Shown one piece after another: positions 1 to 64,000 of a stretch of DNA of 64,000 nucleotides (position 1 is the stretch's first letter; every line of letters starts with the position of its first letter). The notes beneath the pieces were generated by a model. That model made no database searches, was not told the origin of the DNA, and worked only from the letters and a program-made list of their open reading frames with translations. The position numbers and the translations under genes are program-made. Source of the DNA: an uncultured Verrucomicrobiae bacterium (GTDB lineage: Bacteria > Verrucomicrobiota > Verrucomicrobiia > Chthoniobacterales > JAATET01). The stretch covers positions 128,001-192,000 of the forward strand of contig CAVRCI010000004.1 in NCBI GenBank assembly GCA_963719495.1. Reading direction: 5' to 3'.

Positions 1-1477
1 CGCCGTGGGTTACGTCGTGAAAGGTCATCCGATCGCCCAGGTATCAGGCGGGACGACCGATCGCTTCATCATCGCCGGTGACCTCGCCGACGGGAATTTC
101 GGGGTCAACGGCAACATCGTCGTCGGAGGCACCCGCACTGGACCCGACCGCGAGCCAACCAACGGGAATTCCTTGCGGTTCGTGAATCCAGTCACCTTCG
201 ACGCGGCCGGCAACGTTCCCGACGACGGCAGCGGCACGACGTTCGCCGAACTCCGCGCCGGATTCATTCAGCGCAGCGGCCAGCTCGCCGACCTCGCCGA
301 CCGGGGTGTCGTCGAAAAAGACCTGACACTCCCCTACCGCGCCGATCTCGTCGGCAACGACCCGGAGCTGAACGTTTTCAACGTGACCGCCGCCGAGTGG
401 AGCCGCACCGGGAGTTCGATCAACATCACGGCCCCGGCCGGATCGACCGTTGTGATCAATGTGAGTGGAGGTCCGATCGACATCTCGAACAGCGGGATGC
501 ACCTCGAAGGCATCGATCTCGAGCGCGTGCTCTTCAATTACGCCGACGCGACGGAGCTGAAGACCACGAACTTCGCGCACCTCGGATCCGTCCTGGCCCC
601 GTTCGCCAACGGCGACTTCAACGCCGGGTCGATCGATGGGCGCGCGGTGATCGGTGGAAACTTCCGGAGCATCAACGGCTTCGAGGTTCACAACTTCTTC
701 TTCAACGGCTCGGTGCCGCTTCCATCGGGCCCTCCGACTCCGGCAACGATCGTTTACACCTTCGAGATCGAAAACACCGGCGACGTCGACCTGGAGAACA
801 TCACGATCACGGATCCGATGGTCACCGTTGACGGCGGCCCGATCACGCTTGCCGTCGGCGAGTCGGACACGACGACCTTCACGGCCACCTACTTCCCGAC
901 CGACGCCGAGATCGCAGCGGGCACCATCTCGAACACCGCGACGGTGAACGGTGAGACCGCCGGCGGAGTTGAGCAGGTCTCCGACTCCGACACTTTCGTT
1001 CTCACCTTCCCGGGTGCGGGTGGTGCCACTGGAGGTGCTCCAGCACCAGCGTCTGGTGGTTCCGCCGCGGCTCCCGGTGCCTCGGCTCCCTTGGTCGCCG
1101 TTCCGGTTGCTCCCGGCTCCCGCCCCTTCGCATCGGGCCGGGCTGTGCTGTCGGTCGACGGACGCCAAGCCACCCTCTCGGGTGCCGCGAGCAGCATCAA
1201 CGACGAAGACCAGGCCGACCGGCCGGCCCTCCTCACGGAAGGCAGCAAGAAACGCCGCACGAAAGCCAGCCGCTCGACGATCCGCGGCACGGCCTACAAC
1301 GCCGCCCTGCTCGAGATCAAGACCGACAACGCCAGTTTCAAGCGGGTGAAGGGAACTCCAGCCCGTTGGCGGATCCGCACCGAGCGCCTCGAAGCCGGCC
1401 GCAACGTTGTCAAAATCCGAGCCATTGGTGCGACGGGAGCCTCCCGCCAGACCAAGGTGATCATCATCAAGGAATAA
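1..1477 (+). CDS. Choice-of-anchor-A domain surface protein with a DUF11/DUF7507-like Ig repeat and a basic C-terminal beta domain (5' partial)
   Basis: Motifs NVFNV, STVVINVSG, VLFNY, GSVLAP, EVHNFFFNG, then YTFEIENTGDVDLENITITDP; Gly/Ala/Pro linker; frame is open at the window edge. Confidence 0.7.
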   Translation, partial: AVGYVVKGHPIAQVSGGTTDRFIIAGDLADGNFGVNGNIVVGGTRTGPDREPTNGNSLRFVNPVTFDAAGNVPDDGSGTTFAELRAGFIQRSGQLADLADRGVVEKDLTLPYRADLVGNDPELNVFNVTAAEWSRTGSSINITAPAGSTVVINVSGGPIDISNSGMHLEGIDLERVLFNYADATELKTTNFAHLGSVLAPFANGDFNAGSIDGRAVIGGNFRSINGFEVHNFFFNGSVPLPSGPPTPATIVYTFEIENTGDVDLENITITDPMVTVDGGPITLAVGESDTTTFTATYFPTDAEIAAGTISNTATVNGETAGGVEQVSDSDTFVLTFPGAGGATGGAPAPASGGSAAAPGASAPLVAVPVAPGSRPFASGRAVLSVDGRQATLSGAASSINDEDQADRPALLTEGSKKRRTKASRSTIRGTAYNAALLEIKTDNASFKRVKGTPARWRIRTERLEAGRNVVKIRAIGATGASRQTKVIIIKE

Positions 1478-1663
1478 AGCTGAACGGCAGGGGCGGGATC
1501 CGGCTCGAAGCCAGCGACAAAATTAGGGAATGGGCGCACGAGAGTGCGCCCATTTTGTTTCGCGGCGGTCGAGTTCGTTGGCGTCCGGAAGCTCGAGTCG
1601 ATTACGCCGTGCGGACCAGCCAATCCGCACTGCGGGATTGGTCGTCCTTAAAAGTGAAATGAG

Positions 1664-1811
1664 ACAGGATTTACAGGATTAACAGGATTTACAGGATTAA
1701 CAGGATTAACAGGATGGTCCGAAACGCATCACGAGACAGGGATGGGCCAACCTTTCAGCACGCGGGGATTTTTTTTAGAATGATCGGAAATGAATCCCTT
1801 CAATCCTGTAA
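1664..1811. repeat. 9-bp tandem array ACAGGATT(T/A) x5.8 (1664-1715) with a degenerate inverted arm at 1793-1811
   Basis: Read directly; a related degenerate array is at about 19437-19462. Confidence 0.85.
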
Positions 1812-2057
1812 AGACCGTCCATCCGCGCGTTTCAGGATAAGGAGCGGGTGAGAAGCCAGAGATGTCTCGCTTCGCTCGACATGACAGCGAAAAGAGGGGA
1901 CGGACTCCGGCGCAGCCGAACCAACCAGGGTAGGGATGGTCGCGCCGCGCCATCCGTCGCCATCTCACGGGACGCCCGCGACCACCCAGAAGCGCTCTCC
2001 AAAGGAGCCGCGGATTCGGCGGGCGCGCGACGGTCGCCGGAACGGGATTGGCTGAGG

Positions 2058-2510
2058 CTACTCGCCGCTGAGCGTGTAGGTGGAGTCGAACTCTAGAACG
2101 CGGAGGCTGGTTTCGATGGTGAGGTGGATTTTTCCCTGTTTCGCTTCGGCGTCGTAAGGGGAAAATCGGGCTTCGATTTTACGCTGGTTGTCGGCGATGT
2201 CTTTGCTGGAAACACCTTTTCCGGTGATCGTGCCACCATTTTCGAGGTAGGTTTTGAGGCCTTTGCCGAGGGGAAGGGTGATCCGGCCTTCCTCCGATTT
2301 CGATTCCATCATTGGGACTTTGATCGAATAGGTGCCGATCAGGTCGCCGCCGGCGGCCGACATGGTGCCGACGTTGAGATTGACCTTGGCGACGCGAACG
2401 TAGGTCGAGGTGTCCGCTACTTCGACGGACGGAGATTCCGCGTGGGCGGCAACGGGGACAACGGCCGCAAGCAGACAAAGGGCGAAAGAAATTGGACGAA
2501 GACGGCGCAT
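2058..2510 (-). CDS. Hypothetical secreted protein
   Basis: Signal peptide ending AHA-E; protein-like composition. Confidence 0.6.
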   Translation of the reverse strand: MRRLRPISFALCLLAAVVPVAAHAESPSVEVADTSTYVRVAKVNLNVGTMSAAGGDLIGTYSIKVPMMESKSEEGRITLPLGKGLKTYLENGGTITGKGVSSKDIADNQRKIEARFSPYDAEAKQGKIHLTIETSLRVLEFDSTYTLSGE

Positions 2511-3059
2511 GGCGGACTGTGCTCCGGGTTTGGGCGAAATTCAATGCGGCAGAGTGGGAAGGACGAAACCGATCGAAGGGTCCGCAATCCCTCAGCTTCT
2601 GGCAATCTCGCCGCTCGCTGCTTGCCTGGCGACGCGTCGTTTGATTCTGCCCGTGCGCTGTTTTACCAGCCGCCGCGCGTGAAGACCGAGACTTCGCCCG
2701 ACCCCGCCCCGGCACGGAGCGGATCACTGGCCCGCAAACTGACGATCGCCGCCGGTGGCGGTGTCGCGATTATGATCGGGAGCTCCCACGGCCACGGAAG
2801 CGGCACCCACTCGGTCGTCCTCGCTGCCACTGTCGCCTCCAGCGGCGGTCGCGACGGCCGAGTGAGACGTGGACGGGGACGGAACGGTGGATTTTGGCTT
2901 GGAACATGGCACTCGGGTCGATTCGCGCAACTTCACGCGAGGTTGATCTGTGACCGCGATGACCCTAATGACCGCTGTTTCAGCTTTTTTCGATGATCGG
3001 AATGACGGACGGCTGGTCGCACCGGCTTCGCGGGCGCGCCGAGGGAGTTTTTTGGCAAG

Positions 3060-3293
3060 GTGGTGGAGCTGGACGGCCTCGGTGCGGCCGCGCATTTCGG
3101 CCTGGCGCAGGTGCGTGTGTTGTTGCTTAATCCGCGACGCGAGGGGGTGTTGGATTTGCTGGACGTGAACTACGCGGACGCCGTGGGGGATCCGCGGGCG
3201 GTCACGGAGCGGATGGGCGAGTTTTTGGGCGGGGCCTTCGACGTGGCGGCGCCCGGCGCGGTCGACGAGCGGCTCCGGCACGAGCGGCAGTGA
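3060..3293 (+). pseudogene. Probable C-terminal remnant of a sulfotransferase-family protein
   Basis: LDVNYADAVGDP..R..EFLG..DV....VD.RLRHER resembles sulfotransferase C-termini; in-frame stop at 3003 upstream. Confidence 0.35.
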
Positions 3294-3355
3294 GGGGCTG
3301 ATTTTTCTTCAGGAATTTACCGGCGCTCACAGAGCGCCGCCGCAGGCCTCCTGGC

Positions 3356-4216
3356 CTACCGTTTGCGTTGGCGGGAGCCGGGGCGTTCGGTGGAGGCAGG
3401 TTCGAACTCGGGGAGTTCGTAGCCGGGCCGCCGCGGTTCGCTGGTGCGGATTTTTCCGGAGCCGGGACGTTTCGCGATCATGGCTTGCTCGGCGGGGATC
3501 CAGCCTTGCTGGAAGGAATATTCGGAGAGCGTGGCGGTGATCTCGCGGGCGGTGCGGCGGATGTCGGCGGTGAGGCCGGGCAGGATGCCGATGCCGGCTC
3601 CGACGGCGACACGTCCAGCTCCGAGGACGGCCTGGGCACCGGTGGCGATGGTGAGGCCGGCGACTCCGCCGGGGCCGAGGGCGACGAGGGCGGTGAGGTT
3701 GGGCGCGGCCCCCGGGGGGGCGTTCGATCCTCCGCTGGTTCGGATCGACATGACGGGCTCGAGCTGGGGGGTGGAAAGGTCGTAAACGATGGAGGTGGTG
3801 ACGACTTTGGTCCCGCCGAGGCCGAACCCGACGAGGGCGCGCAGGGCGCGGCTCCCCTGCTCGACGCGATCGAATTGTCCGACGATCAGCCAGGCGTTGG
3901 ATCGGGGAAGCTCGCTGGGGTCGGCGATGATCTCGGTGGGAACGAGGTTGGCGTCGATCTGTTGGGCCAGGTCTTCGGCGAGGTGGCCGATGATGTCGTC
4001 CTGGAAGGCGGCGAGCTCCTGGCCGTCGCGGTCGGCCCGGATATTCGCGGCAGGCGCGGTGAAGGGGGCGATGTAGATGCGCTCGGGCTTGGTCGCGGGA
4101 TGGCTCGCGACATTGCTGCGGGGGGTCACCGAAGCGCAGCCAATCGTGACGAAAGCCACGACGAGCGCGAACGAAAGGTCGCGGAAAATGGAGAGCGGTG
4201 GGCGTTTGGGGGTCAT
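3356..4216 (-). CDS. DUF4410-like lipoprotein
   Basis: Lipobox-like TIGC; motif VEQGSRALRALVGFGLGGTKV. Confidence 0.65.
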   Translation of the reverse strand: MTPKRPPLSIFRDLSFALVVAFVTIGCASVTPRSNVASHPATKPERIYIAPFTAPAANIRADRDGQELAAFQDDIIGHLAEDLAQQIDANLVPTEIIADPSELPRSNAWLIVGQFDRVEQGSRALRALVGFGLGGTKVVTTSIVYDLSTPQLEPVMSIRTSGGSNAPPGAAPNLTALVALGPGGVAGLTIATGAQAVLGAGRVAVGAGIGILPGLTADIRRTAREITATLSEYSFQQGWIPAEQAMIAKRPGSGKIRTSEPRRPGYELPEFEPASTERPGSRQRKR

Positions 4217-4506
4217 CGGCTGCGGGAATCCGAACCCGGAAGGCAAGCGGCGTCAATCCTCGATGGCTCTTGGCGGGCCTTGGCGGGAAGCGGCGGGCTC
4301 TCCCGATTCGTTTTCGAAGGTTCGCCCGAAGCTTGATTCCCGGGTGAACATTCGGGTGATCCAGGGCGCGGACGATCTCGGCGGCGGAAGGTTTGACGCT
4401 CCGCGTTCGGTGATGGGCATCGGGTCCGGTGGCCGACGGACCCACCCGAAGCTACGGGCAGGATCCCGGTTTTCCCCCGCGGCTTTTCCTGTGGTAGCGT
4501 CCGGCG

Positions 4507-5673
4507 ATGCGGATTGCGGTGATCGGGTGTGGGATTGCGGGACCGGCGGCGGCGGTTCTCCTGGCGCGGGCGGGGCACGCGGTGGAGATCTTCGAGCGGT
4601 CGCCGACGCTGGGACCGGTCGGGGCGGGAATTCTCATTCAGCCGCCGGGGATGGCGGTGCTGCGGCGGCTGGGGTGCGGGGATGAGGTGATGCGATTGGG
4701 TGGTCGGGTGCGGCGGCTGAGCGGGTATCGACCGGATGGGCGGGTGGTGCTGGACTTGCCGTTTCCGGAGGATGGTCGGGCGGCGGTGGGGATTCATCGC
4801 GGGTGCCTCTTCGGGATGCTGCACGCGATGCTGCCGGGGGCGGGGGTGGTGGTGCAGACGGACGCCGACGTGGCTCGGGTGGTGGGAGATGTGGTCGAGC
4901 TGGCGGGCGGGGAGCGGGTGGGAGGGTTCGATCTGGTCGTGGTGGCGGACGGGGCGAACGCGCGGACGATCTGCGCGGGCTGGCGGGAGGAGGAGCCGCG
5001 GGCGCAGCGTTGGGGGGCTTGGTGGATGAGTCTGCCGGACCCGGGGCGGACGTTTCCGGAGACTTTGCACCAAATTTACGCGGGCCCGTCGAAGCTGATG
5101 GGCGTGCTGCCGACGGGGATATCGGAGGATGGGACGACGCCGAGTGTGAGCGTCTTCTGGGGGATTCGGATGGATCGGGCGGAGGCGTGGCGGGCGGCGG
5201 GGGTGGCGGCGTGCCGGCGGGAAATGCTGACGATGGATCCGCGGATGGCGGGAATGCTGGAGGGGCTGCGCGAGGTGGGGCAGATGACCCTGGCTCGGTA
5301 TTACGACCGGCTGCCGCGGCGGTGGTCGCGGGGGCGGGTGGTTCTCATCGGCGACGCGGCGCACGCGATGAGTCCGCATCTGGGGCAGGGTGCGAATCTG
5401 GCGCTGCAGGATGCGGCGGGGTTGGCGGATGCGGTCGAGGGCGAAGCGAAGTTGGAGGTGGGATTGCGCCGGTATTGGGCGGCGCGATTCGGGCACGTGC
5501 GGATGTATTCGCGGTTCTCGCGGTGGATGACCCCGTTTTTTCAGTCGGATCGGGCCGGGATCGCGGCGGCGCGTGATCTCGGGATGCCGGTGGTGACGTC
5601 GGTGCCGTGGATGCGGGAGCGGACGTTGCGGGTGCTGCGCGGCGAAGTGCGGCGGTGGCGGGACCTGGTGTGA
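4507..5673 (+). CDS. FAD-dependent monooxygenase (UbiH/salicylate hydroxylase-like)
   Basis: GCGIAG, ADGANA and LIGDAAHAMSPHLGQGANLALQDA fingerprints. Confidence 0.9.
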   Translation: MRIAVIGCGIAGPAAAVLLARAGHAVEIFERSPTLGPVGAGILIQPPGMAVLRRLGCGDEVMRLGGRVRRLSGYRPDGRVVLDLPFPEDGRAAVGIHRGCLFGMLHAMLPGAGVVVQTDADVARVVGDVVELAGGERVGGFDLVVVADGANARTICAGWREEEPRAQRWGAWWMSLPDPGRTFPETLHQIYAGPSKLMGVLPTGISEDGTTPSVSVFWGIRMDRAEAWRAAGVAACRREMLTMDPRMAGMLEGLREVGQMTLARYYDRLPRRWSRGRVVLIGDAAHAMSPHLGQGANLALQDAAGLADAVEGEAKLEVGLRRYWAARFGHVRMYSRFSRWMTPFFQSDRAGIAAARDLGMPVVTSVPWMRERTLRVLRGEVRRWRDLV

Positions 5674-6095
5674 GGGAAATGCGAACCACGGATGGAGATG
5701 GATGGACGCGGATGAACTCGGAATGGATCCAATCGTCGGATCTTCGTCGAGCGAGGGATCGGGCGGCTCGGGTGCAATGGAACGGCTCGGCGGGAGCCTC
5801 GCCCTCCGGTTGGGACTGAGTTGGGGTCCCAGCTGACGTCGGCTTCGATGCCGCCGACCCAGCCGGCGATGAGGTTGTCGATGAGGCCGTAGATGACGGG
5901 GAAGATGATGGCCGCGACAACCGCGAAGATGAGGATGATGGTGCCGGGCAGACCGGTCTCGGAGGATGGTGCCATGGCTGCGATCACGCCGAAAATCAGG
6001 ATGAACGGCGCGAAGAGGAGCGTGCCGAGGGCGTAAACGGCTCCGAAGATCTTGCCGAATTGGACGGGGGCGATGCGGTTGAGGGTTTTCTTCAT
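5541..6095 (-). CDS. Small membrane protein (DUF3566-like), possibly degenerate; reads through a REP
   Basis: Hydrophobic helices ending NLIAGWVGGIEADV, then a low-quality tail across a REP that overlaps the convergent gene. Confidence 0.45.
   Translation of the reverse strand: MKKTLNRIAPVQFGKIFGAVYALGTLLFAPFILIFGVIAAMAPSSETGLPGTIILIFAVVAAIIFPVIYGLIDNLIAGWVGGIEADVSWDPNSVPTGGRGSRRAVPLHPSRPIPRSTKIRRLDPFRVHPRPSISIRGSHFPHTRSRHRRTSPRSTRNVRSRIHGTDVTTGIPRSRAAAIPARSD
5782..5807 (+). repeat. REP family B (ACGGCTCGGCGGGAGCCTCGCCCTCC); identical copies at 12115-12140 and 47115-47140
   Basis: Three exact 26-bp copies in the same orientation. Confidence 0.9.
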
Positions 6096-6178
6096 GGTGG
6101 GCCTGTAGCGGTCTTTGCCTCGCGGGGGAATTGCTGACGGCTTGCGGGGGCGGGGTTTGTGTTGGATAAGTAAATCTA

Positions 6179-7306
6179 ATGAACCGCCGACTTCTCGCGC
6201 CCGAGCTGCATCCCATCATGGACAAGGTGGAGGCGGGGGAACGGATCTCCGACGCGGATGGCCTCGTTCTCTACCGGTCGAACGATCTGAACGGGATCGG
6301 AGTCATCGCGAACGTGGTGCGGGAGCGGATCAACGGGAACGTGGCGACCTACATTCACAACCGTTACATCAACTATTCGAACGTCTGCATTCTGCAGTGC
6401 CAGTTCTGCGCCTTCGGGGCGAAGAAGCGGGAGGATCACGCGTTCGAGCAGTCGATTCCGGAGATCATCGCGACGGTGCGGGAGGGGCTGGCGGAGGGCA
6501 TTACGGAGATTCACATGGTCGGGGGGCTTCATCCGAGCTTGGGACCGGATTGGTATCTGGAGTTGCTGCGGAGTCTGAAGGCGCTGGATCCGGGGCTTTA
6601 CGTGAAGGCTTTCACGGCGGTGGAAATGCGGCATCTGGCGTTTCGGATTTTTAAGAAGCCGCTGCGGGAGACGATGGAGATTCTGATCGAGGCCGGGTTG
6701 GGCGCGATCACGGGGGGCGGGGCGGAGATTTTCGATCAGGGTGTGCGGGATCAGATTTGCCGGGGGAAGGAGACGGCGGACGAGTGGGCGGAGGTGCATC
6801 GGACGTGGCACGAGCTGGGTCAGCGGAGCACCTGCACGATGCTTTACGGACACATCGAGACGGACGAGCAGCGGGTGGATCATTTGCGGAGGCTGCGGGA
6901 ATTGCAGGATGAGACGGGGGGATTCACGGGGTTCGTTCCGTTTGCGTTCGAGCCGGACGGGGCGCGCCCGATGTTGCGGGACATCCCGCACGCGACGGGG
7001 TTCGAGGAGTTGCGGAACCTGGCGGTGAGCCGGATCTACCTGGATAACATCGCGCACATCACGGCGTATTGGATCAGCCTGGGGCTGCCGCTGGCGCAGG
7101 TGTCGCTGAATTACGGGGTGGACGATCTGCATGGGACGATCATCGAGGAGAAGATCTTTCACATGGCGGGGGCGACGACGCCGCAGCAGCAGACGATGTA
7201 TGCGCTGGAAAAGGCGATCCGCGAGGCGGGGCGGGAGCCGATGCAGCGGAATACGTATTACCAGCGGATCAGTCCGGAGCTGGCGGAGCCGATGCTCGTG
7301 GCTTGA
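6179..7306 (+). CDS. mqnE: Aminofutalosine synthase (radical SAM)
   Basis: YINYSNVCILQCQFCAF (CxxxCxxC), GGGAEIF, TMLYGHIE, HITAYW, GVDDLHGTIIEEKI; adjacent to mqnA. Confidence 0.88.
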   Translation: MNRRLLAPELHPIMDKVEAGERISDADGLVLYRSNDLNGIGVIANVVRERINGNVATYIHNRYINYSNVCILQCQFCAFGAKKREDHAFEQSIPEIIATVREGLAEGITEIHMVGGLHPSLGPDWYLELLRSLKALDPGLYVKAFTAVEMRHLAFRIFKKPLRETMEILIEAGLGAITGGGAEIFDQGVRDQICRGKETADEWAEVHRTWHELGQRSTCTMLYGHIETDEQRVDHLRRLRELQDETGGFTGFVPFAFEPDGARPMLRDIPHATGFEELRNLAVSRIYLDNIAHITAYWISLGLPLAQVSLNYGVDDLHGTIIEEKIFHMAGATTPQQQTMYALEKAIREAGREPMQRNTYYQRISPELAEPMLVA

Positions 7307-7389
7307 GTCCGGGGGATGAGGTCGGTTGGTGTGAGGGTGATTTGCCCGCGAATGGACGCGAATGGACGCGAATGGGGTGAGGGGGCTTG

Positions 7390-8145
7390 GTGAGCGGGCG
7401 GGATTGGCGGATCGGGTCGGTGCCTTATCTCAACGCCCGGCCTTTGATCGAGACCTTGGGGGGTGGGGTGGAGCTGGCGGTGCCGCGGGAGCTGGGGGTG
7501 CGGTTTGGTGGTGGGGAATTCGACGCGGCCTTGGTGCCGATCTTCGTGGCGCTGGAGCGTGGGGGTGGGCGGATCGTGGATGGGGTGGCGATCGGCTGCG
7601 ACGGGGCGGTTTACAGCGTTTTTCTGGCTTACCGGGGGGAGTTGGCGGCGGTGCGGTCGATTGCGATGGACCCGGCTTCGCGGACCTCGGCGAATTTGTT
7701 GCGGTGTCTGCTGTGGGAATTTCGGGGGATGGAATTCGAGGAGACCAGGGAAGTGGTCGCGGAGGATCAGGCGCGATTGATCATCGGAGATCCGGCGATT
7801 GAATTTCGCGCCGCGCATCCGGATTGGAATTATTTGGACCTCGGCGAGGAATGGAAGCGTTGGACGGGGCTGCCGTTTGTCTTTGCCTGCTGGGTGCTGG
7901 GGGATGACGTGGCGGACGCTGAGGGGTTGGCGGATTGGTTGCGGGAGGCGAAGCGGGGTGGGATGGCTCGGATCGGAGAGATTGCGGCGCGGGCGGATAA
8001 TCCGGAGTTTGCGCAGCGGTATTTGACCGAGTATCTGCGGTTCGAACTCGGCGAATCGGAGCGGCGGGCGATGGCTTTGTTCGCGGACCTGTGCGGACTG
8101 CACGGACTCGTTCCGGATGGTCGGGTGCGCTTGCGGGCGGTTTAG
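7390..8145 (+). CDS. mqnA: Chorismate dehydratase (futalosine pathway)
   Basis: [42 protein letters not shown]. Confidence 0.9.
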
Positions 8146-8206
8146 ATCGGATCGGATTGGCCTCGGGTTGCAATTGCCGGGGATCTCGGCAGACTGCAGG
8201 GATCAT

Positions 8207-9187
8207 ATGAAAGCTCCCATTAAAGTTGCGGTGACCGGTGCGGCCGGTCAGATCGGATATTCACTTCTGCCCCGGATCGCGTCGGGCGGGGTGTTCGGGC
8301 CGGATCAGCCGGTCGAGTTGAGTCTCATCGAGATCGAGCCGGGGATGAAGGCGCTCGAGGGGGTGATCATGGAACTGCTTGATTGCGCGTTTCCGCTGCT
8401 GACGGGCGTGAACGGGACTTCGGATCTGGACGCCGGATTCGACGGGGTGAATTGGTCCCTGCTCGTCGGCAGTGTGCCGCGGAAGGCGGGGATGGAGCGG
8501 AAGGATCTGCTCGGGATCAACGGGAAGATCTTCGTGGGTCAGGGTGCGGCCATCGCGAAGAACGCGGCTTCGGACGTGCGGGTGCTGGTCGTGGGGAATC
8601 CGTGCAACACGAACTGCCTCATCGCGATGAACAACGGGAAGGATGTGCCGGCGGACCGGTGGTTTGCGATGACGCGGCTCGACGAGAATCGGGCGAAGAC
8701 GCAGCTCGCGCTGAAGGCGGGGGTGCATTGGAGCGAGGTGGACCGGATGGTGATCTGGGGGAATCATTCGGCGACGCTTTATCCGGACTTTGGAAACGCT
8801 CGGATCGGCGGGAACGCGGTGAGCGATGTGATCAAGGATGGCGAATGGCTCGAGGGTGAATTCATCAAGACGGTGCAGCAGCGGGGGGCGGCGATCATCG
8901 CGGCGCGGGGGCTCTCGTCGGCGGCTTCGGCGGCGCACGCGGCCATCGAAACGGTGCAGTCGATCGTGCAACCGACGCCGGGCGACGACTGGCACAGCGT
9001 GGCGGTTTGCTCGGATGGGAGTTACGGCATCGACGAGGGGTTGATGTGCTCGTTCCCGGTGCGGTCGGATGGGGAGAAACTCGAGATCGTGCCGGGCGTG
9101 GAGTTGTCGGAGTTTAGCCAAGCGAAGGTGAGCGCGACGGTGGATGAGTTGCGGCAGGAGCGGGAGATGGTCGCGGAGTTGCTGTGA
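8207..9187 (+). CDS. mdh: Malate dehydrogenase
   Basis: [40 protein letters not shown]. Confidence 0.95.
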
Positions 9188-9233
9188 GAGTTTTTGGGGG
9201 GGAAGTGCCGCTTCGCGGGGTTGGGTCGGCTTC

Positions 9234-9340
9234 CGAGCTGGAAGCTCGAAAGTGCGAGCTGGAAGCTCGCGGTCCCCACGCGGTCCCCACGCGGTCCCCA
9301 CGCGGTCCCCACGCGGTCCACGCGCGGTCCACGCGGTTCC
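9234..9340 (+). repeat. Two REP family C hairpins (CGAGCTGGAAGCTCG) followed by an 11-bp tandem GCGGTCCCCAC x4 and degenerate copies
   Basis: Read directly. CTGGAAG-loop hairpins also occur at about 14086-14131, 24190-24211, 34028-34049, 35172-35219, 60063-60100 and 63207-63223. Confidence 0.85.
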
Positions 9341-9381
9341 CGCGTGGTCGCTGGTGACTTGGCGGTTCCTGGTGACTTGAG

Positions 9382-9720
9382 ATGATGGCTTTTCGGTTGG
9401 CGGCGGGTTTGGGGTTGCTGGGCGTGGTGCTTGGAGCTTTTGGCGCGCATGGGTTGAAGGCGCAATTGGCGGCTTTTGGGACGGAGCCGTTTTGGGAAAC
9501 GGCGGTGATCTACCACCTGGTGCACGCGGTGGCGCTGCTGGCGGTGGCGGAGCGGGCGTCGGTGCTGGTGACGTGGCTCTGGGTCGGTGGCGTGGCCGTT
9601 TTTTCCGGGAGCCTCTACGTGTTGGCGGTGACGGATCTGCGGTGGTTGGGCGCGATCACGCCGATTGGCGGGGTGGCGTTGATTGCCGGATGGGCGCTTC
9701 TGTTGGTGCGCGGACGGTGA
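9382..9720 (+). CDS. DUF423 (YgdD/TMEM256) membrane protein
   Basis: LGAFGAHGL, TAVIYHLVHA, FSGSLY, LGAITPIGG. Confidence 0.9.
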   Translation: MMAFRLAAGLGLLGVVLGAFGAHGLKAQLAAFGTEPFWETAVIYHLVHAVALLAVAERASVLVTWLWVGGVAVFSGSLYVLAVTDLRWLGAITPIGGVALIAGWALLLVRGR

Positions 9721-10139
9721 TGACGGCGTTCGAACGGATCGAGGTGCGGACCTCGGGGAAGGGGACTTACGAGATCACCGGCGAAGTGGAGCGGGTCGTC
9801 AGGGAGAGTGGGGTGGCGACGGGGATTGTGACGGTGTTCCTGCGGCACACGAGTGCGAGTTTGGTGATCTACGAGAATGCGGATCGGTCGGCGCGGGAGG
9901 ATTTGCACCGTTATTTCGAGAAGTTGGTGCCGGAGGACGATCCGGATTGGGTTCACACGATGGAGGGGCCGGATGATACGACGAGTCACTTGCGGATGGC
10001 GCTCACTCGGTCGAGTGAGACGGTGCCGGTGAACGGCGGGCGCATGACCCTGGGGACTTGGCAGGGAATTTTTGTTTTCGAACACCGGCGGGCCGGGCAT
10101 CAGCGGTCGGTGGACGTGGTGGTGGTGGGGGAGTCGTGA
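9720..10139 (+). CDS. yjbQ: YjbQ/UPF0047 family protein
   Basis: HTSASL..YENAD, HTMEGPDD..SH, LGTWQGIFVFEHR. Confidence 0.9.
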   Translation: MTAFERIEVRTSGKGTYEITGEVERVVRESGVATGIVTVFLRHTSASLVIYENADRSAREDLHRYFEKLVPEDDPDWVHTMEGPDDTTSHLRMALTRSSETVPVNGGRMTLGTWQGIFVFEHRRAGHQRSVDVVVVGES

Positions 10140-10211
10140 GGGGTGAGGGATATGATGGGCTTCGCCCATTCGGGTTGGGTCGGCGATTGAAAATCGCCGC
10201 TCCTTGAGTTT

Positions 10212-10290
10212 CGGCTCTCTCGCTTCGCTCGATTTGCCTGGAGATGCGGCGGGACGCCGCATCTCGCACGCGGGGACGCGTGCGTTCCCC
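10212..10290 (+). repeat. REP family A (double hairpin GATGCGGCGGGACGCCGCATC + CGCACGCGGGGACGCGTGCG); copies at 21941-22066, 38162-38239, 58400-58478 and 63136-63206
   Basis: Five intergenic copies, all in + orientation; the 21.9 kb copy has its last 30-bp unit triplicated. Confidence 0.92.
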
Positions 10291-10763
10291 TACAAGTTCT
10301 TGAGGAAGCTTCGGAGCATCCAGAGGGTCTTTTCGTGGACGCGAAGGCGGCCGATGGCTAGGTCCTGCGTTTCAAGATCACCGGCTTTCTCCGCTTCGTT
10401 GCGGAGGGTGGTGAGGTTGGCCTCGGTCAACTCGTTGGCTTCGACAAGGGCGGCGACGTAGTCCTTGGCCGGCGTTGCGCCGATCGTCAGTTCGTCGATG
10501 TGGGACATCTTGCCGAGCATTTTGAGACCGCCGGGGGCGTATTCGTCGAGGGCGCGGAGGCGCTCGGCGAGGTCGTCGACGGCGATGAAAAGCTCTTCGT
10601 ATTGGGTCTGAAAGGCGGCGTGGAGGGAGAAGAAATGCTCGCCTTCAACGTTCCAATGGGCGACGTGGGTCTGGCCCATGAGCGCGTAGGTGTCCGCGAT
10701 GCAGGTGCGGAGGGCTTCGTTGACGGCGGTGGATTCTTTTTGGGTGAGGGTGTCGGTAGGCAT
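10290..10763 (-). CDS. dps: Dps ferritin-like DNA protection protein
   Basis: HWNVEG..FFSLH..F..QYEEL...DDLAERLRAL; HEKTLWMLRS. Confidence 0.92.
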   Translation of the reverse strand: MPTDTLTQKESTAVNEALRTCIADTYALMGQTHVAHWNVEGEHFFSLHAAFQTQYEELFIAVDDLAERLRALDEYAPGGLKMLGKMSHIDELTIGATPAKDYVAALVEANELTEANLTTLRNEAEKAGDLETQDLAIGRLRVHEKTLWMLRSFLKNL

Positions 10764-10813
10764 GTCGATTTCGTTTTGTTTGGGCACTCTATCGAATTGG
10801 TGCAATTTGTCGA

Positions 10814-10999
10814 ATGGCAAAGACGCTCTGTGATTGGTCGAAGAAGGATATCGAGCGCGATTTCGTGAAGCTGTGCGAGATCGTGACACCGGCGAAATAC
10901 GTGTGCCGGAAATGCACTCGGAGCGCCGCGACCTCGAAGGTGCTCTGCAAACCCCGAAAAATCCCCGCGGAAACGAACGGAGTCGGCGGGACGAACTAG
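10814..10999 (+). CDS. Small Cys/Lys-rich hypothetical protein
   Basis: KTLCDW..YVCRKCTRSA....LCKP, with CxxC; fills the gap between dps and tRNA. Confidence 0.6.
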   Translation: MAKTLCDWSKKDIERDFVKLCEIVTPAKYVCRKCTRSAATSKVLCKPRKIPAETNGVGGTN

Positions 11000-11066
11000 C
11001 GCGTTGACAAACCGGGTGCCGCGAGGATTTTATTGACGATTCAAGTCGGCGGTTGCCGATTCGAAT

Positions 11067-11142
11067 GGTGGTCGTAGTTCAATGGTAGAGCCCCAGATTG
11101 TGATTCTGGTTGTTGCGGGTTCGAGTCCCGTCGATCACCCCA
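11067..11142 (+). tRNA. tRNA-His (GTG)
   Basis: G-1, acceptor GTGGTCG/CGATCAC, anticodon arm CCAGA-TTGTGAT-TCTGG, GGTTCGAGTCC T-arm, C73, encoded CCA. Confidence 0.97.
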
Positions 11143-11236
11143 TTTTTCCCGGATGTCCCGCGTCGTCACGAACATGGCGCGGGGACCGTTGCCGATCGAA
11201 CCGCGCCACGGGGCTCGGGGGAAATTTTCGGTCCCG

Positions 11237-11533
11237 TTAGCGGCGCCAGTGGTGGCGGCCGGCGCCAATGCTCACGCCAGCCGTGAACGAAAGGCTGGGG
11301 CGATAGCAAACCGGAGCGGGACGGTAGTAGACGGGCGCGGGGCGGTAATAGACGGGTGCCGGGCGGTAGACGCGGGGTTGGACGTAGACGACCCGGGGGG
11401 CGGGGCGGTAGTAGGTCGGAGCGCAGGTGGGACTGCTGTAGGAAGTGATGACCCGACGACCGCCGGCTTCGGCGGATGGGATGGTGAGGACCAGAGCGGC
11501 GAGGGAGAGTGTGAGCGCGAGGATGGTTTTCAT
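11237..11533 (-). CDS. Secreted Pro/Tyr-repeat (PXPV-like) small protein
   Basis: Signal peptide ending AEA; repeated YYRPAPV units. Confidence 0.7.
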   Translation of the reverse strand: MKTILALTLSLAALVLTIPSAEAGGRRVITSYSSPTCAPTYYRPAPRVVYVQPRVYRPAPVYYRPAPVYYRPAPVCYRPSLSFTAGVSIGAGRHHWRR

Positions 11534-11557
11534 GGTAGTGATGGGTTGTTGCATTCA

Positions 11558-12064
11558 ATGACGGACCGAACGACGAGTTATTCAATCTTTCGCTGGCTGG
11601 CTGTCGCGGTGGTTGGGGCGGTGCTGGGTTCCGGGTGTGCTTCGGTGAAATCGACGGCGATCCACTACGTCCCGACCACTTTGGACGTGTTCCCTCCGAA
11701 GTCGAAGGATTTTCCCATTCCGATCCTGGAGAAGGCCCCGGACCGGCGGTATCGCACGATCGGGAAATTCGCTTTCGAAACGGCGCTGGGCTACCGATTC
11801 GCGCGGGACGCGATCCTTTACAATGCCCGGCGGAACGGGGCGGATGCGGTGATCCTCAACAACGTGTCGGGTCGGCGGGAGCTGTTTTTGACTCGCGTGC
11901 CCGCGCGGGTGGATTACGTGCCGACGGTGGGTTACTACGGCGGGTATGGTTACGGAGGTTACGGGCGATACGCGTCTTATTATCCGATCTATCGACCGGG
12001 CTACGTGCGGGCGGATGAGGAGGTTGTGACTTCGGTGGATGCGGAGATGATTCGGGTGCGGTGA
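11558..12064 (+). CDS. Hypothetical lipoprotein
   Basis: Lipobox LGSGC; ARRNGADAVIL motif; Gly/Tyr-rich loop; start uncertain. Confidence 0.6.
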   Translation: MTDRTTSYSIFRWLAVAVVGAVLGSGCASVKSTAIHYVPTTLDVFPPKSKDFPIPILEKAPDRRYRTIGKFAFETALGYRFARDAILYNARRNGADAVILNNVSGRRELFLTRVPARVDYVPTVGYYGGYGYGGYGRYASYYPIYRPGYVRADEEVVTSVDAEMIRVR

Positions 12065-12213
12065 TGGGGGTGGGGATGACGGTTTTCGGAATATCGGGGC
12101 GTTATTGCGGGGCGACGGCTCGGCGGGAGCCTCGCCCTCCGAGTTGGATGCCTTCGGCGCTTGGTTCGTGAACTTCGTTCGATGACTGGGCGTTTTTGTG
12201 GTTTGGTGATCCG

Positions 12214-12882
12214 ATGAGTGAGCGGGTTCAGATCGATCGACCGGAGCGGGATGGGAAGGTGCTGCTTCATTCCTGCTGCGCGCCTTGTTCGGGGGAGGTG
12301 ATGGAGGCGATGGCGGACGCGGGCGTGGAGTATTCGATCTTCTTCTACAATCCGAACATTCACCCGCGGCGCGAATACGAGCTGCGAAAGGAGGAGAACG
12401 TGCGGTTCGCGGAGAAGGAGGGGATCGAGTTCGTGGACGCGGATTACGACACGGACAATTGGTTCGCGCGAATCAAGGGGATGGAATGGGAGCCGGAGCG
12501 GGGGGCGAGGTGCACGGCGTGTTTCGACATGCGGTTCGAGCGGACGGCGCTGTATGCGCACGAGCATGGGTTTCCGATCATCACGAGTTGTCTCGGGATC
12601 TCGCGGTGGAAGAACATGGCGCAGATCAACGACTGCGGGGAGCGGGCGGCGGGTCGCTACGAGGGGATGAGCTACTGGACCTACAACTGGCGGAAAAAGG
12701 GCGGGGCTTCGCGGATGATCGAGATCTCGAAGCGGGAAGAATTTTATCAGCAGGAATATTGCGGGTGCATTTACTCGCTGCGGGACACGAACAAGTGGCG
12801 GACGGATCAGGGTCGGGGGAAGATCAAGATCGGGGTGCAGTATTACGGGACGGCGACCGAGGGGGGTGGGGGCTGCGCGTGA
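12214..12882 (+). CDS. queH: Epoxyqueuosine reductase QueH (DUF208)
   Basis: [41 protein letters not shown]. Confidence 0.93.
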
Positions 12883-12928
12883 CTGGTGAATAGTGAATAG
12901 TGATTGGTGGGTGATGGTTGGCGGCGGG

Positions 12929-13981
12929 TTAGCGGCGGTTGAAGGGTTTGGGGTCGTTGGTCGGTGTTTTCGACTGCGGTTGAGTTGGGGGTTCGGACTT
13001 TGCTTTCGTGGCCTTGGTTTCGGCTCTTTTCCACGCGGACCAGCTTTGGCGGAAGGTTGGGGCGGTTGATTGGCTGTAGCGGTAGAAGTCTTGGAGGAAT
13101 TGGCGGCGGGCTCGTTTTCCGGCGGCTCGGGTTGGGTTGGAGTCGGAGGTGTCGCGGAGGTCGGTGCCGCCGAGGCGGTGTTGGCGTTCGATGATGGTGG
13201 CGGCGGTGAGGGTGCGGGCGTTGGCCATGAGGTCGACGAGGGTCATGAAGGTGGTGGTTCGGCCGAGGCCGGAATCGCAGTGGAGGTGGAGCCAGGTGGC
13301 GGGGTCGCGGTCGGCGATGAAGCGGACGAAATCGTCGACGATGGCGTCGGGCGGGGCGGTGAAGTCGGTGACGTTGAAGCGGCGGTATCCCCAGGTGACG
13401 TGGCGAACGAATTTTTCTTCGGTGGAGGTCTCGCGGACGTTGATGCGGAGGGTGATGGGCTCCCAGGTGGCGGGGTTGACGTAGCCGTCGAGGGCGAAGG
13501 CGGTGGCGGTGATCGTGCCGGCGGATCGGGCGGCGGCAAGCCAACGTTTTTCGAGGGTGGATGATTTCTCGGCGGGGAGCTGGTCGGGCGGGCCCCAGGA
13601 GAGGGCCATGTTGTTGATGAAGGCGTGGGGCTCGGCTCGGAGGTCGACGACGGTGACCTGGCGGTCGGGGGTGAGGGTTTCCTGAAGGAACCAGAATTGG
13701 TTCTGGCAGAATTGGCCGCTGCCGGACATCCGGAGGCGGGCGAGGCCTTCGAGGAGGAGGGGGGCGCCGTCGGGCAGGGGGCGGGTCGAGATTTTGTCGA
13801 AGGTCGAACGGGAGTTGAAGGGGAGTTCGCGGGGGGACTCGATGTCGATGACGAGGAGGTCGGGGAGCGGGAAGGGGTAGTCGGGTTGGGTGAGGACGAG
13901 TTGGACGTTTTCCGGAGGTGGCTCGGGTGGGGTGAGCCACGGGAGGGCGGCTAGGAGGGCGATGATCGCAGGGAAAGGCAC
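12929..13981 (-). CDS. Protein-tyrosine-phosphatase-like phytase / inositol phosphatase, secreted
   Basis: SGSGQF, VDLRAEPHAFIN, WLHLHCDSGLGRTTTFM (Cx5R P-loop). Confidence 0.82.
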   Translation of the reverse strand: MPFPAIIALLAALPWLTPPEPPPENVQLVLTQPDYPFPLPDLLVIDIESPRELPFNSRSTFDKISTRPLPDGAPLLLEGLARLRMSGSGQFCQNQFWFLQETLTPDRQVTVVDLRAEPHAFINNMALSWGPPDQLPAEKSSTLEKRWLAAARSAGTITATAFALDGYVNPATWEPITLRINVRETSTEEKFVRHVTWGYRRFNVTDFTAPPDAIVDDFVRFIADRDPATWLHLHCDSGLGRTTTFMTLVDLMANARTLTAATIIERQHRLGGTDLRDTSDSNPTRAAGKRARRQFLQDFYRYSQSTAPTFRQSWSAWKRAETKATKAKSEPPTQPQSKTPTNDPKPFNRR

Positions 13982-14145
13982 GCGCTCTTTCTAACAACTC
14001 TTTTTCGTAACTTTAACCTTTGTCTTCGTGGGTCCTCGAGCGGGCGGGATGGAGTGAGTTGGCGGCTTCGCCGATTGGTGACGAGGTTCCGAGCTGGAAG
14101 CTCGGAACGGCGACCTGGAAGGTCGCGGTCCCCTCCTGGCTGGCG

Positions 14146-14997
14146 CTAGGCTGATTCGGCGAGGGCGGCGTGGTCGATGGTGCGGAGGCGGGTCTGGTGG
14201 GAGCCCAAGCGGGGGATGCACTCGATGAGGGCTTTCGTGTAGGGGTGCTGGGAGTTTTCGAGGATCTGTTCCGTTGGGCCGTGCTCGACGATTTTGCCGC
14301 GGAACATGACGGCGACCTTGTCGCAGAGGCCGCGGATGATGGCGAAGTTGTGCGTGATGAGGATGATGGACATTCCGAGCTGGGTGCGGAGGCCGCGGAG
14401 TTCCTCGAGGATCTGGGCCTGGATGGTGACGTCGAGGGCGGTGGTGGGCTCGTCGGCGACGAGGAGCTTGGGGCGGCAGCTTAGGGCCATGGCGATCATG
14501 GCGCGTTGCTGCATGCCGCCGCTGAGCTGGTGCGGGTAGTCGTTCATTCGCTTGGCGGCGTCGACGATGCCGACGGCGTCGAGCCAGTGGATGATCTCCT
14601 TGTCGACGTCCTTGACGTCGGGACGGTGGATGCGGATGGCCTCGGCGATCTGCGAGCGGATGGAGAAGACGGGGTTGAGGGAGCTGGAGGGCTCCTGGAA
14701 AATATAGGCGATCTCGCCGCCGCGGATGCGGCGGAGTTCGGCGGTAGGCATCTCGAGAACGTTGCGGCCGCGCCAGAGGATGGAGCCGGTCGGGTAGCTG
14801 ACGGGTGGTTGGGGGAGGAGGCGGGTGAGCGCGAGGGCGGTGACGCTTTTGCCGGAGCCGGATTCGCCGACGATGGCGAGGGTCTCGCCGGTGCCGACCT
14901 TGAAGGACGAGTTGACGACGGCGTCGGTGCGTCCGCGGTCGGTGTCGAACGAGATGGAGAGGTCGCGGACTTCGAGGAGCGGAGGTTGGTCGGGCAT
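14146..14997 (-). CDS. Dipeptide/oligopeptide ABC transporter ATP-binding subunit (DppD/OppD)
   Basis: [41 protein letters not shown]. Confidence 0.92.
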
Positions 14998-15100
14998 GGG
15001 CTGCGGTGAGGAGATTTGAACAGAAGGTCGCGAAGGTCGCAAAGAATTAGGGGGGCGGGGTGAATTTGACTTGATGGAAGAAAGTCATTAGACCGACGAA

Positions 15101-16666
15101 ATGAAGGCTTCCCCCCTCGTTCGCTTCTGCGCGCTTGCGCTCGGCTGGTTGGTTTGTCTGTCCGCGGGTCGGGCGGCGGACGCTCCCGTGAAGGTGGAGG
15201 TGACGGTGTTTCGGATCGATGCGGCGGAAGCGCCCGAGTGGGTGAAAGCCGCTGAAGAAGCCGGGCTGATCGGCGTGTTCGATCCCGAGAAGAGCGCGGC
15301 AATGCGGCGGGATCTCGAGCGGGTTGATTCGTTGGTCGAGACCAGGTTCGGAGCAATGGTGCGGAGCGGGCAGCGTGCGAAGCTCGATGCCGTCCGAGGA
15401 TTTCCCGTTCCGACGGAATTTGAGAAGGGCGGTCGGGTGCCGCTCCGCTTCGAGCGACAAGACGTGGGACTCGCCTTGGAAGTCACCCCGAAGTTGATCG
15501 ACGACAAGTTGGATCTCAAGTTCGCGATGTCCTCGGTTCGGTTGATCGGATTTCCGGTGACGGGGCGGATCTGGCAGCCGTCGTTCTCGAATTTGAGTCT
15601 CGAAACGTCGGTTTCGCTCTCCGCAGGCCAGAGCGTCATGTTGCGCCTCGGGAGCGAGAATGACACGGGTGACCGGGTGACCACGCTGGCGATGGTCTCG
15701 GCGGAGATCCTTGCGACTGACGCGGGCGATGGCGGGACGGCGGCGAGTCAGGTCGAGATCGAAGGTCGAATGATCGAGGTCTCGGAAGAGGCCTCGGAAG
15801 CGCTCGAGGCCCTGCGGGCGGTGGTGAATCGGACGTTGAAGGCGGAGGAGTTCGAAGCCTTGATCAGAACTTTGAACCGCGGGAAGGGGATCGAGATGCT
15901 GTCGACTCCGAAGGTGACGACGAAGGTCGATCAGAGGGCGACCATCAATCTGGTCCGCGAATTTCGGTATCCGACGGCGTTCGATCCGGCGGAGGGCGGG
16001 ACGTCGCCGACGCCCAACCAATTTGCTACCGAAAACACGGGAGTGACGCTCGAGGTCGAGCCGAAGATGGCCGAGGGCGGGGCGGAGATCGATCTGATGC
16101 TGGACGCCCGGGTCGTGGATTTCGATGGGTTCATCAATTATGCCGCCGAAATGCCGCCGACGTGGAGCGGGGACGGGGCGGTCAAGAATGCCGACGCAGC
16201 GGCGGCGGTCGTGATCAATCAGCCGATCTTCGGGGTGCGGCGAGCGGCTACCCGCGTTTCGGTCGCATCGGGCGACACGATTGTGCTGGGGGGCGTTGCC
16301 CGCCGGGATGAGCAGACGATCGAATCGGGGCCACCGGGGAATCGGATCAAGGAGGCGGTCGAAATCACAAAGACGCTGTTCGTTTTCGTGACGCCCCGGT
16401 GGGTCGATTCGGAGGGTAAGGTGGTCTCGGATCGCGCGGCTCGGGTGCTCGCGGGAGACCCGACGCCGTCCCTAATTTTCGAGCAGCGGGAGGGGATGGC
16501 ACCGCGGGCGGAGGATGGGATGCCTTACGGATCGCCGGTCACCGGGAAGCCGGGCTTCGTCACGAGTCCGCACGCGCCGGAATCGGGTTACGTCGATTTG
16601 CGCGGGTTTCCGCCAGATACCGAGGTGAAGTGCCCGTATTCCGGGAGATTGTTCCTGGTTCCCTGA
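15101..16666 (+). CDS. Secretin-like (Amuc_1098-type) outer-membrane protein with a C-terminal PxPGKPG..SP..CPY domain
   Basis: STPKVTT, REFRYPTAF, ENTGVTLEVEP, DFDGFINY, QPIFGVRR, LFVFVTP. Confidence 0.7.
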   Translation: MKASPLVRFCALALGWLVCLSAGRAADAPVKVEVTVFRIDAAEAPEWVKAAEEAGLIGVFDPEKSAAMRRDLERVDSLVETRFGAMVRSGQRAKLDAVRGFPVPTEFEKGGRVPLRFERQDVGLALEVTPKLIDDKLDLKFAMSSVRLIGFPVTGRIWQPSFSNLSLETSVSLSAGQSVMLRLGSENDTGDRVTTLAMVSAEILATDAGDGGTAASQVEIEGRMIEVSEEASEALEALRAVVNRTLKAEEFEALIRTLNRGKGIEMLSTPKVTTKVDQRATINLVREFRYPTAFDPAEGGTSPTPNQFATENTGVTLEVEPKMAEGGAEIDLMLDARVVDFDGFINYAAEMPPTWSGDGAVKNADAAAAVVINQPIFGVRRAATRVSVASGDTIVLGGVARRDEQTIESGPPGNRIKEAVEITKTLFVFVTPRWVDSEGKVVSDRAARVLAGDPTPSLIFEQREGMAPRAEDGMPYGSPVTGKPGFVTSPHAPESGYVDLRGFPPDTEVKCPYSGRLFLVP

Positions 16667-16681
16667 GGGCGCCGACGGGGT

Positions 16682-17728
16682 CTAGTCCTCGGCCAGGAGG
16701 GGGGCGAGGACCTTGATAGTTTTGTGGTAGAGGGGATGGACACCGCCTCGGCCGAGTTCCATGAGGAGGGTGTCCTGGATGCTGTCACGGCCGGCGGGGA
16801 GGCGGATGGAGACGGAGTCGTGGCCGGTGGATTCGATGTGGGCGTGGAAGAATTCGGCGTCGGGTTCGCGGGTGATGGCGATGCGGGCGTCGTCGGCGGT
16901 GAAGGCGCATTCGGAGATCGTGGCTCCCTCGGCTTCGCGGAGTTCGAAGGTGATTTCGCCTCGGTCGGGGGCGCGGAACGTGTGGCGGGAGAGGACGGAG
17001 TCGAGCTGCCAGCCGAGTTGGGCGGCGAGCCAGCCGAGGAGGAGGTGCGCGGTGGTGCTGGAGCCGGGGGCGTGGGTGATCGCGACGGAACGGATTTTGC
17101 GCAGCGAACGGAGGGCATTCGCGTGGTCGAAGACGTTGGCGAGGGCGAAGCGGAGGGAGAGAAGGCGGGCCCAATTGAGGTCGCAGAGGGTGGCGCGGGA
17201 GTCGGCGAGGGCGGCGATTTTTTGGACGAGGGCGAGTTGTTGGCCGGGGCGTTCCCAGGTACGGCTGTCGAAAATGAGGCGGTCGACCCAGGTCCAGAGC
17301 TGCGGGTCGATGGGTTCGGAGAAGGGGGCCTGCCACCAGAAGCAGAGGGGGAGGTCGGAATCGAGGTGGGAGAAGACGACGTTGGGGAGCGAGTCGGAGA
17401 CGGCACCGTCGAGCTGGAAGGTGATCTGCTCGGAGCAGACCTGGGTCTGGCCCTTGCCAGCGAGGTGGCAGTGGGCGTCGATCCAGGCGTGGGCGGCGTC
17501 GGTCTCGGCGGCGCGGTTGGCGAAGACGAGGAGGGATCGGCAGGCGCACTGGGTGGCGAGCTGCGAGATGAGGGCGGTATTGGGGCCGATGGTGTCGGCG
17601 GACTCGGTGTAGATCGCGAGGTTGATGAGGGAGGCGCGGGATTTGGCGTCGCCGCTGTCTTCCCAGAGCTTCGCGAGTTCTTTTTCGATGCGACCGATTT
17701 CGACGGGGAGGCCAGGGCTAAAGTTCAT
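16682..17728 (-). CDS. opcA: Glucose-6-phosphate dehydrogenase assembly protein
   Basis: CSEQITF, DLPLCFWW, DRLIFDS, DLNWARL; directly downstream of zwf. Confidence 0.85.
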   Translation of the reverse strand: MNFSPGLPVEIGRIEKELAKLWEDSGDAKSRASLINLAIYTESADTIGPNTALISQLATQCACRSLLVFANRAAETDAAHAWIDAHCHLAGKGQTQVCSEQITFQLDGAVSDSLPNVVFSHLDSDLPLCFWWQAPFSEPIDPQLWTWVDRLIFDSRTWERPGQQLALVQKIAALADSRATLCDLNWARLLSLRFALANVFDHANALRSLRKIRSVAITHAPGSSTTAHLLLGWLAAQLGWQLDSVLSRHTFRAPDRGEITFELREAEGATISECAFTADDARIAITREPDAEFFHAHIESTGHDSVSIRLPAGRDSIQDTLLMELGRGGVHPLYHKTIKVLAPLLAED

Positions 17729-17730
17729 GG

Positions 17731-17855
17731 GAATTAGAAATTTGAAATGATGAATTAGAAATGGCCAGCCCTTCGGGAAATGTGGAAACGGCGGCAGGAG
17801 CCCGGCTTTTCTAGGTGGCTCCATTTCTCATTTCTCATTTCAAATTTCCCATTTC
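17731..17855. repeat. Inverted pair of (GAAATNN)n heptamer arms around a 56-nt spacer
   Basis: Left arm 17731-17764 is the near reverse complement of right arm 17821-17855. Confidence 0.85.
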
Positions 17856-17861
17856 GACTCG

Positions 17862-19412
17862 CTAGAGTCGTCGCCAGGTGGCTCCGGCTCTTTTGATGAG
17901 GTCGTCGGCTTCCGTTGGGCCCCAGCTTCCGGCGCTGTAGAAGGCGAGTTTGTCGTGGCCGTCTTCCCAGCCTTGGCGGATGGCGTCGACGATCTTCCAG
18001 GCTTCTTCGACCTCGTCGCGGCGGGCGAAGAGAGTGGCGTCGCCGGCCATGGCGTCGAGGAGGAGGCGTTCGTAGGCCTCGGGGGTGGCGCGGCCGAAGG
18101 AGGTGCCGTAGTGGAAATCCATTTTCACTGGCTCGACGCGGAGGCTGGAGCCGGGGAGTTTGGCGGACATGCGCAGGGAGACGCCTTCGTCGGGCTGGAT
18201 GCGGATGACGAGGACGTTATCCGCGAGTGGCGTTTCTTCGGCTTTGCTTTGATTGAAGAGAATGGGTGGCGCGCTCTTGAAGTGGAGGGCGATCTCGGTG
18301 CCGCCTTTGGGGAGACGTTTGCCGACCCGGACGAAGAACGGGACGCCGGCCCAGCGCCAGTTGTCGACGTTGATCTCGAGGGCGACGTAGGTCTCGGTCT
18401 CGGATTCTGGTGGGATGTTTTCTTCGTCGCGGTAGGCGGCGACGCGTTTGCCGTCGATGGAACCGGAGGAGTATTGGGCGCGGACGACGTATTTGCCGAC
18501 GTCGGGGCCGGCGATCTTCCGAATGGAGCGGATGACTTTGACTTTCTCGTCGCGAATGGCGTCGGCGGTGAGGTCGGCGGGCGGCTCCATCGCCGTGAGG
18601 CAGAGGAGCTGGAGCAGGTGGTTTTGCACCATGTCGCGGATGGCGCCGGATTTGTCGTAGTAGCCGGCGCGGCCTTCGACGCCGAGGGGCTCGCTGGCGG
18701 TGATCTGGACGTGGTCGACGTAGCGGGAGTTCCAGAGGTGCTCGAAGATCGCGTTGGCGAAGCGGAGAACCATGATGTTCTGCGCGGTCTCTTTGCCGAG
18801 GTAATGGTCGATGCGGTAGGTGTCTTTTTCCTGGAAGGCTCCGTCGACGAGGTCGTTGAGTTCGACGGCGGTGGGGAGATCGACGCCGAAGGGTTTCTCG
18901 ACGATCACGCGGGACCAACTGCCTTCGCGGGCGTGGTTGAGTCCGCTCTTGCTGAGGTTTTCGAGGATGATCCCGAATTGGTCGGGTCCGGCGGCAAGGT
19001 AGAAGAGGCGGTTGCCGCGGGTGCCGCGCTGCTCGTCGATTTCGTCGAGGCGCTTGGCGAGGGATTCGTAGCCTTCGAGGTTGTCGAAGGGGCTGCGGTG
19101 GTAGCTGATGGACTCGGCGAAGGAGGTCCAGAGGTCGTCGTTGATCTTCTGGCGGGAGTGTTTGCGGGCGGCTTCCTCGAGTTCCGTGCGGAAGATTTCG
19201 TCGGTCTTGTCGCGGCGGGCGAAGCCGACGACGGCGATGGCGGGCGGGAGGTTGCCGTCGGCGGCGAGGTTGTAGAGGGCGGGGACGAGTTTGCGGTGGG
19301 TGAGGTCACCGGTGGCACCGAAGATGACGAGCGTGCAGGGGTCGGGCATCGAGCGGCTGAGGAGTCCTTCGCGAAGTGGGTTGGTCGGTGATTCGTCGGT
19401 CGGTGCGGCCAT
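17862..19412 (-). CDS. zwf: Glucose-6-phosphate 1-dehydrogenase
   Basis: GATGDL..RKL.PAL, RIDHYLGKE, RDMVQNHLLQ, EAYERLL. Confidence 0.97.
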   Translation of the reverse strand: MAAPTDESPTNPLREGLLSRSMPDPCTLVIFGATGDLTHRKLVPALYNLAADGNLPPAIAVVGFARRDKTDEIFRTELEEAARKHSRQKINDDLWTSFAESISYHRSPFDNLEGYESLAKRLDEIDEQRGTRGNRLFYLAAGPDQFGIILENLSKSGLNHAREGSWSRVIVEKPFGVDLPTAVELNDLVDGAFQEKDTYRIDHYLGKETAQNIMVLRFANAIFEHLWNSRYVDHVQITASEPLGVEGRAGYYDKSGAIRDMVQNHLLQLLCLTAMEPPADLTADAIRDEKVKVIRSIRKIAGPDVGKYVVRAQYSSGSIDGKRVAAYRDEENIPPESETETYVALEINVDNWRWAGVPFFVRVGKRLPKGGTEIALHFKSAPPILFNQSKAEETPLADNVLVIRIQPDEGVSLRMSAKLPGSSLRVEPVKMDFHYGTSFGRATPEAYERLLLDAMAGDATLFARRDEVEEAWKIVDAIRQGWEDGHDKLAFYSAGSWGPTEADDLIKRAGATWRRL

Positions 19413-19616
19413 GTTGATTAGTGAAAAGAGTTTGGGCAGGATTGACAGGATTTAGAGGATTTTTTTGCCGGGGGGGGATTCCGAGGCTTGGGCTTTGGGT
19501 TGGTTCGGCAGCCGGAGAGGGGTGGGGCCGATTGGAAACGTCCGCTCCCGCGGGGGGGGGCGGTCGGTTCGATTGGTGGCTTGTGGAGTTGGGTGGGGCG
19601 AAATACTTTGCGCCCG

Positions 19617-20408
19617 ATGAAGATTGCGTTTTTGGGGGCGGGGAAGATGGCGACGGCGCTGGCTCGTGGGTTGGTGGACGCGGAGGTTTGCGCGGCGAAG
19701 GAGATCGCCGTGGCGGACGCGAGTCAGGTGGCTCGGAGCGCGCTCGCATCTCAGCTGGGTGTGAAGGCGGCGGAGTCGAACGCGGTGGCGGTCGAGGCGG
19801 CGGATGCGGTGATTCTGTGCGTGAAGCCGGGCGACGCCGGGGTGGCGATCGAACAATGCGGTGAGGCGCTCGCGGGGAAGTTGCTCGTTTCGATCGCGGC
19901 GGGGTTGACGCTGGAGGCGTTGCGGGAGTTGGCGGGCGAGGGGGTTCGGCTGGTTCGGGCGATGCCGAACACGGCGGCTCAGGTCGGTCGGAGCGCGACG
20001 GCGTTCTCGGCGGGTCCGGGCGTGACGGACGCTGATCTGACTCTGACGAAGAAGATTTTTGGCGCGGTCGGATTGGCGCTTTCGGTGCCGGAGTCGCAGC
20101 TGGACGCGGTGACGGGCTTGAGCGGGAGCGGGCCGGCTTACGTGTATCTGGTGATCGAGGCGTTGGCCGATGGGGGTGTCGCGGCGGGGTTGCCCCGGGC
20201 GCTGGCGGCGCAGCTCGCGGTGCAGACGGTGCTGGGCGCGGCGGCGATGGTGGCGGAGACGAAGGAGCATCCGGCGGTGTTGCGCGAGGCGGTGACGAGT
20301 CCGGGCGGGACGACGGCGGCGGCGCTGCGGGTGCTGGAGTCGGCGGCGGTGCGGTCGGCTTTCGTCGAAGCGGTGGGCGCGGCGACCGAGAAGGCGAGGG
20401 ATTTATGA
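19617..20408 (+). CDS. proC: Pyrroline-5-carboxylate reductase
   Basis: GAGKMA, RAMPNT, TGLSGSGPAY, VTSPGGTT. Confidence 0.95.
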   Translation: MKIAFLGAGKMATALARGLVDAEVCAAKEIAVADASQVARSALASQLGVKAAESNAVAVEAADAVILCVKPGDAGVAIEQCGEALAGKLLVSIAAGLTLEALRELAGEGVRLVRAMPNTAAQVGRSATAFSAGPGVTDADLTLTKKIFGAVGLALSVPESQLDAVTGLSGSGPAYVYLVIEALADGGVAAGLPRALAAQLAVQTVLGAAAMVAETKEHPAVLREAVTSPGGTTAAALRVLESAAVRSAFVEAVGAATEKARDL

Positions 20409-21067
20409 TTTATGATTTACGATTGATGATTTGTGCGGTGGCGGTGGTGCCGGTGTGGGTCGCGGTGGCGGAGCCGAACGCGGATACGTTCGTTCCGACG
20501 GTGGCACGGGCGGCGGCGGCCGAGGGGAACGAGGCGTTTGCCCGGGGGGATTACGACGCGGCGCGCGAGGCCTACAAGAAGGTGATCGAGCTGGCTCCGA
20601 ACAACGTGGTCGGGTCGGTGAATCTCGGGGTGGTCGAGTATCGGGCGGGGAACCTGGCGGACGCGGAGACGATCCTGATGAACGTCGTGCAGCAGCGGCT
20701 GAAGACGGGGGCGGCTTGGCTGACGCTGGGGATCATGTTTTACGAGAACAAGCGGATCGACGAGGCGTTGGCGGCGCTGGCGCAGGCGACGCTTTACGAC
20801 GCCTCGAACGCGCGGGCCCACAACTATTATGGCGTTGCGCTGGGCGTGAAGGGCTGGAAGGACGGCGCGGAGGATGAGTTGCGGCGGGCGGTGGAGCTGG
20901 ATCCGGAATACCGGGACGCGCACTACAATCTGGCTCTGCTTTACCTGGATCGGCGGCCGCCTTCGGTCGAGCTGGCGAAGCGGCATTACTACCGCTCGGT
21001 GGAGCTGGGGGCACCGCGGGATCTGGTTTTGGAGAAAAATCTTAAAGTCACCGTGGGTGACCGCTAA
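20405..21067 (+). CDS. TPR-repeat exported protein
   Basis: Several TPR units (AYKKVIELAP, AHNYYGVAL, AHYNLALLY); the ATG lies inside an ATTTATG array. Confidence 0.85.
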   Translation: MIYDLRLMICAVAVVPVWVAVAEPNADTFVPTVARAAAAEGNEAFARGDYDAAREAYKKVIELAPNNVVGSVNLGVVEYRAGNLADAETILMNVVQQRLKTGAAWLTLGIMFYENKRIDEALAALAQATLYDASNARAHNYYGVALGVKGWKDGAEDELRRAVELDPEYRDAHYNLALLYLDRRPPSVELAKRHYYRSVELGAPRDLVLEKNLKVTVGDR

Positions 21068-21079
21068 CGTCCTCGCACC

Positions 21080-21898
21080 GTGAAATTGCTTCGTCTCGCT
21101 TTCGTCCTCCTGGTCTTCGTTCAATCCGCTTCGGCCGCGGAACCTCCGAAGATTTTTGGGAAATCCGCGATCCTCTTCGATGCGAATACGGGCGAGGTGC
21201 TCTACAAGAAGGCGGACACTTACCGGACGCCGGTCGCGAGCACGCAGAAACTGCTCACGTCGCTCGTGGTGGCGAAGGCGGGAAATCTGGACGGGAAGTT
21301 TGCGATCGAGAAATCCGACACGTTGGAGGAGCCGACGAAGCTTTACCTCAAGGAGGGGGATCGGTATCGGCGGGCGGATCTGTTGAAGGCGCTGTTGGTG
21401 AAGAGTGCGAACGATGTCGCGCACGCTTTGGGTCGGGATAACGCGGGGAGCATCGAGGCGTTCGCGGAGAAAATGAATCGGGAGGCGGTGCGGCTGGGGG
21501 CGCAAAGTTCGAATTTCACGAATGCGAATGGGCTGCCGGATAGTCGTCAGCTTTCGACGGCGCGGGACATGGCTTGCATCGCGCGGGCGGCTTACCGCAA
21601 TCCGCTGCTGCGCGACATTATGGCGATCAAGTCGTATCGGTTCGAGTACGCGAGCGGGAAGGGCGTGACGCTCACGAACACGAATCGGGTGCTGCGGACG
21701 TATTCGTTCTGCAATGGGATGAAGACGGGTTACACGAATCTGTCGGGGCACTGCCTCATTGCGAGCGGGTCCTACGGGGGGCGGGATATGATCGCGGTGG
21801 TGCTGCGGAGTAACAAGGCGAACGTCTGGAACGACGCGGCATCGTTGCTGGAATTTGGGTTGGGGATCGATCGGCGGAAATTTACTGGCAGTTTGTGA
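21080..21898 (+). CDS. D-alanyl-D-alanine carboxypeptidase (peptidase S11)
   Basis: ASTQK (SxxK), SAND (SxN), GMKTGYT. Confidence 0.92.
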   Translation: MKLLRLAFVLLVFVQSASAAEPPKIFGKSAILFDANTGEVLYKKADTYRTPVASTQKLLTSLVVAKAGNLDGKFAIEKSDTLEEPTKLYLKEGDRYRRADLLKALLVKSANDVAHALGRDNAGSIEAFAEKMNREAVRLGAQSSNFTNANGLPDSRQLSTARDMACIARAAYRNPLLRDIMAIKSYRFEYASGKGVTLTNTNRVLRTYSFCNGMKTGYTNLSGHCLIASGSYGGRDMIAVVLRSNKANVWNDAASLLEFGLGIDRRKFTGSL

Positions 21899-22076
21899 GG
21901 GGATTTATGATTTACGATTTACGATTTACGATTTTTGGATCGGCTCGCTTCGCATTGCCTCGTGATGCGGCGGGACGCCGCATCTCGCACGCGGGGACGC
22001 GTGCGATCCCCATGCCGCACGCGGGGACGCGGGCGATCCCCATGCCGCACGTGGGGACGCGGGTGCTGTTCTTCTG

Positions 22077-24143
22077 ATGGCTCGGAAGTATTCTTTGGCT
22101 CCTCCGGCGGGGCCTTCTTCGGGGATTGATTTTGCGGCGGAGCTGAATCCGCAGCAGTTGGCGGCGGTGACGGCACCGCCGGGGGCGGCGTTGGTGATCG
22201 CGGGTGCGGGCAGCGGGAAGACGCGGACGCTGACGTTTCGCGTGGCGTGGTTGCTGGATCAGGGGGTGGCACCGGAGTCTATTTTGTTGCTGACGTTCAC
22301 CAACAAGGCTTCGCGGGAGATGTTGGAGCGGGTCGCGGGGGTCGTGGTCGGTGGGGCGGATGGGATCTGGGGCGGGACGTTTCACTCGATCGGGAATCGG
22401 ATTCTGCGGCGTCACGCGGAGCGGGTTGGTTTTCGTCCCGGGTTTTCGATCATGGACCGGGAGGACCAGACGGATCTGATCGAGTCGGTCGTGGCGCGGG
22501 ACGGAATGCGGACGGAGGACAAGAAATTTCCGAAGGGGAGCGTGCTGGCGGAGATCTTCGGGCTGTCGATCAATTGCGGGACTTCGATCCCGGAGATTCT
22601 GCGGGAGCGGTATCAGTATTTCATTCACTTGGAGGAACAGATTCAGCGCGTCGCGGTGACTTACGAGGGGCGGAAGCGGGAGTCGAACACGATGGACTTC
22701 GACGATTTGCTGTCGAAGACGCTCGAGCTTTTCGTGACGTGCCCGGACGTGGCGGAGCGGTATCAGCGGCAGTTTCGGCACGTGCTGGTGGACGAATACC
22801 AGGACACCAACCGGCTCCAGGCGGAGCTGATCGACCACCTCGCGAAGGTGCACGGGAACATCATGGTCGTGGGCGACGACGCGCAGTCGATCTACTCGTG
22901 GCGGGGGGCGAACTTCGCGAACATTCTGCGGTTTCCGGAGCGCTACAAAGACGCGGTCGTTCACAAGATCGAGACGAATTACCGGAGCGTGCCGGAGGTG
23001 CTGGAGCTGGCGAACTCGGCGATCGCGGGGAATACGAAGCAATTCAAAAAGGAACTGCGGGCGGTGCGGGCGTCGCTCGGGATGAAGCCGGCGATCGTGC
23101 CGCTGCAGACGAACAATCAGCAGGCCGCGTTCATCGCGCAGCGGGTGCTGGAATTGAGCGAGGAGGGGGTGGATCTGCGCGAGATGGCGGTGCTGTATCG
23201 CGCGCATTACCACTCGCTGGAGGTGCAGCTGGAGTTCACTCGGCGGGGGATTCCGTTTTCGATCACGAGCGGGTTGCGCTTCTTCGAGCAGGCTCACATC
23301 AAGGACGTGGCGGCTTATTTGAAGTTTGCGGTCAATCCGACGGACGAGGTGGCCTTCAAACGGATGGTGAAGCTACTGGCCGGGATCGGGCCGAAGGCGG
23401 CGGAGAATCTGTGGGTGGCGGTGACGGCGACGATCGGGCGGGGCGGGACGTTTGCGGATCTGCGCGCGAGGGCGAAGGTGCCGCCGAAGTCGGTGAAGGG
23501 TTGGGAACAGCTCGTGCACACGCTCGAGGATCTGATGCCGGGTAACCGCGTGGTGGCTCCGTGGGAGATGATCGAGGGCGTGATGTTCGCGAGCTACGAC
23601 GAATACATGAAGTCGAAGTTTCCAAACTACGACGCGCGGAAGGAGGATCTCAACACCCTGGCGAATTACTCGCGGCAGTTCGACAGCACGGCGGACTTTC
23701 TCGCGCAGCTGGCGCTATTGGGTTCCATCGAAACGGACGACGCGCTGGCACCCTCGGTCGACGAGGACGAGCGGATCACGCTGTCGACGATCCATCAGGC
23801 GAAGGGGCTCGAGTGGAATATCGTGTTCGTGGAGTGGCTGACGGAGGGGATGTTTCCGAGCGCGCGGTCGACGGAGACGGATGAGGCCGTCGAGGAGGAG
23901 CGGCGGTTGTTTTACGTGGCGGTGACGCGGTGCAAGGACGAGCTGTATTTGACCTATCCGGAGTTGCGGTTGAACGCGGGATACGGCGAGGCGTTTCAGC
24001 GGCCTTCGCGGTTCCTCGACGAGCTGCCGACTCACGTTTACGAGGATTGGGAGGTGGACTCGGCGGGGTCGTTTGGGGCGAGTGCGGGTGCGGGTGGTGC
24101 CGCTGATGACGATGACGAGGAGGGTGGGGAGATTCCCTGGTGA
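22077..24143 (+). CDS. UvrD/PcrA/Rep family ATP-dependent DNA helicase
   Basis: AGAGSGKT, VDEYQDTN, VGDDAQSIYSWRGA, STIHQAKGLEW, EERRLFYVAVTR. Confidence 0.95.
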   Translation: MARKYSLAPPAGPSSGIDFAAELNPQQLAAVTAPPGAALVIAGAGSGKTRTLTFRVAWLLDQGVAPESILLLTFTNKASREMLERVAGVVVGGADGIWGGTFHSIGNRILRRHAERVGFRPGFSIMDREDQTDLIESVVARDGMRTEDKKFPKGSVLAEIFGLSINCGTSIPEILRERYQYFIHLEEQIQRVAVTYEGRKRESNTMDFDDLLSKTLELFVTCPDVAERYQRQFRHVLVDEYQDTNRLQAELIDHLAKVHGNIMVVGDDAQSIYSWRGANFANILRFPERYKDAVVHKIETNYRSVPEVLELANSAIAGNTKQFKKELRAVRASLGMKPAIVPLQTNNQQAAFIAQRVLELSEEGVDLREMAVLYRAHYHSLEVQLEFTRRGIPFSITSGLRFFEQAHIKDVAAYLKFAVNPTDEVAFKRMVKLLAGIGPKAAENLWVAVTATIGRGGTFADLRARAKVPPKSVKGWEQLVHTLEDLMPGNRVVAPWEMIEGVMFASYDEYMKSKFPNYDARKEDLNTLANYSRQFDSTADFLAQLALLGSIETDDALAPSVDEDERITLSTIHQAKGLEWNIVFVEWLTEGMFPSARSTETDEAVEEERRLFYVAVTRCKDELYLTYPELRLNAGYGEAFQRPSRFLDELPTHVYEDWEVDSAGSFGASAGAGGAADDDDEEGGEIPW

Positions 24144-24217
24144 CGGCGGTTGGGGTTGGAATCGGCTTTGGGCCGATTGTGGGTTGGTGACCGGCTGGAA
24201 GCCGGTGCTACTGGGAT

Positions 24218-24655
24218 TCAGATTTGGATGGGGGTGGGTTCGGCGGGGGCGGATTGGATGACTCCGGAGATGCGCCAGGTGTCGGAGTCGCGCTGGAGGA
24301 GGTATTGGTATTCGATTGTTTGGCCGTCGGTGCCGGTGATCTCGACGGAGACGGCGGCTTTCTCGCCGTCGTCGATGGCGACGAGAAATCTCGCGCCGGT
24401 GGAGTTGGCGATCTGGGGATACTGCGCGCGAACCATTGCTTCGAAGGCCTCGGCCGGGAATTGCGATTTGATGCCGGCGTGGGCGAAGCCGTAGGCGGCC
24501 CGGTAGTCGTCGGCCCGGAAGGCGGTGAGCTGCCGCTCGATGACGCTCTGGAGTGCGGCCTTCACCGCGGGATCGCTGGGTCGGACTTCGGCCTGGCAGG
24601 CGGTGGTCAGAGTCGCGAAGCAGGCAAGCGAAAGAGCGAGGAATGGGTGGCGCAT
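24218..24655 (-). CDS. DUF4864 family exported protein
   Basis: VIERQLTAFRADD..AAYGFA...I...F, MVR..YP, WRISGV. Confidence 0.75.
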   Translation of the reverse strand: MRHPFLALSLACFATLTTACQAEVRPSDPAVKAALQSVIERQLTAFRADDYRAAYGFAHAGIKSQFPAEAFEAMVRAQYPQIANSTGARFLVAIDDGEKAAVSVEITGTDGQTIEYQYLLQRDSDTWRISGVIQSAPAEPTPIQI

Positions 24656-24778
24656 GAGGGACTGACGTCGAAGGGAGACGGTGTGTCAAAGTGGAAGTCG
24701 ATCGAGGCGGGGCGGCGGACGGAATAATCCGGGGATTCGTGGCTCGTAGACGGGAACTTTTTGCGGAACCTTCATTCG

Positions 24779-25231
24779 ATGAACGACGACTCGACCCACC
24801 TCACGCCCCTCGATTTATCCTCGGTTCATCCGCGCAGTCCGCGGGCGACCCTTGGCGGCTACGTGGTCGCCGCCCGGACGCTGGACAAGTGTCGCTCACT
24901 GCTGAACGGGACGATCGGCGAATACCATTACGACTGTCCGCTGGATAATTTCTTTTTCGAGTTTGCGGGATTGACCGGAGATCGGTTTAAGGAATTCGTG
25001 GCGACCGGTGCTTCGGACGACGAGGTGGCGGCGTGGATTCAGGAAAACGCGACGAAGCGGGAGCGGATCGAAATCATCAAGTGGAACAATGATCTGCGGG
25101 GGAAGCGGATCGGTGAGATGCCCGAGAAATTGCAGGAATTTCTCGAGGATTACATTCCGGAAAACGTGCCGGATCATCGTCCGGTTTACGTCTGGTTCGA
25201 CGTTTACGATCTCGAGGAGGGACGGCTGTGA
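24779..25231 (+). CDS. DUF5069 family protein
   Basis: PRSPR.TLGGY...ARTLDKCR....GTIGEYHYDCPLD. Confidence 0.75.
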   Translation: MNDDSTHLTPLDLSSVHPRSPRATLGGYVVAARTLDKCRSLLNGTIGEYHYDCPLDNFFFEFAGLTGDRFKEFVATGASDDEVAAWIQENATKRERIEIIKWNNDLRGKRIGEMPEKLQEFLEDYIPENVPDHRPVYVWFDVYDLEEGRL

Positions 25232-27522
25232 GCGCGAATCCGATTGCGCGTTACTACCGGTGGCTTCACGGGAAGTGGCCGGCGGGGAAGGTCGAGAAGG
25301 CGCCCGAGATCAACGCGGACGGTTCGACGAACGTGCCGGGCGTTTATGTCGTGGGCGATCTGACGGGAATTCCGTTGTTGAAATTTTCGTCCGACACGGG
25401 GGCACGAGCCGTGCGGACCATCGCGGACGAGTCGGGCTTCCGAGCGGGGACGGGTGGTGATGGGGTGGTGGATCTCGCGATCATCGGAGCGGGCGTCGCG
25501 GGGTTGGCTGCCGCCATGGAGGCGTCGAAGCGGGGGTTGAGTTACACGCTGTTCGAGGCGAAGCAGGCGTTCTCGACCGTGATCGATTTTCCGAAGGGGA
25601 AGCCGATCTACACGTATCCGACGGACATGACGCCGACGGGCGATCTGCAGTTCAAGACCGACGTGAAGGAGGATCTCGTCGAGGAGCTCGAGGGCTACCG
25701 GACGAAGAACGGGATCGAGACGACCGCGGCGACGGTCGAGCGGATCGCGCGGAAGGGCGGTCAGCTCGAGGTGGTGACGGCGGAGGGTGGGCCGCACCGG
25801 GCGCAGCGGGTGATCGTCGCCATCGGGAGGAGTGGAAATTACCGGTCGCTCGGCGTGCCGGGTGAGGAACTGGACAAGGTCCACCATCGGCTGCACGACC
25901 CGAAGGATTACTGCGACCAGCGGGTGCTGGTCGTCGGCGGCGGAGATTCGGCGATGGAGACGGCAATCGCGCTGGGGAATTGCGGGTCGACGGTGACGTT
26001 GAGTTACCGGAAGCCGGAGTTCTCGCGACCGAAACCGGAGAACGTCGAGAAGCTGAAGGCGCTGGCGGACGCGGGTGAGGGCCGGGGTTCCGTCGAGTTG
26101 CTCATGGGATCGCGGGTGAAGGAGATCCGCGACGTAGAAGTGGGAGTCGAGTTGGCCGATGGCGGGGAGCGGACGGTCGAGAACGACGCGGTCTTTGCGA
26201 TGATCGGGCGCGAGGCTCCGCTGGAGTTTTTCCGCAAGTCGGGAATCAAGATCAGCGGGGAGCGAGACGCGAAATTCTGGATCACGCTCGCGGTCATCCT
26301 TGCGGCCTTCACCGTGGTTTACCAATGGAAGAAGGGCGGGACGTGGCTGCCGATCAACGAATTCTTCAAGAAGCGGGATTGGTTTCCCTTTAATTTCGGA
26401 GAGTGGTGGGTGTCGCTCGGGGGGATCTTCAACGAGCCTTCGCATCTGCTCGGCACGCTCAGGTATTCGGTCGGGGACCCGGGGTTCTATTATTCGATGC
26501 TGTATTGCACGCTCATCGTGGTCTTCGGGATCCGGCGGATTCGGATGCGGCGGACGCCTTACGTGACGAAGCAGACGACGGCGTTGGCGGCGTTTCAGGT
26601 GATCCCTTTGTTTTTAATTCCCTACATTCTGCTGCCTTGGGCGGGGTTCAACGGGTGGTTCGATGGGGGCTTTGGCAAAGGGGTGGCGGATGAGCTGTTT
26701 CCGGAGGTAAATTACGGGACGGGGCGGGAATATTGGCGGGCCTTCGGCTTGATCCTCGCTTGGCCGCTGTTTATTTGGAACGTGTTCACCGCGCAGCCGA
26801 TGTGGACGTGGTTGATCATTAGCCTGGTGCAGACGTTCGTGATTATCCCGCTGATCATTTACCGGTGGGGGAAGGGGGCGTATTGCGGGTTCATTTGTTC
26901 GTGCGGGGCGATGGCGGAGACGCTGGGCGATTCGCACCGGCAGAAGATGCCGCACGGGCCGATCTGGAATAAGCTGAACATGATCGGTCAGGTTTTTCTG
27001 GCTTTCGCGTTTCTGATTTTCTTCGCGCGGGTGGGGTCCTGGATTTGGCCGGATTCGTTTTTGAAGGACGCTTTCGCGATTGGGCTGAATGGGTCGACGG
27101 ACGGGACGGTGATGCCGTGGAGTTACGCGTGGTTCGTGGATTTGCTGTGGGCGGGGATCATTGGGTTTGGGTTGTATTTCCACTTCTCCGGGCGGGTGTG
27201 GTGTCGGTTTGCTTGTCCGTTGGCGGCGCTGATGCACGTTTACGCGCGGTTCACGCGGTTCCGGATCTTTGCGGAGAAGAAGAAGTGCATTTCGTGCAAT
27301 GTCTGCACGTCGGTGTGTCACCAGGGAATCGACGTGATGAGCTTCGCGAACAAAGGGGAGCCGATGGCGGATCCGGAGTGCGTGCGGTGCTCGGCTTGCG
27401 TGCAGAGCTGCCCGACGGGGGTGCTGGAATTCGGGCGCTACGCGGCGGATGGGAAGATCGTGATGGATCGGACGGCGGCTTCGCCGGTGTTGATGGCGGA
27501 GCGGGGGGGGGAAGTGAGGTGA
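25228..27522 (+). CDS. Fusion of a thioredoxin-reductase-like FAD/NAD(P) oxidoreductase and a NapH/MauN-like membrane 4Fe-4S domain
   Basis: GAGVAG, VGGGDSA, TM helices, YCGFICSCG, WCRFACP, and two CxxCxxCxxxC motifs. Confidence 0.82.
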   Translation: MSANPIARYYRWLHGKWPAGKVEKAPEINADGSTNVPGVYVVGDLTGIPLLKFSSDTGARAVRTIADESGFRAGTGGDGVVDLAIIGAGVAGLAAAMEASKRGLSYTLFEAKQAFSTVIDFPKGKPIYTYPTDMTPTGDLQFKTDVKEDLVEELEGYRTKNGIETTAATVERIARKGGQLEVVTAEGGPHRAQRVIVAIGRSGNYRSLGVPGEELDKVHHRLHDPKDYCDQRVLVVGGGDSAMETAIALGNCGSTVTLSYRKPEFSRPKPENVEKLKALADAGEGRGSVELLMGSRVKEIRDVEVGVELADGGERTVENDAVFAMIGREAPLEFFRKSGIKISGERDAKFWITLAVILAAFTVVYQWKKGGTWLPINEFFKKRDWFPFNFGEWWVSLGGIFNEPSHLLGTLRYSVGDPGFYYSMLYCTLIVVFGIRRIRMRRTPYVTKQTTALAAFQVIPLFLIPYILLPWAGFNGWFDGGFGKGVADELFPEVNYGTGREYWRAFGLILAWPLFIWNVFTAQPMWTWLIISLVQTFVIIPLIIYRWGKGAYCGFICSCGAMAETLGDSHRQKMPHGPIWNKLNMIGQVFLAFAFLIFFARVGSWIWPDSFLKDAFAIGLNGSTDGTVMPWSYAWFVDLLWAGIIGFGLYFHFSGRVWCRFACPLAALMHVYARFTRFRIFAEKKKCISCNVCTSVCHQGIDVMSFANKGEPMADPECVRCSACVQSCPTGVLEFGRYAADGKIVMDRTAASPVLMAERGGEVR

Positions 27523-27550
27523 AAAGGGTTGAGGCCTTCGGCCTTTTGGT

Positions 27551-28260
27551 TGGTTCGGCGATTGTAAATCGCCGCTCCTTGAAAGATGAACCCGCTTCAG
27601 TTTTTTAATCCTCTTCGCGAGGTTTTCCGGACGGGGAATCGTCTGCCGCATTGGCAGCAGGAGGGGGTCGTTTATTTTGTGACCTTTCGGCTGGTTGATT
27701 CGCTGCCGTGGGAACTGACGAGCCGGTGGAATTCCGAGCGGAATGCGTGGATGGAACACCATCCATTCCCGTGGTCTTCGCAAGTGGAGGGGGAATATCG
27801 GAAGCGGTTTTTGGAGCCTTGGGAAAATGGTCTGGACCAGGGGAATGGTGAATGCCTTTTGCGAAAGTCCGAGTGCGCGAAGCTCGTGATGGATGCGCTC
27901 CAATTTTTCGACGGCACCAGGTCCGCGCTGTTGAGCGCGGTGGTGATGCCGAACCACGTTCACGCTCTGTTCGTCGTTCCTCCTGAAGAGGATTTGGGGA
28001 AACTGCTGCAATCCTGGAAGCGGTTCAGCTCCCGGCAGATCAATGAGCTGCTGGGGCGGGCGGGATCGATTTGGCAGAAAGACTATTTTGATCGAGTCGT
28101 TCGCGACGCGAGCCATTTTCGGAACTGCGTGCGTTATATTCGGAAAAATCCCGAGCGCGGGCACCTGAAAGCGGGTGAATTCCTCCTCTTCGAGAGCGAA
28201 CTGGCGAAGGATGTCGAATGACTGATTTTCAAGGAGCGGCGATTTGCAATCGCCGAACCA
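27551..28260 (+). mobile_element. RAYT locus flanked by 34-bp inverted REPs (27551-27584 and 28227-28260)
   Basis: The arms are reverse complements with one mismatch; each has a GGCGATT-N3-AATCGCC hairpin with a GGAG foot; a third copy is at 10181-10207. Confidence 0.85.
27586..28221 (+). CDS. REP-associated tyrosine transposase (RAYT, IS200/Y1 HUH family)
   Basis: LPHW....YFVTFRL.DSLP, VMPNHVH (HUH), WQKDYFDRVVRD, YIRKNP. Confidence 0.9.
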   Translation: MNPLQFFNPLREVFRTGNRLPHWQQEGVVYFVTFRLVDSLPWELTSRWNSERNAWMEHHPFPWSSQVEGEYRKRFLEPWENGLDQGNGECLLRKSECAKLVMDALQFFDGTRSALLSAVVMPNHVHALFVVPPEEDLGKLLQSWKRFSSRQINELLGRAGSIWQKDYFDRVVRDASHFRNCVRYIRKNPERGHLKAGEFLLFESELAKDVE

Positions 28261-28283
28261 AACCAATCAACGAGCGAAGCGAG

Positions 28284-30278
28284 ATGGACTTCTCGAACGT
28301 CGTGGTCGTCATTCCGGCGTTCGACGAGGCCGGGAGCGTGGGGCGGGTGGTGGAGGGGTTGATTGCGCGGGGGCTTTCGCGGGTGCGGGTGGTGGATAAC
28401 GGGTCCTCCGACGGGACGGGGAACGTGGCGCGGTTGGCGGGGGCGGAGGTGGTTGTGGAGCCTCGGCCGGGTTACGGGCGGGCTTGCTTTACGGGATGCC
28501 GGGACCTGCCCGGGGACTGCGAGTGGATTCTTTTCTGCGACGCGGATGGGAGTGATGATTTGGATTCCATTCCGAAGTTGGTGGAGCGGGCGGGGGAATT
28601 CGATTTCGTGCTCGGGAATCGGCGGGCGACGGTGGCGGGGCGGGCGTCGATGACGAAGGTGCAGGACTTTGGGAATTGGTTGGCGACGTTTTTGCTTCGC
28701 GGATTATTCGGGGCGGATTTTCACGATCTGGGGCCGATGCGGTTGATTCGGCGGTCGACCTACGAGGCGATGGAGATGAAGGACCGGGGATTCGGTTGGA
28801 CGGTCGAGATGCAGGCGCGGGCGGCGCAGCTCGGGGTGCGTTCGGTGGAGGTGCCGGTGCCTTATCACGCGAGGGTGGCCGGAAAATCGAAGGTGTCCGG
28901 GACGGTCAAGGGATCGGTTCAGGCGGGGGTGATCATTCTGACGACGATCGGACGCTTCGCGGTCGAGGCGTGGCAGCGTCCGCTGGCCTGGCTGGCGGCG
29001 ATTTTTTTGCTGGGGGGGGCGGGGTTGATGGTGCCCTTTGGAGATTTCCGCGAGGCGGCGGCGGTTCCCTGGTTTCTGGCGGGGGCCGGGGTGATGAGTG
29101 TTGGGTTTGCGATGAGCTGGGCGGTGCGGTCGGTCGGGGTGGGGGTGTTCTTTGGGGTGGCGGTATTGGCGAGGTTGGTTCTGTTTCCGATGGAGCCGGG
29201 GGGGGACGTGTGGCGATACGTTTGGGAGGGGCTGGTGCAGATCGGTGGGGGAAATCCTTACACCTTGCCGCCGGACGCGGCTTCGCTGGCGGGGTTGCGG
29301 GCGGATTGGTGGGCGAAGATCAACCATCCTTCGGTGACCGCGATCTATCCGCCGTTGGCCGAGTTGGTGTTTCGCGGGATGGCTTGGATCTCACCGACGG
29401 CGTGGTTTTTCAAGTCGGTGATCGTGGCGGCGGATGTCGGGGTGGCCGGGTTGCTGTGGCGGCGCTTCGGGAGCGGCGCTTTGCTCTACGCCTGGAACCC
29501 GCTGGTGATCTACGGGTTCGCGGGGGGCGCGCATTACGATTCGATTTTCCTGCTGCCGATGGTGGCGGGGTGGTTGGCTCTGGAATCGGCGACGACGGTG
29601 CGGGGACGCTGGGTGGGTTGCGGCTGGCTGGGGCTTTCGGTCGCGCTGAAATACGTGTCGGCTCCGCTGGCGGTGTTTGCGGTGCTGATGATGGTGCGGC
29701 GTGACGGCTGGAGGGCGGCGGTCGTGGGGGCTGGATTGGTGGCGCTGCCGGGGTTGCTCGCGTTGGCGGCTTTCTGGGGGAGCTTTGGCGTTCACCCGCT
29801 GGGACCGGCGGAGTTTGGCGCGGTGGCTCGGAGCGCGGAATTGATTCCGCGGTTCGTTGGGGATTTTTGGGAACGGTCGCTGAAGTGGAATTCGCTGTTC
29901 GCAATCCCGCTGGCGGGCGTGATTTTGTGGCGGCTTTGGCGATCTCGGGCGTTGCTTGCCTTCGGCGAGGAGGCGCTTTTGGCGACGTTCGTTTTGTCGC
30001 CGGTGGTCCACGCCTGGTATTTCGTGTGGGCGATTCCGTTCGCGGTGGCGTCGCGGAATCTGGGGCTGCGGCTGGTGGGCGTGTCGGCGTTCGTTTACTT
30101 CAGCCTCGAGTATCGACAGGCGGTCAGCGCGCCGCGGTGGCGGATGACTCCGGTGGAGTTGGCGCTGTTGTGGAGTCCGCTGGTGTTGGGGTTCGCATGG
30201 TCCCGCTGGCGAGAGCGCGCTGCCAGGCGGGCAGGTGATCGATGTCCTCCAGAGCGGGTTCGATCGCGCGGAGGGTGA
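28284..30278 (+). CDS. GT2 glycosyltransferase fused to a GT-C/GT87-like membrane glycosyltransferase
   Basis: IPAFDEA, DNGSSDGT, DADGSD, GWTVEMQ; then DVWRYVWEG..NPY, TAIYPP, YAWNPL, HAWY. Confidence 0.8.
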   Translation: MDFSNVVVVIPAFDEAGSVGRVVEGLIARGLSRVRVVDNGSSDGTGNVARLAGAEVVVEPRPGYGRACFTGCRDLPGDCEWILFCDADGSDDLDSIPKLVERAGEFDFVLGNRRATVAGRASMTKVQDFGNWLATFLLRGLFGADFHDLGPMRLIRRSTYEAMEMKDRGFGWTVEMQARAAQLGVRSVEVPVPYHARVAGKSKVSGTVKGSVQAGVIILTTIGRFAVEAWQRPLAWLAAIFLLGGAGLMVPFGDFREAAAVPWFLAGAGVMSVGFAMSWAVRSVGVGVFFGVAVLARLVLFPMEPGGDVWRYVWEGLVQIGGGNPYTLPPDAASLAGLRADWWAKINHPSVTAIYPPLAELVFRGMAWISPTAWFFKSVIVAADVGVAGLLWRRFGSGALLYAWNPLVIYGFAGGAHYDSIFLLPMVAGWLALESATTVRGRWVGCGWLGLSVALKYVSAPLAVFAVLMMVRRDGWRAAVVGAGLVALPGLLALAAFWGSFGVHPLGPAEFGAVARSAELIPRFVGDFWERSLKWNSLFAIPLAGVILWRLWRSRALLAFGEEALLATFVLSPVVHAWYFVWAIPFAVASRNLGLRLVGVSAFVYFSLEYRQAVSAPRWRMTPVELALLWSPLVLGFAWSRWRERAARRAGDRCPPERVRSRGG

Positions 30279-30801
30279 GGCCGGCGGCGAGGCATTGGCG
30301 GGTGGTCTCGAGGTAAACGCGCGGAGTGCTCCAGCTGATGTCGGTGAAGACGGCGGGTTGGTTGGAACGGAGGCCGACGAGGACGTAGCCGCCGTCGAGC
30401 GCCGGGACGAGGCAGACGTCGCGGTGGACGAGGGAGCTGGCGCAGGTCTCGAGGAGGCGGCGGTCGAGGTACGGGCAGTCGCCTCCAATGAGGAGAAGGG
30501 GGGCGGATGGGTTGATTTCGAAGTGGTGCGTGGTGGCGTGGCGGAGGCGGTCGCCGAGGTCGCCGTCGGGTTGCGGAACGTAGGTCGGGTGGTCGCCGAG
30601 GAAGGTGGTCATCCGCTCGAGCGCGTCGGCGGGTGCGAAGTGGACGACGACGTTCCAGTCCGAGGGGATCCGCTCGATCTGATGGCGGACGAGTCGCTCG
30701 TAGACGTCGCGGGCCGCGTCGGCTCCGATTTCACGGGCGAGCCGAGTTTTTACGTAGCCGGAGATCGGGGCTTTGAGGAGGAGGGCGACGGTTGGGATCA
30801 T
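30124..30801 (-). CDS. TIGR04282/DUF2064 family glycosyltransferase-like protein
   Basis: KAP..G.VKTRLA, Q..GDLG.RL, IGGDCP, PALDGGYVLVG, DID. Confidence 0.85.
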   Translation of the reverse strand: MIPTVALLLKAPISGYVKTRLAREIGADAARDVYERLVRHQIERIPSDWNVVVHFAPADALERMTTFLGDHPTYVPQPDGDLGDRLRHATTHHFEINPSAPLLLIGGDCPYLDRRLLETCASSLVHRDVCLVPALDGGYVLVGLRSNQPAVFTDISWSTPRVYLETTRQCLAAGLTLRAIEPALEDIDHLPAWQRALASGTMRTPTPADSTTAPTPPESSATAAR

Positions 30802-31003
30802 TGGTGCTTCTGAGCTTTATCCCAAAATCCGGTCCTTGGCTGGGAAGATCTTCGAGACTCGTTGCTCCCAAGCGGACGGGGATTTCCGGCGTTTCGGTGA
30901 TCGATAAAAATTCCAGCGGTCGTTGGTCAAGGAAGTGCGGGTTCAGGAAGTGCGGGTTCTGGCAATGGACAGGGAGCACGGCGCGCGGGTATCTGGGGGG
31001 ACG

Positions 31004-31870
31004 ATGAGATTTCGAGGGATTGGCTGGCTGGTGATGATTACGGCGCTACTGGCTCTCTGGCCGGGTTCGGCTCGGGCGTTTTTCTACGGCGGGATCTTCG
31101 ATGCGGGGACGTTCGGATCGACGGGTGCGGGTCCCGGGCAGCTGGATGATCCGTTGGGCATTTGTGCCGGTCCGGATGGCCGGATTTACGTGACGGATCG
31201 GGGGAACTCGCGGGTGCAAATGTTCGACCGTTTCGGCTCGTTCCTGGGCTCGATCGGGAGGGCGGGGAGCGGTGATGCGGAGTTCGACGAGATCGGGTTC
31301 ATCGCTGGCTCGGCTTCGTTGGGGCTTCTCGCGGTCGCGGATGCGGGGAACGGGCGGATTCAGCTCTTCGATTTTGATGGGCGCTTTCTCGGGAAGTTTC
31401 CGGTCGTCGGATCTCCGCGGGGTGTCGCGTTTGGGTTGGACGGGAATCTCTACGTCACGACGGCGGATCGGGTGGTAGCTTATCGGACGTCCGGTGGTTT
31501 TCTCGGGGAGTTCGGGGTGGGCGAGTTGTCGAGTCCGGGTGCCATCACGGCTCGCCAGCGGGGCGAGGGATTCGTGGTCGCCGATACGGGCAATGATCGG
31601 ATTGCTGTCTTCGGGAGCGATGGTGCGTTGACGCCGGGCTATGGAACGCTCATCCGGCGGTTCGAGTTCAAGGCTCCGCGCCTGCGGAAAAGGGCCGTCC
31701 CACTCGCTTCCGGTCTCGGCGGCAACTTCCGAATTCGGGTCCGATTGCCGAAAGCGAAGGAAAAGCGGGAGCACTTCGGTGTGAAATTTCGCGCCATTGA
31801 TGGGCTGGGTCAGACGAGCGATTTTCAGGGGCGTCCGGTGAGTTCGCGGGTGATTCGGAGTTCGCGGTAG
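31004..31870 (+). CDS. Secreted NHL-repeat protein with a basic C-terminal domain
   Basis: Signal peptide ending ARA; repeats IYVTDRGNSRVQMF, VADAGNGRIQLF, VADTGNDRIAVF. Confidence 0.75.
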   Translation: MRFRGIGWLVMITALLALWPGSARAFFYGGIFDAGTFGSTGAGPGQLDDPLGICAGPDGRIYVTDRGNSRVQMFDRFGSFLGSIGRAGSGDAEFDEIGFIAGSASLGLLAVADAGNGRIQLFDFDGRFLGKFPVVGSPRGVAFGLDGNLYVTTADRVVAYRTSGGFLGEFGVGELSSPGAITARQRGEGFVVADTGNDRIAVFGSDGALTPGYGTLIRRFEFKAPRLRKRAVPLASGLGGNFRIRVRLPKAKEKREHFGVKFRAIDGLGQTSDFQGRPVSSRVIRSSR

Positions 31871-32019
31871 GGGTTTCTTCTCGAGGTGCTCCGGGGGTGA
31901 GGATGCGGGACGGGTTGCGTCTTTGCGGCGCGTGGGGAGTGGGTCTCGCGGGTTGGTGTTGGCGGAGTTTTGGGAGATGGTTTGGGAACCCGGCGGCGCG
32001 GCTTCCCTACCTTGCCGGG

Positions 32020-32157
32020 TCACGTTTCCGGTGGTTCGGTGCCGTGGAGTTTTTCGGTCTCGCCGGGGGTGGTGAGGACTCGGTGGACGCACCAGATGAA
32101 AAGGGTGGTGACGGCTCCGACGGAGCCGAGCATGACGAGCCAGCCTCCGACGGTCAT
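32020..32157 (-). CDS. Small single-TM subunit of the NSS transporter (MetS-like)
   Basis: 45 aa, [23 protein letters not shown]...; ATGA overlap with the transporter stop. Confidence 0.65.
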
Positions 32158-33899
32158 GACTCGGTCTCCTCGATGGGGTCGACTGGTGGGCGGCCCTGGT
32201 AGGCGGCTCCGCGGGCGATGAGCATGGCGACGAAGGTGCCGAAGGCGAGGACGAGGAGAACGCTCATCCAGGCGACGGGGTTGGGGTCGATGAAGAGGTC
32301 TTGCACGTAGCCGCTGACCTCGGCGGGGCCGCCGCCGAGCTTGTAGCCGATGATGTTCTCCAAGGTCCAGAGGGTGAAAATGACGATCAGGAAGACGGGG
32401 CAGAGGTATTTCATGATCCAGCGGAAGATGCGCGGGATGCGGATGGTGGCTCCTTCGTGGGCGGCGGCGAGGCCGCGGTCGACGCCGAAGTTCCAGCTGA
32501 AGAAAATGATTTGGACGGTGGCGAGGATGAAAATGAGGAAGGTGCCGACCCAAAAGTCGAGGGTGTCGAGGGCCTTGGCTCCCTGGCTGAAATAGACGAC
32601 GAAGCCGCTGCCAAGGGCGGTAATGAGGCCGAGGAAGGCGACGCTCTGTCGGCGGCCGATGCCGAGGGCTTCTTCGAGGAAGGCGATCCCGGGCTGGAGC
32701 ATACTGAGGGAGCTGGTGACGGCGGCAAGGAAGAGGAGGAAGAAAAACAGAAAGCCGAAGAGTGAGCCGGCGGGCATTTGCGAGAAGACCATCGGCAGGA
32801 CGTTGAAGCCGAGGCCGAACGTGGACTGGCCGGCCACGCCCGCGAGACCGAGGAAGGCGACGCCGGCCGGGAGGGTGATGAGTCCGCCGAGCGCGACCTC
32901 GCAGAACTCGTTGGCGCTGGTGGCGGTGAGGCCGCTGAGGACGACGTCGTCTTTGCGCCGCAGGTAGCTGGCGTAGGTGATGATGACACCGAAGCCGACG
33001 CTGAGGGAGAAGAAGATCTGGCCGGCGGCGGCGAGCCAGAGGCCGGGCTTGAGCAGTTGCTCCCCGATGCCGATGACGCGGACCTGGCGGTCGGGGTCGT
33101 CGACGGGGCCGTCGTATTCGGCGCGGGCGGCGGCGATCGGAGCGGCACCGATGATCTCGCGGTCGGGGATCCATTGGCCGTCGACCAGTTGCTCGACGAC
33201 GACTTTGTGGGGGTTCCACATGAAGCCGAGGCCGTTGTCGACGTTGCGCTGGGGCTCGGCGGGGTTGGGCGTGCCGAGGGTGAGGACGCGGACGAGGGTG
33301 ACGATCGCGAGGATGACGAGGGCGGGCATTGCGAAGGTGCAGAAGAGTTCGATGCCTCGGGAAACGCCGCGGTAGATGAGGATGAAGTTGAGGAGGAAGG
33401 CGAAGCCGAGGTAGACGCCGACTTGCGTGAGGGAGAATCCGACGGCGGCTCCGTCGCCGGCGTCGCCGGTGAAGTGGTCAAAGAACGCTTTGGCCTGGCC
33501 GGCGTCGGTGAAGGCGATGTGGCCGAGGGCGAAGTTGGTGGCGTAACCGAGGCACCAGGCTTCGATGACGACGTAATACATGTAAATGATGACGGGGATG
33601 ACGACTCCGATGACGCCGAGATACTTCCCGTAGCGGGAGCGCGACATGGCGTGGAAGACGCCGGGGGAGCTGTTGAAGCCGCGCAGGCCGCCGTAGCGCC
33701 CCATGGTCCATTCGGCCCAGCAGATCGGGAGGCCAATGATGAGCAGGGAGATGAAATACGCCAACATGAAGGCACCGCCGCCGAATTGGGCGGCCTGGCC
33801 GGGGAAGCGCAGGAAATTTCCGAGGCCGACGGCGCTGCCGGCTACGGCGAGGATGACTCCGAAGCGGGAGTTCCATTTTTCGTTACGCTGGGTGTTCAT
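32154..33899 (-). CDS. Sodium-dependent transporter (NSS/SNF family)
   Basis: [40 protein letters not shown]. Confidence 0.93.
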
Positions 33900-33959
33900 T
33901 GCTGCTGGGGGCTTTTGGTGGGAGGAGCAGTTCTTGGGCCGCTTGGGGGTGATTGGTTA

Positions 33960-35081
33960 CTAGTGAATGGTGATTGGTGGAGCTTGACGGGGGCGGCGCT
34001 TTGGCTTCGCCAAATTCGCCGGGGTTCGGCGGCTGGAAGCCGCCGCTCCTCGAGGTGTGGTTTTTAGGCGGGGGTTCATGGTTTTGAACCAGAGGCTGGG
34101 GATCAGGGCGACCATGGTCATGACTGGGTAGCCGTGGGGGAGGGTCATGGCTTGGCTGCTGGCCCTTTGTTTTTGGTAGTGCTGGGTGGGGCTTTGGTGG
34201 TGGTGGCTGTGGCGGGGGAGGTTGAAGAGGAGGTAGTTGCTGGCGTGGAAGTCGCAGTCCCAGCAGTTGGCGGCGGTGAGTGCGGCGGGTTGGCCGGTTG
34301 GCGTGGTGGCCCGGAGGAGGCCGTAGTGTTGGAGGTATCCGGTCATCCAGAGCGTCCAGACGCCGAGCGCGCCTTGGAGGATGTAGAAAAGGGCGGTGAG
34401 GGGGCCGAAGGTGACGAGGATCGTAAGGGCGACGATGAGGGAGAAGGTGAAGGTTCGGGTGACTCGGTTGCGGAGGGTGAGGCTGGTGGTTTTGAGGCGG
34501 CGTTGTTCGAGGTGGTAGGCCTCGATGGCGCTGCCGACGGCGGCGCGGACGACGAAGTCGTAGCTGGTCTGGCCGACGTGCGAGAGGGACGGGTCGGCCT
34601 TGGTCGCGGTGATGCGGGGGTTGTGGTGGATGAAGACGTGGTCGATGGCGAAGCTGCCGTAGTTCGTGAGGACGAGGAGGGCTTGGCCGAGGAAGCGGTC
34701 GGGCTTGCTGGCTTTGTGGAGCAGCTCGTGGGCGCAGCAGATGGCGGCTCCGGACAGAGCGACGCCGAAGGAGAGGGTGAAGAGGATTTGGTCGAACGGG
34801 GCGAGGCCGCTGAAGATCGTGACGGCCCAGGCGAGGGCGGCGACGTGGGTGAGCGCGGCGATCGTGACGATGGCTTGGAAGACGGGGGAGTGGTCGACGA
34901 CGTCGGGGTCGAGGCCATTGCCGCGACCGAAGATGTGGTCGGCGAGCGCGCCGAAGACGAAGTAGACGATGAGGGGGGCGAGGATCGCGAGGCCGCCGAT
35001 CTGCGTGCCGAAGTAGAGGGAGACGGGGAAGAGGAGAGCGGCGGCGTAGGGCAGGGGGGCTAGGTGGTGGGTTGCTGGCAA
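33960..35081 (-). CDS. AlkB-like membrane di-iron hydroxylase/desaturase
   Basis: His boxes HELLH, DHVFIHH, YLQHYG, LPRHSHHH; C-terminal LPHGYP. Confidence 0.75.
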   Translation of the reverse strand: MPATHHLAPLPYAAALLFPVSLYFGTQIGGLAILAPLIVYFVFGALADHIFGRGNGLDPDVVDHSPVFQAIVTIAALTHVAALAWAVTIFSGLAPFDQILFTLSFGVALSGAAICCAHELLHKASKPDRFLGQALLVLTNYGSFAIDHVFIHHNPRITATKADPSLSHVGQTSYDFVVRAAVGSAIEAYHLEQRRLKTTSLTLRNRVTRTFTFSLIVALTILVTFGPLTALFYILQGALGVWTLWMTGYLQHYGLLRATTPTGQPAALTAANCWDCDFHASNYLLFNLPRHSHHHQSPTQHYQKQRASSQAMTLPHGYPVMTMVALIPSLWFKTMNPRLKTTPRGAAASSRRTPANLAKPKRRPRQAPPITIH

Positions 35082-35225
35082 AATTTCGGTTGGTTGGTGA
35101 GAGGTTCGGGATGCGGTTTGCGGTTTGCGGGATACGGGATGCGGTTTGCGGCTTCGCCGTTTTGTTACGAGGTCCCGAGCTGGAAGCTCGGGACTGCGGG
35201 CTGGAAGCCCGCGCTCCCCGGCTCG

Positions 35226-36359
35226 CTACGCTAGCGCTTTGATGATTCGGTCCATTTCTTCTTTCGTGTTGTAGTAGTGGGGGCTGAAACGGAGCCAGGC
35301 GCTGCCGTTTCTCGCGTTTCGGAGGGAGGCGGTGATCTGGGCGTCTTCGAGGCGTTTGAACTGGGCGGCGGGGTCTTCGGTGGGATTGCGGGTGGTGACG
35401 ATGCCGCAGCGGAGGGGTTCGTCGTTGCCGGGGGAGAGGAATTCGTAGCCGCGGAGGGCGAGTTGCTCGTGGAGGTAGTCGCGGGTCTCGAGGATGCGGC
35501 GGGAGACTTCGGCGGGGCCGGTCTCGTGGATGAGCCGGAGGGCGGCGACCATGCCATACATGCCGGTGACGTTGAGGACACCGGGTTCGTAGCGTTGCGC
35601 GGTGTCGGGGAATTCGATGGCGTCCTGAGTGATGAAGTTCGGACTCTTGACGTTCCAAGCGCCGAGGAGGGTGGGGCGGCAGGTGGCGAAGTGTTCTTTG
35701 GCGACGTAGACGATGCCGATGGCGAGGGGGCCGAGCATCCACTTGTGGGCGTCGGCGCTGAGGAAATCGACGTGGTCGACGGTGGTCGGGAAGGCGCCGA
35801 GGGTCTGGATGGCGTCGAGGGAGAAGAGGGCTCCGTGGTCGTGGACGAGGCGACCGATGGCGTTGATGTCGATGCGCCAGCCGGTGAGGAAGTGGCAGGA
35901 GGCGAGGGCGACGAGCTTGGTCTTCGGCGTGAGGACGGCGGCGACGTTCTCGACGGTGATGCGGCCGAGGGCGTCGGGTTCGACGTAGGCGATCTTCACG
36001 CCGAGGCGTTCGAGATTCGTCCACGGGTAGACGTTGGCGGGGTAGTCGTCGCGGTAGCAGACGAGTTCGTCGCCGGGCTGCCAGTCGAGGCCGTTGGCGA
36101 AGAGGCTCAGACCGAGGGAGGTGGGGCCCAGGAGGGCGATTTCGTCGGGGTGGGCACCGATGGCGGTGGCGCAGACCTGGCGGGCGGCGGTGATGTCGCG
36201 GAGGACGTCGCCGAATTCCTGGTGGTTCTCGCAGGACCGGCGGACGTGGTCGTGCATGGCGTCGGCGACGGCGCGGGGGAGGGCGGTGACTCCGGCGTGG
36301 CCGACGAAGACGCGGGCGGCGGCGACGGGAAACTCGTGGAGGCGGTCGGATTCGGTCAT
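35226..36359 (-). CDS. Class V PLP-dependent aminotransferase (cysteine desulfurase-like)
   Basis: DYPANVYPW, LDAIQTLG, ADAHKWMLGP (PLP Lys), RFSPHYYN. Confidence 0.9.
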   Translation of the reverse strand: MTESDRLHEFPVAAARVFVGHAGVTALPRAVADAMHDHVRRSCENHQEFGDVLRDITAARQVCATAIGAHPDEIALLGPTSLGLSLFANGLDWQPGDELVCYRDDYPANVYPWTNLERLGVKIAYVEPDALGRITVENVAAVLTPKTKLVALASCHFLTGWRIDINAIGRLVHDHGALFSLDAIQTLGAFPTTVDHVDFLSADAHKWMLGPLAIGIVYVAKEHFATCRPTLLGAWNVKSPNFITQDAIEFPDTAQRYEPGVLNVTGMYGMVAALRLIHETGPAEVSRRILETRDYLHEQLALRGYEFLSPGNDEPLRCGIVTTRNPTEDPAAQFKRLEDAQITASLRNARNGSAWLRFSPHYYNTKEEMDRIIKALA

Positions 36360-36718
36360 GTCGATTTTTTCTCCGCTTCCTTGATGAGGTCCCAGAAGCC
36401 GTGGTGTTCGCCGAGGGCTTCGTCTTCTTCGGTCATCGGGAGGTTGGAGCGGTAGAGGAAGTCGCGGATGGTGTTCTTGTGGAGGACGCGGTGGACTTCG
36501 AGGCCGTCGGGGTGCGGGCCGAAGTAGATGCGGTAGTCGTGGGCGCGGCAACGGTGGAGGGCCTGGCCGTCGCGGTGGACGCTACCGAAGCGGGCGGGGT
36601 CGAGGTTTTCGAGATTCTCGGGGAGGACCTGGAATTCGAAAAGCAGTTCGAGCTGCAGCTCTTTGGGCAGCGCGGCCATCTCGGCGGCGCTGATCTCGTT
36701 GAAGATCACCTGAAACAC
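36356..36718 (-). CDS. RelE/ParE-fold-like protein with no adjacent antitoxin
   Basis: FQVIF....AEM..LP, LHRCR.HDYRIYF, VHRVLH; GTG start; ATGA overlap with the downstream gene. Confidence 0.55.
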   Translation of the reverse strand: MFQVIFNEISAAEMAALPKELQLELLFEFQVLPENLENLDPARFGSVHRDGQALHRCRAHDYRIYFGPHPDGLEVHRVLHKNTIRDFLYRSNLPMTEEDEALGEHHGFWDLIKEAEKKST

Positions 36719-36842
36719 GGTGCGAAGGGTAATGCGGAATTTGAAATGGGGAATGAGAAATGGGTGACTGAGTTCCGGGGCGTCCTGAGTGATGGGGGTT
36801 CGGGCTTGTTGGGTGGTGGTGGGGCGGGTAGGTTTCTCTCCG

Positions 36843-37328
36843 ATGTCGGAGCGGGCGGAGCATTGGGAGTATTTCCAGGACTTGTATCGGTTTGCGATGG
36901 TTCTGATGGCCGACTCGGACCGGGCGATGGGTGTGGTGACGGAGGCTCTGGAGGACGCGCTGCGGCGGCCGCGGAGCCACGGGGACTTGGATCGACTGCT
37001 GACCCTGCTTTTCAAGGAAGTGCGGGAGCGGGCGCTGCGGACGGATGAGGGGCGGGCGACGGTGGCTGGGCGCCGGGGGAAGGATCCGGATTTGCCGGAG
37101 AATGCGGCGGATGCGCTGGGGCCTACGGTTGATGATGACGTGAGGTCGGCGATCCGGGGACTTGCGGAGCCGGGGAGATCGGCGCTTGCGTTGTTGTATC
37201 TGGACGTGCTCGAGCCGGAGGAGATTCAGAGGATTCTCGGGGTGACGGACGCCGGATTGGCGGATTTGTTGGGTGGGGCGCGCGCTGGGCTTCATGGCTC
37301 GGTCGCGCTGGGGGCGGCGGTCGAATGA
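36843..37328 (+). CDS. ECF-type RNA polymerase sigma factor
   Basis: LYRFA..L......A..VV.E (region 2); AIRGLAEPGRSALALLY....EEI..ILG (region 4). Confidence 0.75.
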   Translation: MSERAEHWEYFQDLYRFAMVLMADSDRAMGVVTEALEDALRRPRSHGDLDRLLTLLFKEVRERALRTDEGRATVAGRRGKDPDLPENAADALGPTVDDDVRSAIRGLAEPGRSALALLYLDVLEPEEIQRILGVTDAGLADLLGGARAGLHGSVALGAAVE

Positions 37329-38122
37329 ACCTGAAACGGGCGAAACAGGTGTTGCGCTGCGCTGGGCCGCACAGCGAAGAACACGCGAGACGTGAATTGA
37401 AGGAGGCGCTTGCGGAGGCGGAGCGGTCGCCGGAATTGGCGGGAGCTTACGCGAATCAGCTGGCTTTCGACCGGGCGGCGGCGGGGGCGGTGCGCGTGGA
37501 AGTGCCGCCGGGGGTGGCGACGGCGCTGACGGGATACGGCGAACGATTCTCGGAGCGGCGACCGGCGTTTCGGCTGTCGGTGCATAATCCGGCGGCGGTG
37601 GCGGTTGGCGCCGCGTTTCTGGTGCTGGTTTGCTTGCTTGCTTGGATTTTTTTGGCGAACGCGGGGGGCTTCGCGGGAATGCGGGAGGTGACCGAGTTGG
37701 CGCTGGCTGGTGGAAGGGCGGAGGCGGGGCAATTCGATCCGCTGGAGGCGAAGGCTTCGGCTCTGGGTGATTGGTTTGTCCTGGAGGGTTTCGATGGGTT
37801 CCGGGTGCCGGAGGAACTGGCGGAATACGGGGCAGTCGGGGTGCGGCTTTACCGGCACGAGGGGGAAGCGGTAGCCTCGGCGGCGGTGCCGATCGGCGGG
37901 AGGCGGGCGTTTTTCTATTCGTTCGACGCGCATCCGTTTGGCGTGTCGGTGACGCCGGAGGGGGCTTGGCGGGTGGCGGAGTTTGGACCGAATGACGAGT
38001 TTGTGCTGGGGATCCGGGAAGTGGGGGCGAAGTGCTTTGTGGTGAGTTTCCGAGGGACGCGGGGGGAGATGGAGGCTTTGCTTGGTGGGGGCGGTGGTGA
38101 GGGGAGTGCGGCTTCGCCTTAG
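37325..38122 (+). CDS. Probable transmembrane anti-sigma factor
   Basis: ATGA-coupled to the sigma gene; N-terminal helical domain, one TM helix, periplasmic domain. Confidence 0.6.
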   Translation: MNLKRAKQVLRCAGPHSEEHARRELKEALAEAERSPELAGAYANQLAFDRAAAGAVRVEVPPGVATALTGYGERFSERRPAFRLSVHNPAAVAVGAAFLVLVCLLAWIFLANAGGFAGMREVTELALAGGRAEAGQFDPLEAKASALGDWFVLEGFDGFRVPEELAEYGAVGVRLYRHEGEAVASAAVPIGGRRAFFYSFDAHPFGVSVTPEGAWRVAEFGPNDEFVLGIREVGAKCFVVSFRGTRGEMEALLGGGGGEGSAASP

Positions 38123-38242
38123 GGTTGGACGGACGGGTGGAAGCCGTCGCCCCTTGATGTTCGGCTCTCTCGCTTTGCTCGGATTGCCGGGTGCCGCGGC
38201 GGGACGCCGCGGCTCGCACGCGGGACGCGTGCGATCCCCACC

Positions 38243-38665
38243 CTATTTTTTCAAGGCGTCGCGGATTTGGGTTAGGAGGACGACTTCCTCCGTGGGGGCT
38301 GGGGGGGCGGGTTTGGGTTTGGCTTCTTCTTCGCGTTTGATGCGGTTGATGAGGCGGACGACGGTGAAGACGCAGAGGGCGACGATGAAGAAGGTGAGGA
38401 GGGTGTTGATGAATTCTCCGTAGGCGATGATGCCGAGCGGGCGGGCCTTCTCGATGTCGCTGGCTTGGGCGGCGGCTTCGGTGAGGGGGATGTAGAGTTC
38501 CTTGAAGGGGACCTTGGAAGTGATGAGGCCGATGGGGGGCATGACGACGTCGTCGACGAGGGATTTGACGATGCCGCCGAAGGCTCCGCCGATGACGACG
38601 CCGACGGCGAGATCGATGACGTTGCCGCGGGCGATAAATTCCTTGAATTCGGTGACGAAGCTCAT
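38243..38665 (-). CDS. mscL: Large-conductance mechanosensitive channel
   Basis: EFKEFIARGNVIDLAVGVVIGGAF, YGEFIN, LLTQIRDAL. Confidence 0.96.
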   Translation of the reverse strand: MSFVTEFKEFIARGNVIDLAVGVVIGGAFGGIVKSLVDDVVMPPIGLITSKVPFKELYIPLTEAAAQASDIEKARPLGIIAYGEFINTLLTFFIVALCVFTVVRLINRIKREEEAKPKPAPPAPTEEVVLLTQIRDALKK

Positions 38666-38680
38666 GGGCGGCGGTTTATG

Positions 38681-39751
38681 TCAGGTTTCGTAGCGCTGGG
38701 CCATCGCTTTTGCGGCGGCGGCGATGCGGCGGCGGAGGGCGGCGGGCCGGAGGACTTCGGCGTGGGCGCCCCAGCCGAGGATCCAATTCTCGAGGTCGGG
38801 CGCGGGGGAGACTTCGATCGTGAGGTCGGCGGTGCCGTCGCGGCGGTGGTGGATTTCCTGGCTGGTGTGCCATTTTCGCTCGGCGGCGAGGCGGGAGGCG
38901 AAGGCGTCGAGGCGAACGGTGATGGTCTGAACCTCGGCGGTCTGGAAGGCGGAAAAGCTGCCGGCAAACATGTCGCTGACCGAGAAATCCGCGGGGCGCT
39001 CGAAGGTGTCGCCGGTGGTCGCGACGGCGTGGAGGCGGGCGATGGCGAAGGTGCGGAGGGCGTCGCGGTCGACGTCGTGGCCGATGAGATACCACTGGTT
39101 GGCGAGGCAGCCGAGGTGGTAGGGGCGGACGTGGCGGCGAGCGGCGGCGGGTCCCTGGAGGGATTGGTAATCGAAGTGGACGGTGCGGCGGTGGAGGACG
39201 GCTTCGGCGAGGGTCTGGAAGGCGTCGAGTTCGGTGACGGCGACGCCTTGGGGGCGGAACGAGATGGCGTCGGTGAGTTCGTGGAGGGCGATGCCGCTCT
39301 CGCCTTCGAGGCCGGCGGCGAGTTTGGAGAAGGCGGACTGGAGGGGACGCTCGAAGGCGGTGCCGCGGTATTGCTCGACGGCTTTCTGGGCGATGAGGAG
39401 GGCGACGAGTTCGCCGTGGCTGACTTGGACGGTCGGGAAGCTAGTGACGGATTCCGTGTAGTGGAAGCCGTGGGCGACGCGGTCGTAGGCGATGGGGAGA
39501 TTGAGCTGGTCGCGCATGAAGTCGACGTCGCGCTGGATCGTCTTGGGAGCGACTTCCATCGTGCGGGCGAGGCGCTGGCAGTTGGGATACGAGCCTTCGC
39601 GGAGGAGATTGTGGATGCCGAGCATGCGGGCCAGTGGCGGGCGCGCGGTGGGGGACAATTTCGCCGGTCGGCGATCCTCCCGATTAAACGTAACGGCCGT
39701 TACGTTTAATCGGGGGGGATCGAGGGAATTTTTTTTGGATTTCTTTGGCAT
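38681..39751 (-). CDS. HTH-WYL-WCX transcriptional regulator (YafY/PafB/DriD family)
   Basis: LARTMEVAPKTIQRDVDFMR (HTH), RHVRPYHL, QWYLIGHD..RDALRTF..ARL, WILGWG..AEVL.P. Confidence 0.93.
   Translation of the reverse strand: MPKKSKKNSLDPPRLNVTAVTFNREDRRPAKLSPTARPPLARMLGIHNLLREGSYPNCQRLARTMEVAPKTIQRDVDFMRDQLNLPIAYDRVAHGFHYTESVTSFPTVQVSHGELVALLIAQKAVEQYRGTAFERPLQSAFSKLAAGLEGESGIALHELTDAISFRPQGVAVTELDAFQTLAEAVLHRRTVHFDYQSLQGPAAARRHVRPYHLGCLANQWYLIGHDVDRDALRTFAIARLHAVATTGDTFERPADFSVSDMFAGSFSAFQTAEVQTITVRLDAFASRLAAERKWHTSQEIHHRRDGTADLTIEVSPAPDLENWILGWGAHAEVLRPAALRRRIAAAAKAMAQRYET
39679..39714. repeat. Perfect 36-bp palindrome inside the 5' end of the WYL gene
   Basis: CCCGATTAAACGTAACGG|CCGTTACGTTTAATCGGG. 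Confidence 0.95.
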
Positions 39752-39773
39752 AGGACCACGGATGTCCTATGCC
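39747..39773. promoter_or_regulatory. Candidate WYL operator GGCATAGGAC-N7-GTCCTATGCC, followed by a -10-like TAGGGT (39780-39785)
   Basis: Perfect 10-bp inverted repeat with a 7-bp spacer, overlapping the WYL start codon. Confidence 0.7.
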
Positions 39774-39794
39774 CGGCGGTAGGGTGGGTCCAGT

Positions 39795-39950
39795 ATGAAA
39801 AACCTATCCGCTCTCTTGAAAGCGCTCCGGCCCGCCGGTGCGGTGTATCAACAACTGGAACTGCCCCTCTCCGGGCGCGAACTCACCCGGCGCGAGTCGA
39901 CGTCGCTCGAGCGGTTGCGGAAGCTGCGTCAGCGAGTGGCGATGCTGTGA
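39795..39950 (+). CDS. Uncalled 51-aa protein with a clamp-binding-like motif (QQLELPL)
   Basis: MKNLSALLKALRPAGAVYQQLELPLSGRELTRRESTSLERLRKLRQRVAML*; divergent from WYL, just downstream of the operator and -10. Confidence 0.6.
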   Translation: MKNLSALLKALRPAGAVYQQLELPLSGRELTRRESTSLERLRKLRQRVAML

Positions 39951-40081
39951 GGGGATGTTGGCGATGAGGGGGACCCTGGCTGGCGCGGTGACTCGCCGGG
40001 CGGGGTCTCCTTGCGTCGACCCTTACCAGGCCCAAGTTTTTCGGCTTTTGCATTTTCCCTTGATTCCGCGATGGTCGGTGG

Positions 40082-40933
40082 ATGAACCGACGGCGATTTC
40101 TACGGACGGCGGCCGGCCTGGCTCTCGGTGGTGGGCTGGTGGCACGAGCGGCTCGGACGGAGTCGTCGGTCTCGCGGGCGGGCGAGCGGGTGACGTTGGG
40201 AGCGACGGGGATCGAGGTGTCGCGGTTGGCGCTGGGGACGGGGTCGAACGGCTGGAACGGGCGGTCGAATCAGACGCGTCAATTGGGGATCGCGGGGGTG
40301 GCGGATCTTTTGGAGGAGGCGTTCGAGCGGGGGGTGAACTTCTGGGACGCGGCGGATCAATACGGGAGTCACCCGAATCTGGCGGCGGGATTGAAGCGGG
40401 TGCCGCGCGAGCAGGTGGTGATCCTGACGAAGTCGACGTCGGAGGACGCGGCGGGGATGCGGGCCGACATTGATCGATTCCGGAGGGAGTTGGGCACGGA
40501 CCGGATCGACGTTCTCCTTCTGCACTGCAAGACGAGTCCGAATTGGGTCGAGGAGTGCGCGGGGGCGATGGAGGTAATGAGCGACGCGAAGGAGCGGGGG
40601 ATCATCGGCGCGCACGGGGTGTCGTGTCATTCTTTCGCGGCGCTGGAGCTGGCGGCGCGGACGGATTGGGTGGACGTGGACCTGGCGCGGATCAATCCGG
40701 CGGGGGCGGTGATGGACGCGTCGCCGGAGCGGGTGCTGCCAGTGCTGGAGCGGATGCACGCTGACGGGAAGGGCGTGATCGGGATGAAGATCTTCGGCGC
40801 GGGGAAGTTGGTGAACCGGATGGACGAGTGCTTGCGCTACGTGATGGGGCAGGCGTGCGTGCCGACGTTTTCAATCGGGTGCGAGAGTCGGCGGGAGCTG
40901 CGCGAGGTGATGGCGGGGATCGAGCGGGCGTGA
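40082..40933 (+). CDS. Tat-exported aldo/keto reductase
   Basis: NRRRFL Tat signal, LGATGIEVSRLALGT, DAADQYGSH, GVSCHS, MKIFG. Confidence 0.9.
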   Translation: MNRRRFLRTAAGLALGGGLVARAARTESSVSRAGERVTLGATGIEVSRLALGTGSNGWNGRSNQTRQLGIAGVADLLEEAFERGVNFWDAADQYGSHPNLAAGLKRVPREQVVILTKSTSEDAAGMRADIDRFRRELGTDRIDVLLLHCKTSPNWVEECAGAMEVMSDAKERGIIGAHGVSCHSFAALELAARTDWVDVDLARINPAGAVMDASPERVLPVLERMHADGKGVIGMKIFGAGKLVNRMDECLRYVMGQACVPTFSIGCESRRELREVMAGIERA

Positions 40934-41823
40934 GGGCGGTCGGGTGGTTCGTGGGGGTTGGGCTGGCGATGGGGGTCGCGGATGGGCGGGCCGGGGTCGT
41001 GGCGGAAGGGGGCGAACTCGAGTTGGTCGCGGAGGGTTTCGATTTTACCGAAGGGCCGGCGACGAACTCGGCGGGCGAGGTGTTTTTTACGGATCAGCCG
41101 AACGATCGCATTCTCAGGGTGGGACTCGACGGGGAGGTGTCCGAGTTTCTGAGTCCGAGCGGGCGGGCGAACGGGATGTTTTTCGATGGGACGGGGGATC
41201 TTTGGGTGTGCGCGGACGCGGAGAACGAGTTGTGGCGGGTGAGTCCCGCGGGGGAGATCGAGGTGGTTGTGAGGGATTTTCGGGGGAAGCGGCTCAATGG
41301 GCCGAACGACGTGTGGGTGCGTCCGAGCGGCGGGCTTTACCTAACGGATCCGCTTTACGCGCGGGACTATTGGACGCGGGGGCCAAAGGAGCAGCCGACG
41401 GAAGGGGTGTATTTTCTGCCGGAGGGTGGGTCGGAAATGGTGCTGGTCGACGGGTCGCTGAAGAAGCCGAATGGCATCGTCGGGTCAGCGGATGGGACGA
41501 CGCTCTACGTCGCGGACATCGGAGCGAAAACGATTTACTCGTATCGGATCGAGGCCGATGGATCGCTCGCGGAGCGGGAATTTTTCTGCGCGCACGAGTC
41601 GGATGGACTGGCGCTCGACGACGAGGGGAACGTCTACGCGACCGGGCGGGACGGGGTGACCATCTACGGGCCGGACGGCGAGTTGCTGGAAACGATTACG
41701 GTGCCGCGAGGCTGGACGGCGAACGTGACGTTTGGCGGGGCGAACCGGGATCGGCTTTTTATCACTGCGTCGAAGGCGCTGTATTCGATCCCGATGCGCG
41801 TGCGGGACGGGTCGCGGCCTTGA
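40930..41823 (+). CDS. SMP-30/gluconolactonase family protein
   Basis: FTEGP, LNGPND, YLTDP, PNGI, SDGLALD, ANVTFGG. Confidence 0.9.
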   Translation: MRAVGWFVGVGLAMGVADGRAGVVAEGGELELVAEGFDFTEGPATNSAGEVFFTDQPNDRILRVGLDGEVSEFLSPSGRANGMFFDGTGDLWVCADAENELWRVSPAGEIEVVVRDFRGKRLNGPNDVWVRPSGGLYLTDPLYARDYWTRGPKEQPTEGVYFLPEGGSEMVLVDGSLKKPNGIVGSADGTTLYVADIGAKTIYSYRIEADGSLAEREFFCAHESDGLALDDEGNVYATGRDGVTIYGPDGELLETITVPRGWTANVTFGGANRDRLFITASKALYSIPMRVRDGSRP

Positions 41824-41873
41824 GCGGGGGCGTCCGGGTGGGACGCGGGGTCCGTTCCCTTTAATGAACTATC

Positions 41874-42386
41874 ATGGCTAAGAAAACCAACACCCCGAAG
41901 ACAAAGTCGAAAGAGAAAGTCGAAATTGGAATCACGCAGGCCAACCGAGACGGCGTGGTGAAACTGCTCTCTGCGGCTTTGGCCGACAATCACGTCCTCT
42001 ACATCAAGACGCGGAATCTGCATTGGAATCTCGTCGGTCCGCGCTTTCACAGCCTCCACGAATTCTACGAGGAGCAATACACCGAGATGGCGAAGAACAT
42101 CGACGCGATCGCGGAGCGAATCCGGATGGTGGGCGGCGCGGCTCCCGGGAGCATGGCGGAGTTTCTCAAGGCCGCTCGGTTGAAGGAGAAGGCGGGTGCG
42201 CGGATCGAGGGGACGGCAAGTTTGGAACTGCTGCTGGCCGACAACGAGGAGGTCGTTCGGTATCTGCGTGAGGCGATCGACGATTGCGAGGAGAAGTATG
42301 ACGACGTGGGGACGGCGGATTTTTTGACCGGGCTGATCCAGGTTCACGAAGAAGCTTCGTGGATGTTTCGGAGCTATTTGGAGTGA
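41874..42386 (+). CDS. dps: Dps ferritin-like protein (second copy)
   Basis: LYIKTRNLHWNLVGP.FHSLH..YEEQY, DAIAERIR, HEEASWMFRS. Confidence 0.92.
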   Translation: MAKKTNTPKTKSKEKVEIGITQANRDGVVKLLSAALADNHVLYIKTRNLHWNLVGPRFHSLHEFYEEQYTEMAKNIDAIAERIRMVGGAAPGSMAEFLKAARLKEKAGARIEGTASLELLLADNEEVVRYLREAIDDCEEKYDDVGTADFLTGLIQVHEEASWMFRSYLE

Positions 42387-42477
42387 GGTCGGCGCTGCCG
42401 AGTTGAGGTGGGCCGCGCGAGTTTGAAGTGAGCGGCTTTCAGCCGGTTTTGGTTGGTTATTGGCTGGAGGCGCAATT

Positions 42478-44787
42478 TCACGGCTTGTCGGTTGGGTGGA
42501 TGGCGACGGCGCAAGCTTTGTAGGCGGGTTGGCGGCTGGTGGGGTCGACCTCTTGGCGGGTGAGTTCGTTGGTGACGCCGTAGTGCATGGGGAGGAAAAT
42601 CTGGCCGGGCTGGACGACGGGGGTGACGCAGGCGCGGACGGTGATCGTGCCGCGGCGCGACGTGACGTTGACTTGGGACTCGGCGGCGATGCCAAGGTGG
42701 GCGGCGTCGGTGGGGTGGATCTCGACGTAGGGGTCGGCGGGGTAGAGTTTGCGGAGGACGTCGCTTTTGCCGGTGCGGGTCTGGGTGTGCCATTGGGAAG
42801 AGGTGCCGCGGCCGGTGAGCAGGGTGAAGGGGTAGTCGGCGTCGGGGGGTTCGGCGAGGGGGCGGGGGGATTCGAAGATGAAGCGGGCGCGGCCGTCGGG
42901 GTGATGAAAGCGCCCGTCTTCGAAGAGGCGGCGTTCTTTGGAAATGGGAAATTTGAAATGTGGAATGAGAAATGGAGCGTTCGAAATTTCTAATTTCTCA
43001 TTGGACATTTCTAATTCGGTCGGCTCTGCGACCGCTGGCCATTGGATGCCGCCTTCGGTGTCGAGGTGTTGGTAGTCGCGGATGCCGGAGATGTCGCAGG
43101 GTTGGCCGGCGAGCGCGCGTTTCATGATTTGGAAGGCGGCTTCGGGGTTGGTCCATTCACGGAAGAGGTCGCCGCAACCCCAGGTCTCGGCGAGGAGGCG
43201 GATGATGGAGAAGTCGCTGAGGGCCTGGCCGGGGGCGCGGCGGACCTTTTTCACGAGGCCGATGCGGCGCTCGGAATTGATGAAGGTGCCGTCTTTTTCG
43301 CCCCACCCAGCGGCGGGCAGGACGAGGTCGGCGAGTTGGGCCGTCTCGGTCGAGTGATACATGTCCTGGACGACGAGGTAGTCGAGTTTTTGGAGGAGCT
43401 TCTGGGCGCGCTTGGATTGGATCCACGAGTGGGCGGTGTTCGTCGCGATGACCCAGAGGCCTTTGATCTGGCCGGTCTCGATGCCGTCGATGATCTGGTC
43501 GTAGGCGAGGCAGTCATCGTGGGGGATGCGGTCGATGGGGATGCGGAGGGCGTCGGCGACCTTTTCGCGGTCGGCGGGATTCTGAAATTTGTGGCCGCCC
43601 AGGAGATTGGTCGTGCTGGAGAAGATGCGGGACCCCATGGCGTTGCACTGGCCGGTGATGGAATTCGCGCCGGTGCCGGGGCGGCCGAGGTTGCCGGTCA
43701 TGAGCGCGAGGTTGATGATGGCCTGGGCGGTGCGGGTGGCTTCGTGGCTTTGGTTGACGCCCATAGTCCACCAGAACGAGACGCGCTTCCCGGTGGCGAT
43801 GGTGTCGGCGAGGGCCGTGATCTGGGCGGCGGGGAGGCCGGTGGCGGTGGCGGTGGATTCGAGGGTGTAGGGGGAAAGAAAAGTGACGAAGTCACCGAAA
43901 CCGGTGGTGTGGGCGTCGATGTAGGGGCGGTCGATCTGGCCGCGGTCGGTGAGGAGTTTGGCGAGGCCGTAGAGGAGGGTGAGGTCGGATTTCGGCGCGA
44001 GCGCGACGTGGTCGGTAGCGGCCATCGCGGTCTCGGTGCGGCGGGGGTCGATGACGATGATGCGGGGGTTGTGCGGGTTGCGCATCACGCGCTGCCACAT
44101 GATGGGGTGGGCGACGCAGAGGTTGGAGCCGACGAGGACGATGACGTCGGACTCCTCGAAGTCGGCGTAGGCGTAGGGCGGGGCGTCGAAGCCGAAGGAC
44201 TCTTTGTAGGCGGAGACGGCCGTGGCCATACATTGGCGGGTGTTGCCGTCGCCGTGGCGGATGCCCATGCCGAACTTCGCGACGGCTCCGAGGAGGGCCA
44301 TTTCTTCGGAGACGATCTGGCCGGTGCTGAGGAAGGCGAGGCTGTCCGGACCGTGGTCGCGCTGGATGCGCTGGAAATTGTCGCGGAAGGAGGCGGCGGC
44401 GGTGGACCAGTCGGTCGGGGTGAGTTGGCCGGTGGTGGGATCGCGACGGAGCGGCGTGGTGGCGCGGTCGGGGGCGTCGAGGGCCGAGAGGGCTTCCCAG
44501 CCTTTCGGGCAGGCCATGCCAAGGTTGACGGGGTAGTCGGTGTCGGCGCTGAGGTTGATGGCTTCGCCGTCCTTGAGGTGAATGCGAAGGCCACAGCCGG
44601 TGGCGCAGTAGCCGCAGACGGCGGTGGTGGTGGCGTCGGGGGTGAGGCGGGTGGGGACGGAGCCGAGGCCGAAAGCGGCGGGGGATTGGACGAGGTCGGT
44701 CGTGAGGGGGCCGGTGCGGGGACGGAGGATGGAATGCGTCGAGAGTCGAGAGTCGAGAGTCGAGCGGAGTGAGGTGGCGATGGACAT
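42478..44787 (-). CDS. nasA: Assimilatory nitrate reductase catalytic subunit (Mo-bisMGD, 4Fe-4S)
   Basis: [34 protein letters not shown]...[13 protein letters not shown]; nitrate operon context. Confidence 0.85.
42940..43017. repeat. 78-bp in-frame hairpin of inverted (GAAATNN)n arms inside nasA
   Basis: AT-rich; encodes [26 protein letters not shown]; same unit as 17731-17855 and 36731-36763. Confidence 0.85.
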
Positions 44788-44815
44788 GGCGTTTTAGTTA
44801 GCTAAGTCGTTGGCC

Positions 44816-44962
44816 ATGGAGACGAGGGTGAACGTGGCGGAGCCAATCCATCGTGATCCAGCGGATCGACTGCTGATCGTCACGGCGCGTCTCGGAGGTA
44901 TGACCCTGCTCACGACGGACGGCTTGATTCTTAAATATCCGCACGTGAGTTCGATGAGTTGA
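44816..44962 (+). pseudogene. C-terminal remnant of a VapC/PIN toxin, antisense within the operon
   Basis: ...IHRDPADRLLIVTARLGGMTLLTTDGLILKYPHV..; N-terminal PIN region absent. Confidence 0.65.
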
Positions 44963-46516
44963 TCAGGCGCCGCCCGGCATGCGGTGGGCAACGACCGTGG
45001 TGAAGAATTGGTGGCGTTCGAGTCCTTCGCTGAACGCGAGGAGAGCGAGGCCGAGCGCGGGAAGGACGGGAAGGAGGAGGATGCCAGCGGCTGCGGTCGC
45101 TAGGCGGATGATGACTTGGCGGTGGAGGGGGCCGCGGAGGAGCTGGGCGGAGAGGGAGTCGTGGGAGGGGTCGGCGGGGTCGGCTTTTGCGCGGAAGCGC
45201 GATTCCGCGAGGAGCTTGGCGCTGAGGATCAGCGCGGGGAGTAGGATCGCGATGGGGTTGAGCGCGGCGAATCCGGCGGTGGCGAAGAGGGCGACGGTGC
45301 CGTAGAAACGGAAGGCGGTGCGGGGTAGGCGCCAGAGTTCGCGGTGGGTGTCGGCGTAGACCATGACGGACGTGAAAACGCAGAGGAGTCCGTAAAGCGC
45401 GGCGGGGATGCCGACGAGTCGAGGAAAGAGGATGGCTCCGGCGACGAGGGGCGGGAGCGCGCCGAAGGCGACGACTTCGCGGCTGAGCCACGAGCGACGG
45501 AGGCCGAGGAAGACGCGCCAGGCTTTGAGGGGTTGGCCGAGGTGGAGGACGCTGGCGGTGAGGCCGATCATGAGCGCCGCAAGGGCGGCGCAGTTTATAG
45601 TTGAGAGTTTATAGTTGAGAGTTGGTGAGAGGGTGAAGGTTGCTGGCGAGATGGTTGCCGCGATCACCAAGCCGACGGCGACCTGGGTGAGGGTGAGCAT
45701 GAGGACGAGGGGGAGGTGGCTGTGCTCGAGGCGGGGGCGGTGGGCGTCGGCGCGGGTGGCGGTGGGGGGGATGTTTTTCTTGGTGACGTAGCGGGTGGTG
45801 GGTTGGGTGTAGCTGGACGTGATGATGCCCGGAATCAGCGGCTCCTCGACCCTCGACCCTCGACTTTCGACCTTCACAATCCGGATCGCTTCGGTTGGGC
45901 AGGCTTGGACGCAGGCCGGGGCTTCGCCGACCGATAGCCGTGAATGGCACATGTCGCATTTGCGGACGATGCCTTTTTTTTTCGAATACTTGGGGACGTC
46001 GTAGGGGCACTTGAGGCTGCAGTATTGGCAGCCGATGCATTGGTCGTCCAAGTGGCGGACGATGCCGGTGACTTCGTCCTTTTCGTAGGCGAGGACGGGG
46101 CAGCCGTTGGCGCAGGCGGGGTCGGCGCAGTGGTGGCAGGCCGTGGTGACGGTCTGCTGGTAGGCGATGCCTTCGGCTTCGCCGAGGAGCATCCCGACGT
46201 CGCGCCACGTTTCGTTTTCCTCGAGTCCGTTGAGACTGTGGCAGGCGGAGACGCAGGCTTTGCAGCCGGTGCATTTGTCGAGGTCGACTTCGAAGGCGTA
46301 TTGTTCGCCGGGGGAAGGCGCGGTGAGGGGAATGAGGTCGCGGTAGTGCCGGGCTTGGGTGGGCGTAGTGACGTCGGCGTGGTGCTGGGAGAAGCGCTCG
46401 GCGGCGGTGAGGTTGCGCTGGTCGGCGAGGAGTTTGTCGATGAGGGTAGGAGGAGGGGTTGGTTGTTGGTTGTTGGTTATTGGTGAATGCCGCTCCGCTG
46501 GGATGAGGGTGTTCAT
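44963..46516 (-). CDS. DmsB-like 4Fe-4S ferredoxin fused to a DmsC-like membrane anchor
   Basis: CTGCKACVSAC, CHHCADPAC..GCP, CIGCQYC..CPY, KCDMC..R..PACVQACP; SVLHLGQP..AWR...R.SWLSRE. Confidence 0.85.
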   Translation of the reverse strand: MNTLIPAERHSPITNNQQPTPPPTLIDKLLADQRNLTAAERFSQHHADVTTPTQARHYRDLIPLTAPSPGEQYAFEVDLDKCTGCKACVSACHSLNGLEENETWRDVGMLLGEAEGIAYQQTVTTACHHCADPACANGCPVLAYEKDEVTGIVRHLDDQCIGCQYCSLKCPYDVPKYSKKKGIVRKCDMCHSRLSVGEAPACVQACPTEAIRIVKVESRGSRVEEPLIPGIITSSYTQPTTRYVTKKNIPPTATRADAHRPRLEHSHLPLVLMLTLTQVAVGLVIAATISPATFTLSPTLNYKLSTINCAALAALMIGLTASVLHLGQPLKAWRVFLGLRRSWLSREVVAFGALPPLVAGAILFPRLVGIPAALYGLLCVFTSVMVYADTHRELWRLPRTAFRFYGTVALFATAGFAALNPIAILLPALILSAKLLAESRFRAKADPADPSHDSLSAQLLRGPLHRQVIIRLATAAAGILLLPVLPALGLALLAFSEGLERHQFFTTVVAHRMPGGA

Positions 46517-47169
46517 GACGAGGCGAGGGCCTCGGTGAGGAGGGCTTGGGCCTCGGGGGAGACGGGGATGGTCGCGGCGTGGGCGTGGCCGCTTGGTGAC
46601 ATTTTGGTCCAGGTTTTGCGGAGGATGTTGACGAGCTTTGTTCGGTCCGTTTTCTCGAGGAGGTCGTCGAGTTGCTGCTCGATGGTGACGAGGCAGAGGG
46701 CGTCTTCGAGGGTCTGGGTGTCGGGGTCCGTGCCGAGATTTTCCTTGAGGTTGAGCGAGCGGACGCGGTCGATGTCTTCGGTGTGATAGCCGACGTCGGC
46801 GAGGATGCCGGTGGTGAGATCGGCGTGGTAGCGCTTGAGATTCGCGCGCCACTTGAGGTAGCCGGCGCGGTTCATCGGGTAGGAGGCGCGAGGAACTCTC
46901 CAGCGGGCCACGTGTTGGCAGCGGGCGGCGAGAAGGAGGGGTTCGGACGGGGCGGGGTCGAGCTGGTGGACCCAATGGGTGAGGCGCTGGGAGTAGAAGA
47001 GTTCGAAGGGGATGGACTGGTGGTGGACCCGGATCGTGCGGGGGTCGCGGGCGTTTTCCTCGTCGATGCGGGAGATGGCCGTTGCGAGGAGATCGGGGCT
47101 TTCGGGTGAAGGCCACGGCTCGGCGGGAGCCTCGCCCTCCGGGTGGGTGGGTTTGGGTTCAATACACAT
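46513..47169 (-). CDS. DUF4202 family protein
   Basis: ID.ENARDP, EL.YS.R...W, LAARCQH..RW..PR..YP..RAGYLKWR, LEDALCLV. Confidence 0.8.
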   Translation of the reverse strand: MCIEPKPTHPEGEAPAEPWPSPESPDLLATAISRIDEENARDPRTIRVHHQSIPFELFYSQRLTHWVHQLDPAPSEPLLLAARCQHVARWRVPRASYPMNRAGYLKWRANLKRYHADLTTGILADVGYHTEDIDRVRSLNLKENLGTDPDTQTLEDALCLVTIEQQLDDLLEKTDRTKLVNILRKTWTKMSPSGHAHAATIPVSPEAQALLTEALASS

Positions 47170-48925
47170 CGCGTTGGTAGCGTTTGGTGCTTTCGAGGTT
47201 GGCGACGTAGGTGGCGGCTTCTTCTTCGGTTTTTCCTCCGGCGGTTTGGATGACGATGTGGAGGGCGGCGTCGACGTCTTTGGCCATGCGGCTGGCGTCG
47301 CCGCAGACGTAGAAGTGCGCGCCGTCTTCGAGCCAGGCCCAAAGTTCGGCGGCTTGCTCGATCATGCGGTGCTGGACGTAGATTTTTTCCGCTTGGTCGC
47401 GGGAGAAGGCGGTGTCGAGGCGGGTGAGGTGGCCGTTGGCGAGGAACTCTTCGAGTTCTTCTCGGTAGAGGAAATCGGTGGCGGCCTTTTGGTCGCCGAA
47501 GAGGAGCCAATTTTTGCCGGTGGCGCCGGTGGCTTTGCGGTCGTGGAGGAAGGCGCGGAAGGGGGCGATGCCGGTGCCGGGGCCGACCATGATCATGGGC
47601 GTCTCGGGCGACGGCGGGAGGCGGAAGCCTTTGGAGACCTGGATGAAGACGGGGACCGGGCCGGTGACGCGGTCGGAGAGGAAGGTGGAGCAGGCGCCTT
47701 TGCGCGGGCGGCCGAAGCTTTCGTAGCGGACGGCGGCGGTGGTGAGGTGGACCTGATCCGGGAACGCGCGGAGGCTGGAGGAGATGGAGTAGAGGCGGGG
47801 TTGGAGCTTGCGGAGGTGACCGACGAAGTCGGGGGGGGTGAAGGTGACGCCGGGGAAGTCGGCGAGGAGGTCGATCACTTCGCGGCCCCAGAGGTAGTGG
47901 GCAAGGGCTTCCTTGGCCTCCGGGACCAGGAGGTCGGCGAGGGTCTTGTCGGCGCTGCGCTCGGCGATGGCCTCGAGCAGTGGGGCGGGGATCTTGGTGA
48001 TCTCGTAGTCGCGGGTGAGGGCCTGGCGGAGGGGGGATTCGCCGCCGTCGGGGGTGGGGACGGCTTCCTCGCCGTCGCAATTGAGGGCATGGAGGATCTC
48101 GTCGACGGCGGTGGGGCAATTCGATGGGATGACGCCGAGGGCGTCGCCGACTTCGTAGGTGAGACCGGAGTCGGCGAGGGAGATCTCGAAGTGGCGGACT
48201 TCTTTGGCCGAAGCGGTGGCGGTGAGGAGGCGGTTGGTGAGCAGTTGGGCGGGGAAGGGGTTTTTGCGGCTGTGTTCGGCTGGCGGGGCTGTGATTGGTG
48301 ACTGGTGATTGGTGACTGGTGGGGTGACGGGTTCGCCGGAGGTGAGTTCCAGGCTGTCGAGGACGTTGAAGGTGGCTTCCTGCCAAGTGGCGGCGAGGTC
48401 TTCGTAGTCGACGTTGCAGTCGACTCGGTCGTAGATGCGGGTGGCACCGAGGCCGGCAAGGCGGGTGTCGAGGTCGACGCCGAATTTGCAAAATTCCTCG
48501 TAGTTGGTGTCACCGAGGGCGAGGACGGAGTAGCGGAAATTTTCGAGTCGGGGAGCGCTGTCGGCGATGAGTTCTTCGTGGAAGTCGTGGGCGTTGGCGG
48601 GCGGTTCGCCGTCGCCGAAGGTGCTGGTGACGAAGAGGGCGGCGGGGACGGTGGCGAGGTCGGCGACTTTGACTTTGTCCAGGCCGATGGCGGTGGACTC
48701 GTAGCCACGCTGCTTGGCAGCTTTGGCGATTTGTTTGGCGAGCGATTCGGAGTTGCCGCTTTCGGTGCCGAAGTAGATGGGGAGGGTCTTCTTCGGGGCT
48801 TCGACGGTGGCGGTGGCTGCGCCGGTGCCGCTGAACACGCCGGCGAGAAATCCGTTGAGCCAAGCGCGCTGCTCGGTCGAAAACGGGGCGCTGTCGGGGA
48901 TGAATGGGGCGGCTGAGGTGGTCAT
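47159..48925 (-). CDS. CysJ-like diflavin (FMN/FAD) NADPH reductase
   Basis: GTESGNSE, STFGDGEPP, PRLYSISSS, MVGPGTGIAPF, YVCGDA..MAKDV, RYQRDVY. Confidence 0.9.
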   Translation of the reverse strand: MTTSAAPFIPDSAPFSTEQRAWLNGFLAGVFSGTGAATATVEAPKKTLPIYFGTESGNSESLAKQIAKAAKQRGYESTAIGLDKVKVADLATVPAALFVTSTFGDGEPPANAHDFHEELIADSAPRLENFRYSVLALGDTNYEEFCKFGVDLDTRLAGLGATRIYDRVDCNVDYEDLAATWQEATFNVLDSLELTSGEPVTPPVTNHQSPITAPPAEHSRKNPFPAQLLTNRLLTATASAKEVRHFEISLADSGLTYEVGDALGVIPSNCPTAVDEILHALNCDGEEAVPTPDGGESPLRQALTRDYEITKIPAPLLEAIAERSADKTLADLLVPEAKEALAHYLWGREVIDLLADFPGVTFTPPDFVGHLRKLQPRLYSISSSLRAFPDQVHLTTAAVRYESFGRPRKGACSTFLSDRVTGPVPVFIQVSKGFRLPPSPETPMIMVGPGTGIAPFRAFLHDRKATGATGKNWLLFGDQKAATDFLYREELEEFLANGHLTRLDTAFSRDQAEKIYVQHRMIEQAAELWAWLEDGAHFYVCGDASRMAKDVDAALHIVIQTAGGKTEEEAATYVANLESTKRYQRDVY

Positions 48926-48983
48926 TCGTTAAGGGTTCTTAGTTGAGAGTTGTTAGTTGAGAGTGTGATTGCGGCTTCGTTGC

Positions 48984-50751
48984 TTAGTTCGTGAAGAGTT
49001 CCTGGAGATCCTTGACGGATTGGCGGGTGGCGAAATCGACGAAGGTTTCCTGGCCTTCACGCTGGTCGAGGTAGGTCCTGAGAACGCCCTCGAGGAGGGT
49101 GGGAATTTGAACGAACGGGATGCCGGTGAAGATCTGACGGCCAATCGTTTGCCCGCCGATGCTACGACCGCCGAGGACGACGTGGTAGCCGTCGACTTTC
49201 TCGCCGTGATGGGTGACCTGGGTGCCGACGAGGCCGATGTCGCCGATGTAATGCTGGGCGCAGGAGTTGGGGCAGCCGGTGAGGTGGATGTTGATCGGCT
49301 GATCGAGGGTGAGTTTTTTCTGGAGGTAGTTCGCGAGTTCCAAGCCCTGCGCTTTGGTCGCGGACTGCGCCCATTTGCAGCCCATGCTTCCGGTGCAGGC
49401 GACCAGGCCGCCGAGGACGGCGGTGGCTTCGTGGTGGAAGCCCATGCGAACGAGACTGCGTTTGACCGTCTCGACGAAGCCGTCCGAGACGTCGGGAATG
49501 AGGACGTTTTGCCAGACGGTGAGGCGGAGGGTGCCGGAGCCGTGGGCCGTCGCGAGATTCGCGAGGCGGTGCATCTGACGACTCGTCATGGTGCCGACCG
49601 GGGTGACGACACCGACGTAATTGAGGTGCGGCTGCGATTGCCGCCAAACGCCGATGTGAGCGTGCGGGATGGGTGGGGCGGGCGGGACGCAGTCCTTGAG
49701 GGCGAATGGGGTCAGCGGGAAGGCGAGCTTTTTCTCGGTTTCCTCGAGGAATTTGGGGATGCCCCACTTGTCGATGAGGTATTTGAGGCGGGCTTTTTTG
49801 CGGTTGGTGCGGTCGCCGTTCTCGACGAAGACGCGGACCATGGCGGCGGCGACGGTGATGCAATCCGCGGGCGGAATGAGGATGCCAGCGTCGGTGGCGA
49901 ATTGTTCGTGGCCGGTGATACCGGCGAGCTGGACGCGGAAGTAGACGCCGGGTTCGACGGATTTTCCCTCTGGCACGGTGACGGCGAGGAAGCCGATGTC
50001 GTTGGTCTCGGCGACCGTGGCGATGGCTCCGCCCCCGTTCGAAGGCGATGTTGAATTTCCGCGGGAGGCCATACATGTCGCGGTTGTTGAGGATGTAATG
50101 GTGCATCCCCTTGGCCAGCGGGCGGGTGTCGATGAGTTCGGCGCGGTCGATGCCGCCGGTGGCGGAGGCGGTGATGTTGCGGAGGTTATCGACTCCGGAG
50201 CCGCGGGCGGTGAGGCCGAGGTCCTGGAGTTTATTGAGGACGTTGACGGTGTTCTTGGCCTCGATCTCGCGGATTTGCAGGTTGCAGCGGGTCGTGACGT
50301 GGGCGTAGTCGCCGCCCCAGTCGTGGGCAATCTCGGCGATGCCGTGGAGTTGGGCCGAAGTGAGTTCGCCCCCGGGGATGCGCATCCGGAGCATGAAGGA
50401 TTCCTGAGCGGGCCCGACGTAGAAGAGGCCGAAATTCCGGAACTGGAAGGTGTTCCGTTTATCGGGGAATTTGTTTTCTCGGGCGTGTTCGACGAGAGCG
50501 TCCCAGGAGTCGAGGCCGTTCTGTTCGTGCTTCCAGACCTCGGGTTCGCAGAGGTCTTCGATGGGGGTGCCGTGGACGGTCGCCGCGGCGAGATTGGGGA
50601 GGCCGGAATCGGCGTCGCTGGTGAGGAGACCATCTGGCTGGTGGCCGATGAAGGGGGCACGCTGAGCGGCTCCGGCGAAGAACCCGGCGAGGTATTCCTT
50701 CTGCTCGGCGGAGAAGGGCTGGCTGTCGGGCAGGGTGGGCGGTTCGTTCAT
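48984..50751 (-). pseudogene. nirA: Siroheme nitrite reductase NirA with a +1 frameshift at about 50038-50039 (real mutation or sequencing error)
   Basis: N-half (MNEPP...TTRCNLQIR...LPRKFNIAF) and C-half (GGGAI..ACTG..GC..TGCPNSCAQH) are in different frames; TTCGAACGGG would read F-D-G with one A removed. Confidence 0.8.
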
Positions 50752-50756
50752 GGGAT

Positions 50757-51557
50757 TTAATCGGCCAGGACGGGATCGCCGAAGCGCTCGTAGAGAAAAT
50801 CGAGGACTTGATTGCGGAGGGCGTAGTAGCGCGGGTCTTCCCCGATCTCGGCGCGGGAGCGGGGGCGTTCGAACGGGACGTCGAAGATCTCGCCGATGGT
50901 GGCCTCCGGGCCGTTGGTGAGCATGACGAGGCGGTCGGCGAGGAGGATGGCTTCGTCGATGTCGTGGGTGATCATGACGACGGTGGTGCGGGTGGCTTCC
51001 CAGATCTCGAGGAGCTGATCCTGGACTTCTTCGCGGGTGAGGGCGTCGAGGGCACCGAAGGGTTCGTCGAGGAGGAGGACTTTGGGGCGAATGGCCAGGG
51101 CGCGGGCGATGGCGACGCGCTGCTTCATGCCGCCGGAGAGTTCGCCGGGGCGCTTGTGGGCGCTGGCGGTGAGGCCGACCATGTCGAGGTGTTCGTCGGT
51201 GATGCGGGCGCGCTCGGCTTTGCTCGCTTTGGGCATCGTGGCGCTCACGGCGAGGTGAACGTTCTCGGCCGCGGTGAGCCACGGGAGGAGCGAGTAGTTC
51301 TGGAAGACCATCATGCGGTCGGGGCCGGGTTCGGTGACCTCGGTGCCTTGCAGAATGACGCCGCCCTCGGTGGGGTTGCTCATGCCGGCGATCGCGTTCA
51401 TGAGGGTCGACTTGCCGCAGCCGGAGTGGCCGAGGAGGACGATGAATTCGCCTTCCTGGACGTCGAGCGAAATGTCCTTGAGAACGCAGGCGGGTGGGGC
51501 GCCGGCGCGGCCGGGGAAGGTCTTGGAGAGTTTGGAGAGTTCGAGGTAGGAGCTCAT
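50757..51557 (-). CDS. nrtD: Nitrate ABC transporter ATP-binding subunit
   Basis: [39 protein letters not shown]. Confidence 0.88.
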
Positions 51558-53377
51558 GCTGGGATAAGGTTGGTTTCGCGCGGAGGCGCGGAGGCGCGGA
51601 GGGATGGATACACTTGGTCGATGGTGGCTTCGCGGTCCTTGGGGGGAGTGATGAGGTTCCAGCGGGTGAGCTCGGTGAGGAGCCAATGGGCTTCTTCGCG
51701 GGTGGGGGTGGTGTCGGAGAAGACGTTGAAGTTGGGGGTCGTTGCCGTCTTGCCGTGGCCGTAGTCGTAGGTGCCGTTGAGGCCGGTAGCGCTGTAGGCG
51801 GGATCGGCGTTGGCGTAAGACTTCCGGGAAATGATCTCGATGAGTTCGGGGCGGTTGGCCATTTTGTCGCACCAGACGCAGGCCTCCTCAATGGCCGCGC
51901 GGATGGCGGCGTGTTTGTCGGGATTGGCTTCGGCCCACGGGGAGGTGGTGCCGAGGATTTTTTCCGGGTGGCCGGGAAGGAGATCGAGGTCCGTCGCAAC
52001 GACGTAGCCGGTGCCTTCGTGGACGGCGCGGGCGTTCCAGGGTTCGCCGACGCAGTAGCCGTCGAGATTCCCAGCGGCGAGGTTGGCGACCATCTGGGCG
52101 GGTGGGACGGAGATGATCTCGACGTCGTGGTCGGGGTCGATTCCGGCGTCGGCGAACCAGCGGCGGAGGATGAGATTGTGCATGGAGGTGGGAAAGACCA
52201 TGCCGAAGATGAGCTTGCGGTGGGTCGGGTCGCGGCGCGGAAGGTAGGCGGCAAGGTCGGCGGCGGACTGGATGCCGAGGGCGTGGAAACGCTCGGCGAG
52301 GGTGATGGCGTTGCCGTTGCGGCTGAGGACCATCGAGGCGATGAGCGGTTTGGCGGGTTGATCGTTGGTGGGGAGCGCGGCTCCGAGCGGCAGGCCGGCG
52401 ACCATGGCGGCGAGGTCGAGACGGCCTTCGGTGACGCCGTCGAGGATGGCCTTCCAACTCGGCTCGCGGCTGAGTCGCACGTCGACTCCGTGCTTTTTGA
52501 AGAGTCCGTGCTCCTGGGCGACGGCGAGCGGGGCGCAGTCGGAGAGGGGGATGAAGCCGATGTCGGTGGTCGTGCGGGGGGCGATGGGACCGCTTTTTTT
52601 GACCTTGTGCTTGTTGAGGAAGTAGAGGAGTTCGTTGCGTTGGCGGTAGTAGTTCGGGTGATTGATGGACTCGGCGCGGGTGCGGGGCCGGGGGAGGCCG
52701 ACGGTCATGAGTTCGCCGACCTTCGCGGCGGGGCCGTTGGACATCATGACGACGCGGTCGGAGAGGAGGAGGGCCTCTTCGACGTCGTGGGTGACCATGA
52801 GGACGGTGATGCGGTGGGCTTCCCAGATGCTTAGTAATTGCTCCTGCAGTCGGCCGCGGGTGAGGGCGTCGAGGGCGCCGAAGGGTTCGTCGAGGAGGAG
52901 GACGCGGGGCTTGGTGACGAGGGCGCGGGCGATGCCGACGCGCTGCTTCATCCCGCCGGAGATTTCGCCGGGGAATTTGTCGGCGGCGGGGACGAGGGAG
53001 ACCATGGCTAAGTGCTCGTCGACGAGGGCGGTGCGGTCGGCCTTGGAGAGTCGGGAGTGGACGGCGTCGACGCTCAGGCGGACGTTGGCGCGCACCGTTA
53101 GCCACGGGAGGAGGGAGTGGTTCTGAAAAACAAACATGCGGTCGGGGCCGGGGCCGGTGACGGGTTTGCCGCCGACGGTGATGCTGCCGGTGTCGCAGGG
53201 GTGGAAGCCGCCGACCATGTTGAGGAGGGTGGATTTCCCGCAGCCGGAGTGGCCGATGAGGGCGACGAATTCGCCTTCGCTAACGCGCAAATTGACCCCT
53301 TGGAGGGCGGGGAATTTTTTTCCGTTGGGAGCAGTGAACGTTTTGCTGACGTCCTGGATGTCGATGAAAGTGGTCAA
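51554..53377 (-). CDS. nrtC: Nitrate ABC transporter ATP-binding subunit with a C-terminal NrtA-like domain
   Basis: ABC motifs, then [35 protein letters not shown] start. Confidence 0.88.
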   Translation of the reverse strand: MTTFIDIQDVSKTFTAPNGKKFPALQGVNLRVSEGEFVALIGHSGCGKSTLLNMVGGFHPCDTGSITVGGKPVTGPGPDRMFVFQNHSLLPWLTVRANVRLSVDAVHSRLSKADRTALVDEHLAMVSLVPAADKFPGEISGGMKQRVGIARALVTKPRVLLLDEPFGALDALTRGRLQEQLLSIWEAHRITVLMVTHDVEEALLLSDRVVMMSNGPAAKVGELMTVGLPRPRTRAESINHPNYYRQRNELLYFLNKHKVKKSGPIAPRTTTDIGFIPLSDCAPLAVAQEHGLFKKHGVDVRLSREPSWKAILDGVTEGRLDLAAMVAGLPLGAALPTNDQPAKPLIASMVLSRNGNAITLAERFHALGIQSAADLAAYLPRRDPTHRKLIFGMVFPTSMHNLILRRWFADAGIDPDHDVEIISVPPAQMVANLAAGNLDGYCVGEPWNARAVHEGTGYVVATDLDLLPGHPEKILGTTSPWAEANPDKHAAIRAAIEEACVWCDKMANRPELIEIISRKSYANADPAYSATGLNGTYDYGHGKTATTPNFNVFSDTTPTREEAHWLLTELTRWNLITPPKDREATIDQVYPSLRASAPPRETNLIPA

Positions 53378-53380
53378 TTT

Positions 53381-53796
53381 ATTTATGATTTACCATTTAT
53401 GATTTATGATTTGGGGTGAGTCATGAATCGGGATCAACTTGCCGCTCGGACGAAGGATTTTGCGAAGCGAGTGCTGCGAGTCGCTGAGGCGCTGCCGACT
53501 GGGTATGCCGGGAGAACGATTGGCGGTCAGATTTGTCGGAGTGGCTGCTCGGTCGCCGCGAACTACCGCGCGGCCTTGAGGGGTAAGTCTCGGGCTGACT
53601 TCGCCAACAAGATTACGATTGTCCTCGAGGAGGCCGACGAAACGATGTTCTGGCTCGAGATGGTGGGTGAGATGGACCTTCTCGCCGAAGACCGAATCAA
53701 GCCGCTCCTGGCCGAGGCTGAAGAGCTGGTCAAGATCTTCGGAGCGACTCTCGCCACCACCAAAAATCATAAATCGTAAATCATAAATCATAAATC
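53381..53796 (+). mobile_element. Four-helix-bundle cassette bounded by inverted (ATTTATG)n / (CATAAAT)n arms
   Basis: Left arm 53381-53412, right arm 53764-53796; lies antisense between nrtB and nrtC. Mobility is inferred. Confidence 0.6.
53423..53779 (+). CDS. Four helix bundle protein (23S rRNA intervening-sequence protein family)
   Basis: RTKDFA.RV, QICRSGCSVAANYRAA.R.KSRADF.NK..IVLEEADET.FWLE. Confidence 0.9.
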   Translation: MNRDQLAARTKDFAKRVLRVAEALPTGYAGRTIGGQICRSGCSVAANYRAALRGKSRADFANKITIVLEEADETMFWLEMVGEMDLLAEDRIKPLLAEAEELVKIFGATLATTKNHKS

Positions 53797-53809
53797 AGGC
53801 TGGCGACGG

Positions 53810-54838
53810 TCAGTGTTGGAAGCCGACAAGGCGTTGAAGAATCACCATCAGCTGGTCCAGTAAGAATCCAACCAGCCCGATGATGAAGACGGCTACGAAG
53901 ATTTGGGCGAGGGTTTGGCTCGAGCCGTTTTGATACATGTCCCAGATGAATTTTCCCAAGCCGGGGTTCTGGGCCAACATCTCGGCGGCGATGAGGACCA
54001 TCCAGCCAACTCCGAGGCTAAGGCGGAGGCCGGTGAAGATGAAGGGGAGGGCGGAGGGGATGATGATCTTGGTGACTCGGGTCCAGGGGCTTAGCTTGAG
54101 GACGCGGGCGACGTTGAGGTGGTCTTTGTCGATGGAGGCGACGCCGACGGCGGTGTTGATGAGGGTGGGCCAGAGCGAACAGACGGCGACGGTGATCGCG
54201 GAGCTGAGGAAGGCTTTTTCGAAGAGGGGGTCGGTCGGGTTGTAGAGGGCGCTGACCAGGATCATGATGATGGGGAGCCAGGCGAGGGGGGAGACGGGCT
54301 TGAAAATCTGGATGAAGGGCGCGATGGCGCTGTCGACCCACTTGTTGGACCCGGCGAGGATGCCGATGGGGATCGCGATGACGGACGCGATGAGGAATCC
54401 GAAGAAAACGGTGTAAATGCTGGTGAAGACCTGGTCGACGATGGTGGGCTTGCCGGCGTATTTGCGATCCGGGTAGGTTCGGTCGGGGAACTTGGCTTCG
54501 TATTTGGCCTTCTTCTCGTCGAGGCTGGCGTAGAAGTCGCGGGCTTTCGTTCGCTCGTTGGCGTGGTCCTGCCAGAGGGCGGCGCCTTCCTTCCAGGTGG
54601 CGACGGGGCCGGGGATGCTGCCGAAGTTGACTTGGATGTTGGCGGCGACGACGCCCCAGACGACGAGGAAAAGGAGGAAGGCCACCGCGGGGGCGGCGAC
54701 CTTCTGGAGGACGGTGGTGGCGTGGGCGGCGAGCTTGGCGGTATTCAATCTTGGCTTCGTTGCCGGGGGCGTCACGGCGACCGCCGGTGCCTCCGCGAGG
54801 GGCGCGGTGGGTGGGATGGCTTCGGCGGTTTGGCTCAT
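53810..54838 (-). CDS. nrtB: Nitrate ABC transporter permease
   Basis: [46 protein letters not shown]. Confidence 0.9.
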
Positions 54839-54872
54839 GGGAGTCTTAAGTTTATAAGAATTAAGAATTAAG

Positions 54873-56192
54873 TTATTTCAGGCCGACTTTCAGCGACTCG
54901 AGGTAGGCGTTGGGTTGCTTGCCGTCGTAGGTGATGCCGTCGATGAAGGCGTCGGTGGCGGGGCGGTAGCCGTCGGTTTTCGGAATGTCGGAGTCCGTCA
55001 GGAAACCATCTTCCTGAAGGGATTTGGCGGCTTCCAAGTAGATGGCGGGCTTGTAGACGGACTTGGCGGTCTCGGCATACCAGTCGTCGGTCTTGGTCTC
55101 GGCGATCTGGCCCCAGCGGCGCATCTGGGTGAGATACCAGATGGCGTCGCTGTAGAAGGGATAGGTGGCGTCGTAGCGGAAGAAGACGTTGAAGTCGGGG
55201 AGCTCGCGGACGTCGCCTTTCTCGTATTCGAAGGTGCCGGTCATGCTGGCTTCGATGACTTCGACGTCGGCCCCGACGTATTCGGGGCGGGAGAGGATTT
55301 CGCAGGCCTTCTTGCGGTTTTCCGTGCTGTCATCCAGCCATTTGCCGGCGCGGATGAGGGCTTTGACGACGGCGATGTGGGTCTGCGGGTTTTCGGTGGC
55401 CCATTTTTCGGAGACGCCGAAGACTTTTTCGGGATTGTTTTTCCAGATCTCGTAGTCGGTGATGACGGGAACGCCGATGCCTTTGAAGACGGCTTGTTGA
55501 TTCCAAGGTTCGCCGACGCAGTAGCCCTGGATGGTGCCTTGGGCGAGGGTGGCGGGCATTTGCGGCGGGGGGGTGACGCTGAGGAGAATGTCGGCGTCGG
55601 TGGTGCCGGTGGTGTCGCCGTTGGTGTAGAAGCCGGGGCTGATCCCGGCGGCGGCGAGCCAGTAGCGGAGTTCGTAGTTGTGCGTGGAGACCGGGAAGAC
55701 CATGCCGAACTTGAGCGGGGTGCCGGCGTTTTTGTATTGCTCGGCGATCTTGGCGATGGTGTCGGCGGTGATGGGGTGTTCGGGTTTTTCCTTGGCTAAG
55801 TTGGGGTCGAGCGCCTGCATCTGTTTCCAGATTTCGTTGGAGACGGTGATGGCGTTGCCGTTGAGATCCATGCTGAAGGCGGTGATGATGGGGGCCTTGG
55901 TGCCGATGCCGATGGTGGCCCCGAGGGGTTGGCCAGCGAGCATGTGGGCGCCGTCGAGTTCGCCGCTGATGACGCGGTCGAGAAGGACCTTCCAGTTCGC
56001 CTGAGCTTCGATTTCGACGAAGAGGCCTTCGTCTTCGAAGTAGCCGAGCTCCTTGGCGATGATGAGCGGGGCGCAGTCGGTGAGCTTGATGAAGCCGAAC
56101 TTGAGTTCGATCTTTTCGGCGTCGATGACGCCGGCGTGGGTGGTGAGGGCGAGGCCGAGGATGGCGGCGAGAGTGGTGAGTTTGTGGATCAT
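54873..56192 (-). CDS. nrtA: Nitrate ABC transporter substrate-binding protein
   Basis: Signal peptide; [43 protein letters not shown]. Confidence 0.9.
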
Positions 56193-56207
56193 GGTGTGGT
56201 TGGTGGG

Positions 56208-57293
56208 TCAGGCGGTGACTAATTGGCGGGTCCGGGTGGTTTGGTTTTTCGTAATGAGGTCGGGTTCGAGAAAGGCGTCGAAGCAGAGGCGGCGCGCATC
56301 ACTGTCGAGGGGAGCGGGGTTGGATTCGGCGAGGGCGTCGAGGCACCACTCGGCGCGATCGTGCGTGGCGGCGTTGGCCGATCCGCGATAAAACCGGAAG
56401 AGGTCGCCGGGCAGATCGCTGGATTTCGGAACGCCGGTTTGGAATGGGCCGACGAGCGAATTGCGCAGGGTGTCCTCACTCAGGCCGGGAAAGATGCGGC
56501 GCTCGTGGAGGAGCTGCGCGACGGCGGGGCGGTTCGCGGGATCGTCGCAGAATTTGCAGGCTTTGATGAGCGCGGCGCGAAGGGCCTGGCAGGCACCGGG
56601 GGCTTTCGCGCGAACGGAGTCACGCATCATGAGCACCTTTTCGGGGTGGTTTGGTGCGATGCTGCCGCTTGTGGCGATGATCCAACCGTCGCCCGCGAGG
56701 GCGGCTTGGGAATTCCAGGGTTCGCCGACGCAGAAGCCGTCGATGAGGCCCGCCCGGAGGTGTTCGCCGACGAGGGGTGGGGGCAGGACGACGGTGCGGA
56801 CGTCGCGGTCGGGGTGAAGACCGCAGGAGCGGAGCCACTCGCGCAGGAGAAAGGGATGGCTGGAGTGGGCGGAGGCGACGGCGAAGGTGGGGCGGCGGGG
56901 GGCTTCGCCGCGGAGCGTGAGGCGGAGGCTGGCGGCGTCGCGGACGCCCTTTTCCCAGAATCGGCGCGAGAGGGTGATGGCGTTGCCGCCGAGGTTGATG
57001 ACGAGATCGGTGGAGACGGGGCGGGGGCGGGTGAGGGTGCCGAGGAGAATTGAAAAGAGGAGTCCGCCGGGCGCGTGGGCGGCGTCGAGTTCGTCGTAGA
57101 CGATCTTTTCGCGGATGGATCCCCAGCCGAGTTCGGCGCTGAGTCGGACGTCGAGCCCGGCTTTGCGGAAGAGGCCGCGTTCTTCGGCGACTAGGAGGGG
57201 GGCGGCGTCGATGAGGGGGACGTAACCGATACGAAAATCACCACGCGTCGGGGTGACGATGGGTTTCGTTGATTTGACGAAGGCCTTGGACAC
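56208..57293 (-). CDS. Cytoplasmic NrtA-like nitrate sensor (NasS-like)
   Basis: IGYVPLIDAAPL, GNAITL, GFCVGEPWNS, HPEKVL; no signal peptide; start uncertain. Confidence 0.7.
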   Translation of the reverse strand: MSKAFVKSTKPIVTPTRGDFRIGYVPLIDAAPLLVAEERGLFRKAGLDVRLSAELGWGSIREKIVYDELDAAHAPGGLLFSILLGTLTRPRPVSTDLVINLGGNAITLSRRFWEKGVRDAASLRLTLRGEAPRRPTFAVASAHSSHPFLLREWLRSCGLHPDRDVRTVVLPPPLVGEHLRAGLIDGFCVGEPWNSQAALAGDGWIIATSGSIAPNHPEKVLMMRDSVRAKAPGACQALRAALIKACKFCDDPANRPAVAQLLHERRIFPGLSEDTLRNSLVGPFQTGVPKSSDLPGDLFRFYRGSANAATHDRAEWCLDALAESNPAPLDSDARRLCFDAFLEPDLITKNQTTRTRQLVTA

Positions 57294-57305
57294 GCGATTT
57301 CTTTG

Positions 57306-57321
57306 AGCATCGGCGGTGCCA
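57306..57321 (-). promoter_or_regulatory. Candidate sigma-54 -24/-12 promoter for the nitrate operon
   Basis: TGGCACCGCCGATGCT on the minus strand (GG-N10-GC). Confidence 0.5.
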
Positions 57322-57370
57322 TCGCGCCGAATCCGTTCCAAAAATGGCGTGATTGTTTTCTTCGGAAATG

Positions 57371-57385
57371 ATGAATGGGATTCAT
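57371..57385. promoter_or_regulatory. Candidate LysR box ATGAAT-GGG-ATTCAT (T-N11-A)
   Basis: Inverted repeat just upstream of the LysR start. Confidence 0.55.
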
Positions 57386-57387
57386 TC

Positions 57388-58308
57388 ATGGAATCCGACC
57401 TCGACCTCCGATTGCTCCGGGTGTTTACGACGCTTGCACGGGTGGGGAGTTTTACCCGAACGGCGGAGCTGATGAGCGTGACGCAGTCGGCGATCAGTCA
57501 CGGGATGAAGCGGCTGGAGGAGCAGCTTGGGTGTCCTCTGATCTACAAGAAGGGCAAAACGACGCACCTGACACCGGAGGGGCGGCGATTTTTGGGTCAG
57601 GTGCTTCGGATTCTCGACGCGGTGGATCGGGCGGCGGAGTCGGTGTCGACGAAGGGCGCCGCGTCGGGGAAGCTGAGTGTGATTTTCACGACATCGATGG
57701 CGCAGTCGATCCTGGCACCGGTTCTACGGGAGTTTCGCGAGTCGTATCCGGACGTGTCGGTGATCGTGAAGTTGCAAAACTCGCCGCAGGCGGTGAAGGA
57801 AGTCGAGGAAGGGACGGCGGATCTGGCGTTGGTGGTAGAGGATGTGCTGCCGGTGGGTTTGAAGGCGCATCCGCTCTTCGAGGATCAGCTCGAGTTACTG
57901 GTCTCGCCGTTGCATCGGTGGGCGGACGTGAAGCGGTTGTCGACGGCGGATTTGTCGAAGGAGCACTTTCTGCTTTATCAGCAGGGGAGCGTCACGTTTC
58001 GGCGGATGGAGGATTATTTTTTGCAGTGCGGCGTGCGGTTGCAGTCCTACGTGGAGATTCCGAGTTTCGAGGTGATGAAGCAGCTGGCGCGGTTGGGCCT
58101 GGGGGTGGCGCTGATGGCTCCGTGGGTGGCGGCCGATGAACTGGCGGACGGGTCGCTGGTGGCGCGGCCAACTCCCAAGTCTACCGTTAAGCGAAAATGG
58201 GTCGTGGTGCATCAGGGGCACCGGGTGCTGCGGGAGACGGAGCAGACGTTTATCGGGCTTTGCCGAATGGCGGCGGCGCGGGTGGAGGGGAGGGGGGTGG
58301 GTGGGTGA
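57388..58308 (+). CDS. LysR-family transcriptional regulator
   Basis: LRVFTTLARVGSFTRTAELMSVTQSAISH..KRLEEQLG, LTPEG. Confidence 0.95.
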   Translation: MESDLDLRLLRVFTTLARVGSFTRTAELMSVTQSAISHGMKRLEEQLGCPLIYKKGKTTHLTPEGRRFLGQVLRILDAVDRAAESVSTKGAASGKLSVIFTTSMAQSILAPVLREFRESYPDVSVIVKLQNSPQAVKEVEEGTADLALVVEDVLPVGLKAHPLFEDQLELLVSPLHRWADVKRLSTADLSKEHFLLYQQGSVTFRRMEDYFLQCGVRLQSYVEIPSFEVMKQLARLGLGVALMAPWVAADELADGSLVARPTPKSTVKRKWVVVHQGHRVLRETEQTFIGLCRMAAARVEGRGVGG

Positions 58309-58478
58309 CGTGAATGGTGGGTGGTGGAATGCGAATGCGGCGCGGGGTTGGACCGCGCCGCTTGGGTTGATTTGAGGCGGCTTGGGCCGCCTTTGGGGTC
58401 GGCTCTCTCGCTTTGCTCGATTTGCCAGGTGATGCGGCGGGACGCCGCATCTCGCACGCGGGGACGCGTGCGCTCCCC

Positions 58479-59858
58479 TCAGAAATTCACTTTGGCGCTG
58501 ATGCCGAGGATGTTGGCGTTTTGGATTTCTCCGGTGGCGCTGGGGCGGATGATGTATTGCCAGAACGGTTGGATGGTGACGAATTTGTTGACCGCGAAGC
58601 GGTAGTCGACCTCGATGACGGCTTCGTAGGTTTTCTGGATTTGTTGGTTGGCTTCCTGGCGGGCCTGGATGCGGTCGTAGCTGAACTGGCCATACATGAA
58701 GGCGGCTCCGATGGCGTCGTCGTCGCGGCCGGGGAAGGGTCCTTTGTAGAGGAGGCCGGTGTGGAAGTAGAAGGGGAGGAGGTTGTTATACTTCGGCGCG
58801 AAGTTGACGAAGTTGATCATGTAGAGGCCTTGTGGACTGAGCGCGGGTAGGACGGGATCGACGGGAGTTTTAAAGGACTTGGCCGACGGGTAGGTTTTCC
58901 CGTCGGACGGACCCTTGGCGTAGACGGGTTCGGGTTGCGGTGAGGACTCGCGGAAGAGCATTTGGTCGGCTTGGAAGTAGAAGGTGTTGCGTTCGTCGTA
59001 GGAGGCTCCGTTGAAGGAGGTGTTTTCTTCGCCGTAGTAGATGGCTCCGGCGACGTATTTGCCGGGGAGTTGGTCTTCGCCGAGTTTCGGAGTGAGGCCG
59101 GCTTCGACGAGGCCGTAGAGGCCGTTGCTCTCGGGTGGGTTCGCGCCCTCGAAGTAGAGGCCGTGATTGGCGGTGCTGGAGCCGCCGGGAGCCGCAAGGT
59201 AGAGGCCTCCCTGGACGTAGAATAGGTCGCTGGGCTTGACGTTGAGGAAGCCGCCCCAGGATTCGTAGGCTCCGTTGAACGGGATGCCGTTCGCGCCGAT
59301 ACCCTTGATCTGGAAGATCGAGTTGTTGATGAAGAACCGGGAGTCCGGCTGGTCGGCGAAGTGGAACATGGGATTCTGCCAGCCGCCGGAAAGCGTGAAC
59401 AGATTGTTGGGTCCGACGAGATCGCCGGAAGTCCACGTGAAGAAGAACGGCATGAGGCGAATCTGTTTGCCGGCTTGCGTGTGGGATGGGTTGAAGATCG
59501 GGGATGCGCCGACGTATTCGTTGACGTCGGTGCCGTCTCGCCAGCGGACCGCTCCGGTGAGCGAAAGGCCGGGAATGTTCGCCATTTTTTCGAGATCGAG
59601 TTTGGCGAAGAGCCAGACTTCCTCGTCGAAAGCGCCGTGCTGATCGAGGCCGCCGCCGGTGATTCCGTAGAAGGTGCCCTGCCACCAACCAAAGACCTTG
59701 ATGCCGTGGTCCTCGAGGGTCGGGCGGACGCCGAGCCATTCGCCGGTGGCGTGTTTACCCTCCCAGTAGTCGCCGAGGGTGGATTGCGCCGCGAGGGGCG
59801 AGAGGGCCGCGGCTTGAGCGGCGGCGGCGAGCGTGAACGTGCGGAGTAAGGATTTCAT
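58479..59858 (-). CDS. Carbohydrate-selective (OprB-family) porin
   Basis: Signal peptide, TGEWLGVRPTLEDHG, GRDDDAIG, YEAVIEVDY, QP..QYIIRP, terminal Phe. Confidence 0.82.
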   Translation of the reverse strand: MKSLLRTFTLAAAAQAAALSPLAAQSTLGDYWEGKHATGEWLGVRPTLEDHGIKVFGWWQGTFYGITGGGLDQHGAFDEEVWLFAKLDLEKMANIPGLSLTGAVRWRDGTDVNEYVGASPIFNPSHTQAGKQIRLMPFFFTWTSGDLVGPNNLFTLSGGWQNPMFHFADQPDSRFFINNSIFQIKGIGANGIPFNGAYESWGGFLNVKPSDLFYVQGGLYLAAPGGSSTANHGLYFEGANPPESNGLYGLVEAGLTPKLGEDQLPGKYVAGAIYYGEENTSFNGASYDERNTFYFQADQMLFRESSPQPEPVYAKGPSDGKTYPSAKSFKTPVDPVLPALSPQGLYMINFVNFAPKYNNLLPFYFHTGLLYKGPFPGRDDDAIGAAFMYGQFSYDRIQARQEANQQIQKTYEAVIEVDYRFAVNKFVTIQPFWQYIIRPSATGEIQNANILGISAKVNF

Positions 59859-60099
59859 GGTTGGTCTCGGGTTTTTTTGGGTGGGTGGGTTGGCTGACGG
59901 TTTGGTGCGCTTTCGAGACCGGGAATGAGCAGACGGGGAGCCGGGTGGGTCGAGGTGCTTAATTATTTTGGGATACAATTTTGTTGAATGCATGAATTGT
60001 GTTCATGGTTCGGTGGCGGCGTGGGGGGAGGAGTGACGCTTCGCGTTTGGGATTGAGGCGTTGGGCTGGAAGCCCGACGCAACAGGCTGGAAGCCTGTT

Positions 60100-61020
60100 T
60101 TACCCGAATGCCGTTGCCGCTTCGTTTGCGGTGTTCACGTGAACTTGGACGACTTTGGTGACGTCTTTCGTGTAGCCGCCAGCCAGAACCCAGGCGATCG
60201 GGATGCCTTGGTCGCGGGCGAATTCGAAGACTCGGCGGTCGCGGGCGGCGAGGTCTTCGGGTCCGAGATCCAAGGGGGAATAGGGGTCGTCGCGGAGAGG
60301 ATCGGCTCCGGCTTGGTAGAGGAGGAGGTCGGGCTTGCCTTTCGCGATCAGGCTCGGGAGATTTTTTCCCAGGATGGCGAGCATTTCGGGGCCTTGGCAG
60401 CGGTTGGGGAGGATGGCGGATTCGTGGTTGGGGCCGGTGGGGTGGCGGATGGTGGTGACGTCGGCGTGGGGGACGTTGTCCCAGTAGTCGTTGCCGTAGA
60501 TCGAGAGGGCGAAGACGTGGGGGCGGGTCTCGGCGAGGGTGGCGGTGCCGTTGCCGTAGTGGAGGTCGAGGTCGAGGATGGCGGCGGTGCGGATCCTGCC
60601 GGCGGCGACGAGGGCGTCGATGGCGACGATGAGGCCGTTGAAGGTGCAGAAGCCTTCGCCGTGATCGGCGTGGGCGTGGTGGAAGCCGCTGACGAGCGCG
60701 CCGGAGATGCCGGTGTCGAGGGCGGTGGTGGCGGCGGCGAGGACGCCGCCGTTGGTGAGACGAACGGAGGCGTCGAGGGTGGGTGACCACGGGAATTTTT
60801 GAGATTCAGCGAGTTCGCGGGGGGTGCCGGTGCGGATGGCTTCGACGTAAGCGGGGGTGTGGACGCGGAGGAGGTCGGGGTCGGTGACGGGGGAGGGGGC
60901 GGTGACGGTGAAGCGGGGGTCGGTGGCGAGCGCTTCGGCGACGAGCCGGAATTTGCGGATCGGCATAACGTGGTTGCCGAGGGAAACTTCGAAGCCGGGG
61001 TGGTGGTGGAGGGGGATCAT
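60100..61020 (-). CDS. Histone deacetylase-family Zn amidohydrolase
   Basis: GFHHA....GEGFC.FN, DLDLHYGNGT, QAGADP..DDP, AGGY. Confidence 0.92.
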   Translation of the reverse strand: MIPLHHHPGFEVSLGNHVMPIRKFRLVAEALATDPRFTVTAPSPVTDPDLLRVHTPAYVEAIRTGTPRELAESQKFPWSPTLDASVRLTNGGVLAAATTALDTGISGALVSGFHHAHADHGEGFCTFNGLIVAIDALVAAGRIRTAAILDLDLHYGNGTATLAETRPHVFALSIYGNDYWDNVPHADVTTIRHPTGPNHESAILPNRCQGPEMLAILGKNLPSLIAKGKPDLLLYQAGADPLRDDPYSPLDLGPEDLAARDRRVFEFARDQGIPIAWVLAGGYTKDVTKVVQVHVNTANEAATAFG

Positions 61021-61041
61021 CCTTGGAAGGAAGTTGCGAGT

Positions 61042-61863
61042 TTATGGTTGAGAGTCGAGTGGGTTGATCAAGTCGAGTTGGGGTGGGATTGGTGGCTTTT
61101 CGACCTTCAGGTCGCTGGCGGAATACATCGTGAGGAGGGCTTGGGTGATTTCCTCGACTTCGGGGGCGGAGAGGTCGGTGGATTGGGGTTGGTTGATTTG
61201 GCGGATTAGGAGGTTGAGGGGGACTGGCTTGGGGCCTCCGGTGCGGGCGATCTCGGTGGGGTCGCGGAAGTCGGGTTGGTGGTAGTCGAGGTGGGTTGGA
61301 TCGAGTTTTAGAAACCCGGCTTTGGCGTAGGCGGCTAGGCGGGTGGTGCGGGCTGCGTCGGTGGGATCGGCGGGCTCCATTTCGGCGACGAGGGTGATGG
61401 GGGAATCGGTGGGGAGGCTTTGGCTTTCGAGGCAGGCTCGGGCCGTTTGGAGGGGGAGGGCGCGGAGCCAGCCGGCGAGGCCGGTGCGGCGCCAGGGTTT
61501 GGCGATCAGATTGTGGGAGAGGTGGACGATGGCGGTGCCGGTCGCGGGATTGACGATGGCGGTGTGATCGCGGACGGCGGCGAAGGCTCCAGTGGCGTCG
61601 GTGAGGTACGCGAGTTCGTAGCGGAGGGCGCGGCCCTCGTGGAGTTCGGTGGTGGGGCGGGTGAGGCGGTCGGCGAGAGTGGCTACGGTTTCGAGTTCGT
61701 TGGCGGCGGCGAATTCGGCTTGGAGGTGGCCGTAGGCTTCCTGGAAGAGAGGGTACTCCGGGGTGGTGATTCGGTGGAGGTGGATGGCCGAGAGGTCGGC
61801 GGTGAGGCTTTTGGCGTCGGCGGGGGCCAGGTCGGTTGGGATCATCCAGGGGTGGCGGGGCAT
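61042..61863 (-). CDS. Probable GNAT-fold acetyltransferase
   Basis: HLSHNLIAKPWRRTGLA (motif A-like), RLAAYAKAGF, YHQPDF. Confidence 0.5.
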   Translation of the reverse strand: MPRHPWMIPTDLAPADAKSLTADLSAIHLHRITTPEYPLFQEAYGHLQAEFAAANELETVATLADRLTRPTTELHEGRALRYELAYLTDATGAFAAVRDHTAIVNPATGTAIVHLSHNLIAKPWRRTGLAGWLRALPLQTARACLESQSLPTDSPITLVAEMEPADPTDAARTTRLAAYAKAGFLKLDPTHLDYHQPDFRDPTEIARTGGPKPVPLNLLIRQINQPQSTDLSAPEVEEITQALLTMYSASDLKVEKPPIPPQLDLINPLDSQP

Positions 61864-62111
61864 CGGTCTTGTTGGTGCGAGGCGTTGCCTCTGGGTTGGT
61901 TGGACGATTACGAATCGCCGTTCCTGCTATGGGGCGAAAATGTTCAATAGGCAAAATGGAATCGACGCGGACGACGGGGGGCGACGGAGACGGACGGTTC
62001 GATCTTGAAGCCGCCCTGGGTTGGCGGCGGCCACGGCGTGGCCGGCGGGCGAGGTGGTCGTGCCGATTGGTGGCGTGACATCTTTGGCCGGGGTGGGCAG
62101 GTTGCAGCGTC

Positions 62112-63107
62112 ATGGACAATGAGCGTGATCCGGTGGTGATTTTGGGGGACTTGTGCTCGCGGTTGGATTCGCTGCATTCGCAGCTGGAGACGGTGGTGGT
62201 GGGTCAGCGGCCGAACGTGGAGGCGATTTTGCAGGCTCTCCTTTGCCGGGGGCATTGTCTGCTCGTGGGCGTGCCGGGGTTGGCAAAGACTTTGTTGGTG
62301 AACGCGGTTTCGCGGCTGCTCGGGTTGCCGTTTGCGCGGATTCAATTCACGCCGGATCTGATGCCGTCGGACGTGACGGGGACGGAGATTCTGGAGGAGG
62401 ACGTGGCGACGGGGCACCGGAAATTTGTTTTCGTGCCGGGGCCGGTTTTCACGAACGTGCTGCTGGCGGACGAGATCAATCGGACGCCGCCGAAGACGCA
62501 GGCGGCGCTGCTGGAGGCGATGCAGGAGAAGACGGTGACGGTGGCGGGGAAGATCCGCGCGCTGGCGGAGCCGTTCATCGTGCTGGCGACGCAGAATCCG
62601 ATCGAGCAGGAGGGGACGTATCCGCTGCCGGAGGCGCAGTTGGATCGGTTTTTGTTCGAGCTGGAGGTGGGGTATCCGGGGTTGGAGGACGAGGTGCGGA
62701 TCGTGGAGCGGCATTCGTTCACGCCGACGAGTGAGTTGCAGCCGCTGTTTGCGGAGGGGGAATTGGCGGCGTTTCGGGACGCGGTGGCGCGGGTGCCGGT
62801 GCCGCCGAATGTCGTTCGCTACGCGGTGGAGTTGGTGCGGGCGACGCGGCCGGACGGGGACTCGGCTCCGGAGGAGATCCGCAAGTATCTGCGGTGGGGG
62901 GCTTCGCCGCGGGCGAGTCAGAATCTGATCATCGCGGGGCGGGCGCGGGCGGCTTGCGCGGGGCGGTTCAACGTGTCGTGCGAGGACGTGGCGGCACTGG
63001 CTCCCAATGTGTTGCGTCATCGCTTGATTCGAAATTTCCAAGCGGATGCGGATGGGGTGTCGGCTCCGGATTTGATCGCTGGGTTGCTGGAGCGGGTGCG
63101 GCATTGA
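62112..63107 (+). CDS. moxR: MoxR-family AAA+ ATPase
   Basis: [53 protein letters not shown]. Confidence 0.95.
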
Positions 63108-63238
63108 GGGGTGGGTGGGGGTGGCGTTTTGACTTCGGCTCGCTTCGCATTGCCTCGTGATGCGGCGGGACGCCGCATCTCGCACGCGGGGACGCGTGCG
63201 CTCCCCGGCGGCTGGAAGCCGTCGTTCCTTGAAGTGAC

Positions 63239-64000
63239 ATGAAGGCGGCTTTTGATCCGGGGGTTGTATCGGGGCTGGCTTCCTTGCCTTTGCGGGCTCG
63301 GTATTTGGTGGAGGGTTTTCTGACGGGGATCCACGCGAGTCCCTACCGGGGGTTTAGCGTGGAATTTTCGGAATACCGGGATTACCAGCCGGGGGATGAT
63401 CCGCGGCATTTGGATTGGCGGTTGTATGGGCGGTCGGATCGGTTGTGCATCCGGGAATTCGAGGAGGAGACGAACGTGCGGGCTTATCTGGTGGTGGATG
63501 CGAGCGGGAGCATGGGGTATGGCGGGGAGGGGGCGTGGGACTCGAAATTGGGTTGTGCGAAGGCCTTGGCTGCGGCTTTGGGGTGGTTGCTGCTTCGGCA
63601 GAAGGATGCGGCGGGGTTGCTGACGACCGGGGGGAATGGGGGGCTGCGGTCGGTGCCGCCGGGGCAGCGGTCGAGTCAGCTTGGGTTGCTGCTGCGGGAG
63701 CTGGGTGGGTTGGAGGCCGGGGGCGAGGGGGGATTGGGGTTTTTGCTCTCGGGGGCGAATCGGCTGATTCATCGCCGGAGCCTGGTGGCGATTTTTTCGG
63801 ATTTCCTGGAGGGGGTGGACGTGGTTGCCGATCGGGTGAAGGAGTTGCGGTTCAACGGGCACGATTGTTTTGTCTTTCAGATCCTGGACCGGGATGAGAT
63901 CGACTTTCCGTTCACGGAGGCGGCGGTGTTCGAGGATCCGGAGACGGGGATGCTGCGGCACGTGACGCCGGAGCGGGCGCGGGCGAAATATTTGGAGCGG
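63239..64000 (+). CDS. DUF58 family protein (3' partial)
   Basis: G.H.SPYRGFSVEFSEYRDYQPGDD.RHLDW..YGR, EEETN, DASGSM; downstream of moxR. Confidence 0.88.
   Translation, partial: MKAAFDPGVVSGLASLPLRARYLVEGFLTGIHASPYRGFSVEFSEYRDYQPGDDPRHLDWRLYGRSDRLCIREFEEETNVRAYLVVDASGSMGYGGEGAWDSKLGCAKALAAALGWLLLRQKDAAGLLTTGGNGGLRSVPPGQRSSQLGLLLRELGGLEAGGEGGLGFLLSGANRLIHRRSLVAIFSDFLEGVDVVADRVKELRFNGHDCFVFQILDRDEIDFPFTEAAVFEDPETGMLRHVTPERARAKYLER

Follow-up and report, generated by a model that had tools for sequence, protein, structure and literature searches.

What might a regulator of the WYL family control when its start codon lies only 43 nt (39752-39794) from that of a divergent small ORF, with a perfect inverted repeat at the junction? 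This arrangement is found in a 64,000-nucleotide stretch of DNA (the window) from an uncultured Verrucomicrobiae bacterium of the order Chthoniobacterales, and its features are collected in Table 1. The arms of the repeat, of 10 nt each and 100% complementary, occupy 39747-39756 and 39764-39773 around a 7-nt spacer. The hexamer TAGGGT is separated by 9 nt from the small-ORF ATG at 39795, and the peptide carries QQLELPL as residues 19-25. A sequence-only reading had described the repeat over the WYL ATG, the hexamer, its spacing and the 51-aa ORF, all of which were reproduced at the same coordinates. It had proposed a damage-responsive regulator and a small protein directed at the sliding clamp, and none of the contrary outcomes that it named turned up among those accessible to computation. 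The answer that we favour, and hold to be somewhat probable, is a two-gene module in which a WYL activator is paired with a DnaN-binding micro-protein that competes with clamp clients.

Table 1. Features of the divergent WYL/small-ORF locus (positions in the window).
Feature	Position	Strand	Remarks
WYL regulator gene	38681..39751	-	356 codons; ATG read as CAT at 39749-39751; Pfam WYL + WCX
Candidate operator, perfect inverted repeat GGCATAGGAC-N7-GTCCTATGCC	39747..39773	.	Core ATAGGAC-N7-GTCCTAT at 39750-39770
T-rich tract	39729..39746	+	Adjoins the candidate operator on its upstream side; opposite strand is the start of the WYL N-tail
-10-like hexamer TAGGGT	39780..39785	+	Position relative to the box fixed in relatives
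Small ORF, 51 aa	39795..39950	+	51 codons; homologues in related genomes
QLELPL codons (aa 20-25), candidate beta-clamp-binding hexapeptide	39852..39869	+	Invariant in 18/18 loci
mscL	38243..38665	-	Pfam MscL 3.2e-42; 15 nt downstream of the WYL stop, same strand
42-nt palindromic repeat element within the WYL N-tail	39676..39717	.	In frame; this genome only

Judged by its conservation, the small ORF is a real gene under purifying selection. Of 41 genomes of the order, 19 contain a match at E <= 2e-5, and of the 16 genomes of the same family, 15 do. The protein family comprises 95 clusters, every one unnamed or 'hypothetical', and a second family search returned 39 representatives, which bears out the conservation on which the sequence-only reading depended. 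Across 17 aligned sequences QLELPL, G27, L30, L41 and R45 are invariant. Outside this small family no homologue of the peptide was found among 1.84 billion representatives; no known family was assigned to it by Pfam, NCBIfam or PADLOC, and ESM Atlas gave unnamed clusters alone (0.80-0.83), below the level of a lead. A profile search with the 17-row alignment yielded 14 loci, 13 of them from Verrucomicrobiota MAGs, and those of the MAG loci that were compared by coordinates proved to be loci already counted. One myxobacterial match, on a 467-bp low-coverage contig, was taken as contamination.

The neighbourhood of the gene is conserved as well. The synteny with WYL that had been put forward for checking held, the regulator being the divergent neighbour of the small ORF in 17 of 18 loci. 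Relatives conserve a block made up of mscL, WYL and the small ORF, and the locus holds no further conserved gene. As a conserved neighbour, adjoining WYL in 15 of 17 relatives' loci, mscL may be cotranscribed with it; no part is claimed for mscL in the mechanism. The possibility of an operon with the aldo/keto reductase downstream was rejected, since 1 of 17 relatives has that neighbour and in several the genes at this place are convergent. In one genome (G019) uvrC lies opposite the small ORF and its box, and dnaX opposite the WYL orthologue. Nine further genomes encode WYL orthologues (46-56% identity) with no detectable small ORF, although the box persists in two or three of them.

The 51-aa protein has a pI of 11.6 (10.2-12.0 in the family). 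AlphaFold2 predicts a short N-terminal helix (aa 3-10) and an amphipathic, basic C-terminal helix (aa 32-50), the latter helical with confidence (pLDDT 84-91), joined by an extended linker without secondary structure (residues 11-31) that bears the motif; this is the exposed, unstructured placement expected of clamp motifs. QLELPL has the form QL[SD]LF / QLxLxL known from clamp-binding peptides. It had been asked whether the hexapeptide varies freely among homologues, and it does not: it is unchanged in all 18 loci (18 genomes) despite synonymous changes in its codons (CTG/TTG/CTC/TTA, GAA/GAG, CCC/CCG/CCT). In distant family members position 1 is Q, position 2 L, M or I, position 4 L or F and position 6 L, with position 5 free and a nearly invariant Glu at position 3. 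The resulting pattern is Q-[LMI]-E-[LF]-x-L, and the variants are QMELPL, QLEFPL, QLELSL, QLELQL, QLELNL, QLELKL and QLEFAL. The tight clamp-binding motif of Hda, QLSLPL (PMC12309361), differs from QLELPL at position 3 only, and other clamp hexapeptides are of like form Q-L-x-L-x-L (QL[SP]LPL, QFKLPL of HdaA, QLVLGL of Pol IV). However, in Hda, HdaA and Pol IV the motif is appended to a large enzyme or AAA+ protein, whereas here it is central in a 51-aa protein that has no further known domain. A full-text search of the literature found the string QLELPL in no paper, and nothing relevant was found on clamp-directed small proteins in a DNA-damage or WYL context.

Polymerases and other clamp clients dock in one hydrophobic cleft of DnaN, and many structures of clamp-peptide complexes have been solved. 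When the peptide was modelled with DnaN, as the sequence-only reading had suggested, it was placed in this canonical cleft with scores of 0.69, 0.69 and 0.68, against 0.00 for the best of the controls, which were unrelated partners. The mark applied to such models is attained by 116 of 157 solved complexes and by 2 of 215 mismatched pairs. The runs share at least 77% of their contacts, with a partner pLDDT of at least 55, and bring peptide residues 16-26 to DnaN residues 171, 173-176, 243-248, 323, 347, 349 and 361-369. In the E. coli clamp M362, S346 and R365 line that pocket (PMC6204406), and the modelled site is the cleft used by the Hda, HdaA and Pol IV motifs. Because so many clamp-peptide complexes are already solved, the model has to be read as likeness, not binding. 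The 51-aa protein probably plugs the sliding clamp.

A simple cleft plug would leave two features unexplained, namely the Glu at position 3 and the conserved C-terminal helix, and these suggest that the protein does more than fill the cleft. The helix pattern LTRxE...LRRLRExLA is conserved to the same degree as QLELPL, and the model shows no confident contact between the helix and DnaN. It is conceivable, at perhaps one chance in a few, that the micro-protein is a clamp adaptor and not an inhibitor, with QLELPL as the tether and the basic helix bringing in a second partner or DNA, for instance a repair factor at stalled forks. The strongly basic character of the whole family would fit such a role, as would the position of the gene opposite uvrC in G019. 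On the other hand, the locus offers no conserved third gene that could supply a partner, and 51 residues leave little surface for a second specific interaction. Competition at the clamp is the reading retained in what follows.

Turning to the regulatory side, a genome scan for ATAGGAC-N7-GTCCTAT, also proposed earlier, gave one site in 4.54 Mb at up to two mismatches, and the exact repeat is likewise unique. The core pattern with three mismatches is not rare at the scale of a 64-kb window, at least one match occurring in 44 of 100 shuffles. The shorter GGAC-N7-GTCC has 60 genomic sites, among which this one alone matches in both 5-nt flanks (10/10; next best 6). A wider regulon was thus rejected, as was a second site at C13:459768, retrieved with a half-site-plus-hexamer pattern, which sits in the 3' end of a 479-codon ORF, is followed by no gene start and is ascribed to chance. 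All 18 loci retain GAC-N7-GTC, and 14 of them have GGAC-N7-GTCC in perfect form; the GGAC/GTCC bases, the fixed 7-nt spacer and GCAT/ATGC flanks are what is conserved at the box. On comparative grounds, the decisive evidence against chance is the conserved register of repeat, hexamer and ORF, which is found in all 18 loci from 18 genomes.

The consensus given earlier for the DriD box, ATACGAC-N7-GTCGTAT, agrees with the one printed in PMC10853764, where G2 and C4 are conserved and contacted. The repeat described here differs from it by one base per half-site (C1 to G) and retains G2, A3, C4 and the 7-nt spacer as a sequence likeness. Its placement is also that of a DriD box: in promoters with no good -35, DriD boxes overlap this element's position and keep a constant distance from the -10 (extract of PMC13004042). 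Here the candidate operator covers the WYL ATG and, for the small-ORF promoter, the -35 position, and no sigma-70 -35/-10 pair was found within 39500-40200; DriD's exact box-to-(-10) distance, in this comparison, is a deduced one. The operator can thus be called DriD-like, as had been claimed, in sequence and in position, and by analogy the WYL protein would bind it.

The hexamer lies 9 nt past the GTCCTAT half-site, a distance from the box that all 18 loci share; in each of them the second base of the hexamer is A and the sixth T, and 7-12 nt lie between hexamer and ATG. This short distance, 9 nt here, suggests that the mRNA of the small ORF is leaderless or nearly so. Every one of the 18 loci has A/T runs in the 25 nt or so upstream of the box, and the T-rich tract may be an UP-element-like contact for alpha-CTD, a role suggested by the mechanism of DriD (extract of PMC13004042). 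On its other strand the tract encodes the start of the Lys-rich WYL N-tail, MPKKSKKN.

As to the beginning of the regulator, comparison of the loci indicates that WYL truly starts at the ATG within the left arm. All 17 loci have this codon in frame with the conserved body, and 10 of them offer no other ATG/GTG/TTG; the N-tail itself varies in length, with 17 to 41 codons between the upstream stop and the conserved RPP motif. The 42-nt palindromic element within the N-tail does not belong to the module and is confined to this genome; its core recurs at three other genomic places, and the N-tails of relatives are shorter.

The DriD-type domain order, wHTH, linker, three-helix bundle, WYL and WCX, is present in one regulator polypeptide according to Pfam (WYL 1.5e-18, WCX 5.1e-18), the structural model and Foldseek, and the WYL domain PF13280 occurs at one place in the whole genome. 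The AlphaFold2 model (mean pLDDT 70) shows a disordered, Lys-rich N-tail (aa 1-37), the wHTH (39-98), the three-helix bundle (112-163), WYL (172-250) and the WCX dimer domain (275-355). Foldseek ranks DriD 8tp8 first (E 8e-16, about 330 columns), with full-length matches to 8tp8, 8tpk and 9pfv at E 8e-16 to 7e-14, followed by PafBC and then by CapW and BrxR (E 6e-9 to 5e-8). By sequence the order changes, PafBC 6sj9 being the best phmmer match (4.9e-18), then PafB (2.8e-13) and DriD (7e-5), with 16-18% identity to DriD. The regulator had been described as DriD-like; this holds for the fold, but in sequence the protein is nearer to PafB/PafC. Overall, fold and alignment place it as a DriD-like relative within the WYL regulators, not as a DriD orthologue.

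DriD contacts bases through Arg37, Glu40 and Arg41. The phmmer alignment with DriD does not cover the wHTH, and a phmmer search with the wHTH alone against PDB gave nothing meaningful (E 1.5). In the C-domain, DriD contacts ssDNA through Tyr168, Arg176, Arg178, Tyr192, Arg204 and Arg207, with an aromatic residue at 240 (PMC9186387). The alignment of this domain shows Tyr168, Arg178, Tyr192 and Arg204 kept as Y195, R206, Y221 and R233, and Tyr240 and Trp206 substituted by F269 and F235. Arg176, Arg207 and Lys202 are lost to Ala and Arg288 to Pro, so that two of the six ssDNA residues called conserved by the DriD authors (Arg176 and Arg207) are Ala here.

The closest parallel to this layout is found in Caulobacter crescentus, whose DriD (PMC9186387, PMC10853764, PMC13004042) is likewise a single-gene WYL regulator with the same domain order. 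There driD faces, across a DriD box, a small gene of unknown function (CCNA_03891) that it activates (extract of PMC13004042), and this bidirectional promoter resembles the present one in its 7+7 palindrome with a 7-nt spacer by the regulator start and in its small divergent gene. However, the DriD box lies 10-17 nt upstream of the start codon, whereas here it overlaps the start codon, and DriD has several targets (didA, bapE, recJ, dnaG), as opposed to one genomic site here. PafBC, the best match by sequence, is an ssDNA-activated WYL activator at promoters that lack a -35, where it reads a single -26 element and needs RNA polymerase in order to bind promoter DNA (PMC11804915). It consists of two paralogues, as a heterodimer or in fused form, in contrast to the single 356-aa WYL protein and the symmetric palindrome described here.

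Taking these likenesses as a guide, the WYL protein would be a homodimeric regulator of the DriD/PafBC type that binds the palindrome. The position of the palindrome over the -35 region of a promoter with only a -10-like hexamer suggests that the bound, ligand-activated dimer would recruit RNA polymerase and switch on the divergent gene, from which a leaderless or near-leaderless mRNA would be made; activation, and not repression, would then be its mode of action. The ligand, by analogy, would be ssDNA arising from DNA damage, and expression of the small ORF would be damage- or ssDNA-induced. The genome also has a lexA-like gene, so nothing marks such a response as SOS-independent. Since the candidate operator covers the WYL start codon, it probably limits expression of the regulator too. 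The basic micro-protein would place QLELPL in the cleft between DnaN domains II and III and, as polymerases and other clients use the same cleft, would compete with them, slowing or re-programming replication while the damage is handled; clamp binding and a replication-checkpoint outcome would be the expected consequences. In a stricter, p21-like form of this proposal, which we regard as tentative, an ssDNA-sensing WYL activator with a single target would induce a leaderless 51-aa protein that, paired through its C-helices, plugs both DnaN clefts and evicts the replicase and clients until the signal fades.

WYL regulators with palindromic operators near their own gene are often repressors, as is the case of BrxR and CapW. 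The dimer could therefore be a repressor of both divergent genes in that style, released by its ligand, with the micro-protein still acting on the clamp; we consider this rather unlikely. Repression of at least the WYL gene fits the operator over its ATG, both repressors are themselves among the structural matches, and generic WYL models of PADLOC match the regulator. However, a repressor would find no -35 element to occlude at the small-ORF promoter, whose box-to-hexamer geometry is that of DriD-activated promoters, as far as the deduced DriD distance allows. Moreover, DriD and PafBC outrank BrxR and CapW by fold and by sequence. BrxR and CapW adjoin phage-defence systems, whereas the neighbours here are mscL, the small ORF and the aldo/keto reductase, with no adjacent defence gene, and PADLOC is blank for the small ORF. 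We keep to activation of the small ORF by the WYL protein as the more probable mode.

A less likely alternative still is that QLELPL is not a clamp motif and that the protein is aimed elsewhere, at the WYL regulator as feedback, at RNA polymerase, or at the divisome as DidA and SidA are. The near-invariant Glu at position 3 is not required by clamp motifs, and the complex model can pass through likeness alone. In addition, strict motif strings arise by chance in this genome: its six-frame ORFs of at least 45 aa contain 15 strings of the form QLxLPL or QL[SDE]LF, mostly in unrelated or spurious ORFs. Six of these were checked by Pfam (radical-SAM, TPR, glycosyl hydrolase, amidase, AmiA-like and one with no family) and none is a classical clamp client, so the genome's own clients provide no calibration of the motif. 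It must also be taken into account that the DriD effector DidA is an inhibitor of division (extract of PMC10853764). However, DidA and SidA are of a small, hydrophobic membrane type that the 51-aa protein does not match: it is basic and soluble, carries a clamp motif and has no hydrophobic segment (top 19-aa Kyte-Doolittle window 0.45), and over 46 family members the top window ranges from -0.62 to 0.58. Furthermore, the fixed positions 1, 2, 4 and 6 and the free position 5 are the pattern of QLxLxL clamp motifs, and the unrelated-partner controls all scored 0.00. It is very improbable that the main role of the repeat is translational control, by an RNA hairpin that hides the AUG in the 5' leader of WYL. 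Any WYL transcript across the repeat does fold a 10-bp stem with the AUG in it (-18.6 kcal/mol, z -2.1; 7 of 200 shuffles fold as well), but specific bases of the box are conserved beyond pairing, its sequence is a one-base variant per half-site of a known WYL operator, G019 keeps it by the small ORF with no WYL gene behind, and such a hairpin is an inevitable by-product of a palindromic operator.

The preferred reading, clamp competition under a WYL activator, has relatives in concept. The SocB toxin of Caulobacter, part of a toxin-antitoxin pair, is a clamp-directed replication brake, eukaryotic p21 brakes replication at PCNA, and UmuDC, which is LexA-controlled, doubles as Pol V. The damage checkpoint of E. 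coli UmuD2C acts via the beta clamp (extract of PMC4045847). What they share with the present proposal is a stress-induced protein that restrains replication on the sliding clamp; none has a sequence relation to the 51-aa protein and none is a WYL-controlled micro-protein.

To our knowledge, detailed accounts of WYL-driven damage responses exist for Caulobacter (DriD) and actinobacteria (PafBC) only. We also know of no bacterial micro-protein with a clamp hexapeptide as its main conserved feature and a dedicated stress regulator. The effector is the new part of the module, and the undescribed micro-protein family of Chthoniobacterales is a new effector beneath a known kind of regulator. With only two genes and one operator, the module should be easy to rebuild in vitro. 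If the peptide is bound as modelled, it would be a bacterial counterpart of the p21-PCNA brake, would open to direct test the old question of whether bacteria, like eukaryotes, hold back replication at the clamp after damage, and would provide a natural peptide scaffold against the pocket of a validated antibacterial target; under the p21-like reading, evolution would have produced in this family a natural peptide inhibitor of the bacterial sliding clamp. The locus would carry the DriD-type box, its promoter geometry and the layout of a regulator facing a small effector into Verrucomicrobiota, which suggests that this design is old and widespread.

The arrangement of WYL regulator, inverted repeat (box) and small ORF is real, and the sequence reads exactly as the sequence-only reading had claimed for the repeat over the WYL ATG, the TAGGGT hexamer and the 51-codon frame with QQLELPL, with 43 nt between the start codons of the two genes. 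The best available reading is that a DriD-like WYL regulator, through a single palindromic target in the genome, drives a conserved micro-protein carrying an Hda-type clamp-binding hexapeptide.

Features of the divergent locus (window positions)
Feature	Position	Strand	Remarks
mscL	38243-38665	-	15 nt beyond WYL stop, same strand
WYL regulator ORF, 356 codons	38681-39751	-	Pfam WYL 1.5e-18, WCX 5.1e-18
Palindrome, 42 nt	39676-39717		21-nt arms 95% complementary; in frame within WYL N-terminal tail
T-rich tract	39729-39746		5' of box; Lys codons of WYL N-tail (MPKKSKKN) on opposite strand
Perfect inverted repeat GGCATAGGAC-N7-GTCCTATGCC	39747-39773		left arm holds WYL ATG (39751-39749)
-35 position of small-ORF promoter	39757-39762		centre of repeat
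Hexamer TAGGGT	39780-39785	+	nine bases before small-ORF start
Small ORF, 51 codons	39795-39950	+	QQLELPL at residues 19-25

Among 41 genomes from the same order, a six-frame search (E <= 2e-5) matched the small ORF in 19, including 15 of the 16 of the same family, always as an open frame without stops. Locus-level counts refer to 18 of these 19 loci, G016 being left out. The protein has 51-54 aa in all but one locus, that of G004, in which loss of the stop extends the frame to 103 aa, and it follows the pattern MKxIxxLLKSLR...YQQLELPLSGRxLTRxE...LRRLRExLA. The expected conservation of QLELPL was borne out: the hexapeptide is identical in 18/18 loci while its codons vary synonymously (CTG/TTG/CTC/TTA; GAA/GAG; CCC/CCG/CCT), so the constraint lies on the protein and not on the DNA. 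Judged by this conservation, the small ORF is a real gene. Its synteny with the WYL gene also held, the two being divergent neighbours in 17 of the 18 loci.

When 5.8 billion clustered proteins were searched with a profile, 95 clusters (42-95 aa) were retrieved, all named "hypothetical protein" at source and all from Terrimicrobiaceae or Chthoniobacterales MAGs, and HMMER, run exhaustively against 1.84 billion representatives, found only 39; by these searches the micro-protein family is small and confined to its lineage. In the assembly of a myxobacterial isolate, Corallococcus, a partial copy of the peptide gene on a 467-bp contig of 0.72x coverage is most likely contamination and not transfer. 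The most distant members carry QMELPL, QMEFPL, QLEFPL, QLELSL, QLELQL, QLELNL, QLELKL, QLEFAL or QLELPF, that is, Q at position 1, L/M/I at 2, nearly always E at 3, L/F at 4, any residue at 5 and L at 6.

The gene 3' of the small ORF is not conserved among the relatives' loci. mscL is kept beside the WYL gene in 15 of 17 of them, and the two may therefore share a transcript, though nothing evident links them in function. In G019, which belongs to another family, the small ORF and box face uvrC, and the WYL orthologue, on a separate contig, faces dnaX; uvrC and dnaX both act in DNA repair or replication. Nine further genomes have WYL orthologues (46-56% identity) and lack the peptide. Three of these more distant orthologues keep a box: in G028 the box and the same hexamer are followed by a different 60-codon ORF; G031 keeps the box alone; in G037 the box is degenerate and a 40-codon ORF, partly similar at its N-terminus, has QTEFHW in place of the motif.

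The region 5' of the small ORF aligns gap-free in 18/18 loci, with a shared order of T-rich tract, GCAT-N-GGAC-N7-GTCC-N-ATGC, 7 nt, hexamer, 7-12 nt and ATG. Fourteen loci have GGAC-N7-GTCC without a mismatch and the other 4 deviate at a single base, and the hexamer (TAGGGT, TAGAGT, TAGTGT, CAGAGT, CATAGT and others) has A as its second base and T as its sixth throughout. A scan for ATAGGAC-N7-GTCCTAT showed that the box is the single such site in the whole 4.54-Mb genome. In all 18 loci the T-rich stretch seems to double as promoter-upstream DNA and coding sequence. No -35/-10 pair was detectable at the small-ORF promoter. A Shine-Dalgarno sequence is absent before the small ORF, which together with the short distance from hexamer to ATG would imply a leaderless or near-leaderless mRNA. 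In any RNA spanning the repeat, the WYL AUG would lie within a 10-bp hairpin (-18.6 kcal/mol, z -2.1).

In 17/17 loci the WYL ATG in the left arm shares the reading frame of the conserved body (RPPLARML...), although the intervening tail varies widely in length, and in 10 of them it is the sole ATG, GTG or TTG available; thus, the regulator truly starts inside the repeat. The palindrome within its tail has a 31-nt core with an exact copy elsewhere in this genome (G000 C9:130125) and one-change copies at C2:194791 and C5:62126. It is a small palindromic repeat of the dispersed kind and has made the tail longer in this genome alone; relatives' tails are shorter.

The AlphaFold2 model of the regulator (mean pLDDT 70) comprises a Lys-rich disordered tail (1-37), wHTH (39-98), helical bundle (112-163), WYL (172-250) and WCX (275-355). 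DriD chains headed the Foldseek ranking (E 8e-16 to 7e-14, ~330 columns), followed by PafBC, CapW and BrxR, whereas by sequence the nearest is PafBC (4.9e-18), with DriD at only 7e-5. A PafBC-type heterodimer is ruled out, since this is the sole WYL-domain gene in the genome. A lexA-like gene is present elsewhere. Aligned to the DriD C-domain and compared with the ssDNA-contacting residues given in PMC9186387, the regulator retains Tyr168, Arg178, Tyr192 and Arg204, has Phe for both Tyr240 and Trp206, and has lost Arg176, Arg207, Lys202 and Arg288. A nucleic-acid pocket is plausible, although part of the DriD pocket differs here.

The DriD site given in the sequence-only reading is correct: PMC10853764 prints the consensus ATACGAC(X)7GTCGTAT, in whose half-sites G2 and C4 are conserved and contacted by arginine. 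The box here retains both, the sole change being C1 to G. According to a cryo-EM study (PMC13004042), DriD boxes lie across the -35 position with an unvarying spacing to the -10, in promoters without good -35 elements, and Caulobacter driD faces CCNA_03891, a small gene of unknown function, across a DriD box, DriD activating this gene and not driD itself. In our own alignment of the three promoter fragments printed there, an A-at-position-2 hexamer starts 10 nt after each box, the same spacing as TAGGGT here. From this geometry we infer that the WYL regulator activates the small ORF. In those fragments the first five codons of didA (MTDFA) and CCNA_03891 (MTRFA) are alike, and from these alone CCNA_03891 may be a DidA paralogue.

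QLELPL fits the Hda/Pol IV class of clamp motifs by sequence. The QLSLPL of Hda binds the clamp tightly (PMC12309361), the general form of the class is QL[SP]LPL, with QFKLPL in Caulobacter HdaA (PMC3836487), and Pol IV has QLVLGL (PMC6204406). Six-frame ORFs of this genome contain 15 chance occurrences of strict motif strings. In the predicted structure QLELPL sits in an unstructured linker, after a short N-terminal helix and before a confident C-terminal one. A joint model of the peptide and the DnaN encoded in this genome, built from alignments of 46 and 24 rows respectively, agreed with the proposed clamp contact, scoring 0.69, 0.69 and 0.68 against 0.00 in all three controls, with at least 77% of contacts shared between runs and partner pLDDT of at least 55; the score mark is reached by 116/157 solved complexes and 2/215 mismatched pairs, a calibration only rough here, with custom alignments. 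Peptide residues 16-26 contact DnaN 171, 173-176, 243-248, 280-283, 323, 347, 349 and 361-369, in the cleft between domains II and III, which in the E. coli clamp is lined by S346, M362 and R365 (PMC6204406). Since many clamp-peptide complexes are already solved, the model shows likeness to clamp motifs and not binding.

The micro-protein is very basic (pI 11.6; family range 10.2-12.0) and has no membrane segment, and is thus unlike DidA/SidA-type division inhibitors. The Glu that hardly varies at motif position 3, together with the conservation of the C-terminal helix, shows that it does more than a bare motif would. In a genome of the same genus, a second dnaN-like gene (G002:C4:1274411-1275484), 31% identical to the main DnaN, lies at a distance of 36 kb from the small ORF. 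Outside the window, a 360-aa radical-SAM protein (G000:C5:25156-26235) ends in QLELF, a consensus clamp-binding pentapeptide, and may be an unrecognised clamp client.

The regulator type is already known. We found no description of the effector family, or of its pairing with a WYL regulator, in the searchable literature.
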